NCBI GenBank assembly: GCA_051873995.1
Contig: JBJEFL010000028.1
Coordinates: forward strand, 73,183 to 137,182
Length of the DNA: 64,000 nucleotides
Source of the DNA: Bacillus sp. (in: firmicutes)
GTDB taxonomy: Bacteria > Bacillota > Bacilli > Bacillales > DSM-1321
Direction of reading: 5' to 3'
The notes below the pieces were generated by a model that searched no databases, was not told where the DNA came from, and worked only from the letters and a program-made list of their open reading frames with translations. Made by a program: the position numbers and the translations under genes. Position 1 is the stretch's first letter. Each line of letters starts with the position of its first letter. This document shows positions 1-64,000 of the stretch, piece after piece.

Positions 1-513
1 CGTCATACTGACGGCTGTTCCACTCGAAAAATCCAAAAAACATAATGGAGGAAATAACACGCACCACCAATTGGCTCCTTTACCTTCTCCAAGCGTAATG
101 ACAATTGCTTCATATTCTCCTGCAGGATATAAAAATTGGCCATACAATTTGGTCGGAAACTCCGCTTTTCCGAATTCCACCTTTACCGTTTGCTGTAACC
201 CCTGTTCTTTCACATAGCTCTCCGCTATCGCCTGGATATCGCCCAAATGACTCCGAATAACTCGACGCGCCTCTTCAAGCGACGTTAAATCAGCCACCCA
301 TTCTGTAATATTGGCATTTACTTCATCTCGTATTGCACGTTTGACTTGTTGATCTTGCCCATTATCGCTATTTGCTAGAATACGAAGACGAATCGCCTCA
401 TTCGGAATAATAACCGTTTCACTTTCCGCCTCCACTTGCGGAATATATAAACTAATAATCGTGACCAAACATAATAAAATCATATATAAAGATGCTAATT
501 GATTTCGCTTCAT
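1..513 (-). CDS. spoIIR: Stage II sporulation protein R (3' end runs off the window)
   Basis: Manual translation from ATG 513 (RBS GAAAGGGAG): MKRNQLASLY...EAIRLRILANSD...FPTKLYG..YPAGEYEA...GANWWCVLFPPLCF, the SpoIIR signature; open to position 1; absent from the ORF track. Confidence 0.95.
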   Translation of the reverse strand, partial: MKRNQLASLYMILLCLVTIISLYIPQVEAESETVIIPNEAIRLRILANSDNGQDQQVKRAIRDEVNANITEWVADLTSLEEARRVIRSHLGDIQAIAESYVKEQGLQQTVKVEFGKAEFPTKLYGQFLYPAGEYEAIVITLGEGKGANWWCVLFPPLCFLDFSSGTAVSMT

Positions 514-538
514 TTTCCCCACTCCCTTTCATACAACC

Positions 539-568
539 CATTGTGGACAAAAAAAATCTATCTTAAAC
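539..568 (-). promoter_or_regulatory. Putative sigma-F promoter of spoIIR
   Basis: Minus strand GTTTA-15 nt-GTCCACAATG; spoIIR is sigma-F dependent in B. subtilis; overlaps the upstream terminator hairpin. Confidence 0.55.
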
Positions 569-586
569 TAGTAAGATAGATTTTTT
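551..586. terminator. Intrinsic terminator after the ABC operon
   Basis: AAAAAATCTATCTTA-aactag-TAAGATAGATTTTTT inverted repeat with A/T runs on both sides. Confidence 0.75.
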
Positions 587-750
587 AGGTCGTCGAGAAA
601 CCTTATTTTCAACACATCCCCTTCAGACTGACTTGAAAACGTTTGTCAGTCGAGGCGCGCCAGACCGGCGAAGACGTGAATAGAACATATGGTTCATGAA
701 CGGACAAGCCGGGTCAGCAACGAAGAATGCGAGCGTTTTTCAACAGTCTG
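587..750 (+). mobile_element. MITE-like repeat family A, copy 1 (longest, 164 bp)
   Basis: AGGTCGTCGAG...CAACAGTCTG, flanked by a perfect 17-bp direct repeat AGTAAGATAGATTTTTT (570-586, 751-767); related copies at 22648, 29196 and 47261. Confidence 0.75.
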
Positions 751-809
751 AGTAAGATAGATTTTTTCAAAAGTAAATACTCCTTATGTAGAAATAGGAG
801 AATCTTCTA

Positions 810-1904
810 TTATCGACGATCAATCAGTTTAATTCCGAGTCCCATCAATACGATACCAATCAATATCATCAGTAATACAGGGTACATTAATGTTGGCCAA
901 TCTTGGCCATAAATCGTCGCTCCTTTTAACGCTTCCATCGCATAGGTAATCGGCATAAATTTCGATAAAACAATCATCACATCGGACGTGACAATTTCCA
1001 AAGGCCAATACGCTCCCCCAATCATAGCCATACTGACAGAAACAAGCGGGATAATTACATTATACTGTTGAATATTTTTGACCAATGATGCAATGAACAA
1101 AGTCAGGGCAATGATGCAAAAAACATACGGAATAAGAATTACCAACGTCTTTCCGAATGCTCCATAGAAATTAATGTGCAATCCGTAACGGAATACAAGG
1201 AAAACAAGCGCCACCTGAACATATCCTGTCATAAAGCAATAGAGTAAATTCCCCGCATACATCTCCCCTTTGCTCACCGGCGAAAGTAAAATCCGATCCC
1301 ACACCCCTTCCTGCTTCTCAGTCAAAATGGATACGACATTAAACGCGATCGTATAGATGACAAAAAACAAAGAAAAACCAAAAATTGATTGTAAGCTAGA
1401 ATCATAGATAAATGATTCATCTGATTGAAAGCTTACCTTTTCTATCTCAAAATTTTGATAGTCTTCTAGTGCATCTAGCTTTTCTGCTAACTTTTGCGTA
1501 TCCGCAGCAGGCAAGGAAGCAATATATGTTTGGCGTGCTTGTTTTTGATAAGCACTTAATATTTCATATTCGACCAGCTGCTCATTTTGACTGTTTGCCG
1601 ATACATAAATCGTCGCTTCATCCTTCTTCAATTCCACAGCGAGCTCATTCTTATTTTCCTTCACCCTCGTCAATGCCGCTGATTTTCCATACCACACATA
1701 CGAAAAAGTATCCATTTCATTTAATTCATTCAACAGTGGCTGCATACTTTCTTTTGATTCAGTCGAAAAAACGGCTATTTCCGTTTTTGTCGTAAAGTTC
1801 ATTCCAACAACATAAGAAAAACCGATGATCCCTAACGTCAACAAAATAAATGACCATGGACTTCTGCGCAATAATTTAAACTTTGTAAACAAAATGGCAA
1901 ACAT
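810..1904 (-). CDS. ABC-2 type exporter permease (LnrN/YfiN-like)
   Basis: 364 aa; N-terminal TM, extracellular domain, five C-terminal TMs; EKQEGVWDRILLSP and GGAYWPLE motifs. Confidence 0.85.
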   Translation of the reverse strand: MFAILFTKFKLLRRSPWSFILLTLGIIGFSYVVGMNFTTKTEIAVFSTESKESMQPLLNELNEMDTFSYVWYGKSAALTRVKENKNELAVELKKDEATIYVSANSQNEQLVEYEILSAYQKQARQTYIASLPAADTQKLAEKLDALEDYQNFEIEKVSFQSDESFIYDSSLQSIFGFSLFFVIYTIAFNVVSILTEKQEGVWDRILLSPVSKGEMYAGNLLYCFMTGYVQVALVFLVFRYGLHINFYGAFGKTLVILIPYVFCIIALTLFIASLVKNIQQYNVIIPLVSVSMAMIGGAYWPLEIVTSDVMIVLSKFMPITYAMEALKGATIYGQDWPTLMYPVLLMILIGIVLMGLGIKLIDRR

Positions 1905-1907
1905 GGA

Positions 1908-3173
1908 TTACACCTCCCCCTTTCTCGGAAAGATGAATACAGCAATGATAAATAAACTGCAACCATAAACCAACATTGTAACAAGCTGCGGACTGGACAC
2001 TGCTATATCATATTGCTGCAACAAATTCATATAAGCCTTTAAGCCGGCTCCATTTAATGTGTAGCTACCGATTGTTTGAAACCAATCCGGAAAGATACTA
2101 ATCGGTATAAAGCTACCACCGAGAAAAGCGATAAAAGTAATGACCACAGAACTGATGGCATCCAAGATTTTTTCCGTCGGTATTCGGAAGCTAATAGCCG
2201 TCAATAAGGTCGTAAATCCTCCTACTCCAAAACAAAGCATCAGCGTTATAAACAAAAAGGAAGAAACACTCGGAATGCTCACATCATATAACAGCGTAGA
2301 CACACCAAATAAAATGCACGTTTGGACATAAGCAATTAACATACCTGAAATAAATGCACTACTTAAATATGTCCACGGAGAAACATCACTGAGCAAAATT
2401 CGATTATACATTTGCAACTCTTTTTCACGTCTCGCAAAAGAAGCGATGGTTGTGGCCACATACAGAACGAACATTGTACTCATCCCTATTGTATAATAAG
2501 CCGCTGAGCTGACAGATGGCACTTCATCCACGGTTTGCCGATTCACCTTCACAGCAGATAAGGCAGACATATCCTCAACCTGTAAGTTCTCTTCCTGTAG
2601 AAAATTACCAAAGGCAAACTGTTCTTGAATATCCGTCACAAGACTCTCAACCATATTCGCAGCTAATGTGTTGCCTTCACTGTAGGCGATTGTCAAAATC
2701 GGCACATCTTGATCACCGAAAAATTGATGACGTAAAAAAGAATACGTAAATTGTTCAGGTACTTGGATAATGGCTGATGCCTCTTCATCACTCTTCATTT
2801 CATCCAATTCAGCCGGCGTTCTTTCTTGCAAATCAATCATCTCTTTTAGCTCTTCAGCACCTAACACTTCATTTTTCAAAATAGAAATCGGTAATGTTTG
2901 CTTCGCACCTGAGATAATCGCTTCTTTCGCTATATCCGGCAAATCGGACGATTGTTCCACTTCCGCAATAAACTGGTCTAATTCTTCCGTTTCCGATCCT
3001 TCTTCAATCACATACACTTTCGCTTTCAGTGTCGTCGTCTCGCCTTCCATCATTCCACCTAAAGCAAAACCGAGAATACAGATTAAAACTGCGGGCATAA
3101 CCAATAAAATAATCAATTCATTTCGATTGCGAACCAATACAAGCAAATCCTTCTTAATTAACTGAAAGAACAT
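1908..3173 (-). CDS. ABC-2 type exporter permease (LnrM/YfiM-like)
   Basis: 421 aa; same architecture; REKELQMYNRILLS and LGGSFIP motifs; tightly coupled to neighbours. Confidence 0.85.
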   Translation of the reverse strand: MFFQLIKKDLLVLVRNRNELIILLVMPAVLICILGFALGGMMEGETTTLKAKVYVIEEGSETEELDQFIAEVEQSSDLPDIAKEAIISGAKQTLPISILKNEVLGAEELKEMIDLQERTPAELDEMKSDEEASAIIQVPEQFTYSFLRHQFFGDQDVPILTIAYSEGNTLAANMVESLVTDIQEQFAFGNFLQEENLQVEDMSALSAVKVNRQTVDEVPSVSSAAYYTIGMSTMFVLYVATTIASFARREKELQMYNRILLSDVSPWTYLSSAFISGMLIAYVQTCILFGVSTLLYDVSIPSVSSFLFITLMLCFGVGGFTTLLTAISFRIPTEKILDAISSVVITFIAFLGGSFIPISIFPDWFQTIGSYTLNGAGLKAYMNLLQQYDIAVSSPQLVTMLVYGCSLFIIAVFIFPRKGEV

Positions 3174-3189
3174 GTTGCTTCCTCACCTC

Positions 3190-4122
3190 CTAATTCCGCA
3201 AGACGCGGCCGGTCAAATGCAGAAACACATCTTCAAGCGTCGGATTTTTCACTTCAATCGAGGTAAACGCCAGCTGCAGCTGTTCAGAAATTGGAATGAG
3301 AATATCAAACACATTCACATCCTTCGGCGCAATAATCGTGACTTGCCGTTCCTGGCTAGTGACACTTGTTAGTTTATTCGTAGCCAACAATGCCTTTTCA
3401 AATTCAGCCGACGCCGTTTTCAATTTCACTTCAACCGTATTTTCCGAAGACAAGATTTGTTTAATCTCCTCATTCGTCCCTGAGGCAATAATTTTCCCAT
3501 GATCCATAATATAAAGACGGTCACACAAAAACTCCACTTCCTCCATATAATGGCTTGTATATAAAACGGTCATATTCTGTTCTTTATTCAGCTTTTTTAC
3601 AGTTTCCAAAATATAATTCCGCGACTGCGGATCAATACCGACAGTCGGCTCATCCATAATAATGAGCTTTGGCTGATGCAAAAGGGCTACGCCGATATTT
3701 AGCCGCCGCTTCATACCGCTTGAAAAGCTCTTTACAACATCTTTGCGGCGATCGCTCAATCCGATCATATCCAGCACTTCATCCACCCGTTTACGCAAAA
3801 CTTTTCCTGATAATTTATGAATTCGACCAAAAAAATATAAATTTTCTTGTGCAGATAGCTCTTGGTATAACGCAATTTCCTGTGGCACCACCCCTAACAG
3901 GTTACGTAACTCCTTTGGGTGCCTTAACGTACTTTTTCCGTATAATTGAACATCTCCATCTGTCGGCTCCAAAAGAGACGAAATCATGGAAATAACCGTA
4001 CTTTTCCCCGCTCCGTTCGGACCAAGCAAACCGACTATTTCTCCTTCCTCCAACTGCATACTGACATCTTTCACGACCGTACGCTGCTTAAATGCTTTCG
4101 TAAGATTTATCACTTCGAGCAC
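3190..4122 (-). CDS. ABC exporter ATP-binding protein (LnrL/YfiL-like)
   Basis: Walker A GPNGAGKS, signature FSSGMKRR, Walker B IIMDEPT, C-terminal LEDVFLHLTG. Confidence 0.95.
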   Translation of the reverse strand: MLEVINLTKAFKQRTVVKDVSMQLEEGEIVGLLGPNGAGKSTVISMISSLLEPTDGDVQLYGKSTLRHPKELRNLLGVVPQEIALYQELSAQENLYFFGRIHKLSGKVLRKRVDEVLDMIGLSDRRKDVVKSFSSGMKRRLNIGVALLHQPKLIIMDEPTVGIDPQSRNYILETVKKLNKEQNMTVLYTSHYMEEVEFLCDRLYIMDHGKIIASGTNEEIKQILSSENTVEVKLKTASAEFEKALLATNKLTSVTSQERQVTIIAPKDVNVFDILIPISEQLQLAFTSIEVKNPTLEDVFLHLTGRVLRN

Positions 4123-4425
4123 AGCAATCCCCTCTCTTTTTCCAAAAAATAATGTGTCACACTATTCATTCTATATATGTATAACATTACTCCCCTATTA
4201 CCCATTCATTTTCCACCAAAAACAAGAAAGATTGACTCGTTGCTTATTCATGTTGTTGGAGAAGCGCGTCTTTTGACGAAACAAACAGAAAAGGCGTCCT
4301 TTTCTTAACGCTGTCAGTAAAAGAAACCTTTCTGAACGTCTTCAATCTGCAATCATTATCTTTCTCCCCATTTATAAATTAACAAAATAAACCATTTAAT
4401 CCAAGAGCAAAAAAAACACCAACTC

Positions 4426-5292
4426 TTATTGAGCTGGTGTTTCTGCAAAGACCATCCGATCTTTTCCGTTAATATCATATTCAATCGTCACATGCGCTTT
4501 TGGTAAGGCTTTTCTTAGCAATTCAGCTACCTTTTCCCCTTGGCCGGCCCCGATTTCAAAGCCCACTAGAGAGGGTGTATTCAGTACATAAGGAAGCTCC
4601 TCGGCAAAACGACGATATAAGTCCAAACCATCTTCACCCGCAAACAAAGCTGTATGTGGTTCATGATCTGTTACAACATTCGACATCGTAAGAGCATCAC
4701 CTTCCGGAATATAAGGAGGATTGGACAAGACGATATCGAACGTCTTCTTCTCCGCAATAAACGGCTGCAATAAATCGCCTTCCACAAACATGATGTCCGC
4801 TTCCAAACGCTTCGCATTCCCTTTCGCTACAGCGAGAGATTGCGGAACGACATCCGTTGCCATTACATCTAGAGAGGGCATCTCCAACTTCATTGTCACA
4901 GCAATCGCCCCACTTCCAGTACCGATATCCACTAAGGATACATCTTGTCTAGCGCCAAATAGAGCCGGAATTTTATGGAGCGTGTGATAAATCAGTTCTT
5001 CCGTTTCCGGCCGCGGAATCAATACTGCTTCATTCACAGTAAAAGGACGACCATAGAACTCTTCGAAGCCCATCATGTATTGAATCGGCATCCCGTCTGC
5101 GTGTTGAAGTACCGCTTTTTGAAACGTATTCCATGTATCGTGCTCTAGCTCATCATGTAAGTTAGCCAGTAATTGTGAACGAGAGCATTGCAAAAAATAC
5201 TTTAATAACAGCTCACCCGCATTTTCATCCCGTTTATGCTGCTTTAAAAAAGAAGAAGCCCAATTAAGGGCTTCATATATTTTCTGACTCAA
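4426..5292 (-). CDS. prmC: Release factor glutamine methyltransferase
   Basis: [22 protein letters not shown] motifs; directly downstream of prfA. Confidence 0.97.
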
Positions 5293-5295
5293 GGC

Positions 5296-6375
5296 TTATT
5301 CCCCTTCTCTTTGAAGCTTATTCGCTTGGTCTTCGATAATTAATGCATCGATGACTTCATCTAGCTTCCCTTCCATGACTTGATCCAATTTTTGAATTGT
5401 TAAGCCAATGCGGTGATCTGTCACACGGTTTTGCGGGAAATTGTACGTACGGATACGCTCTGAACGGTCACCCGTTCCTACTGCCAATTTACGGTTTTGA
5501 TCATATTCAGCTTGCGCTTCGCTTTGGAACTTATCATACACACGAGCACGCAATACTTTCATCGCTTTATCTCTGTTTTTGTGCTGAGATTTCTCATCTT
5601 GACACGTAACAACAATACCTGTCGGAATGTGCGTTAACCTAACCGCTGACATTGTTGTATTAACACTTTGTCCGCCAGCACCTGAAGATGCATACGTATC
5701 AAAACGGATATCTTTATCATGAATTTCAACTTCTACATCTTCTGTTTCAGGTAAAACAACCACCGTTGCTGTAGATGTATGAATTCTTCCGCCAGATTCT
5801 GTTTCAGGAACACGTTGCACACGATGTGCTCCATTTTCAAACTTCAACTTAGAATACGCACCATTACCGTTAATCATGAAAATGATTTCCTTAAAGCCAC
5901 CTAAACCAGTTGCATTTGCTTCTATAACTTCCGTTTTCCAACCTTGCATCTCTGCATAACGACTGTACATACGGTATAAGCTTCCTGCGAATAAGGCTGC
6001 TTCATCTCCACCTGCCGCTCCACGAATCTCCATAATAACGTTTTTGTCATCATTAGGATCTTTTGGAATCAGAAGAATTTTTAATCTTTCCTCCAGCTCT
6101 TCCATAGCTGTTTCCAGTTCACTTACTTCTTCTTTTACCATGTCACGCATGTCGGCATCCAGCTTTTCTTCCAGCATGGATTTCGCATCATTGTATTGTT
6201 CACGAACATCTTTGTATTCACGATATACTTCAACTGTTTCTTGAATACCTGATTGTTCTTTTGAATATTCTCTCAGTTTCTTTGGATCATTGACAATGTC
6301 CGGATCACTTAAAAGTTCATTTAATCGATCATAACGATCTTCAACTGCCTGCAATCGATCTATCACAGAATTCAC
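5296..6375 (-). CDS. prfA: Peptide chain release factor 1
   Basis: [26 protein letters not shown] motifs. Confidence 0.99.
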
Positions 6376-6461
6376 CTCGAATTTTTTACATAACTACTTA
6401 ATTATAGTATGGAGATGAACGAACGTCAAAATTCCCTTTACAAACCAGAATCCCATCTCTC

Positions 6462-8003
6462 TTATCCATTCGAAACAGATTTATATCGCTCCTTCTTTAA
6501 TACGGTTTTCTCCTTATCTATGCCAGAAGGAGTGACAAGTTTCTCTGTGCTATTGGAGAAGATAATTCCTAATAATCCGAATATATATAACGTAACGGCT
6601 TTGTCTTCCCATGTATTGTACACAATGGAACTGGCTACAATCGCAATAAAGATAAGCATAGCAAAAACAGCTTTCGGTTCATCACGTCGCTTCAGAAGCA
6701 TAAAGAAAATAGCCAGTAAAAAGGCACCGAATGCAACGACTCCCAACACACCTGTCTGAGCGATTACTTGAATATATTGATTATCGCTATAAATGCCATC
6801 ACGCAGTTCATATTGCTCATAAATTGGTGAACCGTACGCCAATGACGCTGAATCACCGAATGTTGCAAAACCAGAACCTGCTATCGGATGGTCACTAAAC
6901 ACAAGGAATCCTTTATCTAAAATCCATAAACGACCACCAGATCGACTTTGTCCTAGTGTATCCGAAGAAAATGTTTCCTCAATACGCTCTTTCTGTCTAT
7001 TTTCTCCTTGTCCTTCATTCTCATCCATGTTTATAACTTCAGTGACTGGTAATACAGTTTCTGTTGATTTAATATCAAGCCACTTCGTGAATGGTTCAAC
7101 TACATACAAGGCAACCACAAGTGACATAATTAGCGCAGCGCTCAATTGAATAACTTTCTTCCATTCACGTTTCCATAGGACATACACCGCAAAGGAAACA
7201 AGAAACGCCAACAAGGTACCTCTTGAGTACGTTAACACACTGGTTGTTCCAATAAGAATAATTCCAACCCAAACCAACTTCTGTTTCCAATTCACTAACA
7301 GTGATTTTAAATAGAAAGACGTAAATAACGCAATCACTAAAAAGGACGCCAATACATTTGGATTTTTAGCCAATCCATAAACACGGTCTCCGTTTGTCGG
7401 ACTAATTGCAAATCCTTCCCAAGCGCTTGGGAAAAGCCATGTTTTATCTGAAATTTTTTCAATGATTCCCAACACAGATAAAACGGAAGCAACAAAGAAG
7501 GTTGTCCACAAATACAAATGGATATCATCGTTCTTCAAAACTAAACGCTTCATCACATAAAAAATTAAATATGTCAGTAAAAAGGCCCTTAACTGCGTAA
7601 TGATAGCCATCAACGAAACATCATTCAAATAGGCCGAAATGGTCCCTACTGCACAAAATGCAAAAAACGCCCATTCAAACCAGTGAAACGAAAACAAGCT
7701 TCGAGTATCTTTTTTTGATTTCCACAAAATGTGAAGTAAACTTCCAAAAATAATGACCTCAGCTACTATTTTCAAAGAAGGGTTCATCTCAATAAAAAAC
7801 GAACGAGCCGGGAAATAAATGATTAAAAAAGTTAATGCTTTAGAAGGAAATAAGACTGAATAAACAAGCAACACCGACAAAAACAACAAAGTTACACTTT
7901 TCACAGGCAGCAATAGGGTTAAAGCCAAAAAAACAAGCACCCCTACAAAACCTATCACTTGCCCTTTAAAAGCATTGTAACTATAATTATCCTTATTTAA
8001 CAT
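6462..8003 (-). CDS. O-antigen ligase/polymerase (Wzy_C/WaaL-like) family membrane protein
   Basis: 513 aa, many TM helices; R-VYG..NPN, TYSRG, RLWIL..HPIAGSG, SDNQYIQVIAQTGVLG motifs. Confidence 0.75.
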   Translation of the reverse strand: MLNKDNYSYNAFKGQVIGFVGVLVFLALTLLLPVKSVTLLFLSVLLVYSVLFPSKALTFLIIYFPARSFFIEMNPSLKIVAEVIIFGSLLHILWKSKKDTRSLFSFHWFEWAFFAFCAVGTISAYLNDVSLMAIITQLRAFLLTYLIFYVMKRLVLKNDDIHLYLWTTFFVASVLSVLGIIEKISDKTWLFPSAWEGFAISPTNGDRVYGLAKNPNVLASFLVIALFTSFYLKSLLVNWKQKLVWVGIILIGTTSVLTYSRGTLLAFLVSFAVYVLWKREWKKVIQLSAALIMSLVVALYVVEPFTKWLDIKSTETVLPVTEVINMDENEGQGENRQKERIEETFSSDTLGQSRSGGRLWILDKGFLVFSDHPIAGSGFATFGDSASLAYGSPIYEQYELRDGIYSDNQYIQVIAQTGVLGVVAFGAFLLAIFFMLLKRRDEPKAVFAMLIFIAIVASSIVYNTWEDKAVTLYIFGLLGIIFSNSTEKLVTPSGIDKEKTVLKKERYKSVSNG

Positions 8004-8234
8004 GCAAAATCCCCTTAAAACTGTCCTTTTTATAACTTTAGAAGAAACAGTTGTAAATATAGTTAATATTATTCAACATTGTAACATGTTAGAAAGGGAC
8101 TTGTATGTTAATATGCTCACTATTAAAAACAAAACAAATATTCGCAATAAACACTTTCCTATTTATATAAAAAAACCAGTGCAGCTAGATAATCGCACTG
8201 GTTTTTAGCATTTGCTTTATGACACAATCTACTA

Positions 8235-8846
8235 TTATTGCATAGCATTTTGAGCAGGACGAACAATTTCCTTACCCGGTACTTCGTGATGATGGCGGCA
8301 TCTAGGCTCATAAGCTTCCGAAGCACCGACAAGGATAACCGGCTCATGATAGTGGGCTGGTTGATCATCAATTAATCGTTGCGTACGACTTGCGACTCCT
8401 CCGCAAACGGCACATACCGCTTGTAACTTTGTCACTGATTCTGCCAAAGACATCAGTGCAGGCACCGGTCCAAATGGTTCCCCTCGAAAATCTTGATCAA
8501 GACCTGCCAAGATAACGCGATAACCGTTATCCGCCAACGTCTGAGCCACCTCGACAATTTGGTCATCAAAAAATTGCACTTCATCAATAGCAATCACATC
8601 AATATCCTCTCCTACACGAGAAAGAATCTCTGCTGATTTATTGATCGGGAACGCAAGCACAGACGATCCATTATGCGAAACAACTTCTTCCTCTGCGTAT
8701 CGGTTATCAATTGCCGGTTTGAATACAATGGTTTTTTGACGAGCAAATTGTGTACGGCGAATTCTTCTAATAAGCTCCTCTGATTTCCCAGAGAACATAC
8801 TGCCACATATTAGCTCCATCCACCCTGCTGGTTTCTTTTCGTACAC
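8235..8846 (-). CDS. tdk: Thymidine kinase
   Basis: [33 protein letters not shown], Zn-binding CAVC...CRHH. Confidence 0.97.
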
Positions 8847-9260
8847 TTTTCTCTCTCCTTCCTATGTACAGCCTGAATATAGGTAGTTCTTGTTCACAGT
8901 TCATCATGTCTTTTAGTGTTACCTATAATATCTATGTCATTTATATAAAGAAAAATGGCTTGTACCACTTTTTAACGTAGATTGTTGTATTTAATGAGGA
9001 AACAATACTACTGAACGTGTTCACTTCCGATTATTGGTTCGAACAGATGATTGTCTTTTCATCTATATCACGTTCCTATGAGGATTTGATCCTACAAGGC
9101 CGAAGACACTTCCCACTTGTTTAGAAGTGTGGAGAATGCTGCAAAGCGGGTTCAATGCACCGCATTATTCATTCTACAAAATATGACTGGAGTATGCTAT
9201 ACGAATTTATAAACAGAATAGGGGAAATCTGCATGTTTTGTTCATTTTTTAATGAATGAC

Positions 9261-9299
9261 AAAAGAAAAGACAGGCAAGGGAATGTACTTGCCTGTCTT
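9261..9299 (-). terminator. Intrinsic terminator after rpmE
   Basis: AAGACAGGCAAG / CTTGCCTGTCTT 12-bp stem, with a U-run on the minus strand. Confidence 0.8.
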
Positions 9300-9314
9300 A
9301 AACATTCATACAAA

Positions 9315-9524
9315 TTATTGTTGAGTTTTGATACCGTATTTTTTGTTGAAGCGGTCAACACGTCCGCCAGCCTCAGCAAATTTCTGACGTCCAGTATAGA
9401 ATGGGTGGCATTCAGAACAAGTCTCAACACGGATTTCTTCTTTTACTGAACCAGTTTCAAATTCGTTACCACAAGCACACTTAACAGTGATTTTGTTGTA
9501 ATTAGGATGAATTCCTGCTTTCAT
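9315..9524 (-). CDS. rpmE: 50S ribosomal protein L31, Zn-binding type A
   Basis: MKAGIHPNY...CACG...[10 protein letters not shown]...[10 protein letters not shown]; start moved to ATG 9524 after RBS AAGGAG. Confidence 0.97.
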
Positions 9525-9690
9525 TCTTTTCATCTCCTTCCGCCCTGAATCATTTCCTGAAACAGAGTTATATCTAGAAAGTGAAAAACCTTTCACCATC
9601 ATAATCAAACATGCTTTTAATTATAACAAGCTACTATTTGAAATGCAACTGATTGTTGTATAGACAGAACATTTTCATCTATGAAAGTAA

Positions 9691-10980
9691 TTAACTTTCT
9701 GTTGTCCGTGAACGTCTAGTGGCTGCACTTTTCATTTCGCCTTCTAGAATGCTGAAAAATTCTTCATTATTTTTTGTCTGTCTTAATTTACGGATGAAGC
9801 GCTCTGCAAAATCCGGAGAATCCGACATGGTTTTGCGCATTGCCCATAGCTTGTCCAGATGATCTTTCGGAATGAGAAGCTCTTCCTTACGTGTTCCGGA
9901 ACGACGAATATCAATCGCTGGGAAGATTCTTCTTTCCGCCAATGAACGATCCAGATGCAATTCCATATTACCGGTTCCTTTAAATTCTTCATAAATGACG
10001 TCATCCATACGAGAACCTGTATCGATCAATGCTGTAGCAAGAATTGTCAAACTGCCACCTTCTTCGATATTTCTCGCTGCCCCGAAGAATCGTTTCGGAC
10101 GGTGGAAAGCAGCAGGATCGATACCGCCCGACAACGTTCTACCGCTCGGCGGAATATAGAGGTTATAGGCACGAGCTAAACGGGTGATACTATCCATCAA
10201 AATGATTACATCCCGTTTATGCTCTACTAAACGCATCGCTCTCTCCAAAACAAGCTCTGCTACTTTAATATGGTTTTCAGGCAGCTCATCAAATGTTGAG
10301 CTTACCACATCACCTGCAACTGAACGCTCGATATCCGTTACCTCTTCCGGACGTTCATCTATTAATAAAACAATTAGTTCTGCTTCTGGATGATTGGTAG
10401 TAATTGCATTAGCAATTTCTTTGATGACAGTTGTTTTACCCGCTTTCGGAGGAGCAACAATAAGACCGCGTTGTCCAAAACCGACCGGTGCAATAACATC
10501 CATAATTCTTGTTGATAAGTTACGTTGTGTCGTTTCTAGATTGATTTGACGGTTAGGATATAGAGGTGTTAAAGCTGGGAAATGTACTCGCTCTTTTGCT
10601 GTTTCTGGATCATCGCCATTAACCGCTTCAACATGAAGTAACCCGTAATATCTTTCATTTTCTTTTGGAGGTCTTACTTTACCTGAAACTTTGTCCCCAT
10701 TTCTTAAATCAAAACGACGAATTTGTGAAGCAGAGATATAAATATCTTCCGAACTTGGTGAATAGTTAATCGGTCGTAGGAAACCAAATCCTTCAGACGG
10801 AATAATTTCCAACACACCTTCCATGAACAGAAGACCATCTTGTTCTGCTTGCGCTTTCAATATCGCGAAAATCAGTTCTTTTTTGGTCAATTTACTGTAA
10901 TAAGAAATCTTATACTCTTTAGCTAACTCATAAAGCTCTTTCAGTTTCATATGCTCTAAATGAGAAATAGTTAAGTTCAT
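9691..10980 (-). CDS. rho: Transcription termination factor Rho
   Basis: [36 protein letters not shown] motifs. Confidence 0.99.
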
Positions 10981-11507
10981 TTGTACACCACACTTTATAT
11001 TAATAGCATTAATTAGCGGTATTTCATCAAGTATTCAGCTATACGTATCTGTTGTTTGAAAAGGAATATAACAAAAGTTTGTTAGAAGAAATATTTGAAG
11101 GAAATCACCAAATAATTAACAGTTGCAGAATAGGAGTAATTTTTTTATTTCATCATATACTATATGTATTATTGTACTTCTATAGATAAAATTGTTCAAC
11201 CTGTTTCAAATGGCATTATCTATCTGATGAAACCCCATTCTTTTAATACTTAACATTGTCTATTTTACTTAAAAGTATTCAAAAAATAAACACGTTTTAG
11301 AATTATAGGAAATAATGCGAATAAAAAAATTAGAAATCCTCTCTCATCTCGCCTATTTACATAATAAAAAAACAGACTATACGCTTTGTATGCTATATAA
11401 AAGAGAATAGTCTGTCTTTTTTTGTTAGTATCCTAGTCTTTAATCCATCAAACACCGGACTAGAATTTTATAATCTGTAAATTGCTTAATCTGCTAACCC
11501 TTCAAGC

Positions 11508-12470
11508 TTACTTCATAACCAAATTCGGTTTTTTCTGCAAACTATGGCGGCCATCAATGAATCGTACTGTACCCGATTTCGCTCGCATAACAATAGATTG
11601 TGTTTCGCCATATGAGCCTTTAAATTGAACACCGCGAAGTAATTCTCCATCGGTTACCCCTGTTGCTGCAAAAATAGCATCGTCTCCTTTGACCAAATCC
11701 TCCATTCGCAGCACTTTACTAATATCGAGTCCCATTGATTGACAACGCAGCAGCTCCGCTTCATCTTGAGGCATTAACTTTCCTTGCAGTTCTCCCCCTA
11801 GACATTTTAAAGCAACCGCAGAAATGACACCCTCAGGCGCACCGCCAGAGCCAAATAAAATATCGACACCTGTTTGATCGAATGCTGTATTAATGGCTCC
11901 AGCGACATCACCATCATTAATCAGTTTAATGCGAACACCAGCTTCCCTAAGCTCATGGATAATGTGTGCATGACGCGGACGATTCAAAATAGTCGCCACT
12001 ATATCTTCAATATCCTTGTTCTTCGCTTTCGCCACCGCACGGACGTTGTCCATAATTGGCGCATTAATATCAATTAGACCAACCGCCTCAGGTCCTACAG
12101 CAATTTTATCCATATACATATCAGGCGCATGTAAAAGATTTCCTTTATCGGCAACGGCTAATACAGCCAACGCGTTCCAGCCACCAGAAGCGACAATATT
12201 CGTTCCTTCCAATGGATCGACTGCTACATCCACTCCAGGTCCAATACCCGTTCCTAGTTTTTCACCAATATATAACATAGGGGCTTCATCCATTTCCCCT
12301 TCACCTATAACAACTGTTCCACTCATAGGAATAGTATCAAAAACGTCCCTCATCGCAGATGTAGCCGCTCCATCGGCTTCATCCTTTTTCCCTCTTCCCA
12401 TCCAACGTGCAGAAGCTAAAGCAGCTGCCTCTGTGACGCGAACAAGTTCCATCGATAAGCTTCTTTCCAC
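11508..12470 (-). CDS. glpX: Fructose-1,6-bisphosphatase class II (Bacillus type)
   Basis: [30 protein letters not shown] motifs; canonical position between murAB and rho. Confidence 0.97.
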
Positions 12471-12563
12471 TTGCGTCCCCTCCAGTGAGTTGATAAGTAT
12501 AACATATTTACTTATTTATCATAACACATATAAGGAGCAAAAGGATAAAATACACTTTATCAA

Positions 12564-13847
12564 TTAACTTTTGAACTGTTCTACTTCATCAGGAGTCAGT
12601 TCTTCACGCCAAATGGTCGCACCTAATCCGCTCAGTTTGTCCTCTAAATGACTATATCCCCGATCAATATGTTCGATTCCTGTGATTTCCGTGACCCCTT
12701 CCGCCATCAGCCCGGCAATCACTAGAGCGGCCCCCGCCCGCAAATCACTAGCCTTCACTTTCGCCCCCTGCAATTGAACCGGTCCATTCACAATCGCCGA
12801 ACGGCCTTCTACCTTAATGGTTGCATTCATGCGGCGAAGCTCATCAATATGCTTAAAGCGGGCACCATAAATTGTATCCGTTACGACACTTGATCCTTCG
12901 GTCTTTGTCAAGAATGCTGTAAAGGGCTGCTGCAAATCCGTCGCAAAACCTGGATATACCAAGGTTTTCACGTCTACAGCCTTCAAATCCGTTCCAGGCG
13001 CCACATAAATTTGGTCATCTCTTGTATCGATACTTACTCCCACTTCACGAAGTTTAGCTATGAGGGACTCTAAATGTTGAGGAATGACATTATCAATAAG
13101 AATTCCTTCTCCGACCGCTGCTGCCATAATCATATATGTACCTGCCTCAATCCGATCCGGAATGATGGTATGACGACATCCGCTTAGTTTCTCTACACCA
13201 TCTATGCGAATAATATCCGTTCCAGCCCCCTTAATCTTAGCCCCCATATTGGTCAGCAAAGTAGCGACATCAATAATTTCAGGCTCTTTAGCTGCATTTT
13301 CAATTACGGTGCGCCCCTTCGCCAAGACAGCCGCCAGCATAATATTGATGGTCGCCCCAACACTGACAACATCCAGGTATATACGTGCACCGCGAAGCTC
13401 GTCCGCCCGTAAATAAATCGCTCCTTGCTCATTAGTCACTTGTGCACCGAGTGCTTCAAATCCTTTTATATGTTGGTCAATCGGTCTCGGTCCTAAATAA
13501 CAGCCACCGGGCAAACCGATTACCGCTTTTTTGAAACGCCCCAACATAGCCCCCATCAGATAATAGGAAGCACGCAATTTTTTAACTCGTCCACTCGGTA
13601 ATGGCATTGGAATCATTCTAGTGGGATCTACTGTCATTTCTTCATCACGAAATGTCACTGAACCCCCTATTTCTTCTAATAAGCCTTTCAAAATTTCAAC
13701 ATCTGATATATCAGGCAATCCCTCGATTGTCACAGGGGAATCGGCCAAAATGGTTGCAGGAATCAATGCCACTGCGCTATTCTTTGCCCCACTTACACGT
13801 ATCGTCCCTTTCAAAGGATAACCACCAGCAATCTTAAGCTTTTCCAT
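12564..13847 (-). CDS. murAB: UDP-N-acetylglucosamine 1-carboxyvinyltransferase 2
   Basis: [22 protein letters not shown] (catalytic Cys), DLRAGAAL; position matches murAB/murZ. Confidence 0.95.
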
Positions 13848-14196
13848 ATTTAACTCCCTTCTATCGCTAGCAACATCTAAACAAGATCCAAGAGTACATT
13901 AAGAAATTTTTTCCAAAATCATTATTTATACACAGTCAATATATATTATAGTTTACACAAAAGTCAAAAACTCATGTAATGATACGCAAAAAAAGTTTTT
14001 TGGGGCTAAATGAATGGACGTATTTTATTCATAAACATATTCTTTTGCATTTTCATAAAAAAAACTGTTTTCGTAAACTTAGTTGTCTATTAAGAATTAG
14101 TGAATATAGATGGAAATTCCTCTTCAGGATGCTCACTTTAATCAACTTTTTTATCGGCCGGTTTTATTTCCCAAAACTTTTGTAGAAAATAACCTC

Positions 14197-14230
14197 AAAA
14201 AAAGTCATAGGTTCTGCAACCTATGACTTT
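14197..14230 (-). terminator. Intrinsic terminator after tal
   Basis: AAAGTCATAGG / CCTATGACTTT stem with a U-run on the minus strand. Confidence 0.75.
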
Positions 14231-14241
14231 GTTCAACTGCT

Positions 14242-14889
14242 TTATGCTTTATTTTGAGATTCCCAATCCGCTAAGAATGTGGCAATACCTTTATCGGTTA
14301 ATGGATGATTAAATAAAGACATAATTACCTTGTATGGAACCGTAGCAATATGCGCGCCATTTAGGGCAGCTTCCGTAATATGCATCGGATTTCGAATTGA
14401 GGCTGCAATGATTTCTGTTTCAATATTATGTAAAGCAAAGATTTGAGCAATATCGGCAATCAAATTCACACCATTTTGACCGATATCATCTAAACGTCCT
14501 AAAAATGGAGAAACATACGATGCACCCGCTCGTGCAGCCAGTAACGCTTGATTAGCACTGAAAATCAATGTGACGTTCGTTTTGATCCCTTCTTGGGCAA
14601 ATGTCGCTACTGCCTTCAAGCCGTCCGGAGTCATTGGAACTTTCACTGTTACATTCGGGCTGATTGCCGCTAGCTCTCTTCCCTCACGCACCATCCCTTC
14701 ATAGTCTGTCGCAATTACTTCAGCACTTACCGAACCTTTTACTAAAGAAGAAATTTCCTTGATTCGGTCATGAAACGACACACCTTCTTTAGCCACTAAT
14801 GACGGGTTTGTCGTCACACCAGATAATATACCTAAAGCGTGCGCTTCTTTGATTTCTTCAAAGTTAGCAGTATCGATGAAAAATTTCAT
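14242..14889 (-). CDS. tal: Transaldolase (FSA/TalC family)
   Basis: [20 protein letters not shown] Schiff-base Lys, YVSPFLGR; equivalent to B. subtilis ywjH. Confidence 0.93.
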
Positions 14890-15032
14890 ACTTTCACAAT
14901 CTCCCTTATATAAATTATTTTCAGAATTAACAAAACAGACTTAAAGCGTATATGTATCTTTTCCTCTCCATCATAATCAGTTTTCACCCCCAAATTCAAC
15001 CTTTTTATATAACTACCTTAAAAGGAAGCAAA

Positions 15033-15046
15033 TGTAAGCGGATACA
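15033..15046. promoter_or_regulatory. cre-like (CcpA) site
   Basis: TGTAAGCGGATACA, close to the cre consensus with deviations right of the central CG; between divergent tal and AEC permease. Confidence 0.5.
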
Positions 15047-15101
15047 CAATTAAACTGAAAGGCTTTCAGCCTATCTATGATCGTTCAAGCCCGTCACACC
15101 T

Positions 15102-15139
15102 TTATGTAACTTATGTAACTTACATTAGTTACATAAGTT
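15102..15139. promoter_or_regulatory. Direct plus inverted repeat operator candidate
   Basis: TTATGTAAC twice in tandem (15102-15119) and a perfect 13-bp inverted repeat AACTTATGTAACT-N6-AGTTACATAAGTT (15108-15139). Confidence 0.6.
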
Positions 15140-15241
15140 TAAAATACTTACGTTTTATTCACATCATCTTCAGTCTGCCTTATGATGAAATCCGTTCGAT
15201 ACATACACTCAATAAATTAAGAAATTTTCTTTTATATATCA

Positions 15242-15259
15242 TTGTGAATAATTTCACAA
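15242..15259. promoter_or_regulatory. Rex operator
   Basis: TTGTGAA-TAAT-TTCACAA, a perfect match to TTGTGAA-W4-TTCACAA, about 40 bp before the AEC permease start. Confidence 0.85.
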
Positions 15260-15298
15260 TTGTGTGTGTAACAAAATTATAACAGGAGGAAAATTCCT

Positions 15299-16354
15299 AT
15301 GAATCTTTTTGAAATCATTCAAACTACTATTACTGACATGGAATTTATCGGTGCAATTTCATCGACTATTTTCATTATCCTTCTTGGCTTCTTCTGCCGT
15401 AAGAAAGGAATCTTCTCTGCCGAAGTCGGAAAACTTCTATCTAATGTTGTATTAACAGTTGCTTTACCGTGTCTAGCCTTTAAAGCTTTCATGCAAGACA
15501 TTGACTCAGAAATGTTAAAGCAAGGTATGAACGTATTAATCTGGGGTATCGTAGTTTACATTATCCTCATTTTAGTTTCAAAACCACTTTTCTTAAAATA
15601 CAAATCCGATCGACAAGATACATTACGTGTCCTAACGATTTTTGGTTCAACAACATTCTTCGGTATTCCAATCGTAAGTGCCGTTTACGGGGCGGCTGGA
15701 GTAATGTTCAGTTCAATCTTTAACATCGGTTACCGTATCTTCCTTTACTCATACGGCTACATCAAAATGAGTGGGTTGAAAATGGAACTTAAGAATATTA
15801 AAACAATGTTCCTGAACCCAATCGTTATCGCAACATTTGCTGGTTTATTCATCTGGATCTTCCAAGGATATATGCCACAAGTTTCTGTCACTGCTGCTGA
15901 TGGAACGGTTGCGCAATACGCATTCCTACGTATCGACCAAACAGCGGCTTGGCTTTTCAAACCAATGACTTACTTATCTAACTTAGCGTCGCCACTTGCA
16001 TGGTTATCAATCGGCGCCACTCTTGGTGGAATCAGCTTCAAAAAAGCGGCTGCTGATAAAACATCTTGGTACTACAGCCTAATCAAAATTAGCCTTGTTC
16101 CATTAATTAATATTGCTTTGTTAACAATCTTAGCAATGACAAACATTTTGCCTGTTAGCTTTGAAGCACTTGCAACAATCGTTATCATGATGGCTACTCC
16201 AACTGCTACAGTTGCGGCTGCCTACGCAATCAGCTTCGATAAAGACGCTGTATTAGCATCTAATGCATCATTACTATCAACAATCGCCGCTATCGTGATG
16301 ATGCCAATTTGGATTGTGATCCTTGAAGTTATCAAAACTACTGGTCTGTTTTAA
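15299..16354 (+). CDS. AEC-family (auxin efflux carrier/MleP-like) organic acid permease
   Basis: 351 aa, about 10 TMs; VALPCLAF, FGSTTFFGIP, NPIVIAT, ATPTATVAAAYA motifs; RBS AGGAGG. Confidence 0.85.
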   Translation: MNLFEIIQTTITDMEFIGAISSTIFIILLGFFCRKKGIFSAEVGKLLSNVVLTVALPCLAFKAFMQDIDSEMLKQGMNVLIWGIVVYIILILVSKPLFLKYKSDRQDTLRVLTIFGSTTFFGIPIVSAVYGAAGVMFSSIFNIGYRIFLYSYGYIKMSGLKMELKNIKTMFLNPIVIATFAGLFIWIFQGYMPQVSVTAADGTVAQYAFLRIDQTAAWLFKPMTYLSNLASPLAWLSIGATLGGISFKKAAADKTSWYYSLIKISLVPLINIALLTILAMTNILPVSFEALATIVIMMATPTATVAAAYAISFDKDAVLASNASLLSTIAAIVMMPIWIVILEVIKTTGLF

Positions 16355-16464
16355 TAGTCATTCGTTTTTCCGCTCAGTGAATTTGTTCTGCATATTCACT
16401 GAGCATTTCTCGTATAACTTTCATACTACAAAACTAACTATCTTCATTTCAGGAGGAAACACAT

Positions 16465-17487
16465 ATGATTAAAATTGCTTGTTACGGCGTACGTCCAAAC
16501 GAGATTTCATTTTTTAATGATTTAAATAAACACAACTTCGAATTAACATTAATTGAAGATCTATTGACTCATGAATTAATCGCTACAGCTAAAGGGCATG
16601 ATGCTGTTCTTTTACGCGGAAACTGTGTGGCAGATGCAATCAATATTGAAAAAATGGCTGAATACGGCATTAAATATGTCTTCACTAGAACAGTCGGATT
16701 CAATCATATCGATTTAGAAGCGGCTGCAAAATACAACATGGAAGTAGCTCGCGTTCCTTCTTATTCACCAAACGCAATCGCTGAGCTTGCATTAACATTA
16801 TCCATGATGCTTTTACGTAACACCGCTTATACAACAAATAGAACGGCATATAAAAACTTCATCGTTGATGAAAAAATGTTCAGCAAAGAAATTCGTAACT
16901 GTACAGTTGGTATTATCGGAACTGGTCGTATTGGTGTAACAGAAGCTCAATTATTCAAAGGCTTGGGCGCACGAGTAATCGGATACGATAAATTCCAATC
17001 AGATTTCGCTAAGCAAGTTGTAGAGTTTAAAGATGATGTTGATTCATTATTAGCTGAAAGTGATATTGTTAGTATCCATGTGCCGTATTTCCCAGGCGAA
17101 AATGATAAAATGATCAACGCTGATTTCTTATCTAAAATGAAAAACGATGCGATTCTAATCAACACAGCACGTGGTGAGCTACAAGATAACGAAGCAATCT
17201 TAGAGGCATTGGAAAACAATCAATTAGGTGCATTCGGAACAGACGTTTTTGCAAATGAAAAAGATTTATTCTTCAAGAACTTTCAACCTTGGCAAGCACT
17301 ACCAGATCCAACTGTTCAAAAACTAGTGGACATGTACCCTCGTGTATTAGTAACTCCACATGTTGGTTCTAACACAGATGAAGCACTATCTAACATGATT
17401 GAAACAAGCTTCGATAACTTCTATGATATTTTAACTACAGGTAAAACACAAAATGCTATCGAGCTACCGGTTCCAGCTTTAGCATAA
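16465..17487 (+). CDS. NAD-dependent D-2-hydroxyacid dehydrogenase, HgdH-like ((R)-2-hydroxyglutarate dehydrogenase-like)
   Basis: GIIGTGRIG..YD Rossmann fold, INTARG, TPHVG catalytic motifs; YGVR, LRGNC and MMLLRNTAYTT resemble Acidaminococcus HgdH as recalled. Confidence 0.85.
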   Translation: MIKIACYGVRPNEISFFNDLNKHNFELTLIEDLLTHELIATAKGHDAVLLRGNCVADAINIEKMAEYGIKYVFTRTVGFNHIDLEAAAKYNMEVARVPSYSPNAIAELALTLSMMLLRNTAYTTNRTAYKNFIVDEKMFSKEIRNCTVGIIGTGRIGVTEAQLFKGLGARVIGYDKFQSDFAKQVVEFKDDVDSLLAESDIVSIHVPYFPGENDKMINADFLSKMKNDAILINTARGELQDNEAILEALENNQLGAFGTDVFANEKDLFFKNFQPWQALPDPTVQKLVDMYPRVLVTPHVGSNTDEALSNMIETSFDNFYDILTTGKTQNAIELPVPALA

Positions 17488-17506
17488 ACCGCAAATGATT
17501 CACTTG

Positions 17507-17540
17507 AAAAAGGGTTGTCTTAGGACAGCCCTTTTTCTTT
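17507..17540. terminator. Bidirectional terminator between dehydrogenase and response regulator
   Basis: AAAAAGGGTTGTCT / GGACAGCCCTTTTT stem with A- and T-runs. Confidence 0.75.
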
Positions 17541-17660
17541 CAATCCAAAAGAAGATGATAGAAAAATCGGCCCAAGAACGACATTTCTACCATCTTCCTT
17601 ATCTACACTCCTATATTTTCTGCTTCTTTCAGTTACCATGTTCCACAAAAAAGAGTATTA

Positions 17661-18374
17661 CTAATCTACCAAATATGGTTCAATCAAATTTTGATTTTCT
17701 CGTTTGTATTGATACATCGTAAGAGGTCTTCCAATATTGCCATAACTACAATAGGAAGTAATCACACCTAGTTTTTCTAAAAAGCTCAGATATTTACGAA
17801 TAGAGATTCGTGAAATACCAACAAGCTCCACCAATTCTTCTGTCGTAAATTCCAGACCTCTCGTCTCTTCAATGTAATCCCATATTCTTCTTAGAGTATT
17901 TCTTGATAGCCCCTTCGGCAAAGTTTCACTTACTGATGCTGGTCGCTTCACAATCATTAGTCGATCTAATTCACTCTGGTTCATTTGATTATTTTCCCGC
18001 AAAACCTTTGATTGTTCTCTATATGTCACCAGTGCTTCTTTAAACCGTTCAAAGCGGAAAGGCTTAATGATATAATCGACAGCCCCATATTGAAATGCCT
18101 TATGGATGCTCTTCATATCAGAAGCTGCCGTAATAAGGATGACATCAATATCCTTTTGCAGTTGACGGATAGTTGTGAGTAAATGCAGACCATCTTTTTC
18201 GGGCATAAAAATATCCAATAAAATCAACTTCACGTCGTTCTTTTCCAGAAAAGTGATTGCCTCCTTTACCGAAAATGCCTTGCCCTTCAATCGATATCCT
18301 TCTATTTCGTTCAGATAGCTTTTGTTGATTTCCGAAACCATTGGATCATCATCAACAATTAATACATCAATCAC
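17661..18374 (-). CDS. CitB/DcuR/MalR-family response regulator
   Basis: IVDDDPMV, LLDIFMP, DYIIKPF..ERF, LPKGLS..TL, wHTH ISRISIRKYL, GRP. Confidence 0.92.
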   Translation of the reverse strand: MIDVLIVDDDPMVSEINKSYLNEIEGYRLKGKAFSVKEAITFLEKNDVKLILLDIFMPEKDGLHLLTTIRQLQKDIDVILITAASDMKSIHKAFQYGAVDYIIKPFRFERFKEALVTYREQSKVLRENNQMNQSELDRLMIVKRPASVSETLPKGLSRNTLRRIWDYIEETRGLEFTTEELVELVGISRISIRKYLSFLEKLGVITSYCSYGNIGRPLTMYQYKRENQNLIEPYLVD

Positions 18375-18389
18375 ATTTTCACTCCTCTA

Positions 18390-19994
18390 TCAACATAACG
18401 GTAACTCCACAACAAAAGAAGTGCCTACTCCTACTTTTGTCTGAACCTGAAAATTACCACGTAAATTATCTATTGATTGTTTAGTCAGGTATAACCCATA
18501 CCCTCTTTCATCCCCTTTTGTTGAAAATCCTTTTTGGAAAATCGTCTCCAAAAGCTCGTTTTCAATACCAACACCATTATCCCGCACTTCCACTACTAAT
18601 TTTCCCCCCAGAGGATGAATAGAGAAAAACACTAACCTATCCTCTTTTGAGCTGACTGCGTCAAATGCATTTTCAATTAAATTGCCAGCTATCCGAATAA
18701 GATCGTGTGTCGCCTCAGTTGTTAATTCATCGGTAAAGCGGCTATCTTCACTTACTGAAAATTGAATCCCCCGTTCTCTTGCCTTGCTCATCTTGCCAAG
18801 AATAAACCCAGCAAAAATCGGGTTTTTGATTCGTTGAACAATAAAACTTTTTTCCATTTCATAATCTTCAACTAGACTCTCAATATAATGGTTCAAATCG
18901 TCATATTTTTTCAGATGAATCATACCGAGAATCACATGCAGCTTATTCATAAATTCATGCGAATGAGCCCGTAAAGATTCCGAGTAAATTTTGATTCCGG
19001 TCAATTGTTCCGCTAATAATTTCATTTCCGTCTTATCTCGGAATGTCCCGATTCCACCGACTACCTCCCCTTTTACCTCAATCGGAAAGCAATTCATCAA
19101 TACTGTACGACCATAAAAAACTTCTTCATGACCCTTTTCAGATTCACCTGTACGGATTACCTTTTCAAAAATCGGCATGTAATCCTTAACCTGTTTACCG
19201 ATCATTTCCTCATCTTTCACATTCATCAATCGACGCGCTTCTTCATTTACTAGCGTTATTTCGCCGTTTGCATTAACTGCTAGTATCCCTTCCTTCACCG
19301 ACTCAATCATTGTCTCCCGCTCCTCAAGAAGTTTAGCAATTTCAAACGGCTCCAAATTAAACAGTTTCTTTCTCACGTACTTGCTTAATAAAAATGCCCC
19401 AAACGCACCGAATAATAAAGGAAATACAGCGCAAAGATAAACAACTTGACGACTTTCTTTCATTAATTCTTCTACAAGGTCATAGGAGACACCAACAACC
19501 GCTATCCCTATCTGCGTCCCATTTTCATCCTTCACAGGCGAAAAAACACGAACCCCTACACCTAAAGGTCCCTCCTCCGTAGAGAAATATTCCTCTCCTT
19601 TTAACGCTGCCTGCGCATCTTGCCTATTGTAAAAAGACTTTCCTATTTCTTCTTCAAGCGGATGAGAAAGCCTCATCAAATCCATATCCAATATGACTAC
19701 AAACCCTACATCCGTTAATTTTGCTATGTTAACCGAATATTCCTGAACAGAACGATCATCGGGATTCTCCTCTGCATATTTGAGTCCATCTATAACAATA
19801 TCTGATTGCGCCGTCATCCTGGCGATGTTCAATATTTTTTCTGAAAGATTTTCTTTTGTTTGATTTGAAACATAGCGACTGATAAATAGACCCGTAATTA
19901 GAATAGAGATCAATACAATACTAAACACTAATAACAAAATTAACGTTTGGAGTTTAATGTTTTTTCTTTTTTTCAGGAAATGGGCATTTTTCAT
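18390..19994 (-). CDS. CitA/DcuS/MalK-family sensor histidine kinase
   Basis: Two TMs flanking a Cache-like domain (RLSHP), PAS, LRAHSHEFMNKLH H-box, GNLIENAFDA, DNGVGI, FSTKG, GYGL. Confidence 0.93.
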   Translation of the reverse strand: MKNAHFLKKRKNIKLQTLILLLVFSIVLISILITGLFISRYVSNQTKENLSEKILNIARMTAQSDIVIDGLKYAEENPDDRSVQEYSVNIAKLTDVGFVVILDMDLMRLSHPLEEEIGKSFYNRQDAQAALKGEEYFSTEEGPLGVGVRVFSPVKDENGTQIGIAVVGVSYDLVEELMKESRQVVYLCAVFPLLFGAFGAFLLSKYVRKKLFNLEPFEIAKLLEERETMIESVKEGILAVNANGEITLVNEEARRLMNVKDEEMIGKQVKDYMPIFEKVIRTGESEKGHEEVFYGRTVLMNCFPIEVKGEVVGGIGTFRDKTEMKLLAEQLTGIKIYSESLRAHSHEFMNKLHVILGMIHLKKYDDLNHYIESLVEDYEMEKSFIVQRIKNPIFAGFILGKMSKARERGIQFSVSEDSRFTDELTTEATHDLIRIAGNLIENAFDAVSSKEDRLVFFSIHPLGGKLVVEVRDNGVGIENELLETIFQKGFSTKGDERGYGLYLTKQSIDNLRGNFQVQTKVGVGTSFVVELPLC

Positions 19995-20220
19995 AGACCT
20001 TCAACCTTTCATCTATCCAGTTACATCCTGAAACAATTACTAAATATAAGCATTATTATGGACGAATCTTATTTATTTATGAACTGATCAGAAAGAAGTA
20101 ATACACCGGTCATTTGCTCACAATTTCACATAAATATTTTTTCAAAATGTTATTCATAGACAGTTTCTATTATGGTATAGCTTGCATATAGGTGTAATCT
20201 ATAATTACTCAACAAAACAA

Positions 20221-20249
20221 AATGACTTCGGTACAATACCGAAGTCATC
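20221..20249 (-). terminator. Terminator after fba
   Basis: ATGACTTCGGTA-caa-TACCGAAGTCAT stem preceded by A-runs. Confidence 0.7.
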
Positions 20250-20330
20250 TTTACACATGTATATACTCAATTCAAACGAACTATCAAATAGTGCCGTTCA
20301 AAGTAGCATTATCACATAGTTTATTATAAA

Positions 20331-21188
20331 TTAAGCTTTGTTGTTTGAACCGAATTCACGGATTTTACCGATAACAGTCGCTTTAATTGCGTCACGTCCT
20401 GGTCCGATGAATTTACGTGGATCATATACTTCTGCATCTGCAGCTAACACTTCACGTACCTTTAATGCGAATGCAATTTGGTTTTCAGTGTTAACGTTGA
20501 TTTTTGAAGTACCTAAAGAGATAGATTTTTTGATATCAGCTTCAGGAATACCTGTTCCACCGTGTAATACTAGTGGCATGTTTGTTAAGTTTTTGATTTC
20601 TTCCATTTCTGTGAAACCAAGGTTTGGTTCACCTTTGTAAGGACCGTGTACAGAACCAAGAGCTGGAGCAAGGCAATCGATACCAGTTTTTTCAACTAGT
20701 TCTTTACATTCTTGAGCATCAGCATAGATTACGCCGTCAGCGATAACATCGTCTTCTTGTCCGCCTACAGTTCCTAATTCAGCTTCTACAGAAACACCTT
20801 TAGAATGAGCGTATTCTACAACAGCTTTAGTTGTTTCAACGTTCTCTTCAAATGGATGGTGAGAAGCATCAATCATTACTGATGTGAAACCTGCATCAAT
20901 TGCTTCTTTACATTTATCAAAAGAAGAACCATGGTCTAAGTGGATCGCTACAGGAACCGTGATTTTCATGTCTTCTAATAAACCTTTAACCATCATCACT
21001 ACAGTTTTGAAACCGCCCATGTGACGAGCAGCACCTTCAGAAACTCCTAAGATAACAGGTGATTTTTCTTCTTCAGCAGCAGCAAGAATTGCTTGAGTCC
21101 ACTCAAGATTGTTAATGTTGAATTGACCTACTGCATATTTACCTTCTAATGCTTTGTTTAGCATTTCTGTCATTGAAACTAAAGGCAT
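20331..21188 (-). CDS. fbaA: Fructose-bisphosphate aldolase class II
   Basis: IHLDHG, VMIDAS, EAELG, GSVHG, LHGGTG, INVNTE motifs. Confidence 0.98.
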
Positions 21189-21424
21189 TTTATTTCCTCC
21201 TTAAGCTGTATCTGTGTACTTTGTTTTCACCAAAGCCACTCTTAATTAAATCTTCCCTAAAACATATGTAAACTATACAGAAAAAGAATCAATAGGGAAT
21301 AAGTTTGATTCCATTACTAAGAATACCAATACTTATGTGAATTCTCAAGCTGTTCCGGACCATGTACAAAAATTGTTAATAGAATATTAACAACCTATGT
21401 CTAACGCATTAATATTCCGAATAC

Positions 21425-21438
21425 TGAAAGCGGTAACA
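21425..21438. promoter_or_regulatory. cre (CcpA) site upstream of fbaA
   Basis: TGAAAGCGGTAACA, near-consensus cre. Confidence 0.55.
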
Positions 21439-21548
21439 CCAGAATTCCCTGTCGTCGAATGAAGTATTAGGGGAGTCCACCCATGCTGATAACCGGCATT
21501 TGACCGTGGAAGCTCACTCTCCCCTGACACATACACTTAGGCTGGATA

Positions 21549-21917
21549 CTATTTCAATATAGGTAAATGATCTTTCACAATCGTGCGGATATCATCAATG
21601 TCAAATGGCTTTGCAAAATGCGCTAAGGCCCCTAAATTCTTCGCCTGTTGAATCATATCCAATTCACCATAAGCCGTCATAATGATAACGGCTATGTCCT
21701 GATCATACTCTTTTAACCGCTTTAAGATTTCAATTCCGTCCATTCCAGGAATCTTCATATCTAAAAGCACTAAATCAGGCGCGTGGTTTTTGGTTATTTC
21801 AATGGCTTGCACCCCATTGGCTGCTTGAAATGTTTCATACCCTTCTTTCTTGAGCACTTCATCCAACAATAGCCGTATACCGAATTGATCATCCACAATT
21901 AACACCTTTGCATTCAC
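21549..21917 (-). CDS. spo0F: Sporulation initiation phosphotransferase F
   Basis: Single receiver domain [41 protein letters not shown]. Confidence 0.97.
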
Positions 21918-22063
21918 GTCTCTTCACCCCTTTTTTCCAAACAGTCACACAACTAGATATTAGTTATTATACATACAAATCCCTTTTTTTTACATAATTA
22001 AAGTTCGCTTCTTTTAATTGTATCCATTATAATGCACTTAGTACTAATCAAAGGAGTATACAT

Positions 22064-22597
22064 ATGCTTAAAATTTTTTCCACACAATTAAGTGGCATTT
22101 TTAAAAAAATTGCCGATCAAGAATACACAATAGAAGATGCAGCTAGATTACTTGCCCAAGCAACCGTAGGAGATGGACATATCTATATTTGTGGCATGAA
22201 TGAAATGCAAGGGGTTCTGTATGAGGCGATAGAAGGCATCGAGGCTCTTCCCTATTTTCAACAGTTGCCCCCAACTGCTGAGGCTTTCAGTCAGCTCTCA
22301 ACCGCTGATCGTGTCATCATCATCACCCGCTATCATAATGATCAAGAAGCTATAGACTTAGCGCAACGATTATACGATCAGCATATTCCATTTGTCGCTT
22401 TATCTACTATCCAAGATGAGGCACAGGACGGAATACAAGCACTAGCTGATGTTCATCTTGATTTGCATGTCAAAAGGGGACTTGTTCCGACTGAAACAGG
22501 CGAAAGAACCGGCTTTCCTTCTTTGCTTGTGGCACTTTATGCGTTCCACGGCATCTCATTAACATTAAAAGAGCTATTGGATGAATTAGAGGACTAA
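22064..22597 (+). CDS. ywjG: DUF2529 family protein (YwjG-like)
   Basis: MLKIFSTQLSG..IEDAARLLAQA; divergent from spo0F as in B. subtilis. Confidence 0.8.
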   Translation: MLKIFSTQLSGIFKKIADQEYTIEDAARLLAQATVGDGHIYICGMNEMQGVLYEAIEGIEALPYFQQLPPTAEAFSQLSTADRVIIITRYHNDQEAIDLAQRLYDQHIPFVALSTIQDEAQDGIQALADVHLDLHVKRGLVPTETGERTGFPSLLVALYAFHGISLTLKELLDELED

Positions 22598-22610
22598 TTT
22601 GCACTATATA

Positions 22611-22647
22611 AAAAACCGACTGAATCATATGTATTCAGTCGGTTTTT
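22611..22647. terminator. Bidirectional terminator
   Basis: AAAAACCGACTGAAT / ATTCAGTCGGTTTTT. Confidence 0.8.
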
Positions 22648-22757
22648 AGGTTGTCGAGAAAACCTCTTTTCAACACATCCCCTTCAGATTGACTTAAAAA
22701 CGTTTGTCAGTCGAGCCAGGCCAGCACCAAAGAATATGAGCGTTTTTCAACAGTCTG
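22648..22757 (+). mobile_element. MITE-like repeat family A, copy 2 (internally deleted, 110 bp)
   Basis: Same ends as copy 1 (AGGTTGTCGAG...CAACAGTCTG) and shared CAACACATCCCCTTCAGA...CGTTTGTCAGTCGAG core; abuts the terminator T-run. Confidence 0.75.
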
Positions 22758-22788
22758 AAAAAAAGAATTGATGTGTGTTGATTCTTCT

Positions 22789-24405
<1,617 letters not shown>

Positions 24406-24717
24406 TTAATGATTATAAGAAAACGGATAAACCTCTTCAGTCTGTTCAATATGCACTTCGCACACAGTCAAGCCGCACCTTGATTATTTCAAGGATAGAT
24501 GGAGGTTATGAGCTGGACATCTGTCTAACTTCATAATTCCCTACTTTCTTATTTTGTAAAAATATAAAACGTATATTCTTTGTCAGCTTTATTTACCAAC
24601 TACGTTAATACATAAGGGAAAAACCAAATTGAGCTGCCTTGTTATGCAGCCCAAAATTGATTTATTTGCTATATGGTTGTTTTCTCATGTTTGATTGTGT
24701 TTCCACTAATCACCGCA

Positions 24718-24833
24718 TAAAAACAAAAACGCTCCACTTACACCTAAATGTAAGGGGAGCGATATCATTTTATATAGTGTCCTTTTTTAAGGAGCCCAAA
24801 AATGATTCTACAAATTTCGAGTTGAAAAGTCAA
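24718..24833 (-). promoter_or_regulatory. pyrG sigma-A promoter and CTP-sensing attenuator
   Basis: TTGACT (24828-33)-17 nt-TG-TAGAAT (24805-10); transcript would start GGGCUC at about 24797; downstream terminator CGCTCCCC...GGAGCG plus U-run (24718-24761), matching the B. subtilis reiterative-transcription attenuator. Confidence 0.85.
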
Positions 24834-24838
24834 GTAGT

Positions 24839-25348
24839 TTACAACTGCTCGTCTTCATCCTCATCATCTTCATCTTCTAAATCGAAGTCATCCTCTAACA
24901 GATCATCGTCTTCTAAATCTTCATCATCTTCATCTAATAAGTCATCGTCTTCTAAATCTTCATCCAATAAATCTTCAAATTCAGCATCTTCATCATTTAA
25001 TAGATCGTCTTCCAAATCTTCTTCGAAATCATCCACCACTTTTTTCGCTTTTCTCTTCGGCTTCACAGGGTTAGACATTTCATCTTCAATTTGATCGATT
25101 GGATACCAAACCTTTAATCCCCAGCGATTGTCTCCTAAAGAATTAAAACGACCATCTACGTTCAAATCTGTATAAAACTGTGGAAGTTTGAATTGAATCT
25201 CTTCTACCGACACTTGCTGTAAATCAGCAATCTCTTGTACTAATTCCTGAAAACTCACAGCTTGTTTTTTATCAGTTAAAATGGCATGTGCGATTTCAAT
25301 TAAGGACATTTCCTTAAAATCTTCTAGTGAATATTGTTGTAAACTCAA
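24839..25348 (-). CDS. rpoE: RNA polymerase delta subunit
   Basis: SLIEIAH, QFYTDLNVDGRF, WGLKVWYP, Lys tract, long Asp/Glu tail; TTG start after RBS AGAAAGGAAG. Confidence 0.96.
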   Translation of the reverse strand: MSLQQYSLEDFKEMSLIEIAHAILTDKKQAVSFQELVQEIADLQQVSVEEIQFKLPQFYTDLNVDGRFNSLGDNRWGLKVWYPIDQIEDEMSNPVKPKRKAKKVVDDFEEDLEDDLLNDEDAEFEDLLDEDLEDDDLLDEDDEDLEDDDLLEDDFDLEDEDDEDEDEQL

Positions 25349-25820
25349 TATTGGCACTTCCTTTCTATAAAAAAGCACACTAACGTGCGCAGCGACTTCT
25401 ACTAACTTTTTCTATTCAGTATATAAAACATTATAAACAATCCATTTAGGTTTATGCTAGTTCTATGTTAATCTTTAGGGCGGTTTTTCTCAATTTGTTC
25501 CTGTTTCCACTCTCGATAGGCTAAATAGAAACATACAGCTGAGAGCAATAGGCAATTAACCGTTCCAAACTGTTTGCCATAAAAATAGGGGAAAGTAACA
25601 ATCACTATGACTAAAAATATAATAAACAGAATGAGCTTCCATCTCATAAATCCAACTCCAATAGGATTTTCATTTTTAGGGCATACTAAGAATACTATTC
25701 TACCCTTTTTACTTGTTTATTATAAAGTCTTTTTCGAAAAAAACAGCCGTTCCGGTAAATTTTTTTACTTATTTTTTACAAAAAAGAAGCTGAAACAGAA
25801 GATCTGCTTCAGCTTTACAC

Positions 25821-28800
25821 TTACATATTCCTTCTGTACTGGCCTCCCACTTCATACAAGGCACGTGTAATTTGTCCGAGGCTTGCCACCTGTACGGTTT
25901 CCATCAATGCTTCAAAAATATTTTCTCCATTCACAGCTACTTGCTTCAGTTTTTGAAGCGCAGCTTCCGTATATTCCTTGTTCTGCTCTTGGAAAGCTCG
26001 CAAATTAATGATTTGACCTTCTTTTTCTTCATAAGTCGACCGAGCTATTTCAATATTGTTTACATCCTCAGCACTTGGCGGATTCGGATTCAAATAGGTG
26101 TTTACGCCGATGATAGGTAATTCACCTGTATGCTTTTTCATTTCATAATACATGGATTCATCTTGAATTTTCCCACGTTGATATTGCGTCTCCATAGCAC
26201 CTAGTACACCACCGCGATCATCAATGCGATCGAACTCCCGCAACACGGCTTCTTCTACTAATTCTGTCAATTCATCCACAATAAACGCACCTTGTAACGG
26301 ATTTTCATTTTTCGTTAATCCATGTTCTTTCGTAATGATCATTTGAATGGCCATTGCCCTTCTCACTGATTCTTCAGTTGGCGTTGTGATGGCTTCATCA
26401 TACGCATTCGTGTGCAACGAATTACAATTGTCATGAAGGGCCATTAACGCTTGAAGGGTCGTGCGGATATCATTGAAATCAATTTCTTGGGCATGAAGGG
26501 AGCGTCCTGATGTTTGGACATGATACTTTAACTTTTGACTTCGATCATTGGCACCATAACGGTTTTTCATCACCGTAGACCAGATTCTTCTCGCTACCCT
26601 ACCAATTACCGTATATTCAGGGTCCAACCCGTTTGAGAAGAAGAAAGAAAGGTTTGGAGCAAAATCATCAATATTCATCCCTCTGCTTAAATAATACTCA
26701 ACAAACGTAAAGCCATTTGCTAATGTAAAGGCCAGCTGCGAAATCGGGTTCGCCCCTGCTTCAGCAATATGGTAACCAGAAATCGACACAGAATAATAGT
26801 TTCGAACCTTTTGTTCGATAAAGTATTCTTGTATATCCCCCATCATCCGCAGCGCAAATTCTGTTGAGAAAATACACGTATTTTGACCTTGATCTTCTTT
26901 TAATATATCGGCTTGAACCGTTCCGCGAACCGTTTGCAACGTAAATGCTTTTACTGCCTGCAATTCTTCAGGCGTTAAACTTCTGCCCAGCTCTTGCTCT
27001 TTCTTCTCGACTTGTTGGCTAAGCGCTGTATTTAAATACATAGCCAGGATAATCGGCGCCGGTCCATTAATCGTCATCGAAACAGACGTCGATGGATGAC
27101 ATAAGTCAAAGCCAGCATATAGTTTTTTCATATCATCTAATGAACAAACGTTTACACCGCTTTCCCCGATTTTCCCGAAGATATCAGGACGATAATCTGG
27201 ATCTTCACCATACAATGTCACAGAATCAAATGCTGTACTCAAACGTTTTGCATCATCATCTTTTGATAAGTAATGAAAGCGTTTGTTCGTTCGCACAGGT
27301 GGCCCTTCTCCGGCAAATTGACGCTTCGGATCTTCACCTTCTCGCTTAAACGGAAATACTCCCGCTGTATAAGGGAAATAACCAGGTACATTTTCCTTAT
27401 ACACCCACGACAAAATCTCACCATAATCTTTGAATTTCGGCAAAGAAACCTTCGGAATCAATAAACCCGATAGTGTTTTTGTCTTTAGTTCTGTGACAAT
27501 TTCTTTATCCCGAATCACGGTTACCAAGCGATCTTGATTGTATTTCTCTTTAAACCCTTCCCATTCTTGCAAAATACGTTTCGATTCGCTAGATAGTTGG
27601 TGATACACACTGTCACGTAATGCCTGTAACGATGTAACCACTTGTTCATTTACTTCATTCTTTTCTGCTACTTCAATCGCACCATCCAATTGGAATACCT
27701 TACGCGCCAAATCGGCTTGTTCTTCAGCCGTCGCTTTATACCTTCGAACTGTTTCGGAAATGTCACGTAAATAGTAGCGGCGATCATTCGGAATAATCAC
27801 ATTTTGCTTTTCAACCGCAGCCCCTTTTGTATAAGATGTCGTCCACGTTCCATCTGCTTTCTCATTAATCAACTCCACTAATGCGGCAAATAAATTGTTT
27901 GTTCCCGCATCATTAAACTGACTGGCGATCGTCCCATACACAGGCATTTCCGAAAAATCGCGATCAAATAAATTGCGACTGCGTTGATACTGCTTCTGTA
28001 CTTGTCGTAAAGCATCCTCTGATCCTTTACGCTCAAACTTATTAATCACAACGATATCCGCATAATCGATCATATCGATTTTCTCCAACTGAGAAGGCGC
28101 ACCGAACTCACTCGTCATTACATACATGGAAAGATCGCATACATCCGTAATCGCGGCATCTCCTTGACCAATCCCTGATGTTTCTACAATAATGGCATCA
28201 AAATCAGCTGCCTTGACAACAGAAATGGCATCCCGTAAAGCAAGGGAAATCTCACTATGCGAACTGCGGGTAGCCAAACTCCTCATAAAGATGCGATCAG
28301 AGAAAATAGCATTCATCCGAATACGGTCGCCCAATAAAGCACCGCCCGTTTTCTGTTTCGTTGGATCAATCGATAGAATAGCCATCTTCTTATCTGGAAT
28401 ATCGTTAAGGAAACGACGCACTAGCTCATCTGTTAATGAACTTTTACCAGCGCCACCTGTACCAGTAATCCCGATGACAGGTATTTTCTTTTCAAGATTT
28501 TTCACAGCTGTAATGGCCGCTTCGATGGAGGCCGTTTGAGTGGAAGGAATATCAATCTGATTTTCAACAGCTGTAATCATCTTGGCAATCGCTTTCACAT
28601 CGCCACTTGCAACTTTTGGAATCAGCTGTTCCATTTGCTCTTGTTGGACAGCTTCGTCACATCGTTTCAACATTTCGTTGATCATGCCTTGCAGACCGAG
28701 ATCACGACCATCATCTGGTGAGAAAACTTGAGCAATTCCATAATCATGAAGCTCCTGAATTTCACGTGGGATGATGACGCCTCCGCCCCCGCCAAAAATC

Positions 28801-29087
28801 AGGATATTTTCTGCTCCTCTTTCTTTCAATAAATCATACATATACTTAAAGTACTCCACATGCCCACCTTGGTAAGAAGAAATCGCAATCCCCTGCGCAT
28901 CCTCTTGAATAGCGGCATTCACCACTTCTTCCACTGAGCGATTATGGCCTAAATGAATCACCTCAGCCCCACTACTCTGCAGAATTCTTCTCATAATATT
29001 AATCGATGCATCATGACCGTCAAACAAACTGGATGCCGTAACAAAACGTACGTGATTTTTTGGCTTATAAATCTCTACTTTGCTCAT
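25821..29087 (-). CDS. icmF: Fused isobutyryl-CoA mutase / MeaI GTPase
   Basis: B12-binding FDGHD domain, GTGGAGKSS GTPase, ETSGIGQ, split mutase barrel ([27 protein letters not shown]). Confidence 0.95.
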
Positions 29088-29195
29088 AAAAAGATCTCCC
29101 ATTCCTTTTATTTGGCCTTCTTTACGTCTTTTAGCATGCATTGAATCCCTGATGTCAATCGATAGTGAATATGGATAATTGAAATGTAGTTATTT

Positions 29196-29259
29196 AGGTT
29201 GTCGCATAAACGGACGAGCTGGTCCAGCAACGAAGATTACGAGCGCTTTCGACAGTCTG
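29196..29259 (+). mobile_element. MITE-like repeat family A, copy 3 (minimal, 64 bp)
   Basis: AGGTTGTCG...CGACAGTCTG, flanked by an 8-bp direct repeat AGTTATTT (29188-95, 29260-67); shares CAGCAACGAAGA..GAGCG with copy 1. Confidence 0.7.
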
Positions 29260-29261
29260 AG

Positions 29262-29894
29262 TTATTTTATTCCACTTAGTTCTATACCCTTCAACAGTAA
29301 GCTCGTTTGTACATCAATGTATTCCTCTAATGTATACATCTTTTGCAATGCCCACCTTCGGAACCCCCACATTTGTCCTTGAACAAAAATATTGTGAGCA
29401 AGCATTTTTATTCGTTCCTCGGACAAGTCAATTTCATTATTTTCCTTGCATTTCCTTAGTAAAACTTCAAACATCGCCACCATTTCTGTTTCTTTATTCA
29501 AAACATATGGCAATGCATCCTTTGACAAGGATTTCGTTTCTTGATACATGACCAGCACTTCATCCTGCAATTCATCTACAACTTTAAAATAGTTCGCAAT
29601 TCCTTGTTTCAGGCTGACAACGGTGCCCTCGGCCTTTCCAAGGTCTTTTTCGATACGATCTTTTACCTCATCATAAATACTGTCGCACACCAAATAGAGG
29701 ACATCCTCTTTTGTTCGGATATACTCATACAATGTGCCGATGCTAAATCCGGAGGCTTTCGCAATTTCTCGCGTCGTTGTACCATGATAGCCTTTTTCTT
29801 TAAAGAGTGTTACAGCCCCCTTAATCATTTGGTTGCGCCTTTTTTTGATCAATTGTTCATCTTTCACGGAAGCATGAATGGATTTCCTTTTCAC
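29262..29894 (-). CDS. TetR/AcrR family regulator of the acyl-CoA/icmF operon
   Basis: HTH KGYHGTTTREIAKASGFSIGTLYEY; start ambiguous (GTG 29894 or 29900). Confidence 0.9.
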   Translation of the reverse strand: MKRKSIHASVKDEQLIKKRRNQMIKGAVTLFKEKGYHGTTTREIAKASGFSIGTLYEYIRTKEDVLYLVCDSIYDEVKDRIEKDLGKAEGTVVSLKQGIANYFKVVDELQDEVLVMYQETKSLSKDALPYVLNKETEMVAMFEVLLRKCKENNEIDLSEERIKMLAHNIFVQGQMWGFRRWALQKMYTLEEYIDVQTSLLLKGIELSGIK

Positions 29895-30060
29895 TTTCAC
29901 ACCACCTTTATCTCCGATTCGTTCAACCGAGCATGAAGGGTGGCTGAAAACCAACCACCATCTTCTCTCGTTTCACTCCATCCGAAGAGCGTCTAGGTCT
30001 CGTTGCATACACATAAGTTGAATGACTCGTTTGCGTGAGCACATCAAAAGGTTGAAAATA

Positions 30061-31197
30061 TTATTTCGTAATCATTCTTGAAATAACCAGTTTTTGAATT
30101 TCTTGCGTTCCTTCATAAATTTGCGTAATTTTCGCGTCACGCATATAACGTTCTACCGGATAATCTTTCGTATAACCGTATCCGCCAAAAACTTGAACTG
30201 CCTCTGTTGTAACTTTCATTGCCGTGTCTCCTGCAAAAAGCTTAGACATAGCCGACTCTTTTCCATATGGCAGACCAACTGATTCTAACCAAGCTGCTTG
30301 ATACGTCAATAATCGTGCAGCCTCAATGTTTGTGGCCATTTCCGCAAGTTTAAAGCCGATGCCTTGTTGTAACGCGATTGGCTTCCCGAATTGAACGCGC
30401 TCCTTTGCATAATCAATAGCTGCATCCAATGCACCTTGTGCAATCCCAACCGCTTGTGCAGCAATACCATTTCGACCGCCATCCAACGTCATCATCGCCA
30501 CTTTGAAGCCTTCTCCTTCTGCTCCAAGCATATTCTCCTTCGGTACAATACAATCTTCAAAAATGATTTCTGTTGTCGGAGAAGAGCGAATACCCAGCTT
30601 CTGTTCTTTCTTTCCGACACTGAAACCAGGGAATGTACTTTCAACAATAAAAGCACTCGTTCCATTTTTCGATTCTGGATCCGTAACGGCAAACACAACA
30701 TAAATATCAGCAATGCCACCATTCGTAATAAAAATTTTCGAACCGTTTAAAATATAGTTTTCTCCGTCAAATTTAGCCGTTGTGCGCATACCGCCAGCAT
30801 CAGAACCAGACCCCGGTTCCGTTAAACCATAAGCACCGATTTTTTCCCCTTGAGCCATTGGGCGTAAATATTTCTGTTTTTGCTCCTCTGTACCAAATCG
30901 GTAGATTGGCCAACCTGCCAATGATGTATGAGCAGAAAGTGTAACCCCCGTAGAAGCACATACACGCGATAACTCTTCAATAGCGATACAATACGCTAAA
31001 TAGTCACTGCCGATTCCGCCGTACTCTTCCGGCCAAGGAATACCCGTCAACCCAAGCTCAGCCATTTTACGAAAAATGTCCATATCGAAACGTTCTTCCT
31101 CATCTCGTTCTGCCGCTGTAGGCGCTACTTCATTCAAAGCAAAATCACGTACCATTTTTCTAATCATTTCATGTTCTTCTGTCAGTTTAAAATTCAT
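30061..31197 (-). CDS. acdA: Acyl-CoA dehydrogenase
   Basis: [42 protein letters not shown]. Confidence 0.93.
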
Positions 31198-31236
31198 CTT
31201 TTTCCCCATCCTATTCATTATTTTTTTATGTTCATT

Positions 31237-32367
31237 TTATAGATGCTTCTGAATGACCATTCGCTGTATTTCACTAGTACCCTCATAGATTTCCGTGACC
31301 TTTGCATCCCGGAAATACCTTTCAACCGGATACTCCTTCGTATATCCATACCCACCGAATACTTGCACCGCTTCAATGGATACGTCCACCGCCGTCTTAG
31401 AGGCAAATAATTTAGCCATTGATGCTTCTTTCCCACATGGACGGTTTGCTGCTCGTAAAGCTGCAGCCTGATAGACTAACAATTTGGAAGCTTCAATACT
31501 AGTCGCCATATCCGCTAATTTAAAGCCTATCCCTTGTTGTGCGGCAATCGGCTTTCCAAATTGCTTCCTTTCCTTGCTATAAGCAACGGCATGTTCAAAG
31601 GCACCTTCAGCAATGCCTAATGCCTGAGCTGCGATTCCAATTCTGCCTACGTCCAAGTTGGACATCGCAATCTTGAATCCTTCACCCTCTTCACCAAGCA
31701 AGTTTTCTTTAGGTATCTTCATATTTTCAAAAGTGATTGCAACCGTGCGTGATCCATGGAGTCCCATTTTGTGTTCATCTTTGCCAATGATTAAACCCGG
31801 TGTCCCTTTCTCGACGATAAAAGCCGAGATGCCCTTGCTTCCTTTTGCAAGATCCATCGAAGCAAAAACGATATACACATCGGCTTCTCCTCCATTTGTG
31901 ATGAACACTTTAGAGCCGTTGATGACATAATGATTGTCTACAAGTACAGCTTTTGATTTCAAGTTCCCGGCATCCGACCCGGCACTTGGCTCCGTTAAAC
32001 AGAACGCCCCCAAAAATTCACCGGCAGCTAGCTTTGGCACATACTTTTGCTTTTGCTCTTCCGTGCCGAAATAAACGATTGGATTGGTACCAACGGACGT
32101 ATGGACAGACAGAATCACACCAAGTGTCGGGCTCACTTTCGAGATTTCATGAATAGCAATGATATACGATTGAAAGTCCATTTCAGCTCCGCCGTATTGT
32201 TGAGGAATTGGAATTCCCATCAAACCCAAGCTTCCCATTTGATGGATTAGCTCTCTTGGAAATTCTCCTTTTTCCATGCGCTCTACATACTTCTGTACTT
32301 CATTTTGAGCAAAGTCTCTCACCATTTTTCTCATCATTACTTGTTCATCTGTAATGGTCAGTTGCAT
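31237..32367 (-). CDS. Acyl-CoA dehydrogenase (second paralogue)
   Basis: LTEPSAGSD, GSKVFITNG, RKQFGKP, EIYEGTSEIQ. Confidence 0.93.
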   Translation of the reverse strand: MQLTITDEQVMMRKMVRDFAQNEVQKYVERMEKGEFPRELIHQMGSLGLMGIPIPQQYGGAEMDFQSYIIAIHEISKVSPTLGVILSVHTSVGTNPIVYFGTEEQKQKYVPKLAAGEFLGAFCLTEPSAGSDAGNLKSKAVLVDNHYVINGSKVFITNGGEADVYIVFASMDLAKGSKGISAFIVEKGTPGLIIGKDEHKMGLHGSRTVAITFENMKIPKENLLGEEGEGFKIAMSNLDVGRIGIAAQALGIAEGAFEHAVAYSKERKQFGKPIAAQQGIGFKLADMATSIEASKLLVYQAAALRAANRPCGKEASMAKLFASKTAVDVSIEAVQVFGGYGYTKEYPVERYFRDAKVTEIYEGTSEIQRMVIQKHL

Positions 32368-32400
32368 TGGGTCACCCCCTTTATCATCTATGTAACCGGA

Positions 32401-33279
32401 TTAGCAGTTGTTCACCGGCGCAGTAGCCGGCTCATACGTGTAGAATCCTCTACCAGATTTTTTACCTAACCATCCTGCTTTTACATATTTACGTAATAAC
32501 GGACATGGACGATATTTGCTGTCCCCAAATCCTTCGTAAAGTGTTTCCATAATATACAAACATGTATCCAGTCCGATAAAATCAGCGAGCGTAAGTGGAC
32601 CCATTGGATGATTCATCCCTAATTTCATGACCTCATCGATGGCTTCTTTAGAAGCTACCCCTTCATATAACGTGTAAATGGCTTCATTAATCATTGGCAG
32701 AAGGATTCGATTTGATACAAAGCCCGGAAAATCATTGACTTCAACAGGAATTTTATTTAAAGATTTCGCCATTTCTTCAATGGTTTGGTACACTTCATCA
32801 CTTGTCGCAAGTCCGCGAATAATTTCCACTAGTTTCATGACTGGAACAGGATTCATGAAATGCATACCGATTACTTGCTTTGGTCTACTCGTCACTGCTG
32901 CAATTTCTGTAATCGGTAAAGCCGATGTGTTTGTGGCTAGAATAGTATGTGGTTGCGCGATGCGATCTAATTCCTGAAAAAGTTTTGTCTTGATTTCCAT
33001 ATTCTCTACAGCCGCTTCGATGACCAAGTCAACTTTCGCAGCATTTTGCAGGTCAGTGGAAGGGATAATACGATTCACAATTTGCTGCTGTTCCTCTTGT
33101 GTCAGCCTCCCTTTTTCCACTTGACGAGAAAGGTTTTTTTGGATAACGCCAATTCCTTTGTTTACAAATTCAGCTTTCAAATCATGCAGATACACATCGT
33201 AGCCGGACATCGCAAAAACCTGTGCGATTCCTCCACCCATTTGTCCAGCACCAATAACAAGTACATTGTTAATTGTCAT
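32401..33279 (-). CDS. hbd: 3-hydroxybutyryl-CoA dehydrogenase
   Basis: [45 protein letters not shown]. Confidence 0.93.
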
Positions 33280-33374
33280 CTTTACATCCTCCTTTAATGA
33301 AACGATTATTTATATAGTGATTGAATCTGTCAAAATCAGCTTCAATTACTTTATTCATTCAGCAACTATACGTT

Positions 33375-34559
33375 CTAACACTTCGGAACTTGAATCATTA
33401 TGGCATCCCCTTGACCGCCTCCACTACAAATGGCAGCTACTCCGATTCCGCCTCCACGTCTTCTCAACTCATTCATGAGCGTCAAAATAATGCGTGTCCC
33501 ACTAGCCCCAATCGGATGTCCGATGGCAATCGCACCACCGTTCACATTTACTTTTTCCGGATTAATCCCCGCCAACTGATTACCGGCTAAAGCAACCGCG
33601 GCAAAAGCTTCATTTAACTCGAATAAATCGATATCGTCCAAAGAAACACCCGTTTTCTTGACCAAGTGTTGAATGACCAGACCTGGGGTTTTAGGAAAAT
33701 CCTTGGCCACTGTCGCCATTTCAGCATGACCTAAAATATAAGCAAGAGGCTCAATTCCTTCCTCTTGGGCACGTTCTTCGCTCATCAAGACTAATGCACC
33801 TGCCCCATCGCTGATACCCGGTGCATTGCCGGCCGTGATCGTTCCGTCCCTCCCAAAGGCAGGTTTTAATGTTGCCAGTTTTTCTATTGTTGTATCTGGC
33901 CGGAGCGCTTCATCACGTTCAAGCACAATCGGATTACCCTTTCGTTGCGGAACTTCAACAGCCACTATTTCAGAAAGCTTCCCCTCTGCAACCGCTTTAG
34001 CCGCAAGCTGATGGCTTCTGTAAGCCCATTCATCCTGTGCTTCTCTGCTAATCTCCAATTCTTCAGCAACGCCATTACCGTACGTGCCCATATGGACGCC
34101 GGTAAAGCTACACGTTAAGCCGTCAAGGAGCATACCATCCTGCATGACTGTTTCACCCATCCTAGCTCCCCATCTTGCTTTCGGTACGATGTATGGGGCA
34201 TTGCTCATTGATTCCATTCCACCTGCAACAACAACATCTTCTTCCCCTGCCCGGATAAATAAATCTGCCAGCACAACACTCCTCATGCCAGAAGCACATA
34301 CTTTATTGATCAATTCTGTTTTCACTTCCCATGGAAGACCTGCTTTTCGCGCAGCTTGCCGCGAAGGGATTTGACCTTGACCACCTTGCAGTACATTCCC
34401 CATGATGACTTCACCCACAAGTTCTGGAGATATGTTGGCACGCCGTAATGCTTCTTGAATCGCTATACCCCCTAAATCTGATGCTGAAAAACTGCTTAAT
34501 GCACCACCGAACTTACCAAATGGTGTTCTTGCTCCCCCCACAATGACCGTTTTTTTCAT
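33375..34559 (-). CDS. Acetyl-CoA acetyltransferase (thiolase II)
   Basis: RTPFGKF, NKVCASG, ELNEAFA, GHPIGASG, ICSGGG. Confidence 0.95.
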   Translation of the reverse strand: MKKTVIVGGARTPFGKFGGALSSFSASDLGGIAIQEALRRANISPELVGEVIMGNVLQGGQGQIPSRQAARKAGLPWEVKTELINKVCASGMRSVVLADLFIRAGEEDVVVAGGMESMSNAPYIVPKARWGARMGETVMQDGMLLDGLTCSFTGVHMGTYGNGVAEELEISREAQDEWAYRSHQLAAKAVAEGKLSEIVAVEVPQRKGNPIVLERDEALRPDTTIEKLATLKPAFGRDGTITAGNAPGISDGAGALVLMSEERAQEEGIEPLAYILGHAEMATVAKDFPKTPGLVIQHLVKKTGVSLDDIDLFELNEAFAAVALAGNQLAGINPEKVNVNGGAIAIGHPIGASGTRIILTLMNELRRRGGGIGVAAICSGGGQGDAIMIQVPKC

Positions 34560-34608
34560 ATCATCCCAACCTTTTTGATTATTTAGAAAATTAAAAAAGT
34601 AATTCGTT

Positions 34609-34626
34609 TGACTGAACGCTCGCTCA
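34609..34626. promoter_or_regulatory. Palindromic operator candidate (FadR/TetR type) upstream of thiolase
   Basis: TGACTGAACGCTCGCTCA, 15/18 to the palindrome TGACTGAGCGCTCAGTCA. Confidence 0.5.
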
Positions 34627-34772
34627 AAGTACAAAGAAAGCCATAGGGCGAACTAAATTCGTATGTCGCCCTATTAAGTTATTTTTACCAAATTATTCCA
34701 CAAATTAAATTATATAATAAAACCTCGTTTTTATATATAATTTTCGCGAATAAAAGTAATTATTTAACAAAA

Positions 34773-36881
34773 TTACGATACTGCCTTTACTTCTCCCACT
34801 ACTGACTTCTCAAGCAACTCTGCCACATCATAGGTTGAGACCGACTCTTCCACTTCTTTCGCCTTCGTTCCATCCGATAACATGGTTAAGCAATATGGAC
34901 ATCCAGCACTAATGACAGACGGTCTGACAATGAGCGCTTGCTCAGTACGGGCAACATTAATGCGATGCCCCGTTTCTTCTTCCATCCACATTAATCCACC
35001 ACCCGCTCCACAGCACATGCCTGTTTCGCGGTTTCTTTCCATTTCAATCAGCTTCACGCCCGGAATAGCCTTCAAAATCTCCCTTGGTGCTTCATAGACT
35101 TCATTGTAGCGACCAAGATAACAGGAATCATGGAATGTAATGGTCTCCTGCACTTCAAAGGTCGGCTTCAATCGCTCTTCTTTCACGAGCTTAGCAAGTA
35201 ACTCCGTATGATGATACACTTCGGCTGTCAGTCCAAAATCCGGATATTCATTTTTAAAAATATTATATGCATGCGGGTCAATCGTGACGATTTTCTTAAC
35301 ATCATTCTTTTCGAATTCCTCGATATTACTAGTGGCCAACTCTTGGAATACGAACTCGTTCCCTAGTCGTCGTGCCGTATCTCCTGAATTCTTTTCTTTA
35401 TTTCCGAGGATGGCAAATTTCACGCCTGCTTCATTCAATAATTTCGCAAAAGAAAGTGCAATCTTCTGACTTCTGTTGTCATATGATCCCATGGAGCCTA
35501 CCCAAAATAGGTATTCGAATTCTTCTCCTGCTTTTTTAACTTCTTTCACAGTCGGAATATGCACATCATCTCGTAGTTCACGCCATTTCTCTCGCTCTTT
35601 TCGGTTCAGCCCCCATGGATTTCCTTGACGCTCGATATTTTGCATCGCACGTTGTGCATCCGGGTCCATTTTTCCTTCCGTTAAGACTAAATAACGGCGT
35701 AAATCAATAATTTTATCAACATGCTCATTCATGACCGGACACTGGTCTTCACAATTTCGGCAAGTTGTACAAGCCCAAATTTCTTCTTCCGTAATGACTT
35801 CTCCAATTAAACTCGGATTGTAAAGTGACGTCGCTGCTTGCTCTTCTGCGCCTAGACCGCTGGCAGCGACCGCCAGCTGATTTCCCTTGGCATTCGAAAA
35901 AACAAATCCAGGAACCCATGGCTTTTGCTGCGTAATAACGGCTCCTTTATCTGTTAGATGATCACGGAGCTTCAAAATTAAATCCATCGGAGAAAGCATC
36001 TTGCCCGTTCCCGTTGCTGGACACATATTTGTACAGCGTCCGCATTCCACACAGGCATATAAATCAATCAACTGATGCTGGGTGAAATCTTCAATTTTCC
36101 CCACACCGAACGACTCTTGCGTTTCATCTTCAAAATTGATTTTGGTTAATTTCCCAGGATTAGTTAACCTAGAAAAGAAAACGTTTGCAGGACCAGAAAT
36201 CAAATGAGCGTGCTTGGATTGTGGCACATAAACCAAGAAAGTAAACAAGATTAACGTATGAATCCACCATGCGATATAAAAACATACAATAGCCGCCGTT
36301 TCACCTATCCACGAGAATGCGATAGCAATGGCAGAGGCAATTGGTTCGGAAGCTGTCGGTTCATGACCATGCCAAATGAGGGACATTCCGTTACCGACCA
36401 ATGTCGATAGCATTAAACCACCGATAAAAATAATGACAAGTCCTGATTTCAAACCTCTCTTCAGTCGTACTAATTTTTCTATGTAACGACGATAAAACGC
36501 CCAAACAACCGCAATTAATATGATCAATGCGACTATTTCTTCAAAAAAGGTAAATGCAGGGTATAAAGGTCCTAATGGTAAGTGCCACCCTGGCTTGATG
36601 CCTTTAATGATAAAATCAATTGCACCAAACTGTACAAGTAAGAAACCATAAAACAGCATGACATGCATGATGCCGCTTTTCTTATCCTTCAATAGTTTCT
36701 TTTGGCCAAATACATTTCCTTTAAGTAGTTCCAGCCTTTCTTTCACCCGATTGTCAAACTCCACTTTCTTGCCAAGCTTGATGTATTTAATTCTTGTTCG
36801 GATTAAATACACAAATAAGCTAATGGCATAGGCTGTCACAAGTAAAAACGCAATTAAGTTGATCCACAATAAACCTTCCAT
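34773..36881 (-). CDS. fadF: Membrane Fe-S oxidoreductase (heterodisulfide-reductase-like)
   Basis: N-terminal TMs, CVECGRCTNMCP and CTTCRNCEDQCP ferredoxin motifs, CCG domains (HDSCYLGR, CCGAGGG, CPYC). Confidence 0.92.
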   Translation of the reverse strand: MEGLLWINLIAFLLVTAYAISLFVYLIRTRIKYIKLGKKVEFDNRVKERLELLKGNVFGQKKLLKDKKSGIMHVMLFYGFLLVQFGAIDFIIKGIKPGWHLPLGPLYPAFTFFEEIVALIILIAVVWAFYRRYIEKLVRLKRGLKSGLVIIFIGGLMLSTLVGNGMSLIWHGHEPTASEPIASAIAIAFSWIGETAAIVCFYIAWWIHTLILFTFLVYVPQSKHAHLISGPANVFFSRLTNPGKLTKINFEDETQESFGVGKIEDFTQHQLIDLYACVECGRCTNMCPATGTGKMLSPMDLILKLRDHLTDKGAVITQQKPWVPGFVFSNAKGNQLAVAASGLGAEEQAATSLYNPSLIGEVITEEEIWACTTCRNCEDQCPVMNEHVDKIIDLRRYLVLTEGKMDPDAQRAMQNIERQGNPWGLNRKEREKWRELRDDVHIPTVKEVKKAGEEFEYLFWVGSMGSYDNRSQKIALSFAKLLNEAGVKFAILGNKEKNSGDTARRLGNEFVFQELATSNIEEFEKNDVKKIVTIDPHAYNIFKNEYPDFGLTAEVYHHTELLAKLVKEERLKPTFEVQETITFHDSCYLGRYNEVYEAPREILKAIPGVKLIEMERNRETGMCCGAGGGLMWMEEETGHRINVARTEQALIVRPSVISAGCPYCLTMLSDGTKAKEVEESVSTYDVAELLEKSVVGEVKAVS

Positions 36882-37011
36882 ATGCCCACCTTTCCCATAT
36901 AGCGTATAGCGCATCGAAGACGATTTTTGGAGGTATCCCCCTTTCGTCCTCTGACACAATTCACTTAATATGTTTTTAATTTTTTACTATTTTTCCATAT
37001 ATTACTTATTA

Positions 37012-37039
37012 TTATATAATGAATAAGCGCTCAGTCAAC
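37012..37039 (-). promoter_or_regulatory. sigma-A promoter of fadF overlapped by a palindromic operator
   Basis: Minus strand TTGACT-16 nt-TATAAT; operator TGAATAAGCGCTCAGTCA (37020-37037), 16/18 to TGACTGAGCGCTCAGTCA, covers the -35 and spacer. Confidence 0.65.
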
Positions 37040-37238
37040 AAAATTCTAATTTTTTACAAAAATAATATTCTCTTTTTTATGTATGTTTAATTCATTTTTT
37101 TTGAGAAAAAATAATAGGAAAACGGCTGTATTTTCTACTAGAAGGGCCTCATTCCCTCTGTATAAGGCATGCATTATGCAGCAGTCCTCGTTGCATAAAA
37201 AATTATCTTTTTTTCACATCTAACCAAGGAGAATCACA

Positions 37239-38441
37239 ATGAAATTTACAGTACTGGTTATATTCCTACTAATCGTCATTACGTTGTATTTATCTATCGA
37301 CTTCCATTTAGGTCGCAAAAAGCATCTCACTACCGTCAATAAAAATCGTTTTCCGAAGCGTTCGGGTCAATTGTCCCTTTTCACTTCCGGTCCACTGTTA
37401 ATGAAGCAATTATTCGCCGATATTTCTCATGCCAAGCAGCATGTTCATGTTTTATTTTATATTTTAAAAAACGATGATATCAGCCAACGGTTTGTTGACC
37501 TTCTCAAGAAAAAAAGTGAAGAAGGTGTAGAAGTACGTTTACTGCTGGATCGATTGGGTAGCGTAGGTTTTAAACAAACGCATATTGAAGCCTTAAAAAA
37601 TAGCGGTGTGAAGTTTGCCTTTTCCCGAACACCCAAACTCCCCTTTCTGTTCTTTTCTGCTCAAGCGAGAAACCACCGCAAAATAACAATCATTGATGGA
37701 ACAGTCGGTTACATCGGTGGTTTTAATATCGCGAAAGAGTACATCGATGAAGAGCCTAAATTAAGCCCTTGGCGTGATTATCATTTGAAAGTAACAGGTC
37801 AGGGAGTGCAGGATTTACAGACTCAATTTCTTTGTGATTGGCTAGAAGCAACCGGTGAACTCATCCAATGCGGCGGCCAGTATAAACAAACTGGTCAACC
37901 AGGTACGCAGCAGTATCAGCTCGTTCCAACAGAGGGGGTTCATTTAGAGGAGAAATTCCTATCACTCATCCGATGTGCCAAAAGAACCATCGTAATTGGC
38001 ACACCGTACTTCATTCCATCAGAGCTCCTTCTGAATGGATTACTAGAGGCTTTAAAAAGGGGAGTCAATATCCATATCATCCTTCCGTATCAAAGTGACC
38101 ATGTGCTAGTCAAAGAAGCGGCTTATCCCGCGTTACGAAAACTATTGTCATTAGGAGCGACCGTCTTTCAATTTCATGATGGTTTTTTTCATGCCAAATA
38201 CATGCTCATTGATGATGAATTTTTGGATATCGGAACAGCCAATTTTGATAAACGAAGCCTCTTTTTAAATAGTGAAATGAACTGTTATATCTTCGATCAA
38301 GAAAGCATTCAACAGTTTAAAAAGTCCATTCAAGATGACCTCGCAAACAGTACGGAACTATCATTACAGGAAATCAATTCTCAAAATATGGGGAGCCGTA
38401 TAAGAGAGCTGTTAGCAACCAGTTTGTCGACGTTTCTGTAA
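37239..38441 (+). CDS. cls: Cardiolipin synthase (YwjE/ClsB-like)
   Basis: Two PLD HKD motifs (NHRKITIIDG, FHAKYMLIDD), TPYF, GTANFD.RS. Confidence 0.92.
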   Translation: MKFTVLVIFLLIVITLYLSIDFHLGRKKHLTTVNKNRFPKRSGQLSLFTSGPLLMKQLFADISHAKQHVHVLFYILKNDDISQRFVDLLKKKSEEGVEVRLLLDRLGSVGFKQTHIEALKNSGVKFAFSRTPKLPFLFFSAQARNHRKITIIDGTVGYIGGFNIAKEYIDEEPKLSPWRDYHLKVTGQGVQDLQTQFLCDWLEATGELIQCGGQYKQTGQPGTQQYQLVPTEGVHLEEKFLSLIRCAKRTIVIGTPYFIPSELLLNGLLEALKRGVNIHIILPYQSDHVLVKEAAYPALRKLLSLGATVFQFHDGFFHAKYMLIDDEFLDIGTANFDKRSLFLNSEMNCYIFDQESIQQFKKSIQDDLANSTELSLQEINSQNMGSRIRELLATSLSTFL

Positions 38442-38453
38442 CAGGAGGATTTC

Positions 38454-39407
38454 ATGATTATTCGATTAGGCTATGTAGCGACTGCTATTTCGTTATATGA
38501 TGCTTCTCCATCAAAAGCACTAACATTTAAGCGCTATTCCACACTAAGTCCAGAAGAACGGCAAGAAAAATTGCTGAGTGTGACACGTACCAATATCCAA
38601 AATACATTGCGTATGCTGTACTATAATGCATCTCAGCAAATAGAGCTATATCGTTTATCTAGCTCCCTTGTTCCACTTGCCACACATCCGGAAGTGCAGT
38701 GGGACTTTGTCACCCCTTTTCTTTATGAGTGGCAGCAGCTTGGCGATTTCATCAAAAAAATGAACATGCGCGTCAGCTTTCATCCGAACCAATTCACTTT
38801 ATTCACAAGCCCACGTGATGAGGTGACGTTTAATGCCGTCAAGGATATGGAATTTCACTACACTATGCTACAAGCGATGGGTGTTGCCGACCACTCGTAC
38901 ATCAATATTCATATCGGCGGTGCTTATGGTGATAAGAAAACGGCATTAAGCAGGTTTCATCAAAATTTAACGCAACTGCCAGATTGCATCAAAAAACAGA
39001 TGACACTTGAAAACGATGATAAAACTTATACAGCTAGTGAAACCTTGCATGCCTGTGAACAAGAACAGATTCCTTTCGTTTTCGATTATCATCATCACAT
39101 GGCCAATTTATGCGAAGAACCGCTCGAATCATTATTACCCCGCATATTTGCCACATGGGAGCAGGCAGGGTTGCGACCGAAAATCCATGTTTCTTCCCCG
39201 AAATCAGAGAAAGAATTTCGTTCACATGCCGATTATGTTGATCCTGTCTTTCTTCAGCCATTTCTACAGTTATTGAAAAAATACCAAGTAGATGTGGATT
39301 TCATGATTGAAGCGAAGAAAAAAGACCAAGCACTCCTTCGGCTTGTTGAAGATTTGGCAACAATCAGGGGCATAAAGCGAGTCAGTGGTGCAGCCATTCA
39401 ATTATAA
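38454..39407 (+). CDS. uvsE: UV damage endonuclease
   Basis: IRLGY, YRLSS, RVSFHP, LENDD, DYHHH, KIHVSSP, HAD, MIEAK.K. Confidence 0.95.
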
Positions 39408-39510
39408 GAAAGACGCAAGCGCTCGTAGTCATTGTTCCTTATTATTCGATTAAGATAAAGGAAACACAAAGTACACTAGTCGCTACGTGCTGGAGCTAGA
39501 CAGTTTTCAA
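39408..39510 (+). repeat. Intergenic repeat family B, short copy
   Basis: GAAAGACGCAAGCGC...TTGTTCCTTA...AGATAAAGGAAACAC..AAGTACACTAGTCGCT...GCTAGACAG, shared with 47667-47860; starts right at the uvsE stop. Confidence 0.7.
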
Positions 39511-39535
39511 AATTTATACTTTTAAAAGAAGCTAA

Positions 39536-39565
39536 AAACCCCACAGAACACTTTCTGTGGGGTTT
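39536..39565. terminator. Terminator between uvsE and argS
   Basis: AAACCCCACAGAA / TTCTGTGGGGTTT. Confidence 0.75.
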
Positions 39566-39583
39566 CTTCATAGAATATGCGTA

Positions 39584-41254
39584 TTACATTTTTTCAGGTG
39601 CAGATACACCGATTAATCGTAGTGCATTACTTAATGTAATACGAACCGCTTCGATAAGAGCCAAACGAGCTTTTGAACGTTCTGGGTGCTCTTGGTCCAA
39701 TACTTTTTCCGCATTGTAGAAGCTATGGAATGTTGAAGCTAAATCAAAGATATAGTTTGTGATGCGGTGCGGCAAACGTTTTTCTGCTGCTTCAGCAATC
39801 ACTTGCGGGAATTCCCCTAATTTCTTCAGCACTTCAAATTCTTTTTCTGTTGTAATTTGTGAAAGGTCCAAGTCACCTTCGAAATTCATTCCAAGTTCTT
39901 GACCTTGACGCAAGATACTGCAAATACGGGCATGCGCATATTGAGCATAGTATACAGGGTTTTCATTTGATTGCGAAACAGCCAAATCCAAATCAAAGTC
40001 CAAATGTGTATCCGCACTTCTCATAGCAAAGAAATAACGCGTTGCATCCAGTCCTACCTCTTCAACTAAATCACGCATTGTGACTGCCTTACCTGTACGC
40101 TTACTCATTTTCATTTTTTCTCCGTCTTTGAACAAATGAACAAGCTGGATGATTTCTACTTCTAATTGATCACGGTTATGTCCTAATGCTTCAATCGCCG
40201 CTTTCATACGAGGAATATAACCATGGTGGTCCGCTCCCCAAATGTTGATCAATGTTTCAAAACCACGCTCTAATTTATCACGGTGATAGGCAATATCAGG
40301 TGTTAGGTACGTATATGATCCGTCTTGTTTAATCAATACACGGTCTTTATCGTCACCAAGTTCCGTCGAACGGAACCACGTAGCACCTTCACTTTCGTAA
40401 ATGTGCCCATTATCGCGCAATACTTGAAGTGCCTCATCAATTTTTCCGTTATTATAAAGAGATGTTTCAGAATACCATACATCAAATGGCACACGGAAAT
40501 CTTCAAGATCTTGCTTTAATTTGCCCAATTCATATTTCAAACCATATTCACGGAAGAAATCAAAACGTTCTTGCGCATCAGCGTTCACAAACTTATCGCC
40601 ATACTCTTCCGCTAATTTTTGACCAATTTCAATGATATCTTGACCATGATAGCCATCTTCAGGCATTGCCGCCTCTTGGCCTAACGCTTGTAAATAACGA
40701 GCTTCAACAGAGTACGCCAAGTTATTGATTTGGTTACCGGCATCGTTAATATAATATTCTCTTGAAACATCGTAGCCTGCTTTTGCTAAAATGTTACATA
40801 ACGAATCACCTACAGCCGCGCCACGGGCATGACCTAAATGTAGATTACCTGTCGGATTTGCCGATACGAACTCCACTTGAATCTTCTCGCCTTTACCTAC
40901 ATTACTTTCCCCATACTTGTCGCCTGCTTCTAAAATCGTCGGAATCAAGTCTGTCATATATGAATTATTCAAGTAGAAGTTGATGAATCCCGGTCCTGCA
41001 ATTTCAATCTTTTCAATCGATGCACTTTCTCGTGAGAAGTTCTCGATAATAGACTCTGCAATCATACGAGGTGCCTTTTTCGCCACTCGTGCCAATTGCA
41101 TCGCCATATTTGTCGAATAATCTCCGTGTGATTTATCTTTAGGTGTTTCTAAAATGACATTCGGCATTTCTTCTTGCGTCGCTAACTCCGCCTTTAGAAC
41201 GGCATTCACGATTTCTTGTTTCAGTTGCTCTTGCATTTGTTCAACGATGTTCAT
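39584..41254 (-). CDS. argS: Arginine--tRNA ligase
   Basis: [18 protein letters not shown] (HIGH), [21 protein letters not shown]. Confidence 0.98.
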
Positions 41255-41685
41255 TTATTTTCCTCCTTGTAGGTAATCTTCATTTCATACTGACCCACGT
41301 CAGCTCCGTTCATATTCAAATCATATTTCAGAATCATTTGACCAGACTGCACTGCTTCATCGTATGAATGCTCCAAACTTTTCGTTGTAGTGAGCATTTG
41401 CATGACTCCATATTGGCTCTCATAATTCCCCACCGTCATCAAATCCTTGATGAAACGTTGACGCATCTTCACTTGTCCACTGCGCATGATGAACACTTCT
41501 TCCGGTGCCCACTTTAAGATGGTATGTACATTCCCCATATCCGCTTGTACTTCATCGTAGCGAAGATACCAGGTAACACCCTTCTTTTGTAGCGTTCCAT
41601 TTGTCAGCAGTTCAAATGTATCCTTCTCTTCTCCATTATGAACGGTTGTGTGCAATTGTACTTTTACTTGCTTCAGCTCTGACAT
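41251..41685 (-). CDS. ywiB: DUF1934 family protein
   Basis: Beta-rich, YLRYDE..G..TILK..IMRSG; overlaps the argS start (ATGA) as in B. subtilis. Confidence 0.85.
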
Positions 41686-41929
41686 TACTCTCATCCTTCT
41701 TACTCTATCTAGAAAAGGAACGATTCTTCCTGTTCGTTATCTATAACGTTTCAAAACGCCATACTCTTCCAGAAGGAATGACCTTCCTTAACGAAGAGAG
41801 TTAGCTTCATTCAGTAGTGATCTGCAGCAATAACTGCACGCATCACGGTATTCATTCCTCGCTTATCTCAGTAGAAAGAATCCTTTCAAGGAAGATAAGC
41901 GGAATTCATTTACAATATTAGCTTACATA

Positions 41930-41958
41930 AGTATAAAGATTCTTGTTTTAAGTTTCAA
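41930..41958 (-). promoter_or_regulatory. sigma-A promoter of ywiB-argS
   Basis: TTGAAA-17 nt-TATACT, implying a leader of about 235 nt. Confidence 0.65.
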
Positions 41959-42061
41959 CTATGGGAATAGCAAAGAAATGGCACACAGAAAAAAACTGTA
42001 ATCAGATTACGTATTTGTCATCTGATTACAGTTTAGGTTCCTTACTTCAATACTATTCTTC

Positions 42062-42934
42062 TTACTTTACCCAACCTAGCATCATTTCACGAATCAGTTT
42101 ACTTGCTGTATTGACCGTTTGTTCGGATACATCATAAACAGGCGCTACTTCGACTAGATCACAACCAACTACATTCACATCTGAATTGGCAATGGCATGA
42201 ATAGATGCCAGCAATTCTTTGGACGTGATTCCGCCACAATCAACTGTACCTGTACCAGGTGCATGAGCCGGATCTAACACATCAATGTCGATTGTTACAT
42301 AAACCGGTCTTCCCTTTAATGTCGGCAAAATGGCTTTTAATGGCTCCAACACTTCAAATTTTGAGATGTGCATGCCGTTTTCCTTAGCCCATTGAAATTC
42401 TTCCTTCATACCGGAGCGGATGCCAAATGAATACACATTATTTGGTCCGATATGCTCAGCAATTTTTCGAATAGGTGTAGAATGAGATAATGGTTCTCCT
42501 TCGTACTCTATACGCAAATCTGTATGAGCATCCATATGGATAATCGCTAAATCGCTATATTTGCTTGCTACAGCCTTCATGACCGGCCATGAAACTAAAT
42601 GCTCCCCGCCGATGCCGAAAGGGAACTTTCCATCTGCCAATAATGTACGGACAAAATCTTCAATGACGTCCAAACTTTTCGGAGCATTACCAAATGGCAA
42701 TGGAATATCACCAACATCATGGTACTTCACCTCATCCAATGAACGATCCAAATAAGCGCTATATTCTTCTAAACCGATAGACGCTTCACGAATACGTGTC
42801 GGACCAAATCGTGAACCTGGTCGATAGCTCACTGTCCAATCCATCGGCATCCCATATAATACGACATCACTTTCTTTGTAAGAACTATTCATCCCAATAA
42901 ATACATTACCTGAATAAGCTTCATCAAATTTCAT
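42062..42934 (-). CDS. speB: Agmatinase
   Basis: RPGSRFGP, GGEH, HMDAHTD, DIDVLDP..APGTG, DLVEVAP. Confidence 0.96.
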   Translation of the reverse strand: MKFDEAYSGNVFIGMNSSYKESDVVLYGMPMDWTVSYRPGSRFGPTRIREASIGLEEYSAYLDRSLDEVKYHDVGDIPLPFGNAPKSLDVIEDFVRTLLADGKFPFGIGGEHLVSWPVMKAVASKYSDLAIIHMDAHTDLRIEYEGEPLSHSTPIRKIAEHIGPNNVYSFGIRSGMKEEFQWAKENGMHISKFEVLEPLKAILPTLKGRPVYVTIDIDVLDPAHAPGTGTVDCGGITSKELLASIHAIANSDVNVVGCDLVEVAPVYDVSEQTVNTASKLIREMMLGWVK

Positions 42935-42952
42935 TCTCGTTCTCCTCTTCTC

Positions 42953-43414
42953 CTATTTCGCGAGGTCATCCACAAACTTCGGCGGAACAAATGCCGCTCT
43001 GTGAAGTTCCTTCGTATAATATTTTGTTTCAATTTCACGGAAGCGCTCTTCGTTCACTTCTGTTGGATTATATTTTTAGAGCCTGCTGTAAAACACCATA
43101 ATCCACTTGGATACATCAAAATGTTTGCCTCATACAAACGTGTAATCGGAAAAATTTCTTTGACCACTTTTTGTACTTTGGCAATTAAATCTGCCTTAAA
43201 CCAGGAATTCTCCGATTACGTGCCATTTCATGACACACAAACTTATCTTTCTCCCATGTCATGACCATCTCATTCAGCAGCAACATATTACCCCATTCTG
43301 CTGGTTCCACTATATCTAACTGTTGAAAATTGTTTGTTCCATATGCAATGTTGCATGGATCTTCACCGTAATGCGGACATTCTCCGTTTGCTTTTCGGTG
43401 AACCAAATTCCCAT
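42953..43414 (-). pseudogene. speE: Spermidine synthase pseudogene (two frameshifts plus a large internal deletion)
   Basis: Three SpeE-like segments in different frames: [19 protein letters not shown] / [26 protein letters not shown] / [34 protein letters not shown], then [28 protein letters not shown]; 462 bp against about 830 expected. Confidence 0.92.
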
Positions 43415-43723
43415 CGGTGTTGCTCCCTTTCAAGATTCATAGTTTTTGTACTATACCATGTTCAAGTGAATAGCTAACCTAAAACGGCTTCTCCATATCA
43501 AATAAAGATAGTACCTAACATTCAAATTTTGAAAGACTACCCTTCGCAAAATATTCGAATTTTCTTAAAAATAATAGTACACGAAAAGTATAAATATTTT
43601 TTCTCAGTTTTCAAGAAAAACAACTTGTTTTCAAAGCAAATGTTTAAAAAGAAGGAATTTTTTTCATACTAGTAAAGATTGGATGATTCATCCATGACAT
43701 TTCAGGCGAAAGGATGAGGAATT

Positions 43724-45793
43724 GTGGAAGTCTCAACCGGTAAACGGTTTATGAAATGGGCGAAGATCCTTCGAGCTGGAGTCTTTCTCTTTTTGATAGG
43801 CTTTTTCCTTATACTCGTACTGTATGCATGTATTCTCTTATATGCAAGAATACTAGGAGCACCACCGTTGGCCGTTCCGCAAACCTCTCTATTTTACAGT
43901 GAAGACGGTACTCTTTTCGGAGAAACAAATGCAGGACAGAAACGATATTGGGTTCCATTAGAGGATATCTCACCTTATTTAGTGTCTGCTGCACTCGCCG
44001 TTGAGGACCAAAGCTTTTATCAGCATAATGGCTTTGATTATAAACGGATTGCAGGAGCCGCACTGGCCGATGTAAAAGCGAGGGCTAAGGTGCAAGGAGC
44101 CAGTACCATTACGCAGCAATATGCGAGGAATTTATTTTTAAGTCATGAAAAAACGTTTTATCGTAAAGTGAAGGAAGCCTTATATACCGTTCGATTGGAA
44201 ATGAATTATTCAAAGGATGAAATTCTTGAAGGCTATTTAAATACTATTTATTACGGGCATGGTACATACGGCGTACAGGCAGCCAGTTTGTACTATTTCG
44301 GAAAAGATGCCAAAAACTTAACCTTGCAAGAAGCCTCTTTATTAGCAGGCATTCCGAAAGGACCTTCTTATTACTCACCTTTCAACTCATTAGAAAGAGC
44401 AACACAACGACAACAAATCGTTCTTGCATCGATGCGGAAAGCAGGATTTATTTCAACAAAGCAAATGGAACAAGTGCAGCAGGAACAACTTGTATTGAAC
44501 GGAGAGCATCCAGAGAAAGAAAGCATAGCACCTTATTTCTTTCAAGCCGTTCAACAGGCCCTCCAAACTGAGCTACAGCTAGATGAGCAAGTGATTGCCT
44601 TAGGCGGACTGAAAGTATATACGACACTCGATTTAGAGGCACAGAAGGCAGGAGAGACCTCTTTTCATAAATATGTAAATGACGATAGTGATTTGCAGGG
44701 AGCACTTATTGCCATGAATCCGAAAAACGGACAAGTGAAAGCGTTGATCGGCGGAAAGGATTATGAACAAAGCCCTTTTAACCGTGCTACACAAGCAGTG
44801 CGTCAGCCCGGTTCGACGATTAAACCAATCTTATATTATGCCGCCTTAGAAAACGGCTTTACTCCTTCAACGATGCTAAAGAGCGAAGCGACCACGTTTT
44901 CATTTGAGGATGGCAGAGAGGCTTATACACCACGCAACTTCAATTCGCAGTATGCCAATAAGGAGATAACTTTGGCTCAAGCCATTGCGCTATCCGATAA
45001 TGTATATGCCGTGAAAACCCACCTCTTTTTAGGGGAAAATGTATTGAAAAAAACAGCCGAAAAATTCGGTATTGAAAGCGAAGTTGAGGCTATTCCATCT
45101 GCCGCACTTGGTACCTCCGGTGTACGAGTAATCGAGATGGTGAATGCTTATGGAAGAATTGCCAATGGTGGAAAAGCCATTAAACCGGTTTTCATAAAGA
45201 AAGTGGAAAATCATAAAGGGGAAGTCATTTATACAGCACCCTCTTTCAAAGAAAAGACACTCAATTCCGACCAAACCTTTGTTTTAACGAGTATGTTGAC
45301 AGGCATCTTCAACCGTGACTTGAATGGTTATGCTTCCGTTACAGGCTCAACGGTGGCCTCACAGCTTTCTAGACAATATGCCGGAAAATCTGGAACAACA
45401 GAAACCGATAGTTGGATGATCGGCTATACGCCGGATTTAGTGGCAGGCGTATGGACCGGATATGATCAAGGAAAACAATTGACCAATCCAACGGAACGAA
45501 CGTACGCCAAAAAAATATGGGCAGCATTTATGGAAGAAAGTTTGCAAGAGTCCACCTTTGACGTATTTCAACCAATCAGCAAGGATGTCGTCGCGCTCCA
45601 CATTAACCCTGAAAGTGGAAAAATCGCGACAAAACAATGCCCAGTTGCTATCTTGACGTATTTCGTCAAAGGAACGGAGCCGACGGAATATTGTACCCTC
45701 CATCTTGATGAAGAAGAAGCGCCAAATAATGAAAAGCAGGAAGAGAAAAACGAGAAAAAGCCATGGTATAAACGATTAATACCTTTTCTATAG
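43724..45793 (+). CDS. pbpG: Class A penicillin-binding protein (PbpG/YwhE)
   Basis: Glycosyltransferase EDQSFY, GASTITQQYARN, RKVKE; transpeptidase SxxK (STIK), SDN, KSG. Confidence 0.92.
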   Translation: MEVSTGKRFMKWAKILRAGVFLFLIGFFLILVLYACILLYARILGAPPLAVPQTSLFYSEDGTLFGETNAGQKRYWVPLEDISPYLVSAALAVEDQSFYQHNGFDYKRIAGAALADVKARAKVQGASTITQQYARNLFLSHEKTFYRKVKEALYTVRLEMNYSKDEILEGYLNTIYYGHGTYGVQAASLYYFGKDAKNLTLQEASLLAGIPKGPSYYSPFNSLERATQRQQIVLASMRKAGFISTKQMEQVQQEQLVLNGEHPEKESIAPYFFQAVQQALQTELQLDEQVIALGGLKVYTTLDLEAQKAGETSFHKYVNDDSDLQGALIAMNPKNGQVKALIGGKDYEQSPFNRATQAVRQPGSTIKPILYYAALENGFTPSTMLKSEATTFSFEDGREAYTPRNFNSQYANKEITLAQAIALSDNVYAVKTHLFLGENVLKKTAEKFGIESEVEAIPSAALGTSGVRVIEMVNAYGRIANGGKAIKPVFIKKVENHKGEVIYTAPSFKEKTLNSDQTFVLTSMLTGIFNRDLNGYASVTGSTVASQLSRQYAGKSGTTETDSWMIGYTPDLVAGVWTGYDQGKQLTNPTERTYAKKIWAAFMEESLQESTFDVFQPISKDVVALHINPESGKIATKQCPVAILTYFVKGTEPTEYCTLHLDEEEAPNNEKQEEKNEKKPWYKRLIPFL

Positions 45794-45814
45794 CTAGAGT
45801 CGACAAAAATATGA

Positions 45815-45848
45815 AAACAGGCTGCTTCTTAGTAGAAGTAGCCTGTTT
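45815..45848. terminator. Terminator between pbpG and ywhD
   Basis: AAACAGGCTGCTTCT / AGAAGTAGCCTGTTT. Confidence 0.75.
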
Positions 45849-45983
45849 CGTGTCCTAGCTTCAATGACGTTGTACATTGAATTTCAGTTTACTCATTTTT
45901 CTTCAAAACAACAAGAGAAATTGGAGCTTTTTTAAAAAAAATTTACATTCTGGACACCCTATCACTTTTGAAACAATCAAAGC

Positions 45984-46496
45984 TTAAGCCTCTTGCTGAC
46001 TTAACTGTATTTTTAGCTCTTCTTCAGAACGTTCCCACATACCTAAATCATGCTGTTGTAAAAAACCTTTCAACAATGCCTTCGATTTCGCATCCATATG
46101 ACTGACAATCATTCTTCTTTTCATTGCCTTATCTAGATTATTCACATGCTCCGGCAACGATTTGTAACCGCGACGAATACTGCGATCAACAGTCATTTCA
46201 CAAGCTGCAACCCCGGCATAGTAAGGACCTTCTTCATCTCGTTCAATCGCAACCCAAACAATCCAATATGGCTTACCATTAGGGACTTCTTCTTTATTCG
46301 TTAAAAATTTGATGCCTTTTTCAACCGGACTTCTGGCATGCATGGCTCCAATTTCAACATACGCTTCTCCCGCTTCCACATCAATGATGACAGGCGAAAT
46401 ATTCTCCAAACTCAATGACCCTTTTCCGAATCCTTTATGGCCATCCATCGGATCATTTTTTATAATATTGAACTGCATTTTTTTCTTATTTTCCAA
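45984..46496 (-). CDS. ywhD: YwhD family protein
   Basis: FNIIKNDP.DGHKGFG.G.LSL, HARS.VEKGIKF, GYKSLPEHVN; synteny. Confidence 0.9.
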   Translation of the reverse strand: MENKKKMQFNIIKNDPMDGHKGFGKGSLSLENISPVIIDVEAGEAYVEIGAMHARSPVEKGIKFLTNKEEVPNGKPYWIVWVAIERDEEGPYYAGVAACEMTVDRSIRRGYKSLPEHVNNLDKAMKRRMIVSHMDAKSKALLKGFLQQHDLGMWERSEEELKIQLSQQEA

Positions 46497-46514
46497 TCCA
46501 AAACCCTCCGAACT

Positions 46515-47177
46515 TTAGAAAAATAGATGATAGAACAATGTATCTAACATGGAAAAAACATTTGGTATCACCGTTTGAAAAATCGGCTGAATAGTATATT
46601 GATCTAGCGGTGTGATAACCAATATTAAGAAAATCAATGTACCATACTGTTCATACTGTGTCATCTTCGCCCGGATATTTGTCGGGGCCAAATCTTCAAT
46701 AATCCGATAGCCATCCAATGGAGGCAACGGCAACAAGTTGAACACAAACAGTAGAATATTAATACTGATTAGATAGCGCAAGAAATCCGATACATAAAAC
46801 GGCAAATCGGTGATGCCTGCAGCTGCTGTTCCGTATACGACAGCAAAGCCGATTATGGCCAACAATAAATTACTCACCGGTCCTGCCAAGGATACTAGAA
46901 CCCCAGCAAGGCGCGGATTTTTGAAATGATACCTGTTGACCGGAACAGGACGAGCCCACCCAAAGCCGGCAATCAGCAAGAATAACGCTCCGATGGGATC
47001 GATATGCTGTGCGGGATTCAACGTCAATCTTCCTTGATTTTTCGCCGTCGGATCACCAAATTTATACGCTACGAAGGCGTGTGCAAATTCATGGATTGTA
47101 AAGGCAATCATTAATACGACAATGACATAAGGCAATTCTTCCAATTGAAAAGCTAATAAACTATTTAAGAAATCCAC
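46515..47177 (-). CDS. ywhC: Site-2 protease family (M50) membrane peptidase
   Basis: HEFAH, GRLTLNP..HIDP, AGPVSN, FNLLPLPPLDG. Confidence 0.92.
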   Translation of the reverse strand: MDFLNSLLAFQLEELPYVIVVLMIAFTIHEFAHAFVAYKFGDPTAKNQGRLTLNPAQHIDPIGALFLLIAGFGWARPVPVNRYHFKNPRLAGVLVSLAGPVSNLLLAIIGFAVVYGTAAAGITDLPFYVSDFLRYLISINILLFVFNLLPLPPLDGYRIIEDLAPTNIRAKMTQYEQYGTLIFLILVITPLDQYTIQPIFQTVIPNVFSMLDTLFYHLFF

Positions 47178-47260
47178 GTCTCACACTCCTCATCATTCGT
47201 ATTATTTAGTATATCTTATTATGACTGGAAAGTTTAATAAGAAAACCCTTTTCTATTCAT

Positions 47261-47350
47261 GTCTTCGCCAGTCTTGGCGCGCCTCGACTGACAAACATTT
47301 TCAAACCAGTCTGAAGGGAACGTTTTGAAAATAAGGTTTCTCGACAACCT
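47261..47350 (-). mobile_element. MITE-like repeat family A, copy 4 (left 90 bp, inverted)
   Basis: Reverse complement matches the first ~90 nt of copy 1; flanked by a 22-bp direct repeat with one mismatch (47239-60, 47351-72). Confidence 0.75.
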
Positions 47351-47480
47351 AAGAAAAACCTTTTCTATTCATCTAAACGGGCACCTTCAGCACGGTCAGA
47401 ACTATAGCGCGCATTCTTGATTTTCTCGTCCATTTATGAAAAACTACAATCATACATATAGAAAGGAGAAAGTGAATCAT

Positions 47481-47666
47481 ATGCCATACGTTACAGTTAA
47501 AATGCTTGAAGGTCGCACAGAAGAGCAAAAACGTGCACTAGTTGAAAAAGTAACAGAAGCTGTTTCAGAAACAGCTGGTGCGCCGAAAGAAAACATCGTG
47601 GTCTTTATCGAAGAAATGTCTAAAAACCACTATGCAGTCGCTGGCACACGCTTAAGCGATAAATAA
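47481..47666 (+). CDS. ywhB: 4-oxalocrotonate tautomerase family protein
   Basis: 61 aa MPYVTVKMLEGRTEEQKRALV, catalytic Pro1 after Met removal; RBS GAAAGGAG. Confidence 0.95.
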   Translation: MPYVTVKMLEGRTEEQKRALVEKVTEAVSETAGAPKENIVVFIEEMSKNHYAVAGTRLSDK

Positions 47667-47860
47667 GAAAAGCGCAAGCGCCCGTCTAGCGACGTATGAG
47701 GCTCTCAGGATGAGAGTCACAACGGCGTTGTCACAGGACGTGACGACCTTAGCCGTTGTTCCTTACTGTCTGACTGAGATAAAGGAAACACGAAGAACGA
47801 AGTGATTCGATGTTGACGAAGTACACTAGTCGCTGGGCGCTGAAGCTAGACAGCTTTCAA
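47667..47860 (+). repeat. Intergenic repeat family B, long fold-back copy
   Basis: GAAAAGCGCAAGCGCCCG..AGCGAC...GTCGCTGGGCGCTGAAGCTAGACAG; ends are complementary; homologous to 39408-39510; starts right at the ywhB stop. Confidence 0.75.
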
Positions 47861-47903
47861 GCTTCAGCATTATATAACTTTCTTATCTTTTAAGAAAAGT
47901 GCA

Positions 47904-47936
47904 AAAGCCCTCAATCTACTTAGCGTTGAGGGCTTT
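47904..47936. terminator. Terminator between ywhB and ywgA
   Basis: AAAGCCCTCAA / TTGAGGGCTTT. Confidence 0.7.
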
Positions 47937-47941
47937 GTCTG

Positions 47942-48466
47942 TCATGGAAGTTCAGGTACTCTCACCTTTGCTTTTTCCGTTAATTTACGAATATATGCAT
48001 ATGCTTCATCAATTTCACTCAGTGTATAATGTTGCTTACTCTTTACCACTGCCACCTTCTCGATTACTTCTTCCTTCGTCAGCGCTTCGAAATATAAAAT
48101 GGTTGATACTAATTCGAGAAAACGGGCATTTTGTCCATTCATATCCTGTAAGCACTCCTGTAGAGCCGGAATATCCAGCTCATATAAATGTAAGAAATCT
48201 TCGCCTGCTTCCGTTATGGAATAGCAATATTGATAGTAACCATTCTTCTTTTCCTTCGATTCCTGTAAATAGCCCATTTCACACAGCTCCTCTACACGAA
48301 GCGTTAACTCCTCCGAATAGGGTCCATAAAAGTGAAATTGGTATTTTTCCTGAAAAGGGAAATCTACCTTTTTGGCGATATAAATAATCTTTTGCAGCTT
48401 CTTTCTTCCTTCAATCTCCCCAACCGACTTCACCGCATGAATGATTCTGGCATGATCAATAAACAC
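47942..48466 (-). CDS. ywgA: YwgA family protein
   Basis: GRKKLQKIIY..FHFYGPYSEEL..FLELVSTILYF; downstream of ywfO. Confidence 0.88.
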   Translation of the reverse strand: MFIDHARIIHAVKSVGEIEGRKKLQKIIYIAKKVDFPFQEKYQFHFYGPYSEELTLRVEELCEMGYLQESKEKKNGYYQYCYSITEAGEDFLHLYELDIPALQECLQDMNGQNARFLELVSTILYFEALTKEEVIEKVAVVKSKQHYTLSEIDEAYAYIRKLTEKAKVRVPELP

Positions 48467-48536
48467 TCTTCTTCCTCCTTAACTGGATACCGATAATACG
48501 CGTTCCTTTCTTTACCCTATTTTCTCGTAAACATAA

Positions 48537-49841
48537 TTAGTCGATACCTAAAAGAGAACGTATTTGTCCCTTAATATTCTGCTTTGATGATTCATCCCGC
48601 AAGAAGTCTTCCGGAAAATATAATTTATGATCCGTTCGTCTCTTACCCGTCACTGCATCCACTATCTCGGATTCACGCGATAATTCTTTAATTTCTCCGT
48701 TACTTGTTAAGAGATGGATCGGCAAGCGTTCTTCCTCTTCCCCCGGACGATAGAAATCATAAGGCAAATCAGAGGAAGAGTCGACCTCCAAATAATAAGC
48801 AGGGTCAATGCCGGCTTTCTTAAATAACGTCGTCAGTTGCATCAACTTATTCATCCCGCTTTGTGACGGTTGAAACTCTACATATTTAAATAAGCGTCGA
48901 TTGACAAAGCGTCTGCACAAGTCGCATAAAATCGGGTCTGTTTCATGCTCCCATTGCTGAAAATAATACATGACTATATTTTCATCCAATCTAATATAAT
49001 CTTGAACAGTCACTTTCCCGACAAATAAGGATTGAAAATGAGCAGGTACCACTTTAAACTCGTACCCTTTCTCGAACAGTTCCTTGGCACGATGCAAAAT
49101 CTTTGTCAAGATCACTTCCGCACTTCGCGTGACAGGGTGGAAATACACTTGCCAATACATTTGATAGCGACTCATGATATAGTCTTCTACCGCATGCATA
49201 CCGCTGCTTTTAATGACTACTTGATCTTCTTGTGGCCGTAGTAGGCGTAATAATCGTTCCATATCAAAATGCCCATAGCTAACACCTGTATAATAAGCGT
49301 CTCTTTGTAAATAATCCATCCTGTCCGCATCAATCTGACTGGAAATCAAACTGACGACCAGTTTGTTCGGATAAGTTTTTGCAATCACATCCGCCACTTT
49401 TTGCGGGAAATCAACACCCACCCGCTTCAGGACCGTATGGACTTCTGTCTCGCCTAAGATGATTTTTCTGGAAAATTCCTCATGGTCGAGATGAAAGACT
49501 TTTTCAAAGGAATGGGAAAATGGACCATGTCCAAGATCATGAAGAAGAGCAGCACACAAGGAAAGAAGCCGTTCTTCTTCATTCCATTTCGAGCGACCGA
49601 CAAACACCTCATCCACAATCCGTCGAACAATTTCGTATACCCCTAGTGAATGATTAAAGCGACTATGTTCAGCCCCATGGAAAGTGAGGAAGGTCGTCCC
49701 CAACTGTTTAATTCTTCTTAATCTTTGAAATTCTTTTGTTCCAATTAAATCCCAAATGACTCTATCTCGCACATACACATACCGATGAACAGGATCTTTA
49801 AACACTTTTTCTTCGTTTAACTTTTCACTAGCGTATCCCAT
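48537..49841 (-). CDS. ywfO: HD-domain phosphohydrolase (SAMHD1/EF1143-like dNTPase family)
   Basis: KDPVH, FQRLRRIKQLG, HSRFNHSLG, LLHDLGHGPFSH, DADRMDYLQRD. Confidence 0.93.
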   Translation of the reverse strand: MGYASEKLNEEKVFKDPVHRYVYVRDRVIWDLIGTKEFQRLRRIKQLGTTFLTFHGAEHSRFNHSLGVYEIVRRIVDEVFVGRSKWNEEERLLSLCAALLHDLGHGPFSHSFEKVFHLDHEEFSRKIILGETEVHTVLKRVGVDFPQKVADVIAKTYPNKLVVSLISSQIDADRMDYLQRDAYYTGVSYGHFDMERLLRLLRPQEDQVVIKSSGMHAVEDYIMSRYQMYWQVYFHPVTRSAEVILTKILHRAKELFEKGYEFKVVPAHFQSLFVGKVTVQDYIRLDENIVMYYFQQWEHETDPILCDLCRRFVNRRLFKYVEFQPSQSGMNKLMQLTTLFKKAGIDPAYYLEVDSSSDLPYDFYRPGEEEERLPIHLLTSNGEIKELSRESEIVDAVTGKRRTDHKLYFPEDFLRDESSKQNIKGQIRSLLGID

Positions 49842-50025
49842 AGATTAACCTCATCTTTATGAACTAATATATTTTCTTTTAGTGTATCATCTCCGGACAG
49901 GGAAATGTATGTATGATTTATGATTCCTTTTCGGACTTCGGTATCTTTGGATTCTTCCATAAAAAAATCACCCTGCATAGCAATGTATACAAGGTGATTC
50001 GATTCTATATAATAAGCAAAGCGAA

Positions 50026-50247
50026 TTATTTTAATTTCTTTTCCACTTTCTCTATCAGCTCATCTTCTGTAGGAGCTGCCACCGGACGACTGTTCACAAA
50101 TGCAAATGACTTCTTACGACCAGGACCACAATATGATTGACAAGCAATATCGATTTTCGCATCTGGATCCAATTGTTTCAGCTTTGGAACGAGCGTTTTA
50201 ATATTTGTCGCTTGGCATTCATCACATATTCTAAATTCGTTTGCCAT
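50026..50247 (-). CDS. DUF1450/YuzB-like small Cys-rich protein (YwzC-like)
   Basis: [11 protein letters not shown]...[13 protein letters not shown]; RBS AAAGGAA. Confidence 0.85.
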
Positions 50248-50588
50248 CCTACCTAGTTCATTCCTTTCTGGCTTTATTATTACTATTGTACAACAGTCAG
50301 CATTAGTATAAATCAAATACACTAAACCATACTGTAAAATGTTTAAATAAGATATTCCTTATCCATTATACTTGGAATTGATTGCATATGGAGATATTCA
50401 TCTGTAGATGACGTGCATCCGCAACAATACCCTCAGCACCCTCTAGAAACGTTGATTTTTCTTCGCAGTTAAAACCACCACTGTCTAAAGAGAAATTCTA
50501 AGCGTATTTTACCCCTTCTCCCTACATAAGTCAAAATACACATCTTGTTACTCTACTGTTACTAAATTAGTAGCCTTTTAACCTTCGT

Positions 50589-50618
50589 GTATAAATAACC
50601 AGCGATTTGGTCAAAATA
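50589..50618 (+). promoter_or_regulatory. sigma-F promoter of rsfA
   Basis: GTATA-15 nt-GGTCAAAATA matches the sigma-F consensus; rsfA is sigma-F dependent in B. subtilis. Confidence 0.65.
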
Positions 50619-50688
50619 GGTACTAACATAATCCCTTAATAAGGAAAAAACATAAAATACTATTTTTAGAATGAAAGGAAGTAACCAA

Positions 50689-51423
50689 ATGAAAGTAAGA
50701 CAAGATGCATGGACAGAAGAAGATGATTTATTATTGGCCGAAACAGTACTCCGACATGTACGTGAAGGCAGCACACAGCTTAATGCTTTTGAAGAGGTTG
50801 GCGATAAGCTGAACCGGACATCTGCCGCTTGTGGTTTCAGGTGGAATGCTGTCGTTCGCCATAATTATGAAAAAGCACTTCAGCTTGCTAAAAAACAACG
50901 CAAACAAAGACACCGCTTACTTGGCAAAGAGCAAGGAGGAAAGAAAAAACTATTATATACACCTCCTGTTCCTTCCATTGTCGAAGTCGGCTTATTACCG
51001 GAACCAGAGGAATTGACGATGGTTGAACAAACCGAAGAACCGACAGCCCTCTATACAGAAACCATTTCAAACATCTCCAATCCGGTTGCTCAAATCACTT
51101 CTTTAGATGATGTTATTGCGTTTCTGCAATCTATGAATAAACAAAGTTTGCACAGTGAAGTACTACGTGCCGAAAACGAAAGATTAAAAGCAGAACTCTC
51201 GGAAGCACGCAATCAGCTTCATAAACTGAAGCAACTGAATGAAGAATTGGAAAATAAAATTTCTCATATGGAAGAAAACACGGAAACTATTCAAGAAGAT
51301 TACGAAACCATCATGAAAATTATGAATCGAGCTCGTAAGCTAGTATTATTAGAAGAAGAGGCACCACATGCCACGAAGTTCAAAATGGACCGAAACGGTA
51401 ATTTGGAGAAAGTCGCAGAATAG
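50689..51423 (+). CDS. rsfA: Forespore transcription regulator RsfA
   Basis: [39 protein letters not shown]; C-terminal [10 protein letters not shown]. Confidence 0.95.
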
Positions 51424-51454
51424 AACGCTCAAGAGCTTTTTTGCGCATAAACGA

Positions 51455-51495
51455 ATAAATCCCAACTTACACCTTATATGTAAGCTGGGATTTAT
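51455..51495. terminator. Terminator between rsfA and lipL
   Basis: ATAAATCCCAACTTAC / GTAAGCTGGGATTTAT. Confidence 0.65.
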
Positions 51496-51509
51496 TATGA
51501 AGTCATCCA

Positions 51510-52349
51510 TTAAACGGGCCTTACGATTTCGTTTCGCTCTTTTATTCTTTGTAAATATGTTTCATACAGTTCATTTTCTTGCTCAGATAGAGGATGCTCG
51601 TATACATGTTCGCTGTGGTCCTCTAATGCGTTCAAAAGCCTGTCAACCACTTCCTCGACCGTCATATCCACTTCAAGCAATTCACTTAATGAGGCCATCA
51701 CAGTTGGATTGATGTTCGGATAATCAAACTTGGTTACCGCATCTTGCTTGGCAAGATCGTAAAACCGCTTAATCATCGTCGCTCTTTCAGCACCACTCCC
51801 AGTTACACATATATATATTTGAACAGCGACACCTTTTCTGATTCTGCGCTGTGAGATACCGGCAAATTTCTTGCCCTCTATACTCAAATCATAACTACCT
51901 GGACAATATGAACCGACGATTTCGCGCGCTTCTATAGAGACATCAAAATCCTTAAACATATACTGAATAAGCTCGTACATCGCATTATAGCCTTTATCGA
52001 TCTCAATTTTCTTCTGCTCTTCTGTAAAGACGAGCGAAAGATTCAAGACCCCTTCATCAAGAACGACTGCCAATCCACCTGAGTTACGAATAATTACATT
52101 TTGCCCCAACTCATTAAGAAATAGGACGCCTTCCTTAATGAACGGTAGCCTGCCATCTTGAATACCCAATACAATCGTATCATGATGTACCCATGCCCTG
52201 GCGACAGCATCCGTTAAACCTAGCCCTGCCGTATGACAAAGTGTATCGTCCGTAGCAAAAGATTGAAGCGCAGAAAAGGAAGGACCTAATGATGTATGAT
52301 CAATAAATCGCCAACGTTTCTGCATTAATAGAGAATGACTGTTATTCAT
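51510..52349 (-). CDS. lipL: Lipoyl/octanoyl-GcvH:protein amidotransferase
   Basis: [42 protein letters not shown]. Confidence 0.93.
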
Positions 52350-52389
52350 TGCTCTCACCCCTCTTTTCTACATCTGCATACATTGAAAA

Positions 52390-53361
52390 TTACAGAGCTT
52401 GACCAGCCGTAATCAATGATAGCTTGTACACATCTTCCGCATTACAACCACGAGATAAATCATTTACCGGTTTATTTAATCCTTGTAGGATTGGTCCAAC
52501 TGCTTCAAAGTTACCTAAACGTTGTGCAATTTTATAGCCGATGTTACCAGCTTCCAGACTTGGGAATACGAATACATTTGCATCGCCTTTAATTGGTGAA
52601 TCCGGTGCTTTGCTTGCCGCAACTGAAGGAACGAACGCAGCATCGAATTGGAATTCTCCATCAATCAATAATTCTGGATCAAGTTGTTTTGCTGTAGCTA
52701 CTGCTGTTGACACTTTCTCTGTTTCAGGAGATTTTGCCGATCCTTTTGTTGAAAAGCTTAACATCGCTACTTTTGGTTCAATATTGAACGTACGCGCTGT
52801 TTTCGCGCTTTCCACAGCGATTTCTGCTAAGTCTTGACTATCTGGCGCAATATTGATTGCACAATCAGCAAATACATATTTTTCTTCGCCGCGCACCATG
52901 ATGAATACACCTGATGTTTTAGAAACGCCTTCTTTTGTTTTGATGATTTGAAGTGCCGGGCGTACTGTATCAGCTGTTGAATGTGCTGCACCACTTACAA
53001 GTCCATCCGCTTTATTTAAATAAACCAGCATTGTGCCGAAGTAATTTTCGTCCAATAAAATTTTCGCTGCATCTTCAGGCGTTACTTTTCCTTTACGACG
53101 TTCTACGAAAGCTTGAACTAATTCATCCATTTCAGCAAAGTTAGCTGGATCATAAATTTCGACAGTTTCTAGTGAAAGCCCCAATGCAGTTGCTTTGCTT
53201 TGGATTTCTTCCACATTTCCTACTAAAATTGGCGTTACCAATTTTTCTTCCGCTAATCGGCTAGCTGCCGTTAAAATTCTTTCATCTAATCCTTCTGGTA
53301 ATACAATTTTCAAATTATGATTTGAAATTTTCTCTTTTAGTGATGAAAATAAATCACTCAC
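52390..53361 (-). CDS. pta: Phosphate acetyltransferase
   Basis: VLPEGLDERI, TVRPALQIIK, FADCAIN, DGEFQFDAA, GNIGYK, DLSRGC. Confidence 0.98.
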   Translation of the reverse strand: MSDLFSSLKEKISNHNLKIVLPEGLDERILTAASRLAEEKLVTPILVGNVEEIQSKATALGLSLETVEIYDPANFAEMDELVQAFVERRKGKVTPEDAAKILLDENYFGTMLVYLNKADGLVSGAAHSTADTVRPALQIIKTKEGVSKTSGVFIMVRGEEKYVFADCAINIAPDSQDLAEIAVESAKTARTFNIEPKVAMLSFSTKGSAKSPETEKVSTAVATAKQLDPELLIDGEFQFDAAFVPSVAASKAPDSPIKGDANVFVFPSLEAGNIGYKIAQRLGNFEAVGPILQGLNKPVNDLSRGCNAEDVYKLSLITAGQAL

Positions 53362-53601
53362 AATAAATCCTCCTTTAATGTTCACATATAGTTAGAATAC
53401 CTTCTTCGACAAAAAAATTCTATATTAAACAAAAAATATCATTATTTATCTGATTTTCTTGTTTGTAAACGTTTATAATTTCGACATTCTTTTTTACTAT
53501 TCAAACAAGGAAATATCTTGTCAATCTTAACTGTCCATTTATTTCGACAACTTGTGATATAGTAGAAATGAAACAAAAAGGATACAATGGGAGTGATTTT
53601 A

Positions 53602-54345
53602 ATGAGTGAAGCTGCACAAACTCTTGATGGTTGGTATTGTTTACATGATTTCCGTTCAATCGACTGGACAGCTTGGAAAATGCTTTCTGACGAAGAACGA
53701 CAATCAGTGATAGCTGAATTTTTAAGTTTGGTAGAAACATGGAATAAAACACAAGAGGACAAGCAAGGAAGTCACGCTCTTTACACGATCGTTGGGCAAA
53801 AAGCGGACTTTATGATGATGCTTGTGCGTCCTACTATGGAAGAATTAAATGAAATTGAAACCGCGTTCAACAAAACAAAGTTAGCGGATTATACTGTACC
53901 GGCACATTCATACGTGTCAGTTGTAGAACTAAGTAACTATTTACCGGCAGGTGAAGATCCATATTCAGATCCTCATATTCGTGCTCGATTATATCCTACC
54001 TTACCTAAAGCAAAACATGTTTGCTTCTATCCGATGGATAAGCGTCGTCAAGGAAATGACAACTGGTATATGCTTCCGATGGACGAACGTCGTACTCTAA
54101 TGCGTTCACATGGCATGATTGGTCGTAAATATGCAGGCATTGTCAAACAAATCATTACAGGTTCTGTTGGATTTGATGATTACGAATGGGGCGTCACATT
54201 ATTTGCCGATGACGTTCTACAATTTAAAAAGCTTGTATATGAAATGCGCTTTGATGAAGTAAGTGCCCGCTACGGCGAATTCGGTTCTTTCTTCGTCGGC
54301 AATTTATTAAAAGAAGATCAGGTACAATCTTATTTCCATATCTAA
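53602..54345 (+). CDS. hemQ: Coproheme decarboxylase
   Basis: [60 protein letters not shown]. Confidence 0.96.
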
Positions 54346-54367
54346 GTTAAGAAAATTGAATAATACT

Positions 54368-54407
54368 AATAAACTCTTATTTCCACGATAAGAGTTTATT
54401 TTTTTTT
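54368..54407 (+). terminator. Terminator after hemQ
   Basis: AATAAACTCTTAT / ATAAGAGTTTATT followed by a long T-run. Confidence 0.8.
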
Positions 54408-54413
54408 GCACAG

Positions 54414-54441
54414 GTATATTCCTGCCTACATATCATACATT
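54414..54441 (+). promoter_or_regulatory. Possible sigma-E promoter of cwlJ-gerQ
   Basis: GTATATT...CATACATT with 13-14 nt spacing; cwlJ and gerQ are sigma-E dependent in Bacillus. Confidence 0.4.
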
Positions 54442-54536
54442 TGTAAGAGTAAAGGTTATGTTTATCCGTAAATACTATCTTCTGATTTTTCCTGACAACA
54501 AACGTACTTCTGAGAATTAGCAACGAGGTGAAGATT

Positions 54537-54965
54537 ATGGGTGTCGTTCCTTATAATGAGGAAGATGTGAAATTATTGGCAAGACTCATGCGGGCAGAGG
54601 CAGAAGGCGAAGGGTCACATGGGATGCTGATGGTCGGAAATGTCGGAGTAAACCGAGTCCTGGCATCTTGCCTTGATTTTAAAGATGTCAAAACTGTCTC
54701 AGAAATGGTCTTTCAGAATCCGGGCGGCTTTGAAGCGACTCAAAAGGGCTACTTTTACCAACCGGCTCGTGAAGCCGACATGGCACTGGCCAGAAGGGTG
54801 CTAAACGGCGAACGGGTTTGGCCGGCAACGTATGCGCTTTGGTATTTCCGACCAGACGGCGATTGCCCAGACAGTTGGTATAATCAACCACTGCAAGGAA
54901 AATATAAAAAACATTGCTTCTTTGCACCAAACGGCGATGAGTGCCCAGACGTCTATCGTTACTAA
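54537..54965 (+). CDS. cwlJ: Spore cortex-lytic enzyme CwlJ
   Basis: LLARLMRAEAEGEG..GMLMVGNV.VNR, PGGFEA, WYFRP, HCF; upstream of gerQ. Confidence 0.92.
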   Translation: MGVVPYNEEDVKLLARLMRAEAEGEGSHGMLMVGNVGVNRVLASCLDFKDVKTVSEMVFQNPGGFEATQKGYFYQPAREADMALARRVLNGERVWPATYALWYFRPDGDCPDSWYNQPLQGKYKKHCFFAPNGDECPDVYRY

Positions 54966-55186
54966 AATATCCTTCAGTTCAAACGACTGGCGTGCAACTC
55001 TTCTGCTTGATAATCATGATGGAGGAAAGCAAGCTATGTAGCCAGGAGTGCTGTAATAGCTACGCTTTCCGTAACCGCTTAGAGATAAGAACACAACTAG
55101 CTATATCAAAAGATTCTTTCACTCTTTTTGTTCTTTATACTTATGTGCTTTTGAACTAATTATCTACCAATTAGGAGGTATGCCTA

Positions 55187-55705
55187 ATGAACCAAATGGG
55201 TTCTAATCAATATGGGAGCTATAATTATCCCAACCCGCAGTCACAACAAGCCTATTACACACAGCCACAGGGCGCACAACAGAGCTTTGTTCAACACGCT
55301 ATTCCACCACAAATGCAACCAACACCTACTACACCCCAATTCCAAGGAGGTCCTTTGGAAGCGTCTGGTGGAACACTCATTCCAACCACTCAAACAATGG
55401 CTCAGCCTGCCACTACACCAGGTATGCTACCAATAGATCGAGCTTATATTGAAAATATACTTCGTCTTAACCGTGGAAAGCTCGTTACCGTCCACTCCAC
55501 TTTCGGACGTGGTCAAGAATCCACTCCTAAGGCATTCACTGGCCTACTCGAAAGTGCCGGGCGAGACCATATTCTACTGAAAGACCCGCAAACTGGCAGC
55601 CATTATCTCTTACTGATGGTGTACGTTGATTATATTACAACGGATGATGAGTTGGAGCATGATTTGCATGCTTTTTCTCCAATAGCCAGCTATTCGCCTA
55701 GATAA
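55187..55705 (+). CDS. gerQ: Spore coat protein GerQ
   Basis: Q/P-rich N-terminus, PGMLP...YIENILRLNRGK, GRDHI..DPQTG.YLLLMVY.DY. Confidence 0.92.
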   Translation: MNQMGSNQYGSYNYPNPQSQQAYYTQPQGAQQSFVQHAIPPQMQPTPTTPQFQGGPLEASGGTLIPTTQTMAQPATTPGMLPIDRAYIENILRLNRGKLVTVHSTFGRGQESTPKAFTGLLESAGRDHILLKDPQTGSHYLLLMVYVDYITTDDELEHDLHAFSPIASYSPR

Positions 55706-55760
55706 TATAAACGAAAAAGAACCTTCTCTTCACTGAAAAGGTTCTTTTCTACTTGACTGA

Positions 55761-56132
55761 CTATGCACCTCTTTTAGCAGCGACCATCACGCACACCCAA
55801 CCTGCTAAAAACGATACGCCACCAAAAGGTGTGATTGCTCCCAATACGCTAATTTGCGTTAAGCTTAGCACATATAAACTTCCAGAAAACAGAATGATAC
55901 CCACAAATAGCAGCCACCCTGCCCATTTAATGCTTTTCATTTCACCGACTTTTTCTGCCAATAAACCGACTGCCAATAAACCTAAAGCATGAAACATTTG
56001 GTACATAACAGCCGTTTCCCATGTATCCAAGTAATTATCCGGGATTCTCCCCTCCAGCATATGTGCGCCAAAAGCCCCTAGAGCGACAGCTAAAAATGCA
56101 TTAATAGCCCCTAAAGAAATAAAATGCTTCAC
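55761..56132 (-). CDS. ywdK: DUF423 family membrane protein
   Basis: VALGAFGAH, TAVMYQMFHALGL, FSGSLY, GAITPFGG. Confidence 0.92.
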   Translation of the reverse strand: MKHFISLGAINAFLAVALGAFGAHMLEGRIPDNYLDTWETAVMYQMFHALGLLAVGLLAEKVGEMKSIKWAGWLLFVGIILFSGSLYVLSLTQISVLGAITPFGGVSFLAGWVCVMVAAKRGA

Positions 56133-56159
56133 TACATCCCCCCCCTTTATGTCTGTCTG

Positions 56160-56432
56160 TTAAAAATCTAATAATGATGTCCCATTTGCATTATCTATTT
56201 TCACAATCTGTCCTGTTCCTGATTCAATAGAAGCCTGTAAATTGGTCTTTGTCTCTTGAACCACACGCGGTAATTCCTTTTTCTCGTACACTGATTCTGC
56301 CTCCGCCAGTAGCTCACATAAGATTTGAATGGAACTAATATAACGAGACATTTCCTCTCTCGTCTCCGCGGTCTTCGCTTGTTGAATCAATCCTTCCATT
56401 TTGTTCAATACTTTTTCTGATGATATTTCCAT
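56160..56432 (-). CDS. ywdI: YwdI family protein
   Basis: IS.EKVL.KM...I.ILCELL; C-terminal ANGTSLLDF; synteny. Confidence 0.85.
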   Translation of the reverse strand: MEISSEKVLNKMEGLIQQAKTAETREEMSRYISSIQILCELLAEAESVYEKKELPRVVQETKTNLQASIESGTGQIVKIDNANGTSLLDF

Positions 56433-56819
56433 GCCTTCACCCCTGAATATATGTTCTTCAAAGGAATGATCGTACGTCACCAACCATCCTTTCTATTCAC
56501 ACAAAAGTACAAAAATAATGCAGTAAAAAATATTGAAACTCGCTCACCACTTCTTTGTCTTCATTTTAGCATACATGCCTTCATGAACACCTTTTTCACG
56601 CCCTGCCTATTATTTTTCACTATACTTCAGACAATTTTGTCCAGATGACTGATAAACAACGATTGACGGAATCATGACAGATTTAAAATGAAAGGCTCTG
56701 TACCCTTTTGGCGCCCGTGGGTCCCACGTCACAAAATAATGCTTACACTTGACACAGTTAATCCTTTCCCTGTTCTCTACTCTACTCTTCTCATTCCCTC
56801 GATTTTTGTCATATTAACA

Positions 56820-56835
56820 TGTTTCACGTGAAACA
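56820..56835. promoter_or_regulatory. parS (Spo0J/ParB binding site)
   Basis: TGTTTCACGTGAAACA, a perfect match to TGTTNCACGTGAAACA, within an 18-bp perfect palindrome. Confidence 0.92.
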
Positions 56836-56849
56836 TTGTCGAATAATTC

Positions 56850-57566
56850 TCAATTACCTATCCAACTGATTACATGTTTCGTGGCATCAAAGCCATCAAA
56901 CTTTAAGAAATCATCTTCATATTTCGCACTGCACATCATCGGATGACGGCTTTCATAGAAAATTCCTTCCTTAATATAGGCTTTATTCTCTTTCGCTTCT
57001 TTTCCCCAAAGAAACCAGATAATAGATGGATTGACTTTCGAAATATACGCTAGCACCTGCTGAGAAAAAGCTTGCCATATATGCTTATGACTATTCGGTT
57101 GTCCAACTTCGCACGTAAAGGACGTATTTAAAAACAAAACGCCTTGGTCCTCTAAATAACTAAACCATTGAGTGGGCGGCTTGATAGGAAACTCGCCTGT
57201 TTTTATCTCTTGCTTGATTTTGGTAAAGGGTTGTATGTCTTCATAACAATCAATCTGATGATAATTTTTATGCAATAACCGAATGATGTTTTTCAAAGAA
57301 ACTTGTCGAAAGGGCTGCTCCCAACTTTCCAATCCCCCGACCTCAAAGGAGCGGCCCGTTGCGACCCCCTTCATCGGATAGACATCCTGACCAAGCCAGA
57401 TGACTTTCACCTGCTGCAAATCGACCGTCAGAAAACGCAAAATGTACTTCGGTTGACTCGGATTGTAGTTATCTCCTAGTTCTTTCTCAATGTGTTGCAG
57501 CTCACACTTGATTTCCGGCGTCAGAAACGGTAGCCAAGATTCGTGAATCTCTTTTGGTAAAATCAT
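56850..57566 (-). CDS. ung: Divergent family-1-like uracil-DNA glycosylase
   Basis: VKVIWLGQDVYP, GRSF, QGVLFLNT, FLWGK.A, SRHPMMCS; sits at the ung locus between ywdI and pdxK. Confidence 0.8.
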   Translation of the reverse strand: MILPKEIHESWLPFLTPEIKCELQHIEKELGDNYNPSQPKYILRFLTVDLQQVKVIWLGQDVYPMKGVATGRSFEVGGLESWEQPFRQVSLKNIIRLLHKNYHQIDCYEDIQPFTKIKQEIKTGEFPIKPPTQWFSYLEDQGVLFLNTSFTCEVGQPNSHKHIWQAFSQQVLAYISKVNPSIIWFLWGKEAKENKAYIKEGIFYESRHPMMCSAKYEDDFLKFDGFDATKHVISWIGN

Positions 57567-57740
57567 TCTAATCCCTCTTTTTTTCTGTATGTATTTCTTA
57601 TTACCTTTCATTGTAGCGCAATATTATTGTAAAAACTATTTTGTCTTTAGTGGGTTAAAGTCTTGAAAAATCCGATACAGATGGCTATGCTAAATTATAT
57701 TGGTTTTTTTAAATTGTCTTGCTACATGAGGAGGATACAT

Positions 57741-58559
57741 ATGTCCATGAAAAAAGCTCTAACCATCGCAGGTTCTGATTCAAGTGGAGGTGCTGGTATT
57801 CAAGCTGACCTAAAAACATTCCAAGAGTTCGGCGTATACGGAATGACAGCCTTGACGACAATCGTTGCCATGGACCCAAAGAATCATTGGCATCACCAAG
57901 TATTTCCGCAAGATATCAATACGGTAAAAGCTCAATTAGAAACCACACTCTCTGTCGGCGTTGATGCTGTGAAAACAGGTATGTTAGGTTCTGTCGAAGT
58001 AATCGAATTGGCTGCGCAACAAATCAAAAATCATAATTTACAAAATATTGTTGTAGACCCGGTAATGGTATGTAAAGGAGAAGATGAAGTCTTATTCCCT
58101 GAGCACACAGTTGCTTATAGAGAATCTCTGCTTCCGCTTGCAACAGTGACAACACCTAACCTGTTCGAAGCGTCTCAGCTAGCTGGCATGCCTGCTATCA
58201 CGACAATCGACCAAATGAAAGAGGCAGCAGAAAAGATTCATGCTTTGGGTGTAAAATATGTAGTCATTAAAGGCGGCAACAAATTAGAAAGTACAAATAA
58301 AGCTGTCGACCTTGTATTTGACGGTCAAGAGCATGTCATCGTGGAAAATGATTTAATCGAAACAGCTTATACTCATGGTGCGGGTTGTTCATTTGCAGCA
58401 GCCATTACGGCACAATTGGCGCTTGGAAAAGATGTACCTGAAGCGATTGACGTTGCAAAAGAATACATTACAGAAGCCATCCGTCATTCTTGGAAGCTGA
58501 ATGAATATGTCGGTCCTGTCATGCACGGCGCATATAAGCTATACAAGAATGAAAAATAA
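57741..58559 (+). CDS. pdxK: Pyridoxal kinase (ThiD-like PdxK, YwdB)
   Basis: IAGSDSSGGAGIQADLKTF, VDPVMVCKG, TPNLFEA, HGAGC (pyridoxal-kinase subgroup). Confidence 0.9.
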   Translation: MSMKKALTIAGSDSSGGAGIQADLKTFQEFGVYGMTALTTIVAMDPKNHWHHQVFPQDINTVKAQLETTLSVGVDAVKTGMLGSVEVIELAAQQIKNHNLQNIVVDPVMVCKGEDEVLFPEHTVAYRESLLPLATVTTPNLFEASQLAGMPAITTIDQMKEAAEKIHALGVKYVVIKGGNKLESTNKAVDLVFDGQEHVIVENDLIETAYTHGAGCSFAAAITAQLALGKDVPEAIDVAKEYITEAIRHSWKLNEYVGPVMHGAYKLYKNEK

Positions 58560-58576
58560 GGAACTATTTAATAGGT

Positions 58577-58607
58577 AAGACTAATGCTCGCACATTAGTC
58601 TTTTTTT
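58577..58607 (+). terminator. Terminator after pdxK
   Basis: AAGACTAATG / CATTAGTCTT followed by a T-run. Confidence 0.75.
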
Positions 58608-58753
58608 CCATTTTTATGTGAAGTTTTCGCATAATTACACTATTTTTAGTAAGATAAATAAAGAACTACTCGAAAAGCAGGTATCTTTCAAAACGGTCTT
58701 ATATTGACCGCAGAAGCAAAAACCCTTTTCTAAATATATAAGGAGGATTCCGA

Positions 58754-59101
58754 ATGAAACCAATTATTCCAACTGTTGTGCAAGAAGCCATCAATTCCTA
58801 CCAGCAACAACACGTTTATATACATTTGGAAACAACGAATGGTGCTTATGCTTCTCATTTTAGTGGGGGCAGTTATTCCGCTGGTGCCTACATCCGCAAT
58901 GCACTCGTGCAGTATGAGCATGGCAAAATTACAGGGGAAGGACCATACCGTGTAGGATTAAAGCTGCCAATCGGCTGGGTGTACGCGGAAGGTCTGAACC
59001 ATTTCCAAATAGATGATAAAAACCGTTTGCTTCTTGCAGGTCTCGATGCTGAAGGTAAATTGGCCGTTGCCTTGCAAATCAGCACAACACCATTTGAATA
59101 A
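58754..59101 (+). CDS. yojF: YojF family protein (DUF1806)
   Basis: VYIHLETTNGAYA, AYIRNA, GPYRVGLK..GWVYAEGL. Confidence 0.92.
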   Translation: MKPIIPTVVQEAINSYQQQHVYIHLETTNGAYASHFSGGSYSAGAYIRNALVQYEHGKITGEGPYRVGLKLPIGWVYAEGLNHFQIDDKNRLLLAGLDAEGKLAVALQISTTPFE

Positions 59102-59170
59102 AAGGAGTGTTCTACGCTTTTTATTGCCTAACTATGTCAGACATATTTTAAATTGAAAGGAGTTTTTCCG

Positions 59171-59842
59171 TTGAAACAAGAAAAGCATGTTCTTATGATT
59201 TTTCCTCATCCAGATGACGAAGCTTTTGGTGTATCAGGAACCATTGCCGATTATACGAAACAAGGCATACCGGTCACTTATATGTGCTTAACGTTGGGGG
59301 AAATGGGAAGAAACCTAGGAAACCCGCCATTTGCTACACGTGAATCACTTCCAAGTATACGAAAAAAAGAATTAAAAGACGCTGCAGCGGTTATGGGTAT
59401 CCAAGATTTGCGTATGATGGGGCTTCGCGACAAGACGGTGGAATTTGAAGATGAAGAAAAACTCATTGCTATGATTACATCAGCCATAAATGAATTACAG
59501 CCATCTCTTGTCATTTCATTCTACCCGGGGTACAGTGTGCATCCTGATCATGATGCCACAGGCCACGCTGTCGTTCAGGCAATAGCTCGACTACCGAAGG
59601 AAACGCGCCCTACTTTGCATGCTGTCGCATTCTCTCATAACTGCGAAGAGGAGTTAGGTGCGCCTGATATTATCAATGATGTACGGGATAATGTAGACGT
59701 GAAACTGGCTACGTTAAAGGCGCATGCCTCACAAACCCAATTACTGACAGGTCCTTGGGAAGAAAAATTGATAAAGAAAGATCCAGAAGTTATGGATCGT
59801 CTCTACTTCGAAAGATTTTGGACGTACAAATTCAAAAATTAA
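59171..59842 (+). CDS. bshB2: Bacillithiol biosynthesis deacetylase BshB2
   Basis: FPHPDDEAFG, TLGEMGRNLGNPPFATRE, DKTVEFE, HPDH; TTG start after AAAGGAG. Confidence 0.95.
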   Translation: MKQEKHVLMIFPHPDDEAFGVSGTIADYTKQGIPVTYMCLTLGEMGRNLGNPPFATRESLPSIRKKELKDAAAVMGIQDLRMMGLRDKTVEFEDEEKLIAMITSAINELQPSLVISFYPGYSVHPDHDATGHAVVQAIARLPKETRPTLHAVAFSHNCEEELGAPDIINDVRDNVDVKLATLKAHASQTQLLTGPWEEKLIKKDPEVMDRLYFERFWTYKFKN

Positions 59843-59926
59843 AATATTTATCTAGGGGTATACGAAAAGAAAGTACAGGATATACTTGATATATGATGAA
59901 CTTTCCATAGTGTCCCCTATATTAGA

Positions 59927-59964
59927 AAACAGCTTCTACACAATGGTAGAAGCTGTCTTTTTTT
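59927..59964. terminator. Terminator between bshB2 and the PTS cluster
   Basis: AAACAGCTTCTA / TAGAAGCTGTCTT followed by a T-run. Confidence 0.75.
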
Positions 59965-59970
59965 GGTGTT

Positions 59971-60966
59971 TTACACCATTATGGGTTGTTTCTCGATTAA
60001 TACTTCCGATTGAATTCTGCGAATCGTTTTAGATCCACCTCTAATCATAAGCGTTTCTGACTCTAAGCGATTACCTTTTTTCACAATACCTCTTAACAAA
60101 TCACCATCCGTGACACCTGTCGCTACAAAAACAAGTTGATCACTCTTCACAAGATGATCAAGTGAAATGATTTCCTCGATCATAATGTCCATTTGTTGGC
60201 ATCTGCTTATTTCCTCTTGATCAATTTGTTCGTTAACGATCGTTTTTCCTTTCACGTCAGACCGTAACTTTAGACGTGCTTGCATATTGCCACCAAGCAT
60301 TTTCACTACTGCAGCAGAAATGACTCCCTCAGGTGCACCTCCAATGCCATAATAAACGTCGGCTACTGCATCAGGAAGTTGAACTAAGATGGAAGCCACA
60401 ACATCCCCATCCGGAATCGCAAGAACACGCACACCGATATGATGCAATTCTTGAATGACAGGCTGATGACGATTTTTCTCGAGCGTTAAAATCGTGAGCT
60501 CCGAAATAGGTTTCTGCAAGGTTCTTGCCCAATTTTGAATCAGCTCATACAGTGGTAAAGATAAGTCGCAACAATCTTTCAACGCGGGTGATACAATCAA
60601 CTTTTCCATGTACATGTCAGGTGCCTTTAACAGGCTTCCTCTATCTCCTGCCACCATAACCGTAATAGCATTTGCCTGACCTAAAGCCGTCATTCTTGTT
60701 CCTTCGATTGGATCAACGGCTATGTCAATTTCAGGCCCACGTCCACTACCTAGCTTTTCTCCGATATACAACATAGGCGCTTCATCAATTTCACCTTCAC
60801 CAATGACAATTTCCGCGTTGATGTCCAGATTGTTCAACTCTCTTCTCATCGCTTCAACCGCCGCTTGATCGGCTAATTCTTTATCGCCCTTGCCTACCCA
60901 CGAATAAGCTGCCATCGCTGCTTTTTCTGACACTCTGGCAAATTCTAATGCAAGTTCTCTTTTCAT
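59971..60966 (-). CDS. glpX: Second class II fructose-1,6-bisphosphatase (E. coli GlpX/YggF-like)
   Basis: [50 protein letters not shown]. Confidence 0.92.
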   Translation of the reverse strand: MKRELALEFARVSEKAAMAAYSWVGKGDKELADQAAVEAMRRELNNLDINAEIVIGEGEIDEAPMLYIGEKLGSGRGPEIDIAVDPIEGTRMTALGQANAITVMVAGDRGSLLKAPDMYMEKLIVSPALKDCCDLSLPLYELIQNWARTLQKPISELTILTLEKNRHQPVIQELHHIGVRVLAIPDGDVVASILVQLPDAVADVYYGIGGAPEGVISAAVVKMLGGNMQARLKLRSDVKGKTIVNEQIDQEEISRCQQMDIMIEEIISLDHLVKSDQLVFVATGVTDGDLLRGIVKKGNRLESETLMIRGGSKTIRRIQSEVLIEKQPIMV

Positions 60967-61315
60967 AAAAATCTCCTTCTTTTTAAGAAAAGTATGTATC
61001 AGATTGTCTCCTTGTATTTATGCACATCCATCGAAGGCTTTCACATACCAGATGGAGAACGAACTCCATCTGAAGCATGTTTTCTTGCTGCCCACTTCCG
61101 AAAGTTAGAGACTCTCCACAAAAATGTCGGACGATTGAATCAGTTTGTCTTTTCAGTAGTAAGTTTATCAATGCCGGTTTTGAGAACTAATGCACATACT
61201 AACGCTGTTACAGATAGAATCACATTGTTCATCATAAAACCGATGATCAGTATACCAATATTCCCTAAACAAAGCAGGAAGTATAATAATTTTTTATTCA
61301 CGGTGATGTCACCTA

Positions 61316-61969
61316 CTATTCTTCAAGATTATAAGCAAATTCTCTTTCCGGCTCATGTACACGCACAACATCCAATGCCTTTAGGATTGTACCTTGCATG
61401 TAGGCATATGCATTATACTCTAAACGTTCTAGCATATCGTATGCTTTCACTAATGTTTTATCTGCTACAATGACACCATGCTCTCTTAATAAAGCAGCAA
61501 CCGGTACATCATTGCGTCTTTCAGCAGCGAATTGGCGTACATGCGCTGCTAATTCGGGTGAAGTTGCAGGTGCAAATTCTAAGCAAGGCACATGACCTAG
61601 TTTACGTGTTGCTTCACATACATGCGGTAAATCTACGCCTAATGAAGCAAATACCATACATTCTTTCGGATGGCCATGAACAACAGCTCCGATATGAGGA
61701 TTTTCGTCATATACAGCAATATGCATGTTGAATTCACGCGTAACGCGTCCATTGCCTTCCAGGACATTTCCATCACGATCGATGACAATGATATCGTCCG
61801 GAGTTAATCGGCAATGCTTATCTTGACTCATTAATGTCGGCGTCATAATCCAGTGATCCTTACTTACTTTTACACTGATATTGCCACCTGCTGCATTTGT
61901 CATAAAACGGTCAAACATCAATCTAGTTACTCGGCACAATTCTTCACGCTCATTAAAGTATTTCATCAA
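61316..61969 (-). CDS. Class II aldolase/adducin family protein (FucA/RhaD/AraD-like)
   Basis: AAGGNIS, TPT, REFNMH (catalytic Glu), VHGH and EHG metal ligands. Confidence 0.9.
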   Translation of the reverse strand: MMKYFNEREELCRVTRLMFDRFMTNAAGGNISVKVSKDHWIMTPTLMSQDKHCRLTPDDIIVIDRDGNVLEGNGRVTREFNMHIAVYDENPHIGAVVHGHPKECMVFASLGVDLPHVCEATRKLGHVPCLEFAPATSPELAAHVRQFAAERRNDVPVAALLREHGVIVADKTLVKAYDMLERLEYNAYAYMQGTILKALDVVRVHEPEREFAYNLEE

Positions 61970-62919
61970 ATTGCCTCCTCTAATATCTTTGTTGTTATTT
62001 TCACTTGTTGTTCTAGTTCATGGGCATACTCAAAATCAATGTAAGAGCTCGTTTCTTGCGCCGCTTTTGAAGCGCTGATGGCTGTAGCAAAGCGTAGAAT
62101 GTCTTCAATTGGTTTGCCTTCCGACAATTTCGTCACCAACCCGCCGACAAACGCATCGCCGCATCCTGTATCATTTTTCTCTTTCACTGCAGGCGGAGTC
62201 ACCCGAATGATTTTCCCATCATGAAAGACCATGCTGCCTTGCTTCCCTAACGAAACAATCAAATATGGAATGTTATAGCGCTTCGCCAGTTCCGGTAAAG
62301 CATCTTCGATTTCTTGCTCTGTCATATTCGATTGGTTCATCCATTGAGCAAATTCAAATTCATTCGGCTTAATCATTGTTGGTTCATGCAGGATGGCTTC
62401 ATTTAAATAATCGCCACTCGCATCGACTACTAATTGAGCTCCTTTCTTCTTCACAAGGGACAATAATTCACCATACCATTCAAGCGGGAAATCCTGAGGC
62501 GGATTACCTGCAAAGACAACGATATCATGAGACGTAATGACATTTAGCGTATTTAAGAGTTTATCGACCACAGCTCGCTCAACGGTAAAGCCACCCTCTG
62601 TGATCATGACACTTCCTTTTCCATCATTATCGACCAACACAAGTGTTTCTCGTGTTCTTGCTCCTGGTTGCTCGGTAAAGGCATAGTTGATATGCTCGTC
62701 ATGAAGAAGTTGCTTTAACTTTTCACCCGTATCACCGCCAATAATCCCTAAAGCGACTTGATGAATGTTCATTTTGGTGATTACGGAGGAAACGTGAGTT
62801 CCTTTTCCACCGTAATCATATGTGTAATGACTAACACGATTATTTTTCTTCGCTTGTAAAGGCTCCGAGAAGTATAAGATTTTATCAACGGCTGCATTTA
62901 ACGTGACTGTGTAAATCAT
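61966..62919 (-). CDS. PfkB-family 1-phosphofructokinase/tagatose-6-phosphate kinase-like protein
   Basis: YTVTLNAAVD, GGKGTHVS, IKPNEFE, SLGKQG, DTGCGDAF. Confidence 0.92.
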   Translation of the reverse strand: MIYTVTLNAAVDKILYFSEPLQAKKNNRVSHYTYDYGGKGTHVSSVITKMNIHQVALGIIGGDTGEKLKQLLHDEHINYAFTEQPGARTRETLVLVDNDGKGSVMITEGGFTVERAVVDKLLNTLNVITSHDIVVFAGNPPQDFPLEWYGELLSLVKKKGAQLVVDASGDYLNEAILHEPTMIKPNEFEFAQWMNQSNMTEQEIEDALPELAKRYNIPYLIVSLGKQGSMVFHDGKIIRVTPPAVKEKNDTGCGDAFVGGLVTKLSEGKPIEDILRFATAISASKAAQETSSYIDFEYAHELEQQVKITTKILEEAI

Positions 62920-62931
62920 CACTTCTCCCCC

Positions 62932-64000
62932 TTAAGCTGTTTTTTCTGTTTCATCTTGTTGCGCTTGTTTAGCATAACGAGCTTTCATACCTCTGTAGTA
63001 AACAACGAATAGACCTAACCAAGCTGCAGCTAACAGAAGACCCCAGTAATTGCCGTTCACAACATCCGCCGCTTGAGCGAACGCATAACGGAAATCAGGG
63101 AATTCCAATGTACTCCAAGATAACATTTGGCCTTCTGGAACAGCCACCACACCTGTATCTTTTGCCAATTGTGTAATTGTCGGCGCAAATAATGTAGCTC
63201 CGTATAAGAACACCGGTGTTGTGACAATACCTAAAATGATCATACGTAGTAAGTTACCACCCGTAACGATTAATGCCGGTACAGCTAGTGAAAGGTTAAT
63301 AATACCTGCAAATGGTAACACTGCATTGCCTGGCAAGATGATGGCATACAGTAAAGTGATTGGAACCCAGATGATACATGCTACCCAAACTTCATTACAT
63401 CCAGCCATGAATGGCCAGTCCAAACCGATAAAGAATTCACGCCCTTTGAATTTCGCTTTCATGAATTCAGAAGCGGCATCAGATAAAGGTGCAAGCGCTT
63501 GCATAAATAGTTTCGCTACCATCGGGAACAATGTTAAAGCCGCTGCTGCTTGCACACCAAGTACTAAAATGTCCGCCACAGAATATTGAGCGAAAATACC
63601 GATCAACACCCCAATAATGAAGCCCATTACATGGTTTTCTGCAAATACACCCAGTTTTTGTTTTAACCAGTTTGCATCGATATGTTTATCCAGACCAGGG
63701 ATATAGTCCATTAATTTGTTTAAAGGATATAGAATAACACCGAATAATGTCATACTATGTGTAGTTGTTACACCAGGAATATTCGTCAAGTCCTGAATTT
63801 GCTTTTGGTTGACATCCGCCATTTTTAATTCAACGACCATTTGGATTGCCGCTACGACAAAGGCTAAAGGTACACTGCCTGAAACCCCTACTACTAATAC
63901 TGCTGTAAAAATTTTACCCCACACATTCCATAAGTCCACGTTCAATGTGTCTGTCTGTTTCATCGCCAGCATGACAACATTGATACCAATTTGAAGAGGG
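62932..64000 (-). CDS. PTS galactitol-family (GatC) EIIC component, 5' end outside the window
   Basis: Frame open to the edge (PLQIGINVVMLAM); TLNVDLWNVW, FAENHVMGFIIG, GLDWPFMAG motifs. Confidence 0.92.
   Translation of the reverse strand, partial: PLQIGINVVMLAMKQTDTLNVDLWNVWGKIFTAVLVVGVSGSVPLAFVVAAIQMVVELKMADVNQKQIQDLTNIPGVTTTHSMTLFGVILYPLNKLMDYIPGLDKHIDANWLKQKLGVFAENHVMGFIIGVLIGIFAQYSVADILVLGVQAAAALTLFPMVAKLFMQALAPLSDAASEFMKAKFKGREFFIGLDWPFMAGCNEVWVACIIWVPITLLYAIILPGNAVLPFAGIINLSLAVPALIVTGGNLLRMIILGIVTTPVFLYGATLFAPTITQLAKDTGVVAVPEGQMLSWSTLEFPDFRYAFAQAADVVNGNYWGLLLAAAWLGLFVVYYRGMKARYAKQAQQDETEKTA

Follow-up and report, generated by a model that had tools for sequence, protein, structure and literature searches.

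A terminator-associated MITE family in a gut Bacillaceae genome, probably derived from an IS1182-family element, and its candidate helper

The short repeats found in a 64,000-nucleotide stretch of a gut Bacillaceae genome (C28:73183-137182; hereafter the window) are very probably copies of a non-autonomous MITE derived from an IS1182-family IS, and a 1556-bp element of that family, designated IS-X, is its likely helper. The elements are short (33–228 bp), occur at approximately 27 loci, and contain no transposase gene, which are the characteristics of a MITE, and their typical target-site duplication in this genome consists of a whole terminator stem-loop of 31–36 bp.

The source draft, a MAG from a gut member of the Bacillaceae that is related to Peribacillus faecalis, has a size of 3.79 Mb in 247 contigs with a G+C content of 38%; the 90%-identity protein cluster that includes its PyrG has members named Peribacillus faecalis and Bacillus sp. 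The public contigs of the species are metagenomic, one of them labelled human gut. When copy 1 of the window was compared with the whole genome by BLAST, 37 pieces at about 27 loci were obtained with E-values reaching 1e-81, which excludes a chance origin of the family, put at some 27–30 loci in all. An earlier note on the window, made from its sequence alone, had predicted many more copies genome-wide from the four that it recognized, and the approximately 27 loci detected by BLAST bear this out. The four copies themselves proved to be real, with the boundaries of copies 1–3 unchanged and the start of copy 4 shifted. Alignment of the copies revealed nested deletion forms of 228, 164, 110, 100, 64, and 33 bp; the deletion series proposed earlier was thus retained, except that copy 4 belongs to it as a form of 100 bp, not 90 bp. 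The longest form (228 bp) was located at C176:25912-26139, six copies of the 164-bp form were present in the genome, those compared being 95–98% identical to each other, and the 100-bp form was truncated on the right. In the shortest forms, the two ends were fused into 32–33 bp (C242:26858-26890 and C185:7970-8001), and the aligned deletion forms shared no core except the ends. The only ORF touching copy 1 was a 61-aa frame that runs out of the element. The window contains no transposase, as had been stated, and the ends of the candidate helper were found elsewhere in the genome.

Four parts can be distinguished in the MITE from left to right: the outer end (T)AGGTTGTCGAGAAACC, about 21 bp of spacer, an inner repeat that resembles a second end (CAGACTGACTTGAAAACG), and the right end CGTTTTTCAACAGTCTG. 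When AGGTTGTCGAGAAACC on the left was compared with AGACTGTTGAAAAACG, the right end in reverse complement, 11 of 16 bases agreed, in line with the imperfect terminal inverted repeat described previously, and the ends are IS1182-type imperfect inverted repeats with the consensus CAG-N3-GT-N-GA-N-AAA. The inner repeat forms a good inverted repeat with the right end, and the intervening 127 bp fold into a long imperfect hairpin. The outer end was regarded as the working terminus because the target duplications always adjoin it and the minimal 33-bp forms retain it.

Copy 1 (587–750, plus strand), which represents the 164-bp form, has the outer left end AGGTCGTCGAGAAACC, the inner end-like repeat at approximately 624–641, and the right end TTTTTCAACAGTCTG, and was 95–96% identical to the three other 164-bp copies compared. 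Its target is a bidirectional terminator-like hairpin (549–586) located between an ABC-2 permease gene (810–1904, minus strand) and spoIIR (1–522, minus strand). The 17-bp duplication AGTAAGATAGATTTTTT, present at 570–586 and 751–767 on the plus strand, consists of the 3′ arm and T-run of this hairpin, and the proposal that the exact repeat is the right arm of a terminator was therefore confirmed. Copy 2 (22648–22757, plus strand), an internal-deletion form of 110 bp, lies directly after the terminator hairpin of a DUF2529 gene (22610–22647), with the end of the convergent pyrG following it, so that it sits between two different hairpins of the two genes, and no duplication was detectable in its flanks. 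Copy 3 (29196–29259, plus strand) is a 64-bp form made up of 9 bp of the left end and 55 bp of the right end, with a TetR-type gene on one side and an IcmF-like mutase gene on the other, and the exact 8-bp repeat noted around it, AGTTATTT, was present at 29188–29195 (plus strand) and 29260–29267.

Copy 4 was inverted, as had been described, but homology placed its start at 47251 instead of 47261, giving a 100-bp element (47251–47350, minus strand) in which the left 100 bp are kept and the right end is missing. Copy 4 lies around a small palindrome in the promoter region from which an M50-type protease gene and a tautomerase gene diverge. The 22-bp direct repeat with one mismatch reported for this copy exists (47239–47260 on the plus strand and 47351–47372); however, 10 of the 22 bp (47251–47260, ATGAATAGAA) match the family consensus, and only 12 bp are certainly target sequence. 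One possibility is that the repeat arose from a microhomology deletion after an insertion with a 22-bp duplication. A Bacillaceae-1 RNA (Rfam RF01690, 81.8 bits; 47702–47768, minus strand) adjoins copy 4, and a diverged second copy of this RNA region, which was below the Rfam threshold, was found 8.3 kb upstream (39426–39527 versus 47750–47877, 77–80% identity). The window also contains an L31-Firmicutes ribosomal protein leader (RF03156, 45.8 bits) at 9534–9567 on the minus strand.

Across the genome, the flanking duplications had a different sequence at each locus and ranged from 8 to about 36 bp. Because the hairpin of each locus differs in sequence, the flanking repeats are not part of the MITE repeat, and the reading of the earlier note, which took them for target duplications and not for repeat consensus, was upheld. 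A whole terminator stem-loop was duplicated at six loci, namely C5:32108 (33 bp, exact), C176 (31 bp, one mismatch), C42 (33 bp, two mismatches), C103:41433 (35 bp, four mismatches), C1:67421 (about 35 bp), and C22:64691 (a diverged pair), and the duplicated stem-loops at these loci were preceded by an A tract and followed by a T tract. Exceptions to the whole-hairpin rule were copy 1, in which half of a hairpin (17 bp) was duplicated, and copy 3, with its 8 bp of non-hairpin sequence, while copy 2, the copy on C215, and two copies in the relative G005 had different hairpins on their two sides. Targeting of hairpins was found at the six loci here, in the relative G015, and for IS-X, and the exceptions were window copies 3 and 4.

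The two 35-bp terminators duplicated around the element at C103:41433-41595 differed by a compensatory pair, A-T versus G-C at the same stem position, which was seen in two strains (this genome and L185:1094-1330). Since the change in the stem is compensatory, both terminator copies remain perfect hairpins. This pair points to either selection acting on the two terminators or a repair process that makes them symmetrical.

Unoccupied sites with a single copy of the repeat, which had been expected if the elements inserted by transposition, were found both within the species and in another species. At C5:32108, the contigs from SRR30616824, SRR28678146, and SRR30616826 contained one 33-bp hairpin with 100% identical flanks and no element, whereas this genome and ERZ27229681 contained the 164-bp element and a second copy of the hairpin; the occupied and empty sites differed by exactly 164 + 33 bp. 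The MITE is polymorphic for presence and absence within the species, and it has been active recently. At the site of copy 1, the relative G003 lacked an insert and had only one copy of the orthologous hairpin, as predicted for an empty site. No such insert was found at the copy 3 site in three genus relatives (G003, G005, and G009), the copy 4 site was empty in four genus relatives, and the C42 site in genus relatives had no insert and one terminator hairpin. No strain polymorphism was observed at copies 1 and 2 and the C176 copy, for which every public contig found was occupied: copy 1 was present in all four metagenome contigs found, and copy 2 is considered fixed because its spacing was identical in 10 of 10 public contigs among the matches listed. 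The orthologous site of copy 1 in a further relative (G002:C57:20215-20859, L138) carried an insert of about 150 bp that is unrelated to the MITE and begins within the hairpin that copy 1 targeted. Other elements may use this hairpin repeatedly as a landing site.

No two MITE ends separated by 1–2 kb were found in the assembly of this genome itself. Contig C24 ends 55 bp past an end-like sequence, AGATTGTCGAGAAACC, and a gene neighbouring this contig end was used to reach L185, a 7.5-kb public contig of the same species. In L185, the end-like sequence of C24 belongs to IS-X, a 1556-bp IS1182-family element at positions 1331–2886. The IRL of IS-X, CAGGCCGTTGAGAAAG, itself forms a terminator hairpin, and its IRR is ...GGTTTCTCGACAATCT; the reverse complement of the IRR matched the MITE outer left end at 15 of 16 bases, and the IRL matched the MITE right end at only 12 of 16 bases. 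The two ORFs of IS-X, of 190 and 308 aa, scored 210.6 and 264.1 bits, respectively, against the IS1182 profile NCBIfam NF033551, each alone falling below its cut-off of 270 bits, and jointly they covered profile positions 6–174 and 245–487, which is nearly the whole profile. Pfam searches gave scores of 97 bits for DUF772 and 96 bits for DDE_Tnp_1_6. The suspected IS1182-type origin is thus borne out by the termini shared with a transposase-bearing IS1182 element (15/16 and 12/16), and the full-length IS with matching ends that had been suggested as a search target exists in the species, with its ends lying at contig ends of this genome. These similarities of the termini make IS-X the likely helper that would mobilise the MITE in trans.

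In this genome, contig C61 ends and contig C44 begins with the IRL side of IS-X, and C24 ends with its IRR side. At least two copies are present because there are two IRL-side contig ends. The body of the IS is absent from the assembly, so that no intact copy can be read here. The flanks in C61 and C24 carry an identical 27-bp hairpin, AAAAATGTTATATTTTATAACATTTTT, from which it follows that IS-X made a whole-hairpin duplication of 27 bp. In several MAG contigs (L089, L102, L106, L111, L185, L200, and L201), the two hairpins flanking an IS differed from each other. L195, L200, and L201 share one common right flank and have different left flanks, and L185 joins C103 to C24, whereas the C61 and C24 flanks agree in this genome. 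Most of the contigs with two different hairpins were read as assembly joins across different IS copies.

Relatives whose transposases share 89% and 58% identity with that of IS-X also had ends of the IS-X type. The 89%-identical IS occurred at at least six other chromosomal sites, with a 32-bp whole-hairpin duplication at L195, and other, more distant IS1182 elements had hairpin duplications of 14–22 bp (L077, L082, L104, and L113). The transposase is split into orfA (190 aa, DUF772) and orfB (257–308 aa, DDE) at a conserved A_AAA_AAG heptamer, a layout observed in L185:1419-2929, L195-L204, and L205-L210, that is, at many independent sites including the 58%-identical lineage. Past the heptamer, translation in the −1 frame gives further conserved protein sequence, (V/A)LKP(R/K), and the two-ORF transposase is colinear with single-ORF homologues such as P0009. 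These sequence features fit production of the transposase by programmed −1 frameshifting. The DUF772/IS1182 cluster is among the programmed-frameshift candidates reported previously, and single-ORF fusion homologues exist (PMC3711429); IS-X and its relatives, with orfA and orfB joined by a −1 shift, resemble this cluster without material difference, a likeness that concerns the helper and not the MITE. In three relatives of IS-X (L198, L199, and L202), a 28-bp IRL segment, CAGGCCGTTGAGAAAGTCCTTTCTCAAC, occurred twice in tandem. In L199 and L204, the right flank was the reverse complement of the left flank, which suggests insertions in both orientations at one hairpin in different strains, or assembly joins.

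Other IS1182 elements were considered as the full-length partner and rejected. Five contigs of the bin with an IS1182 transposase (C188, C144, C153, C107, and C147) had different ends, and none of the IS1182 elements of the relatives G015, G008, and G004 carried MITE ends; the survey of these three genomes yielded only a degenerate copy with the IRR TTGACTACAGTCTG. C188 (1569 bp) is probably a bin contamination, or else reflects a very recent transfer. The ends of C188, CAGACTGCTGACAAAG, resemble the MITE right end.

It is improbable, though worth weighing, that the MITE is of the same kind and is mobilised by another IS1182 element with CAGACTG-N-TGACAAAG ends, similar to C188, and not by IS-X. 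The right end of the MITE (reverse complement CAGACTGTTGAAAAAC) matches the C188-type IRL at 13 of 16 bases and the IS-X IRL at 12 of 16, the right end of the MITE in G015 matches the C188 type at 14 of 16, and C188-type elements also duplicate hairpins, a scan with the C188 transposase having found full-length elements with such duplications. At the outer left end, in contrast, the C188-type IRR agrees with the MITE at only 11 of 16 bases compared with 15 of 16 for IS-X. The C188 transposase is, moreover, 99% identical to that of a Eubacterium MAG, with relatives in ruminant-gut Clostridia, whereas IS-X is physically linked to large contigs of the chromosome of this organism.

Two further explanations depart from an IS1182 origin. 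In one, the repeats would not be transposons but a structured non-coding RNA or regulatory module between tandem terminators, with the flanking repeats generated by local duplication or recombination. The long imperfect hairpin formed by the inner 127 bp, 73% conserved between genera, and the compensatory A-T to G-C change in the hairpin pair at C103:41433 agree with such a module; nevertheless, the DNA z-score of this fold is an unremarkable −1.4 only, none of the four window copies matches an Rfam family at the gathering score, and the deletion forms have only their ends in common. The flanks are also locus-specific and equal to the local terminator, the empty site within the species lacks exactly the element and one repeat, and the termini match a transposase-bearing IS, which together leave this explanation very little probability. 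That the MITE belongs to another terminator-duplicating family, such as the IS30-family IS1630-like elements, is hardly credible: its termini match IS1182 elements with scored transposases, and no IS30-type similarity of the ends was seen in these comparisons.

For the favoured IS1182-derived MITE, the following course of insertion is proposed. The IS-X DDE transposase, which would be produced through a −1 frameshift at A_AAA_AAG that fuses OrfA to OrfB, would bind the MITE ends in trans, and the 3′ ends of the MITE would be joined to the two target strands at the feet of an extruded hairpin or cruciform. These feet would be near each other in space and a palindrome length apart in sequence, and because of this separation gap repair would copy the whole stem-loop to both sides of the element. 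The length of the duplication would be set by the hairpin, not by the enzyme, and a stagger equal to the palindrome length would explain why duplications of 19–36 bp follow the hairpin present at each site. That a cruciform is recognised is part of the model only. Insertion would cost little, and copies would accumulate behind genes, because the upstream gene keeps a terminator. The family would then be a natural example of structure-directed transposition in which the target hairpin sets the duplication length, would show how such elements pile up 3′ of genes harmlessly, and would explain assembly breaks and duplicated terminators in Bacillaceae genomes.

Hairpin targeting is a known habit of the IS1182 family, and no new kind of mobile element is described here. 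ISCbo5 and ISBma2-like IS1182 elements of Clostridium botulinum group III and C. novyi-NT have nearly all their sites at hairpin-forming inverted repeats at gene ends, probably terminators, with intergenic insertions that spare the genes (PMC3098183). They resemble the present family in their IS1182-family DDE transposase and hairpin or terminator targets; however, ISCbo5 is an autonomous IS, whereas the abundant element here is a gene-less derivative of 33–228 bp, and the main text of that report describes no duplication of a whole hairpin (PMC3098183). In staphylococci, IS1272 and TnSha1 of the same family target stem-loops of varied sequence and size (PMC5678879, PMC4923244). The stem-loop is deleted by IS1272 and no duplication is left (pathway a), the sole pathway observed, while the model in Fig. 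13 of that study also proposed a pathway b, unobserved there, in which the whole stem-loop is duplicated (PMC5678879). The MITE and IS-X thus correspond to pathway b, in contrast to the stem-loop loss of pathway a, and the MITE as donor, IS-X as candidate helper, and the known targets offer a system for the cruciform-foot model of the IS1272 authors. A tandem duplication of a terminal repeat segment has been described for IS1272L (PMC5678879), to which the double left end of the MITE and the doubled IRL in L198, L199, and L202 are similar. The IS1182-derived MITEs of Methanosarcina acetivorans, the partner of which is ISMac2, are likewise short (160–169 bp), multi-copy, and gene-less, with ends matching an IS1182-family IS; they differ in having direct repeats of 0 or 4 bp and an archaeal host, and duplication of a hairpin was not reported for them (PMC3852290).

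The MITE family was detected in four of the 11 congeners and, outside the genus, in one species. In G015, at least 43 matches were obtained among 96 candidates; for five of them the identity with the query copy was 100%, which is suggestive of a recent burst. Nine of the 10 copies examined in G015 were flanked by duplications of 19–33 bp that fold as hairpins (−4 to −21.5 kcal/mol), and the tenth had a hairpin duplication as well, beside a truncated end; in G005, three of the five copies examined had hairpin duplications of 23–25 bp. The 127-bp core with its CAGACTG-type ends was conserved across genera with 73–91% identity. The outer left terminus was species-specific, and G005 and G015 carried a different type (GTGTAGACAAA). 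A tentative and rather doubtful reading of this pattern is that the MITE is built of modules, a core that is conserved and an outer end that can be exchanged, and that it stays mobile by tracking or capturing the terminus of whichever IS1182 element is resident; selection may, in addition, preserve the function of both duplicated hairpins, as the compensatory change at C103:41433 suggests. If this were true, every insertion would create a lasting tandem terminator. In G015, an unrelated intergenic repeat (GACTATAAAGTTTGCCCGTTG...GCACTTGCTTTCCGCG...) recurred beside MITE and IS loci, as seen in the right flank of L041 and in L071.

Follow-up and report, generated by a model that had tools for sequence, protein, structure and literature searches.

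Several described systems resemble parts of the locus reported here. The MalK/MalR (YufL/YufM) system of Bacillus subtilis pairs a DcuS/CitA-family kinase with a DcuR-type regulator; its targets are maeN and maeA-ywkB, the latter an operon of a NAD-dependent dicarboxylate enzyme and ywkB that it activates (PMC5626966). In Escherichia coli, DcuS/DcuR (dcuB, frdABCD) follows a parallel logic, in which sensing of an external dicarboxylate acceptor is tied to oxygen and redox state, the redox input being FNR or ArcA. The Rex-repressed ldh-lctP operon of B. subtilis combines genes for an NADH-oxidising dehydrogenase and a carboxylate carrier, with pyruvate made inside the cell as substrate, and, like the Rex regulons of Staphylococcus aureus, uses the operator consensus TTGTGAAW4TTCACAA (PMC2883068). 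The (R)-2-hydroxyglutarate dehydrogenase HgdH, known from Acidaminococcus fermentans (PDB 1XDW) and with orthologues in Fusobacterium, is a D-2-hydroxyacid dehydrogenase linked to gdh, gctAB, hgdCAB or gcd genes. Finally, lactic acid bacteria use 2-oxoglutarate as an electron acceptor, reducing it with NADH to 2-hydroxyglutarate and growing faster as a result (Radler and Brohl 1984; Zhang and Ganzle 2010; both cited in PMC3231932); where PMC3231932 treats this physiology, it assigns no gene, carrier or regulator.

Here we describe four genes, for a sensor kinase, a regulator, a membrane carrier and an HgdH-related dehydrogenase, which form a conserved, undescribed unit. We consider it reasonably probable that they work as one functional unit, induced by substrate and gated by Rex, that takes up an external 2-oxo-dicarboxylate, probably 2-oxoglutarate, and reduces it with NADH. 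The initial annotation knew of no such route in Bacillaceae; our literature search found no paper describing the module, which is not confined to that family.

The window, meaning the whole analysed stretch of 64,000 nucleotides, contains four open reading frames in the interval between the glycolysis genes fbaA and tal, as had been noted at the outset with the same coordinates, and Pfam and NCBIfam searches confirmed the families of the four products. In nine relatives without the module (six of the same genus, three of other genera) fbaA and tal are directly adjacent, so the earlier description of the four genes as inserted is correct. The features of the locus are as follows.

14242-14889, minus strand: tal, one flank of the module
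15032-15046, plus strand: doubtful cre-like (CcpA) site ATGTAAGCGGATACA, a full match to the consensus WTGNAANCGNWNNCW
15101-15118, minus strand: predicted response-regulator operator box, inverted copy TTACATAAGTTACATAAA, left half of the palindrome, 25.4 bits
15120-15137, plus strand: predicted response-regulator operator box, direct copy TTACATTAGTTACATAAG, 25.8 bits
15158-15186, plus strand: candidate sigma-A promoter of the permease-dehydrogenase operon, TTCACA-17-TATGAT, 10 of 12 consensus positions
15242-15259, plus strand: predicted Rex operator TTGTGAATAATTTCACAA, a perfect match to the consensus
15299-16354, plus strand: AEC-family permease (PF03547, Pfam Mem_trans), 351 aa, proposed carrier of the oxo-dicarboxylate and the hydroxy product
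16372-16404, plus strand: intercistronic hairpin in the permease-dehydrogenase spacer, 11-bp perfect arms, 11-nt loop
16465-17487, plus strand: NAD-dependent D-2-hydroxyacid dehydrogenase, HgdH family, clade 'N', 340 aa, matching 1XDW with triad and arginines kept
17507-17540, plus strand: Rho-independent terminator after the dehydrogenase gene, GGGTTGTC-TTAG-GACAGCCC and a T-run
17661-18374, minus strand: DcuR/CitB-type response regulator, 237 aa, full-length match to the NCBIfam DcuR model, with receiver domain
18390-19994, minus strand: DcuS/MalK-family sensor kinase, 534 aa, with two transmembrane helices and sCache_3_2, PAS, SpoOB_a and HATPase domains
20219-20251, minus strand: fbaA terminator, a 15-pair stem followed by a T-run
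20331-21188, minus strand: fbaA, the other flank

The kinase and regulator genes must have their own promoter between the fbaA terminator and position 19995, where two candidates lie on the minus strand (20198-20169 and 20083-20055). The terminator at 17507-17540, found by direct reading of the sequence and not listed by the pattern scan, may also serve the convergent regulator gene. The permease-dehydrogenase spacer folds with -24.9 kcal/mol (z = -5.1), and the equivalent spacers of the sister species G004 and G010 hold inverted repeats of other sequence, as judged by eye without folding.

The dehydrogenase was compared with solved structures, among which HgdH (1XDW, 50.4% identity) is its closest relative by 140 bits, scoring 339 bits where the best D-LDH reaches 199 and D-HicDH 175. 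The six motifs from which kinship to HgdH had first been proposed (YGVR, LRGNC, YSPNAIAELA, MMLLRNTAYTT, MFSKEIRNCTVG and YPRVLVTPH) are all present in the translation and align with the same blocks of 1XDW. The two enzymes have the same fold and domains and share the catalytic triad, R9/R52/R76, N54, E12, Y101, S300 and M309. The triad R235/E264/H297 and the R9/R52/R76 cluster are invariant in 119-120 of 120 homologues; the cluster binds the distal carboxylate, R52 being the variable specificity residue (PMC9396657). R51 is the equivalent of R52 in the present enzyme, and the arginines expected to hold a second carboxylate are kept in the alignment. The D-LDH model is the best NCBIfam match of the enzyme, yet falls below its cut-off (248 vs 356). 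Relatives of the dehydrogenase are publicly annotated as 'lactate dehydrogenase'.

Unlike HgdH, the enzyme is not linked to gdh, gctAB, hgdCAB or gcd, the 2-hydroxyacyl-CoA dehydratase is absent from the genome (none was found in eight cassette genomes), and the dehydrogenase is paired instead with an AEC carrier under predicted Rex and two-component control. It falls into a clade of its own, sister to true HgdH (clade 'N', support 99/100). This clade has a long stem of 0.65 changes per site and altered residues at five positions that in HgdH form the pocket lining around the distal carboxylate: V11N, I15F/Y, Y33L, T80F/Y and Y301N, with phenylalanine at 15 and 80 in the present enzyme. These changes could mean a different substrate, and 2-oxoglutarate is therefore only likely as the substrate.

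The kinase scores 595 bits against NF008298, above the cut-off of 520, and the regulator 234 bits against the NCBIfam DcuR model, whose cut-off is 262. At every locus the regulator gene is paired with a kinase gene. All 15 cassette-linked kinases fall into one clade (support 96/96), sister to MalK-like kinases, and the nearest kinases outside it adjoin malic enzyme genes, so that 'MalKR-like' was an accurate name for the sensor. At least four lineages have the two-component genes together with the permease and the dehydrogenase, which bears out their suggested co-occurrence. Unlike MalK, the cassette kinase scores below the cut-off of the MalK-specific model (456 vs 800 bits) and has a ligand loop one residue longer, an insertion common to the 15 cassette-linked kinases and found in none of 23 others. 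The DcuS ligand residues R107, H110, F120, R147 and F149 are kept, R107, H110 and R147 being those of E. coli DcuS, and they do not separate C4 from C5 acids.

The permease matches Pfam Mem_trans over its full length with 100 bits. The product of ywkB is presumably an AEC protein as well; in contrast to the MalKR system, the cassette AEC protein had no match at E <= 1e-20 in 38 sampled cassette-free relatives. Permease and dehydrogenase have an identical presence pattern in 41 genomes and adjoin each other in nearly all loci examined (9/12 loci in one set, 7/8 genomes in another). The pair is conserved across Bacilli and Leptotrichiaceae. An AEC gene also precedes HgdH-type enzymes with a canonical pocket in Streptococcus danieliae, Gemella and Streptobacillus, and the AEC proteins of the first two, which were compared, share 53% identity with this permease. 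In Fusobacterium, enzymes with 52% identity to the dehydrogenase adjoin gdh, gltS, gctAB and gcd genes. The Heyndrickxia cassette faces an operon of lpd, a DASS carrier and an OdhA-like E1, and the Enterococcus cassette adjoins aminotransferase and alanine dehydrogenase genes.

The Fusobacterium neighbours, the AEC genes beside canonical-pocket enzymes and the operon facing the Heyndrickxia cassette speak for 2-oxoglutarate as the substrate. It is unlikely, though worth weighing, that the enzyme reduces another 2-oxo-dicarboxylate, either oxaloacetate (to D-malate) or 2-oxoadipate, which would leave the regulatory logic and the electron-sink role unchanged. The five clade-wide changes surround the distal carboxylate, the bulky F/Y residues 15 and 80 might make the pocket shorter, malate (C4) sensors form the sister group of the kinase clade, and the OdhA-like E1 beside the Heyndrickxia cassette could also act on 2-oxoadipate. 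Against this, oxaloacetate is an unstable compound seldom met outside cells, 2-oxoadipate is also rare, HgdH enzymes with a canonical pocket have AEC partners of the same subfamily, and the cassette kinases carry an insertion that C4 sensors are without.

The permease promoter had been credited with a perfect Rex box, a cre-like site and a separate palindrome. The Rex box is the sole match with at most one mismatch in the window (0.02 expected) and the only perfect match in the 3.79-Mb genome, which contains a rex gene. It is kept in both sister species. Of 17 lineages with the cassette, 9 have similar boxes upstream of it, the background being 1%, and in about half the box is missing. The palindrome, with perfect 13-nt arms (15108-15120 and 15127-15139) and a tandem TTATGTAAC, resolves into two copies of an 18-bp operator also found as a direct repeat upstream of the permease gene in two-component-bearing loci of other genera and absent from scanned cassette loci without the kinase. 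When a matrix derived solely from the cassette promoters of other genera was scanned over the whole genome, the two boxes gave the top scores (25.8 and 25.4 bits); the next site outside the promoter scored 20.2. The candidate sigma-A promoter has the regulator boxes on its upstream side and the Rex box downstream, and both hexamers align with similar hexamers in the sister species. The cre-like site is a real match to the full consensus, but not one above chance: the window holds four matches vs 1.7 expected, 13 of 100 shuffles do as well, and the site lies in a stretch of about 80 bp absent from both sister species.

A catabolic route, in which the permease would import D-2-hydroxyglutarate or D-malate and the enzyme oxidise it to an oxo-acid for central metabolism, had been offered as an alternative and appears improbable. 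The reaction is reversible, and a substrate-sensing two-component system beside a permease is typical of utilisation operons such as MalKR with maeN and maeA-ywkB (PMC5626966). This reading fits poorly with Rex control, for which boxes recur upstream of the cassette across lineages, since Rex de-represses at high NADH and would switch on an NADH-producing oxidation exactly when it is least useful. Furthermore, the bacterial D-2-hydroxyglutarate oxidations known to us rely on FAD enzymes and not on the D-2-hydroxyacid dehydrogenase family.

Under the uptake-and-reduction reading, the DcuS-type periplasmic domain of the membrane kinase would sense an external dicarboxylate, and the kinase would phosphorylate the regulator, which is predicted to activate the permease-dehydrogenase operon by binding the pair of 18-bp boxes (15101-15137) that lie shortly before the -35 hexamer. 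Rex, on its predicted operator at 15242-15259 downstream of the promoter, would block transcription until NADH/NAD+ rises. Activation and block together would therefore make the operon an AND gate, open when substrate is present and the cell is over-reduced. The permease would import the 2-oxo-dicarboxylate, most likely 2-oxoglutarate, and the enzyme would use NADH for its reduction, yielding a D-2-hydroxy acid (D-2-hydroxyglutarate being the most likely one) and regenerating NAD+. As an enzyme for further conversion is absent, the product would have to leave the cell, possibly through the same carrier by exchange with substrate; to our knowledge, characterised bacterial AEC carriers are malate or malonate importers, and we know of no precedent for exchange. 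The HgdH alignment, the arginines, the co-occurrence and the recurrent Rex boxes all favour this low-oxygen system, as first envisaged.

It is highly improbable that the module instead serves overflow or detoxification, with internally made 2-oxoglutarate being reduced, the AEC protein only exporting the hydroxy acid and the kinase sensing a precursor (glutamate, malate or fumarate). The meaning of AEC, 'efflux carrier', and the neighbours of the Enterococcus cassette would suit it, but making 2-oxoglutarate from sugars or glutamate produces no less NADH than reducing it uses up, which leaves no net redox gain and so makes the Rex gate pointless, and surplus 2-oxoglutarate is hardly to be expected from several of the hosts (Streptococcus, Gemella, Latilactobacillus). 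We give very little credence to an ordinary fermentative dehydrogenase for D-lactate (or another mono-carboxylic 2-hydroxy acid) with a lactate exporter, which the public names, the top NCBIfam match and a Rex control like that of ldh-lctP recall, given the sub-cut-off score, the 140-bit lead of HgdH over any D-LDH, the invariant R52 (presumably Tyr in D-LDH and Leu in D-HicDH) and the dicarboxylate-type sensor dedicated to the cassette.

The proposed system for external 2-oxo-dicarboxylate thus differs from each of its described counterparts. Its target enzyme is a proposed reductase and not the malic enzyme of the MalKR system, and a predicted Rex gate is added. Unlike E. coli fumarate respiration, reduction would need a soluble NADH enzyme and no respiratory chain, with a different carrier family and Rex as the predicted redox input. 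Unlike ldh-lctP, it has a dedicated substrate sensor, other enzyme and carrier families and a substrate that is probably imported. Most likely, the module would let the bacterium discharge excess NADH onto an external 2-oxo-dicarboxylate when oxygen is scarce.

The module comprises four genes between tal and fbaA, assigned to their families with Pfam and NCBIfam. Its features in the window are as follows.

14242-14889, minus strand: tal, flanking gene
15158-15186: promoter-like site TTCACA-17-TATGAT, 3' of the regulator boxes
15242-15259: Rex box, a perfect consensus match, between the promoter-like site and the ribosome-binding site
15299-16354, plus strand: AEC permease gene (PF03547)
16465-17487, plus strand: D-2-hydroxyacid dehydrogenase gene (340 aa, PF00389/PF02826)
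3' of the dehydrogenase gene: terminator
17661-18374, minus strand: response regulator gene, DcuR-like
18390-19994, minus strand: sensor kinase gene, DcuS/MalK family
20331-21188, minus strand: fbaA, flanking gene

The module is a rare insertion between tal and fbaA. The two flanking genes directly adjoin each other in nine relatives without the module, and the four genes occupy the identical site in both sister species (G004 and G010). Close copies of the dehydrogenase were found in only 3 of the 12 genomes of the genus and nowhere else among 41 relatives, across which the permease had an identical presence pattern; no AEC match at E <= 1e-20 was detected in 38 sampled relatives lacking the cassette. 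The base composition of the module is that of its flanks. In a sample of 401 genomes of the class, 9 genomes from 5 genera had a member of the enzyme clade. The copy on a Bacillus toyonensis plasmid (locus L018, 3197-9487), with kinase, regulator, dehydrogenase and permease genes in that order and all in the same direction, is flanked by fragments of a DUF772 transposase and an IS240-type DDE transposase, and the Paenibacillus larvae copy has prophage genes on one side and a transposase gene on the other. From these plasmid, transposase and prophage settings it follows that the unit moves horizontally.

The core of this unit is the permease-dehydrogenase pair. The AEC gene lies directly upstream of the dehydrogenase gene (in one locus directly after it) in Vagococcus, Pseudolactococcus, Heyndrickxia, Bacillus toyonensis, Enterococcus, Latilactobacillus curvatus, Paenibacillus larvae and Virgibacillus (two tandem pairs), as well as in Leptotrichiaceae, and the adjacency recurred in seven of eight further genomes taken from the class sample. 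The permease matched Mem_trans (PF03547) over its full length (100 bits, residues 18-339 on model positions 4-343 of 343), scored under the cut-off of TIGR00946 and had no match in a sequence search of solved structures. The two genes are separated by 110 bp that form a strong hairpin on folding (z = -5.1). At 16372-16404 this spacer has a perfect inverted repeat, with 11-bp arms around an 11-nt loop, which may set the product ratio of the two genes or stabilise the transcript. Inverted repeats of other sequence were seen by eye in the same spacer of the sister species; other genera have a spacer of only 20-40 bp.

The dehydrogenase contains both domains of the D-isomer-specific 2-hydroxyacid dehydrogenases (PF02826, 156 bits; PF00389, 89 bits) and exceeded the cut-off of no NCBIfam model. 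Among all solved structures its best match was 1XDW, the (R)-2-hydroxyglutarate dehydrogenase HgdH of Acidaminococcus fermentans, with 339 bits, compared to 199.5 bits for the best D-LDH and 175 bits for D-HicDH; the fold is taken as fixed because identity to 1XDW is 50.4%. The catalytic triad equivalents R235, E264 and H297 (HgdH numbering) are invariant. In HgdH, the distal carboxylate is held by three arginines, R9, R52 and R76. The second of them, R52, differs across the wider family and sets specificity, and almost no change at this position was tolerated in saturation mutagenesis (PMC9396657). All three arginines, and likewise N54, E12, Y101, S300 and M309, are present in the window dehydrogenase and in 119-120 of its 120 closest homologues. 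The rest of the distal-carboxylate pocket (V11, I15, Y33, T80 and Y301) is not kept, being N, F, L, F and N in the window protein, and the changes are consistent among the closest homologues (V11N, I15F/Y, Y33L, T80F/Y and Y301N).

For comparison, the 120 closest relatives of one Fusobacterium enzyme were collected. This enzyme adjoins gdh and gltS, or gdh, gctAB and gcd genes, and is a true HgdH by gene context. Positions 33/301/11 are Y/F, Y/F and V in 112 of 115 of its relatives, and L/N/N in 115 of 119 close homologues of the window dehydrogenase. In a tree rooted with D-LDH, the proteins with the changed pocket formed one clade with a long stem (support 99/100). With the family shared and the clade separate, the window dehydrogenase is therefore classified, by sequence comparison, as an HgdH-family member in the broad sense only, belonging to a sister clade and having a predicted substrate. 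A role in the hydroxyglutarate pathway by which glutamate is fermented (gdh, gctAB, hgdCAB, gcd) was rejected, since 2-hydroxyacyl-CoA dehydratase (HGD-D) was found in 0 of 8 cassette genomes; this makes the hydroxy acid either an end product or a starting substrate and not a pathway intermediate. An AEC gene also precedes HgdH-type enzymes with the canonical pocket in Streptococcus danieliae, Gemella and Streptobacillus moniliformis, and the AEC proteins of S. danieliae and Gemella, the two compared, share 53% identity with the window permease over the full length. This adjacency links the carrier subfamily to enzymes with the pocket of a proven 2-oxoglutarate reductase.

The sensor kinase has an sCache_3 sensor domain, a cytoplasmic PAS domain, a SpoOB-type phosphoacceptor domain and a HATPase domain (Pfam). 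It scored 595 bits against the DcuS/MalK family model NF008298 (cut-off 520) and 456 bits against the MalK-specific NF038334, under the cut-off of 800. The regulator aligned over residues 1-234 to positions 1-237 of 239 of the DcuR model NF007750 (234 bits, cut-off 262, E = 1.3e-69). When the sensor domain was aligned to DcuS (3BY8) and Geobacillus CitA, R107, H110, F120, R147 and F149 (DcuS numbering), the dicarboxylate-type ligand residues of DcuS, were all kept, within the motifs R-x-S-H, F and R-V-F; Lys replaces F149 in citrate sensors. The GG-D loop that follows F120 in MalK is not kept, its place being taken by an insertion and another motif, and the linkage of the kinase is to the AEC-dehydrogenase pair, not to malic enzyme or maeN.

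In at least four lineages, a DcuS-type kinase and regulator adjoin the permease-dehydrogenase pair. The cassette kinases are only 34-46% identical to that of the window, which suggested that unrelated kinases had been recruited independently; this idea was rejected on the kinase tree, in which 15 of 15 cassette-linked kinases formed one clade (96/96, and in 97% of bootstrap trees). Nearest to this clade are kinases encoded beside malic enzyme and a 2HCT carrier, or beside a DASS carrier and fumarase. Directly after the F120 equivalent, all 15 carry a one-residue insertion and the motif F-x-(N/D)-x-x-D-A; the 23 other sampled kinases have x-G-G-D-E or similar there (23/23). In the DcuS structure this loop contributes to ligand binding. 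A clade of its own and a loop signature thus mark the two-component system as dedicated to the cassette, and its ligand is probably not malate, fumarate or citrate.

Within the genus, the kinase and regulator share 63-70% amino-acid identity (window versus the G004 locus, L015, and G010), compared to 88-90% for the permease and dehydrogenase and 88-98% for the flanking fbaA, tal, murAB and pyrG. This divergence, distributed evenly along the kinase, could stem from allele replacement by recombination or from fast evolution. Contig C37 (3,698 bases) of the source genome carries fbaA, kinase and regulator genes in the order of window 17600-21300. Its fbaA is 93% identical to that of the window at the DNA level, and its kinase and regulator resemble those of G004 (80-88% identity) more than those of the window (only 66-70%). 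A paralogue of the kinase was rejected; the contig is read instead as carrying, from a related strain, a second allele of the locus with fbaA, kinase and regulator, and it looks like the product of a strain or species mixture in the assembly, for which 4% contamination is reported.

Upstream of the permease gene, two kinds of predicted operator flank the promoter-like site, whose hexamers have similar counterparts aligned at the same place in the sister species. An 18-bp direct repeat with the consensus TTACATAAGTTACATAAG precedes the permease gene in loci of other genera that carry the two-component system, and a weight matrix was built from these other genera only. Its two best matches in the 3.79-Mb genome lie at 15120-15137 (plus strand, 25.8 bits) and 15101-15118 (minus strand, 25.4 bits); the next-best match scored 20.2 bits. 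The initial annotation had described a palindrome with a tandem nonamer here; both are present, and since the two top matches have opposite orientations the structure is now read as a head-to-head pair of putative regulator boxes. No regulator box was found in the scanned cassette loci without a kinase, and scores were likewise under the threshold in two loci with the two-component system, L015 and the plasmid locus L018.

The Rex box matches the published operator consensus TTGTGAAW4TTCACAA perfectly (PMC2883068), is unique in the window and in the genome, and is kept in both sister species; a rex gene is present in the genome. In 9 of 17 lineages a Rex-like box (at least 12/14) lies in the 200 bp that precede the permease gene, against a background of 1% per 200 bp. 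By predicted operator, rex gene and site conservation, the cassette is a putative member of the Rex regulon. A cre-like site, also proposed initially as part of the circuit, was dropped from it, as such sites occur at chance level in the window (4 matches versus 1.7 expected) and this one is not conserved in G004 or G010; if functional, it may serve the tal promoter instead. Both sister species lack an approximately 80-bp segment (window about 15020-15100) that lies between the promoter of tal and the regulator boxes and carries this site and a small hairpin (15060-15072).

Several other loci differ in their surroundings. Of the two tandem pairs in Virgibacillus pantothenticus (L032/L033, 3177-8026), the kinase-adjacent pair has a Rex-like box (13/14) and the other, upstream pair has none (10/14); the regulator box of this locus likewise lies upstream of the kinase-adjacent pair. 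The Heyndrickxia sporothermodurans cassette (L019, 1-5497) has a malate:quinone oxidoreductase gene on one side and, on the other, a divergent operon that encodes lipoamide dehydrogenase, a carrier of the DASS family and an OdhA-like E1, the last truncated where the locus ends. This operon may offer the same external acid a further, oxidative route. In Enterococcus mundtii and E. spodopteracolus (L022/L023, 2114-5637) the cassette lacks a kinase, and its divergent neighbours, encoding a class-III aminotransferase, an alanine dehydrogenase and a 2,4-diaminopentanoate-dehydrogenase-like protein, hint that in these species it is connected with the fermentation of amino acids.

In the proposed mechanism, the kinase would detect its dicarboxylate and the regulator would activate the operon from upstream, while Rex would repress from downstream until NADH builds up, a layout equivalent to a two-input gate. 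We consider this general scheme, gated uptake and NADH-dependent reduction of an external 2-oxo-dicarboxylate, reasonably probable; within it we infer the substrate, kinase ligand, transport direction and DNA binding. 2-Oxoglutarate is the commonest and most stable external 2-oxo-dicarboxylate. It is also the substrate of the nearest characterised enzymes, and the Heyndrickxia operon facing the cassette would give an oxidative fate for the same compound class. Lactic acid bacteria use added 2-oxoglutarate as an electron sink, reducing it to 2-hydroxyglutarate, a reaction to which no gene has been assigned (PMC3231932). We name 2-oxoglutarate tentatively, as the leading candidate, just short of probable. 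Another oxo-dicarboxylate, in favour of which speak the changed pocket and the descent of the kinase from malate sensors, is an unlikely substrate. Rex control marks NADH-consuming fermentative functions and so points to reduction and not oxidation; a catabolic route for D-2-hydroxy acids fits poorly with such control and is improbable. Net regeneration of NAD+ needs an external oxo-acid, which fits an outward-facing sensor and a carrier; export of a product made inside the cell would bring no net redox gain and is very improbable. An ordinary D-lactate dehydrogenase with an exporter is the least probable account, given the invariant R52, the score gap between HgdH and D-LDH and the dedicated dicarboxylate sensor.

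The four protein families of the putative uptake and reduction module are known, and its regulatory logic has parallels in DcuSR with fumarate respiration, Rex with ldh-lctP and MalKR with maeA-ywkB. What appears to be new is the way the four genes are combined, the distinct clades of the enzyme and of the kinase, the loop signature of the latter, and the 18-bp operator. No description of any of these was found in an incomplete coverage of the literature, which took in HgdH homologues of Bacilli, Rex in combination with AEC or 2-hydroxyacid dehydrogenase genes, 2-oxoglutarate/2-hydroxyglutarate antiport and '2-oxoglutarate reductase'. A wider reading, speculative and as a whole rather doubtful, would combine five points: the AEC carrier and HgdH-family reductase would form a self-contained, horizontally mobile electron-sink cassette; the carrier would perform precursor-product antiport of external 2-oxoglutarate for internal D-2-hydroxyglutarate; the cassette would supply the genes so far missing for 2-oxoglutarate-dependent fermentation in Bacilli; host-associated bacteria that carry it (Enterococcus, Vagococcus, Gemella, Streptococcus and Streptobacillus) would turn host 2-oxoglutarate into the signalling metabolite D-2-hydroxyglutarate; and the new branch of DcuS-type kinases would contain the first 2-oxoglutarate sensors of the family.

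If the reading of the module is right, genes, a carrier and a regulatory circuit would be assigned to a 40-year-old observation, the use of 2-oxoglutarate as electron acceptor and the excretion of 2-hydroxyglutarate by lactic acid bacteria, and bacterial AEC carriers would gain a new substrate class. The promoter would offer a simple, reusable two-input design responding to substrate and redox state, and host-associated Bacilli and Leptotrichiaceae would be a microbial source of D-2-hydroxyglutarate.
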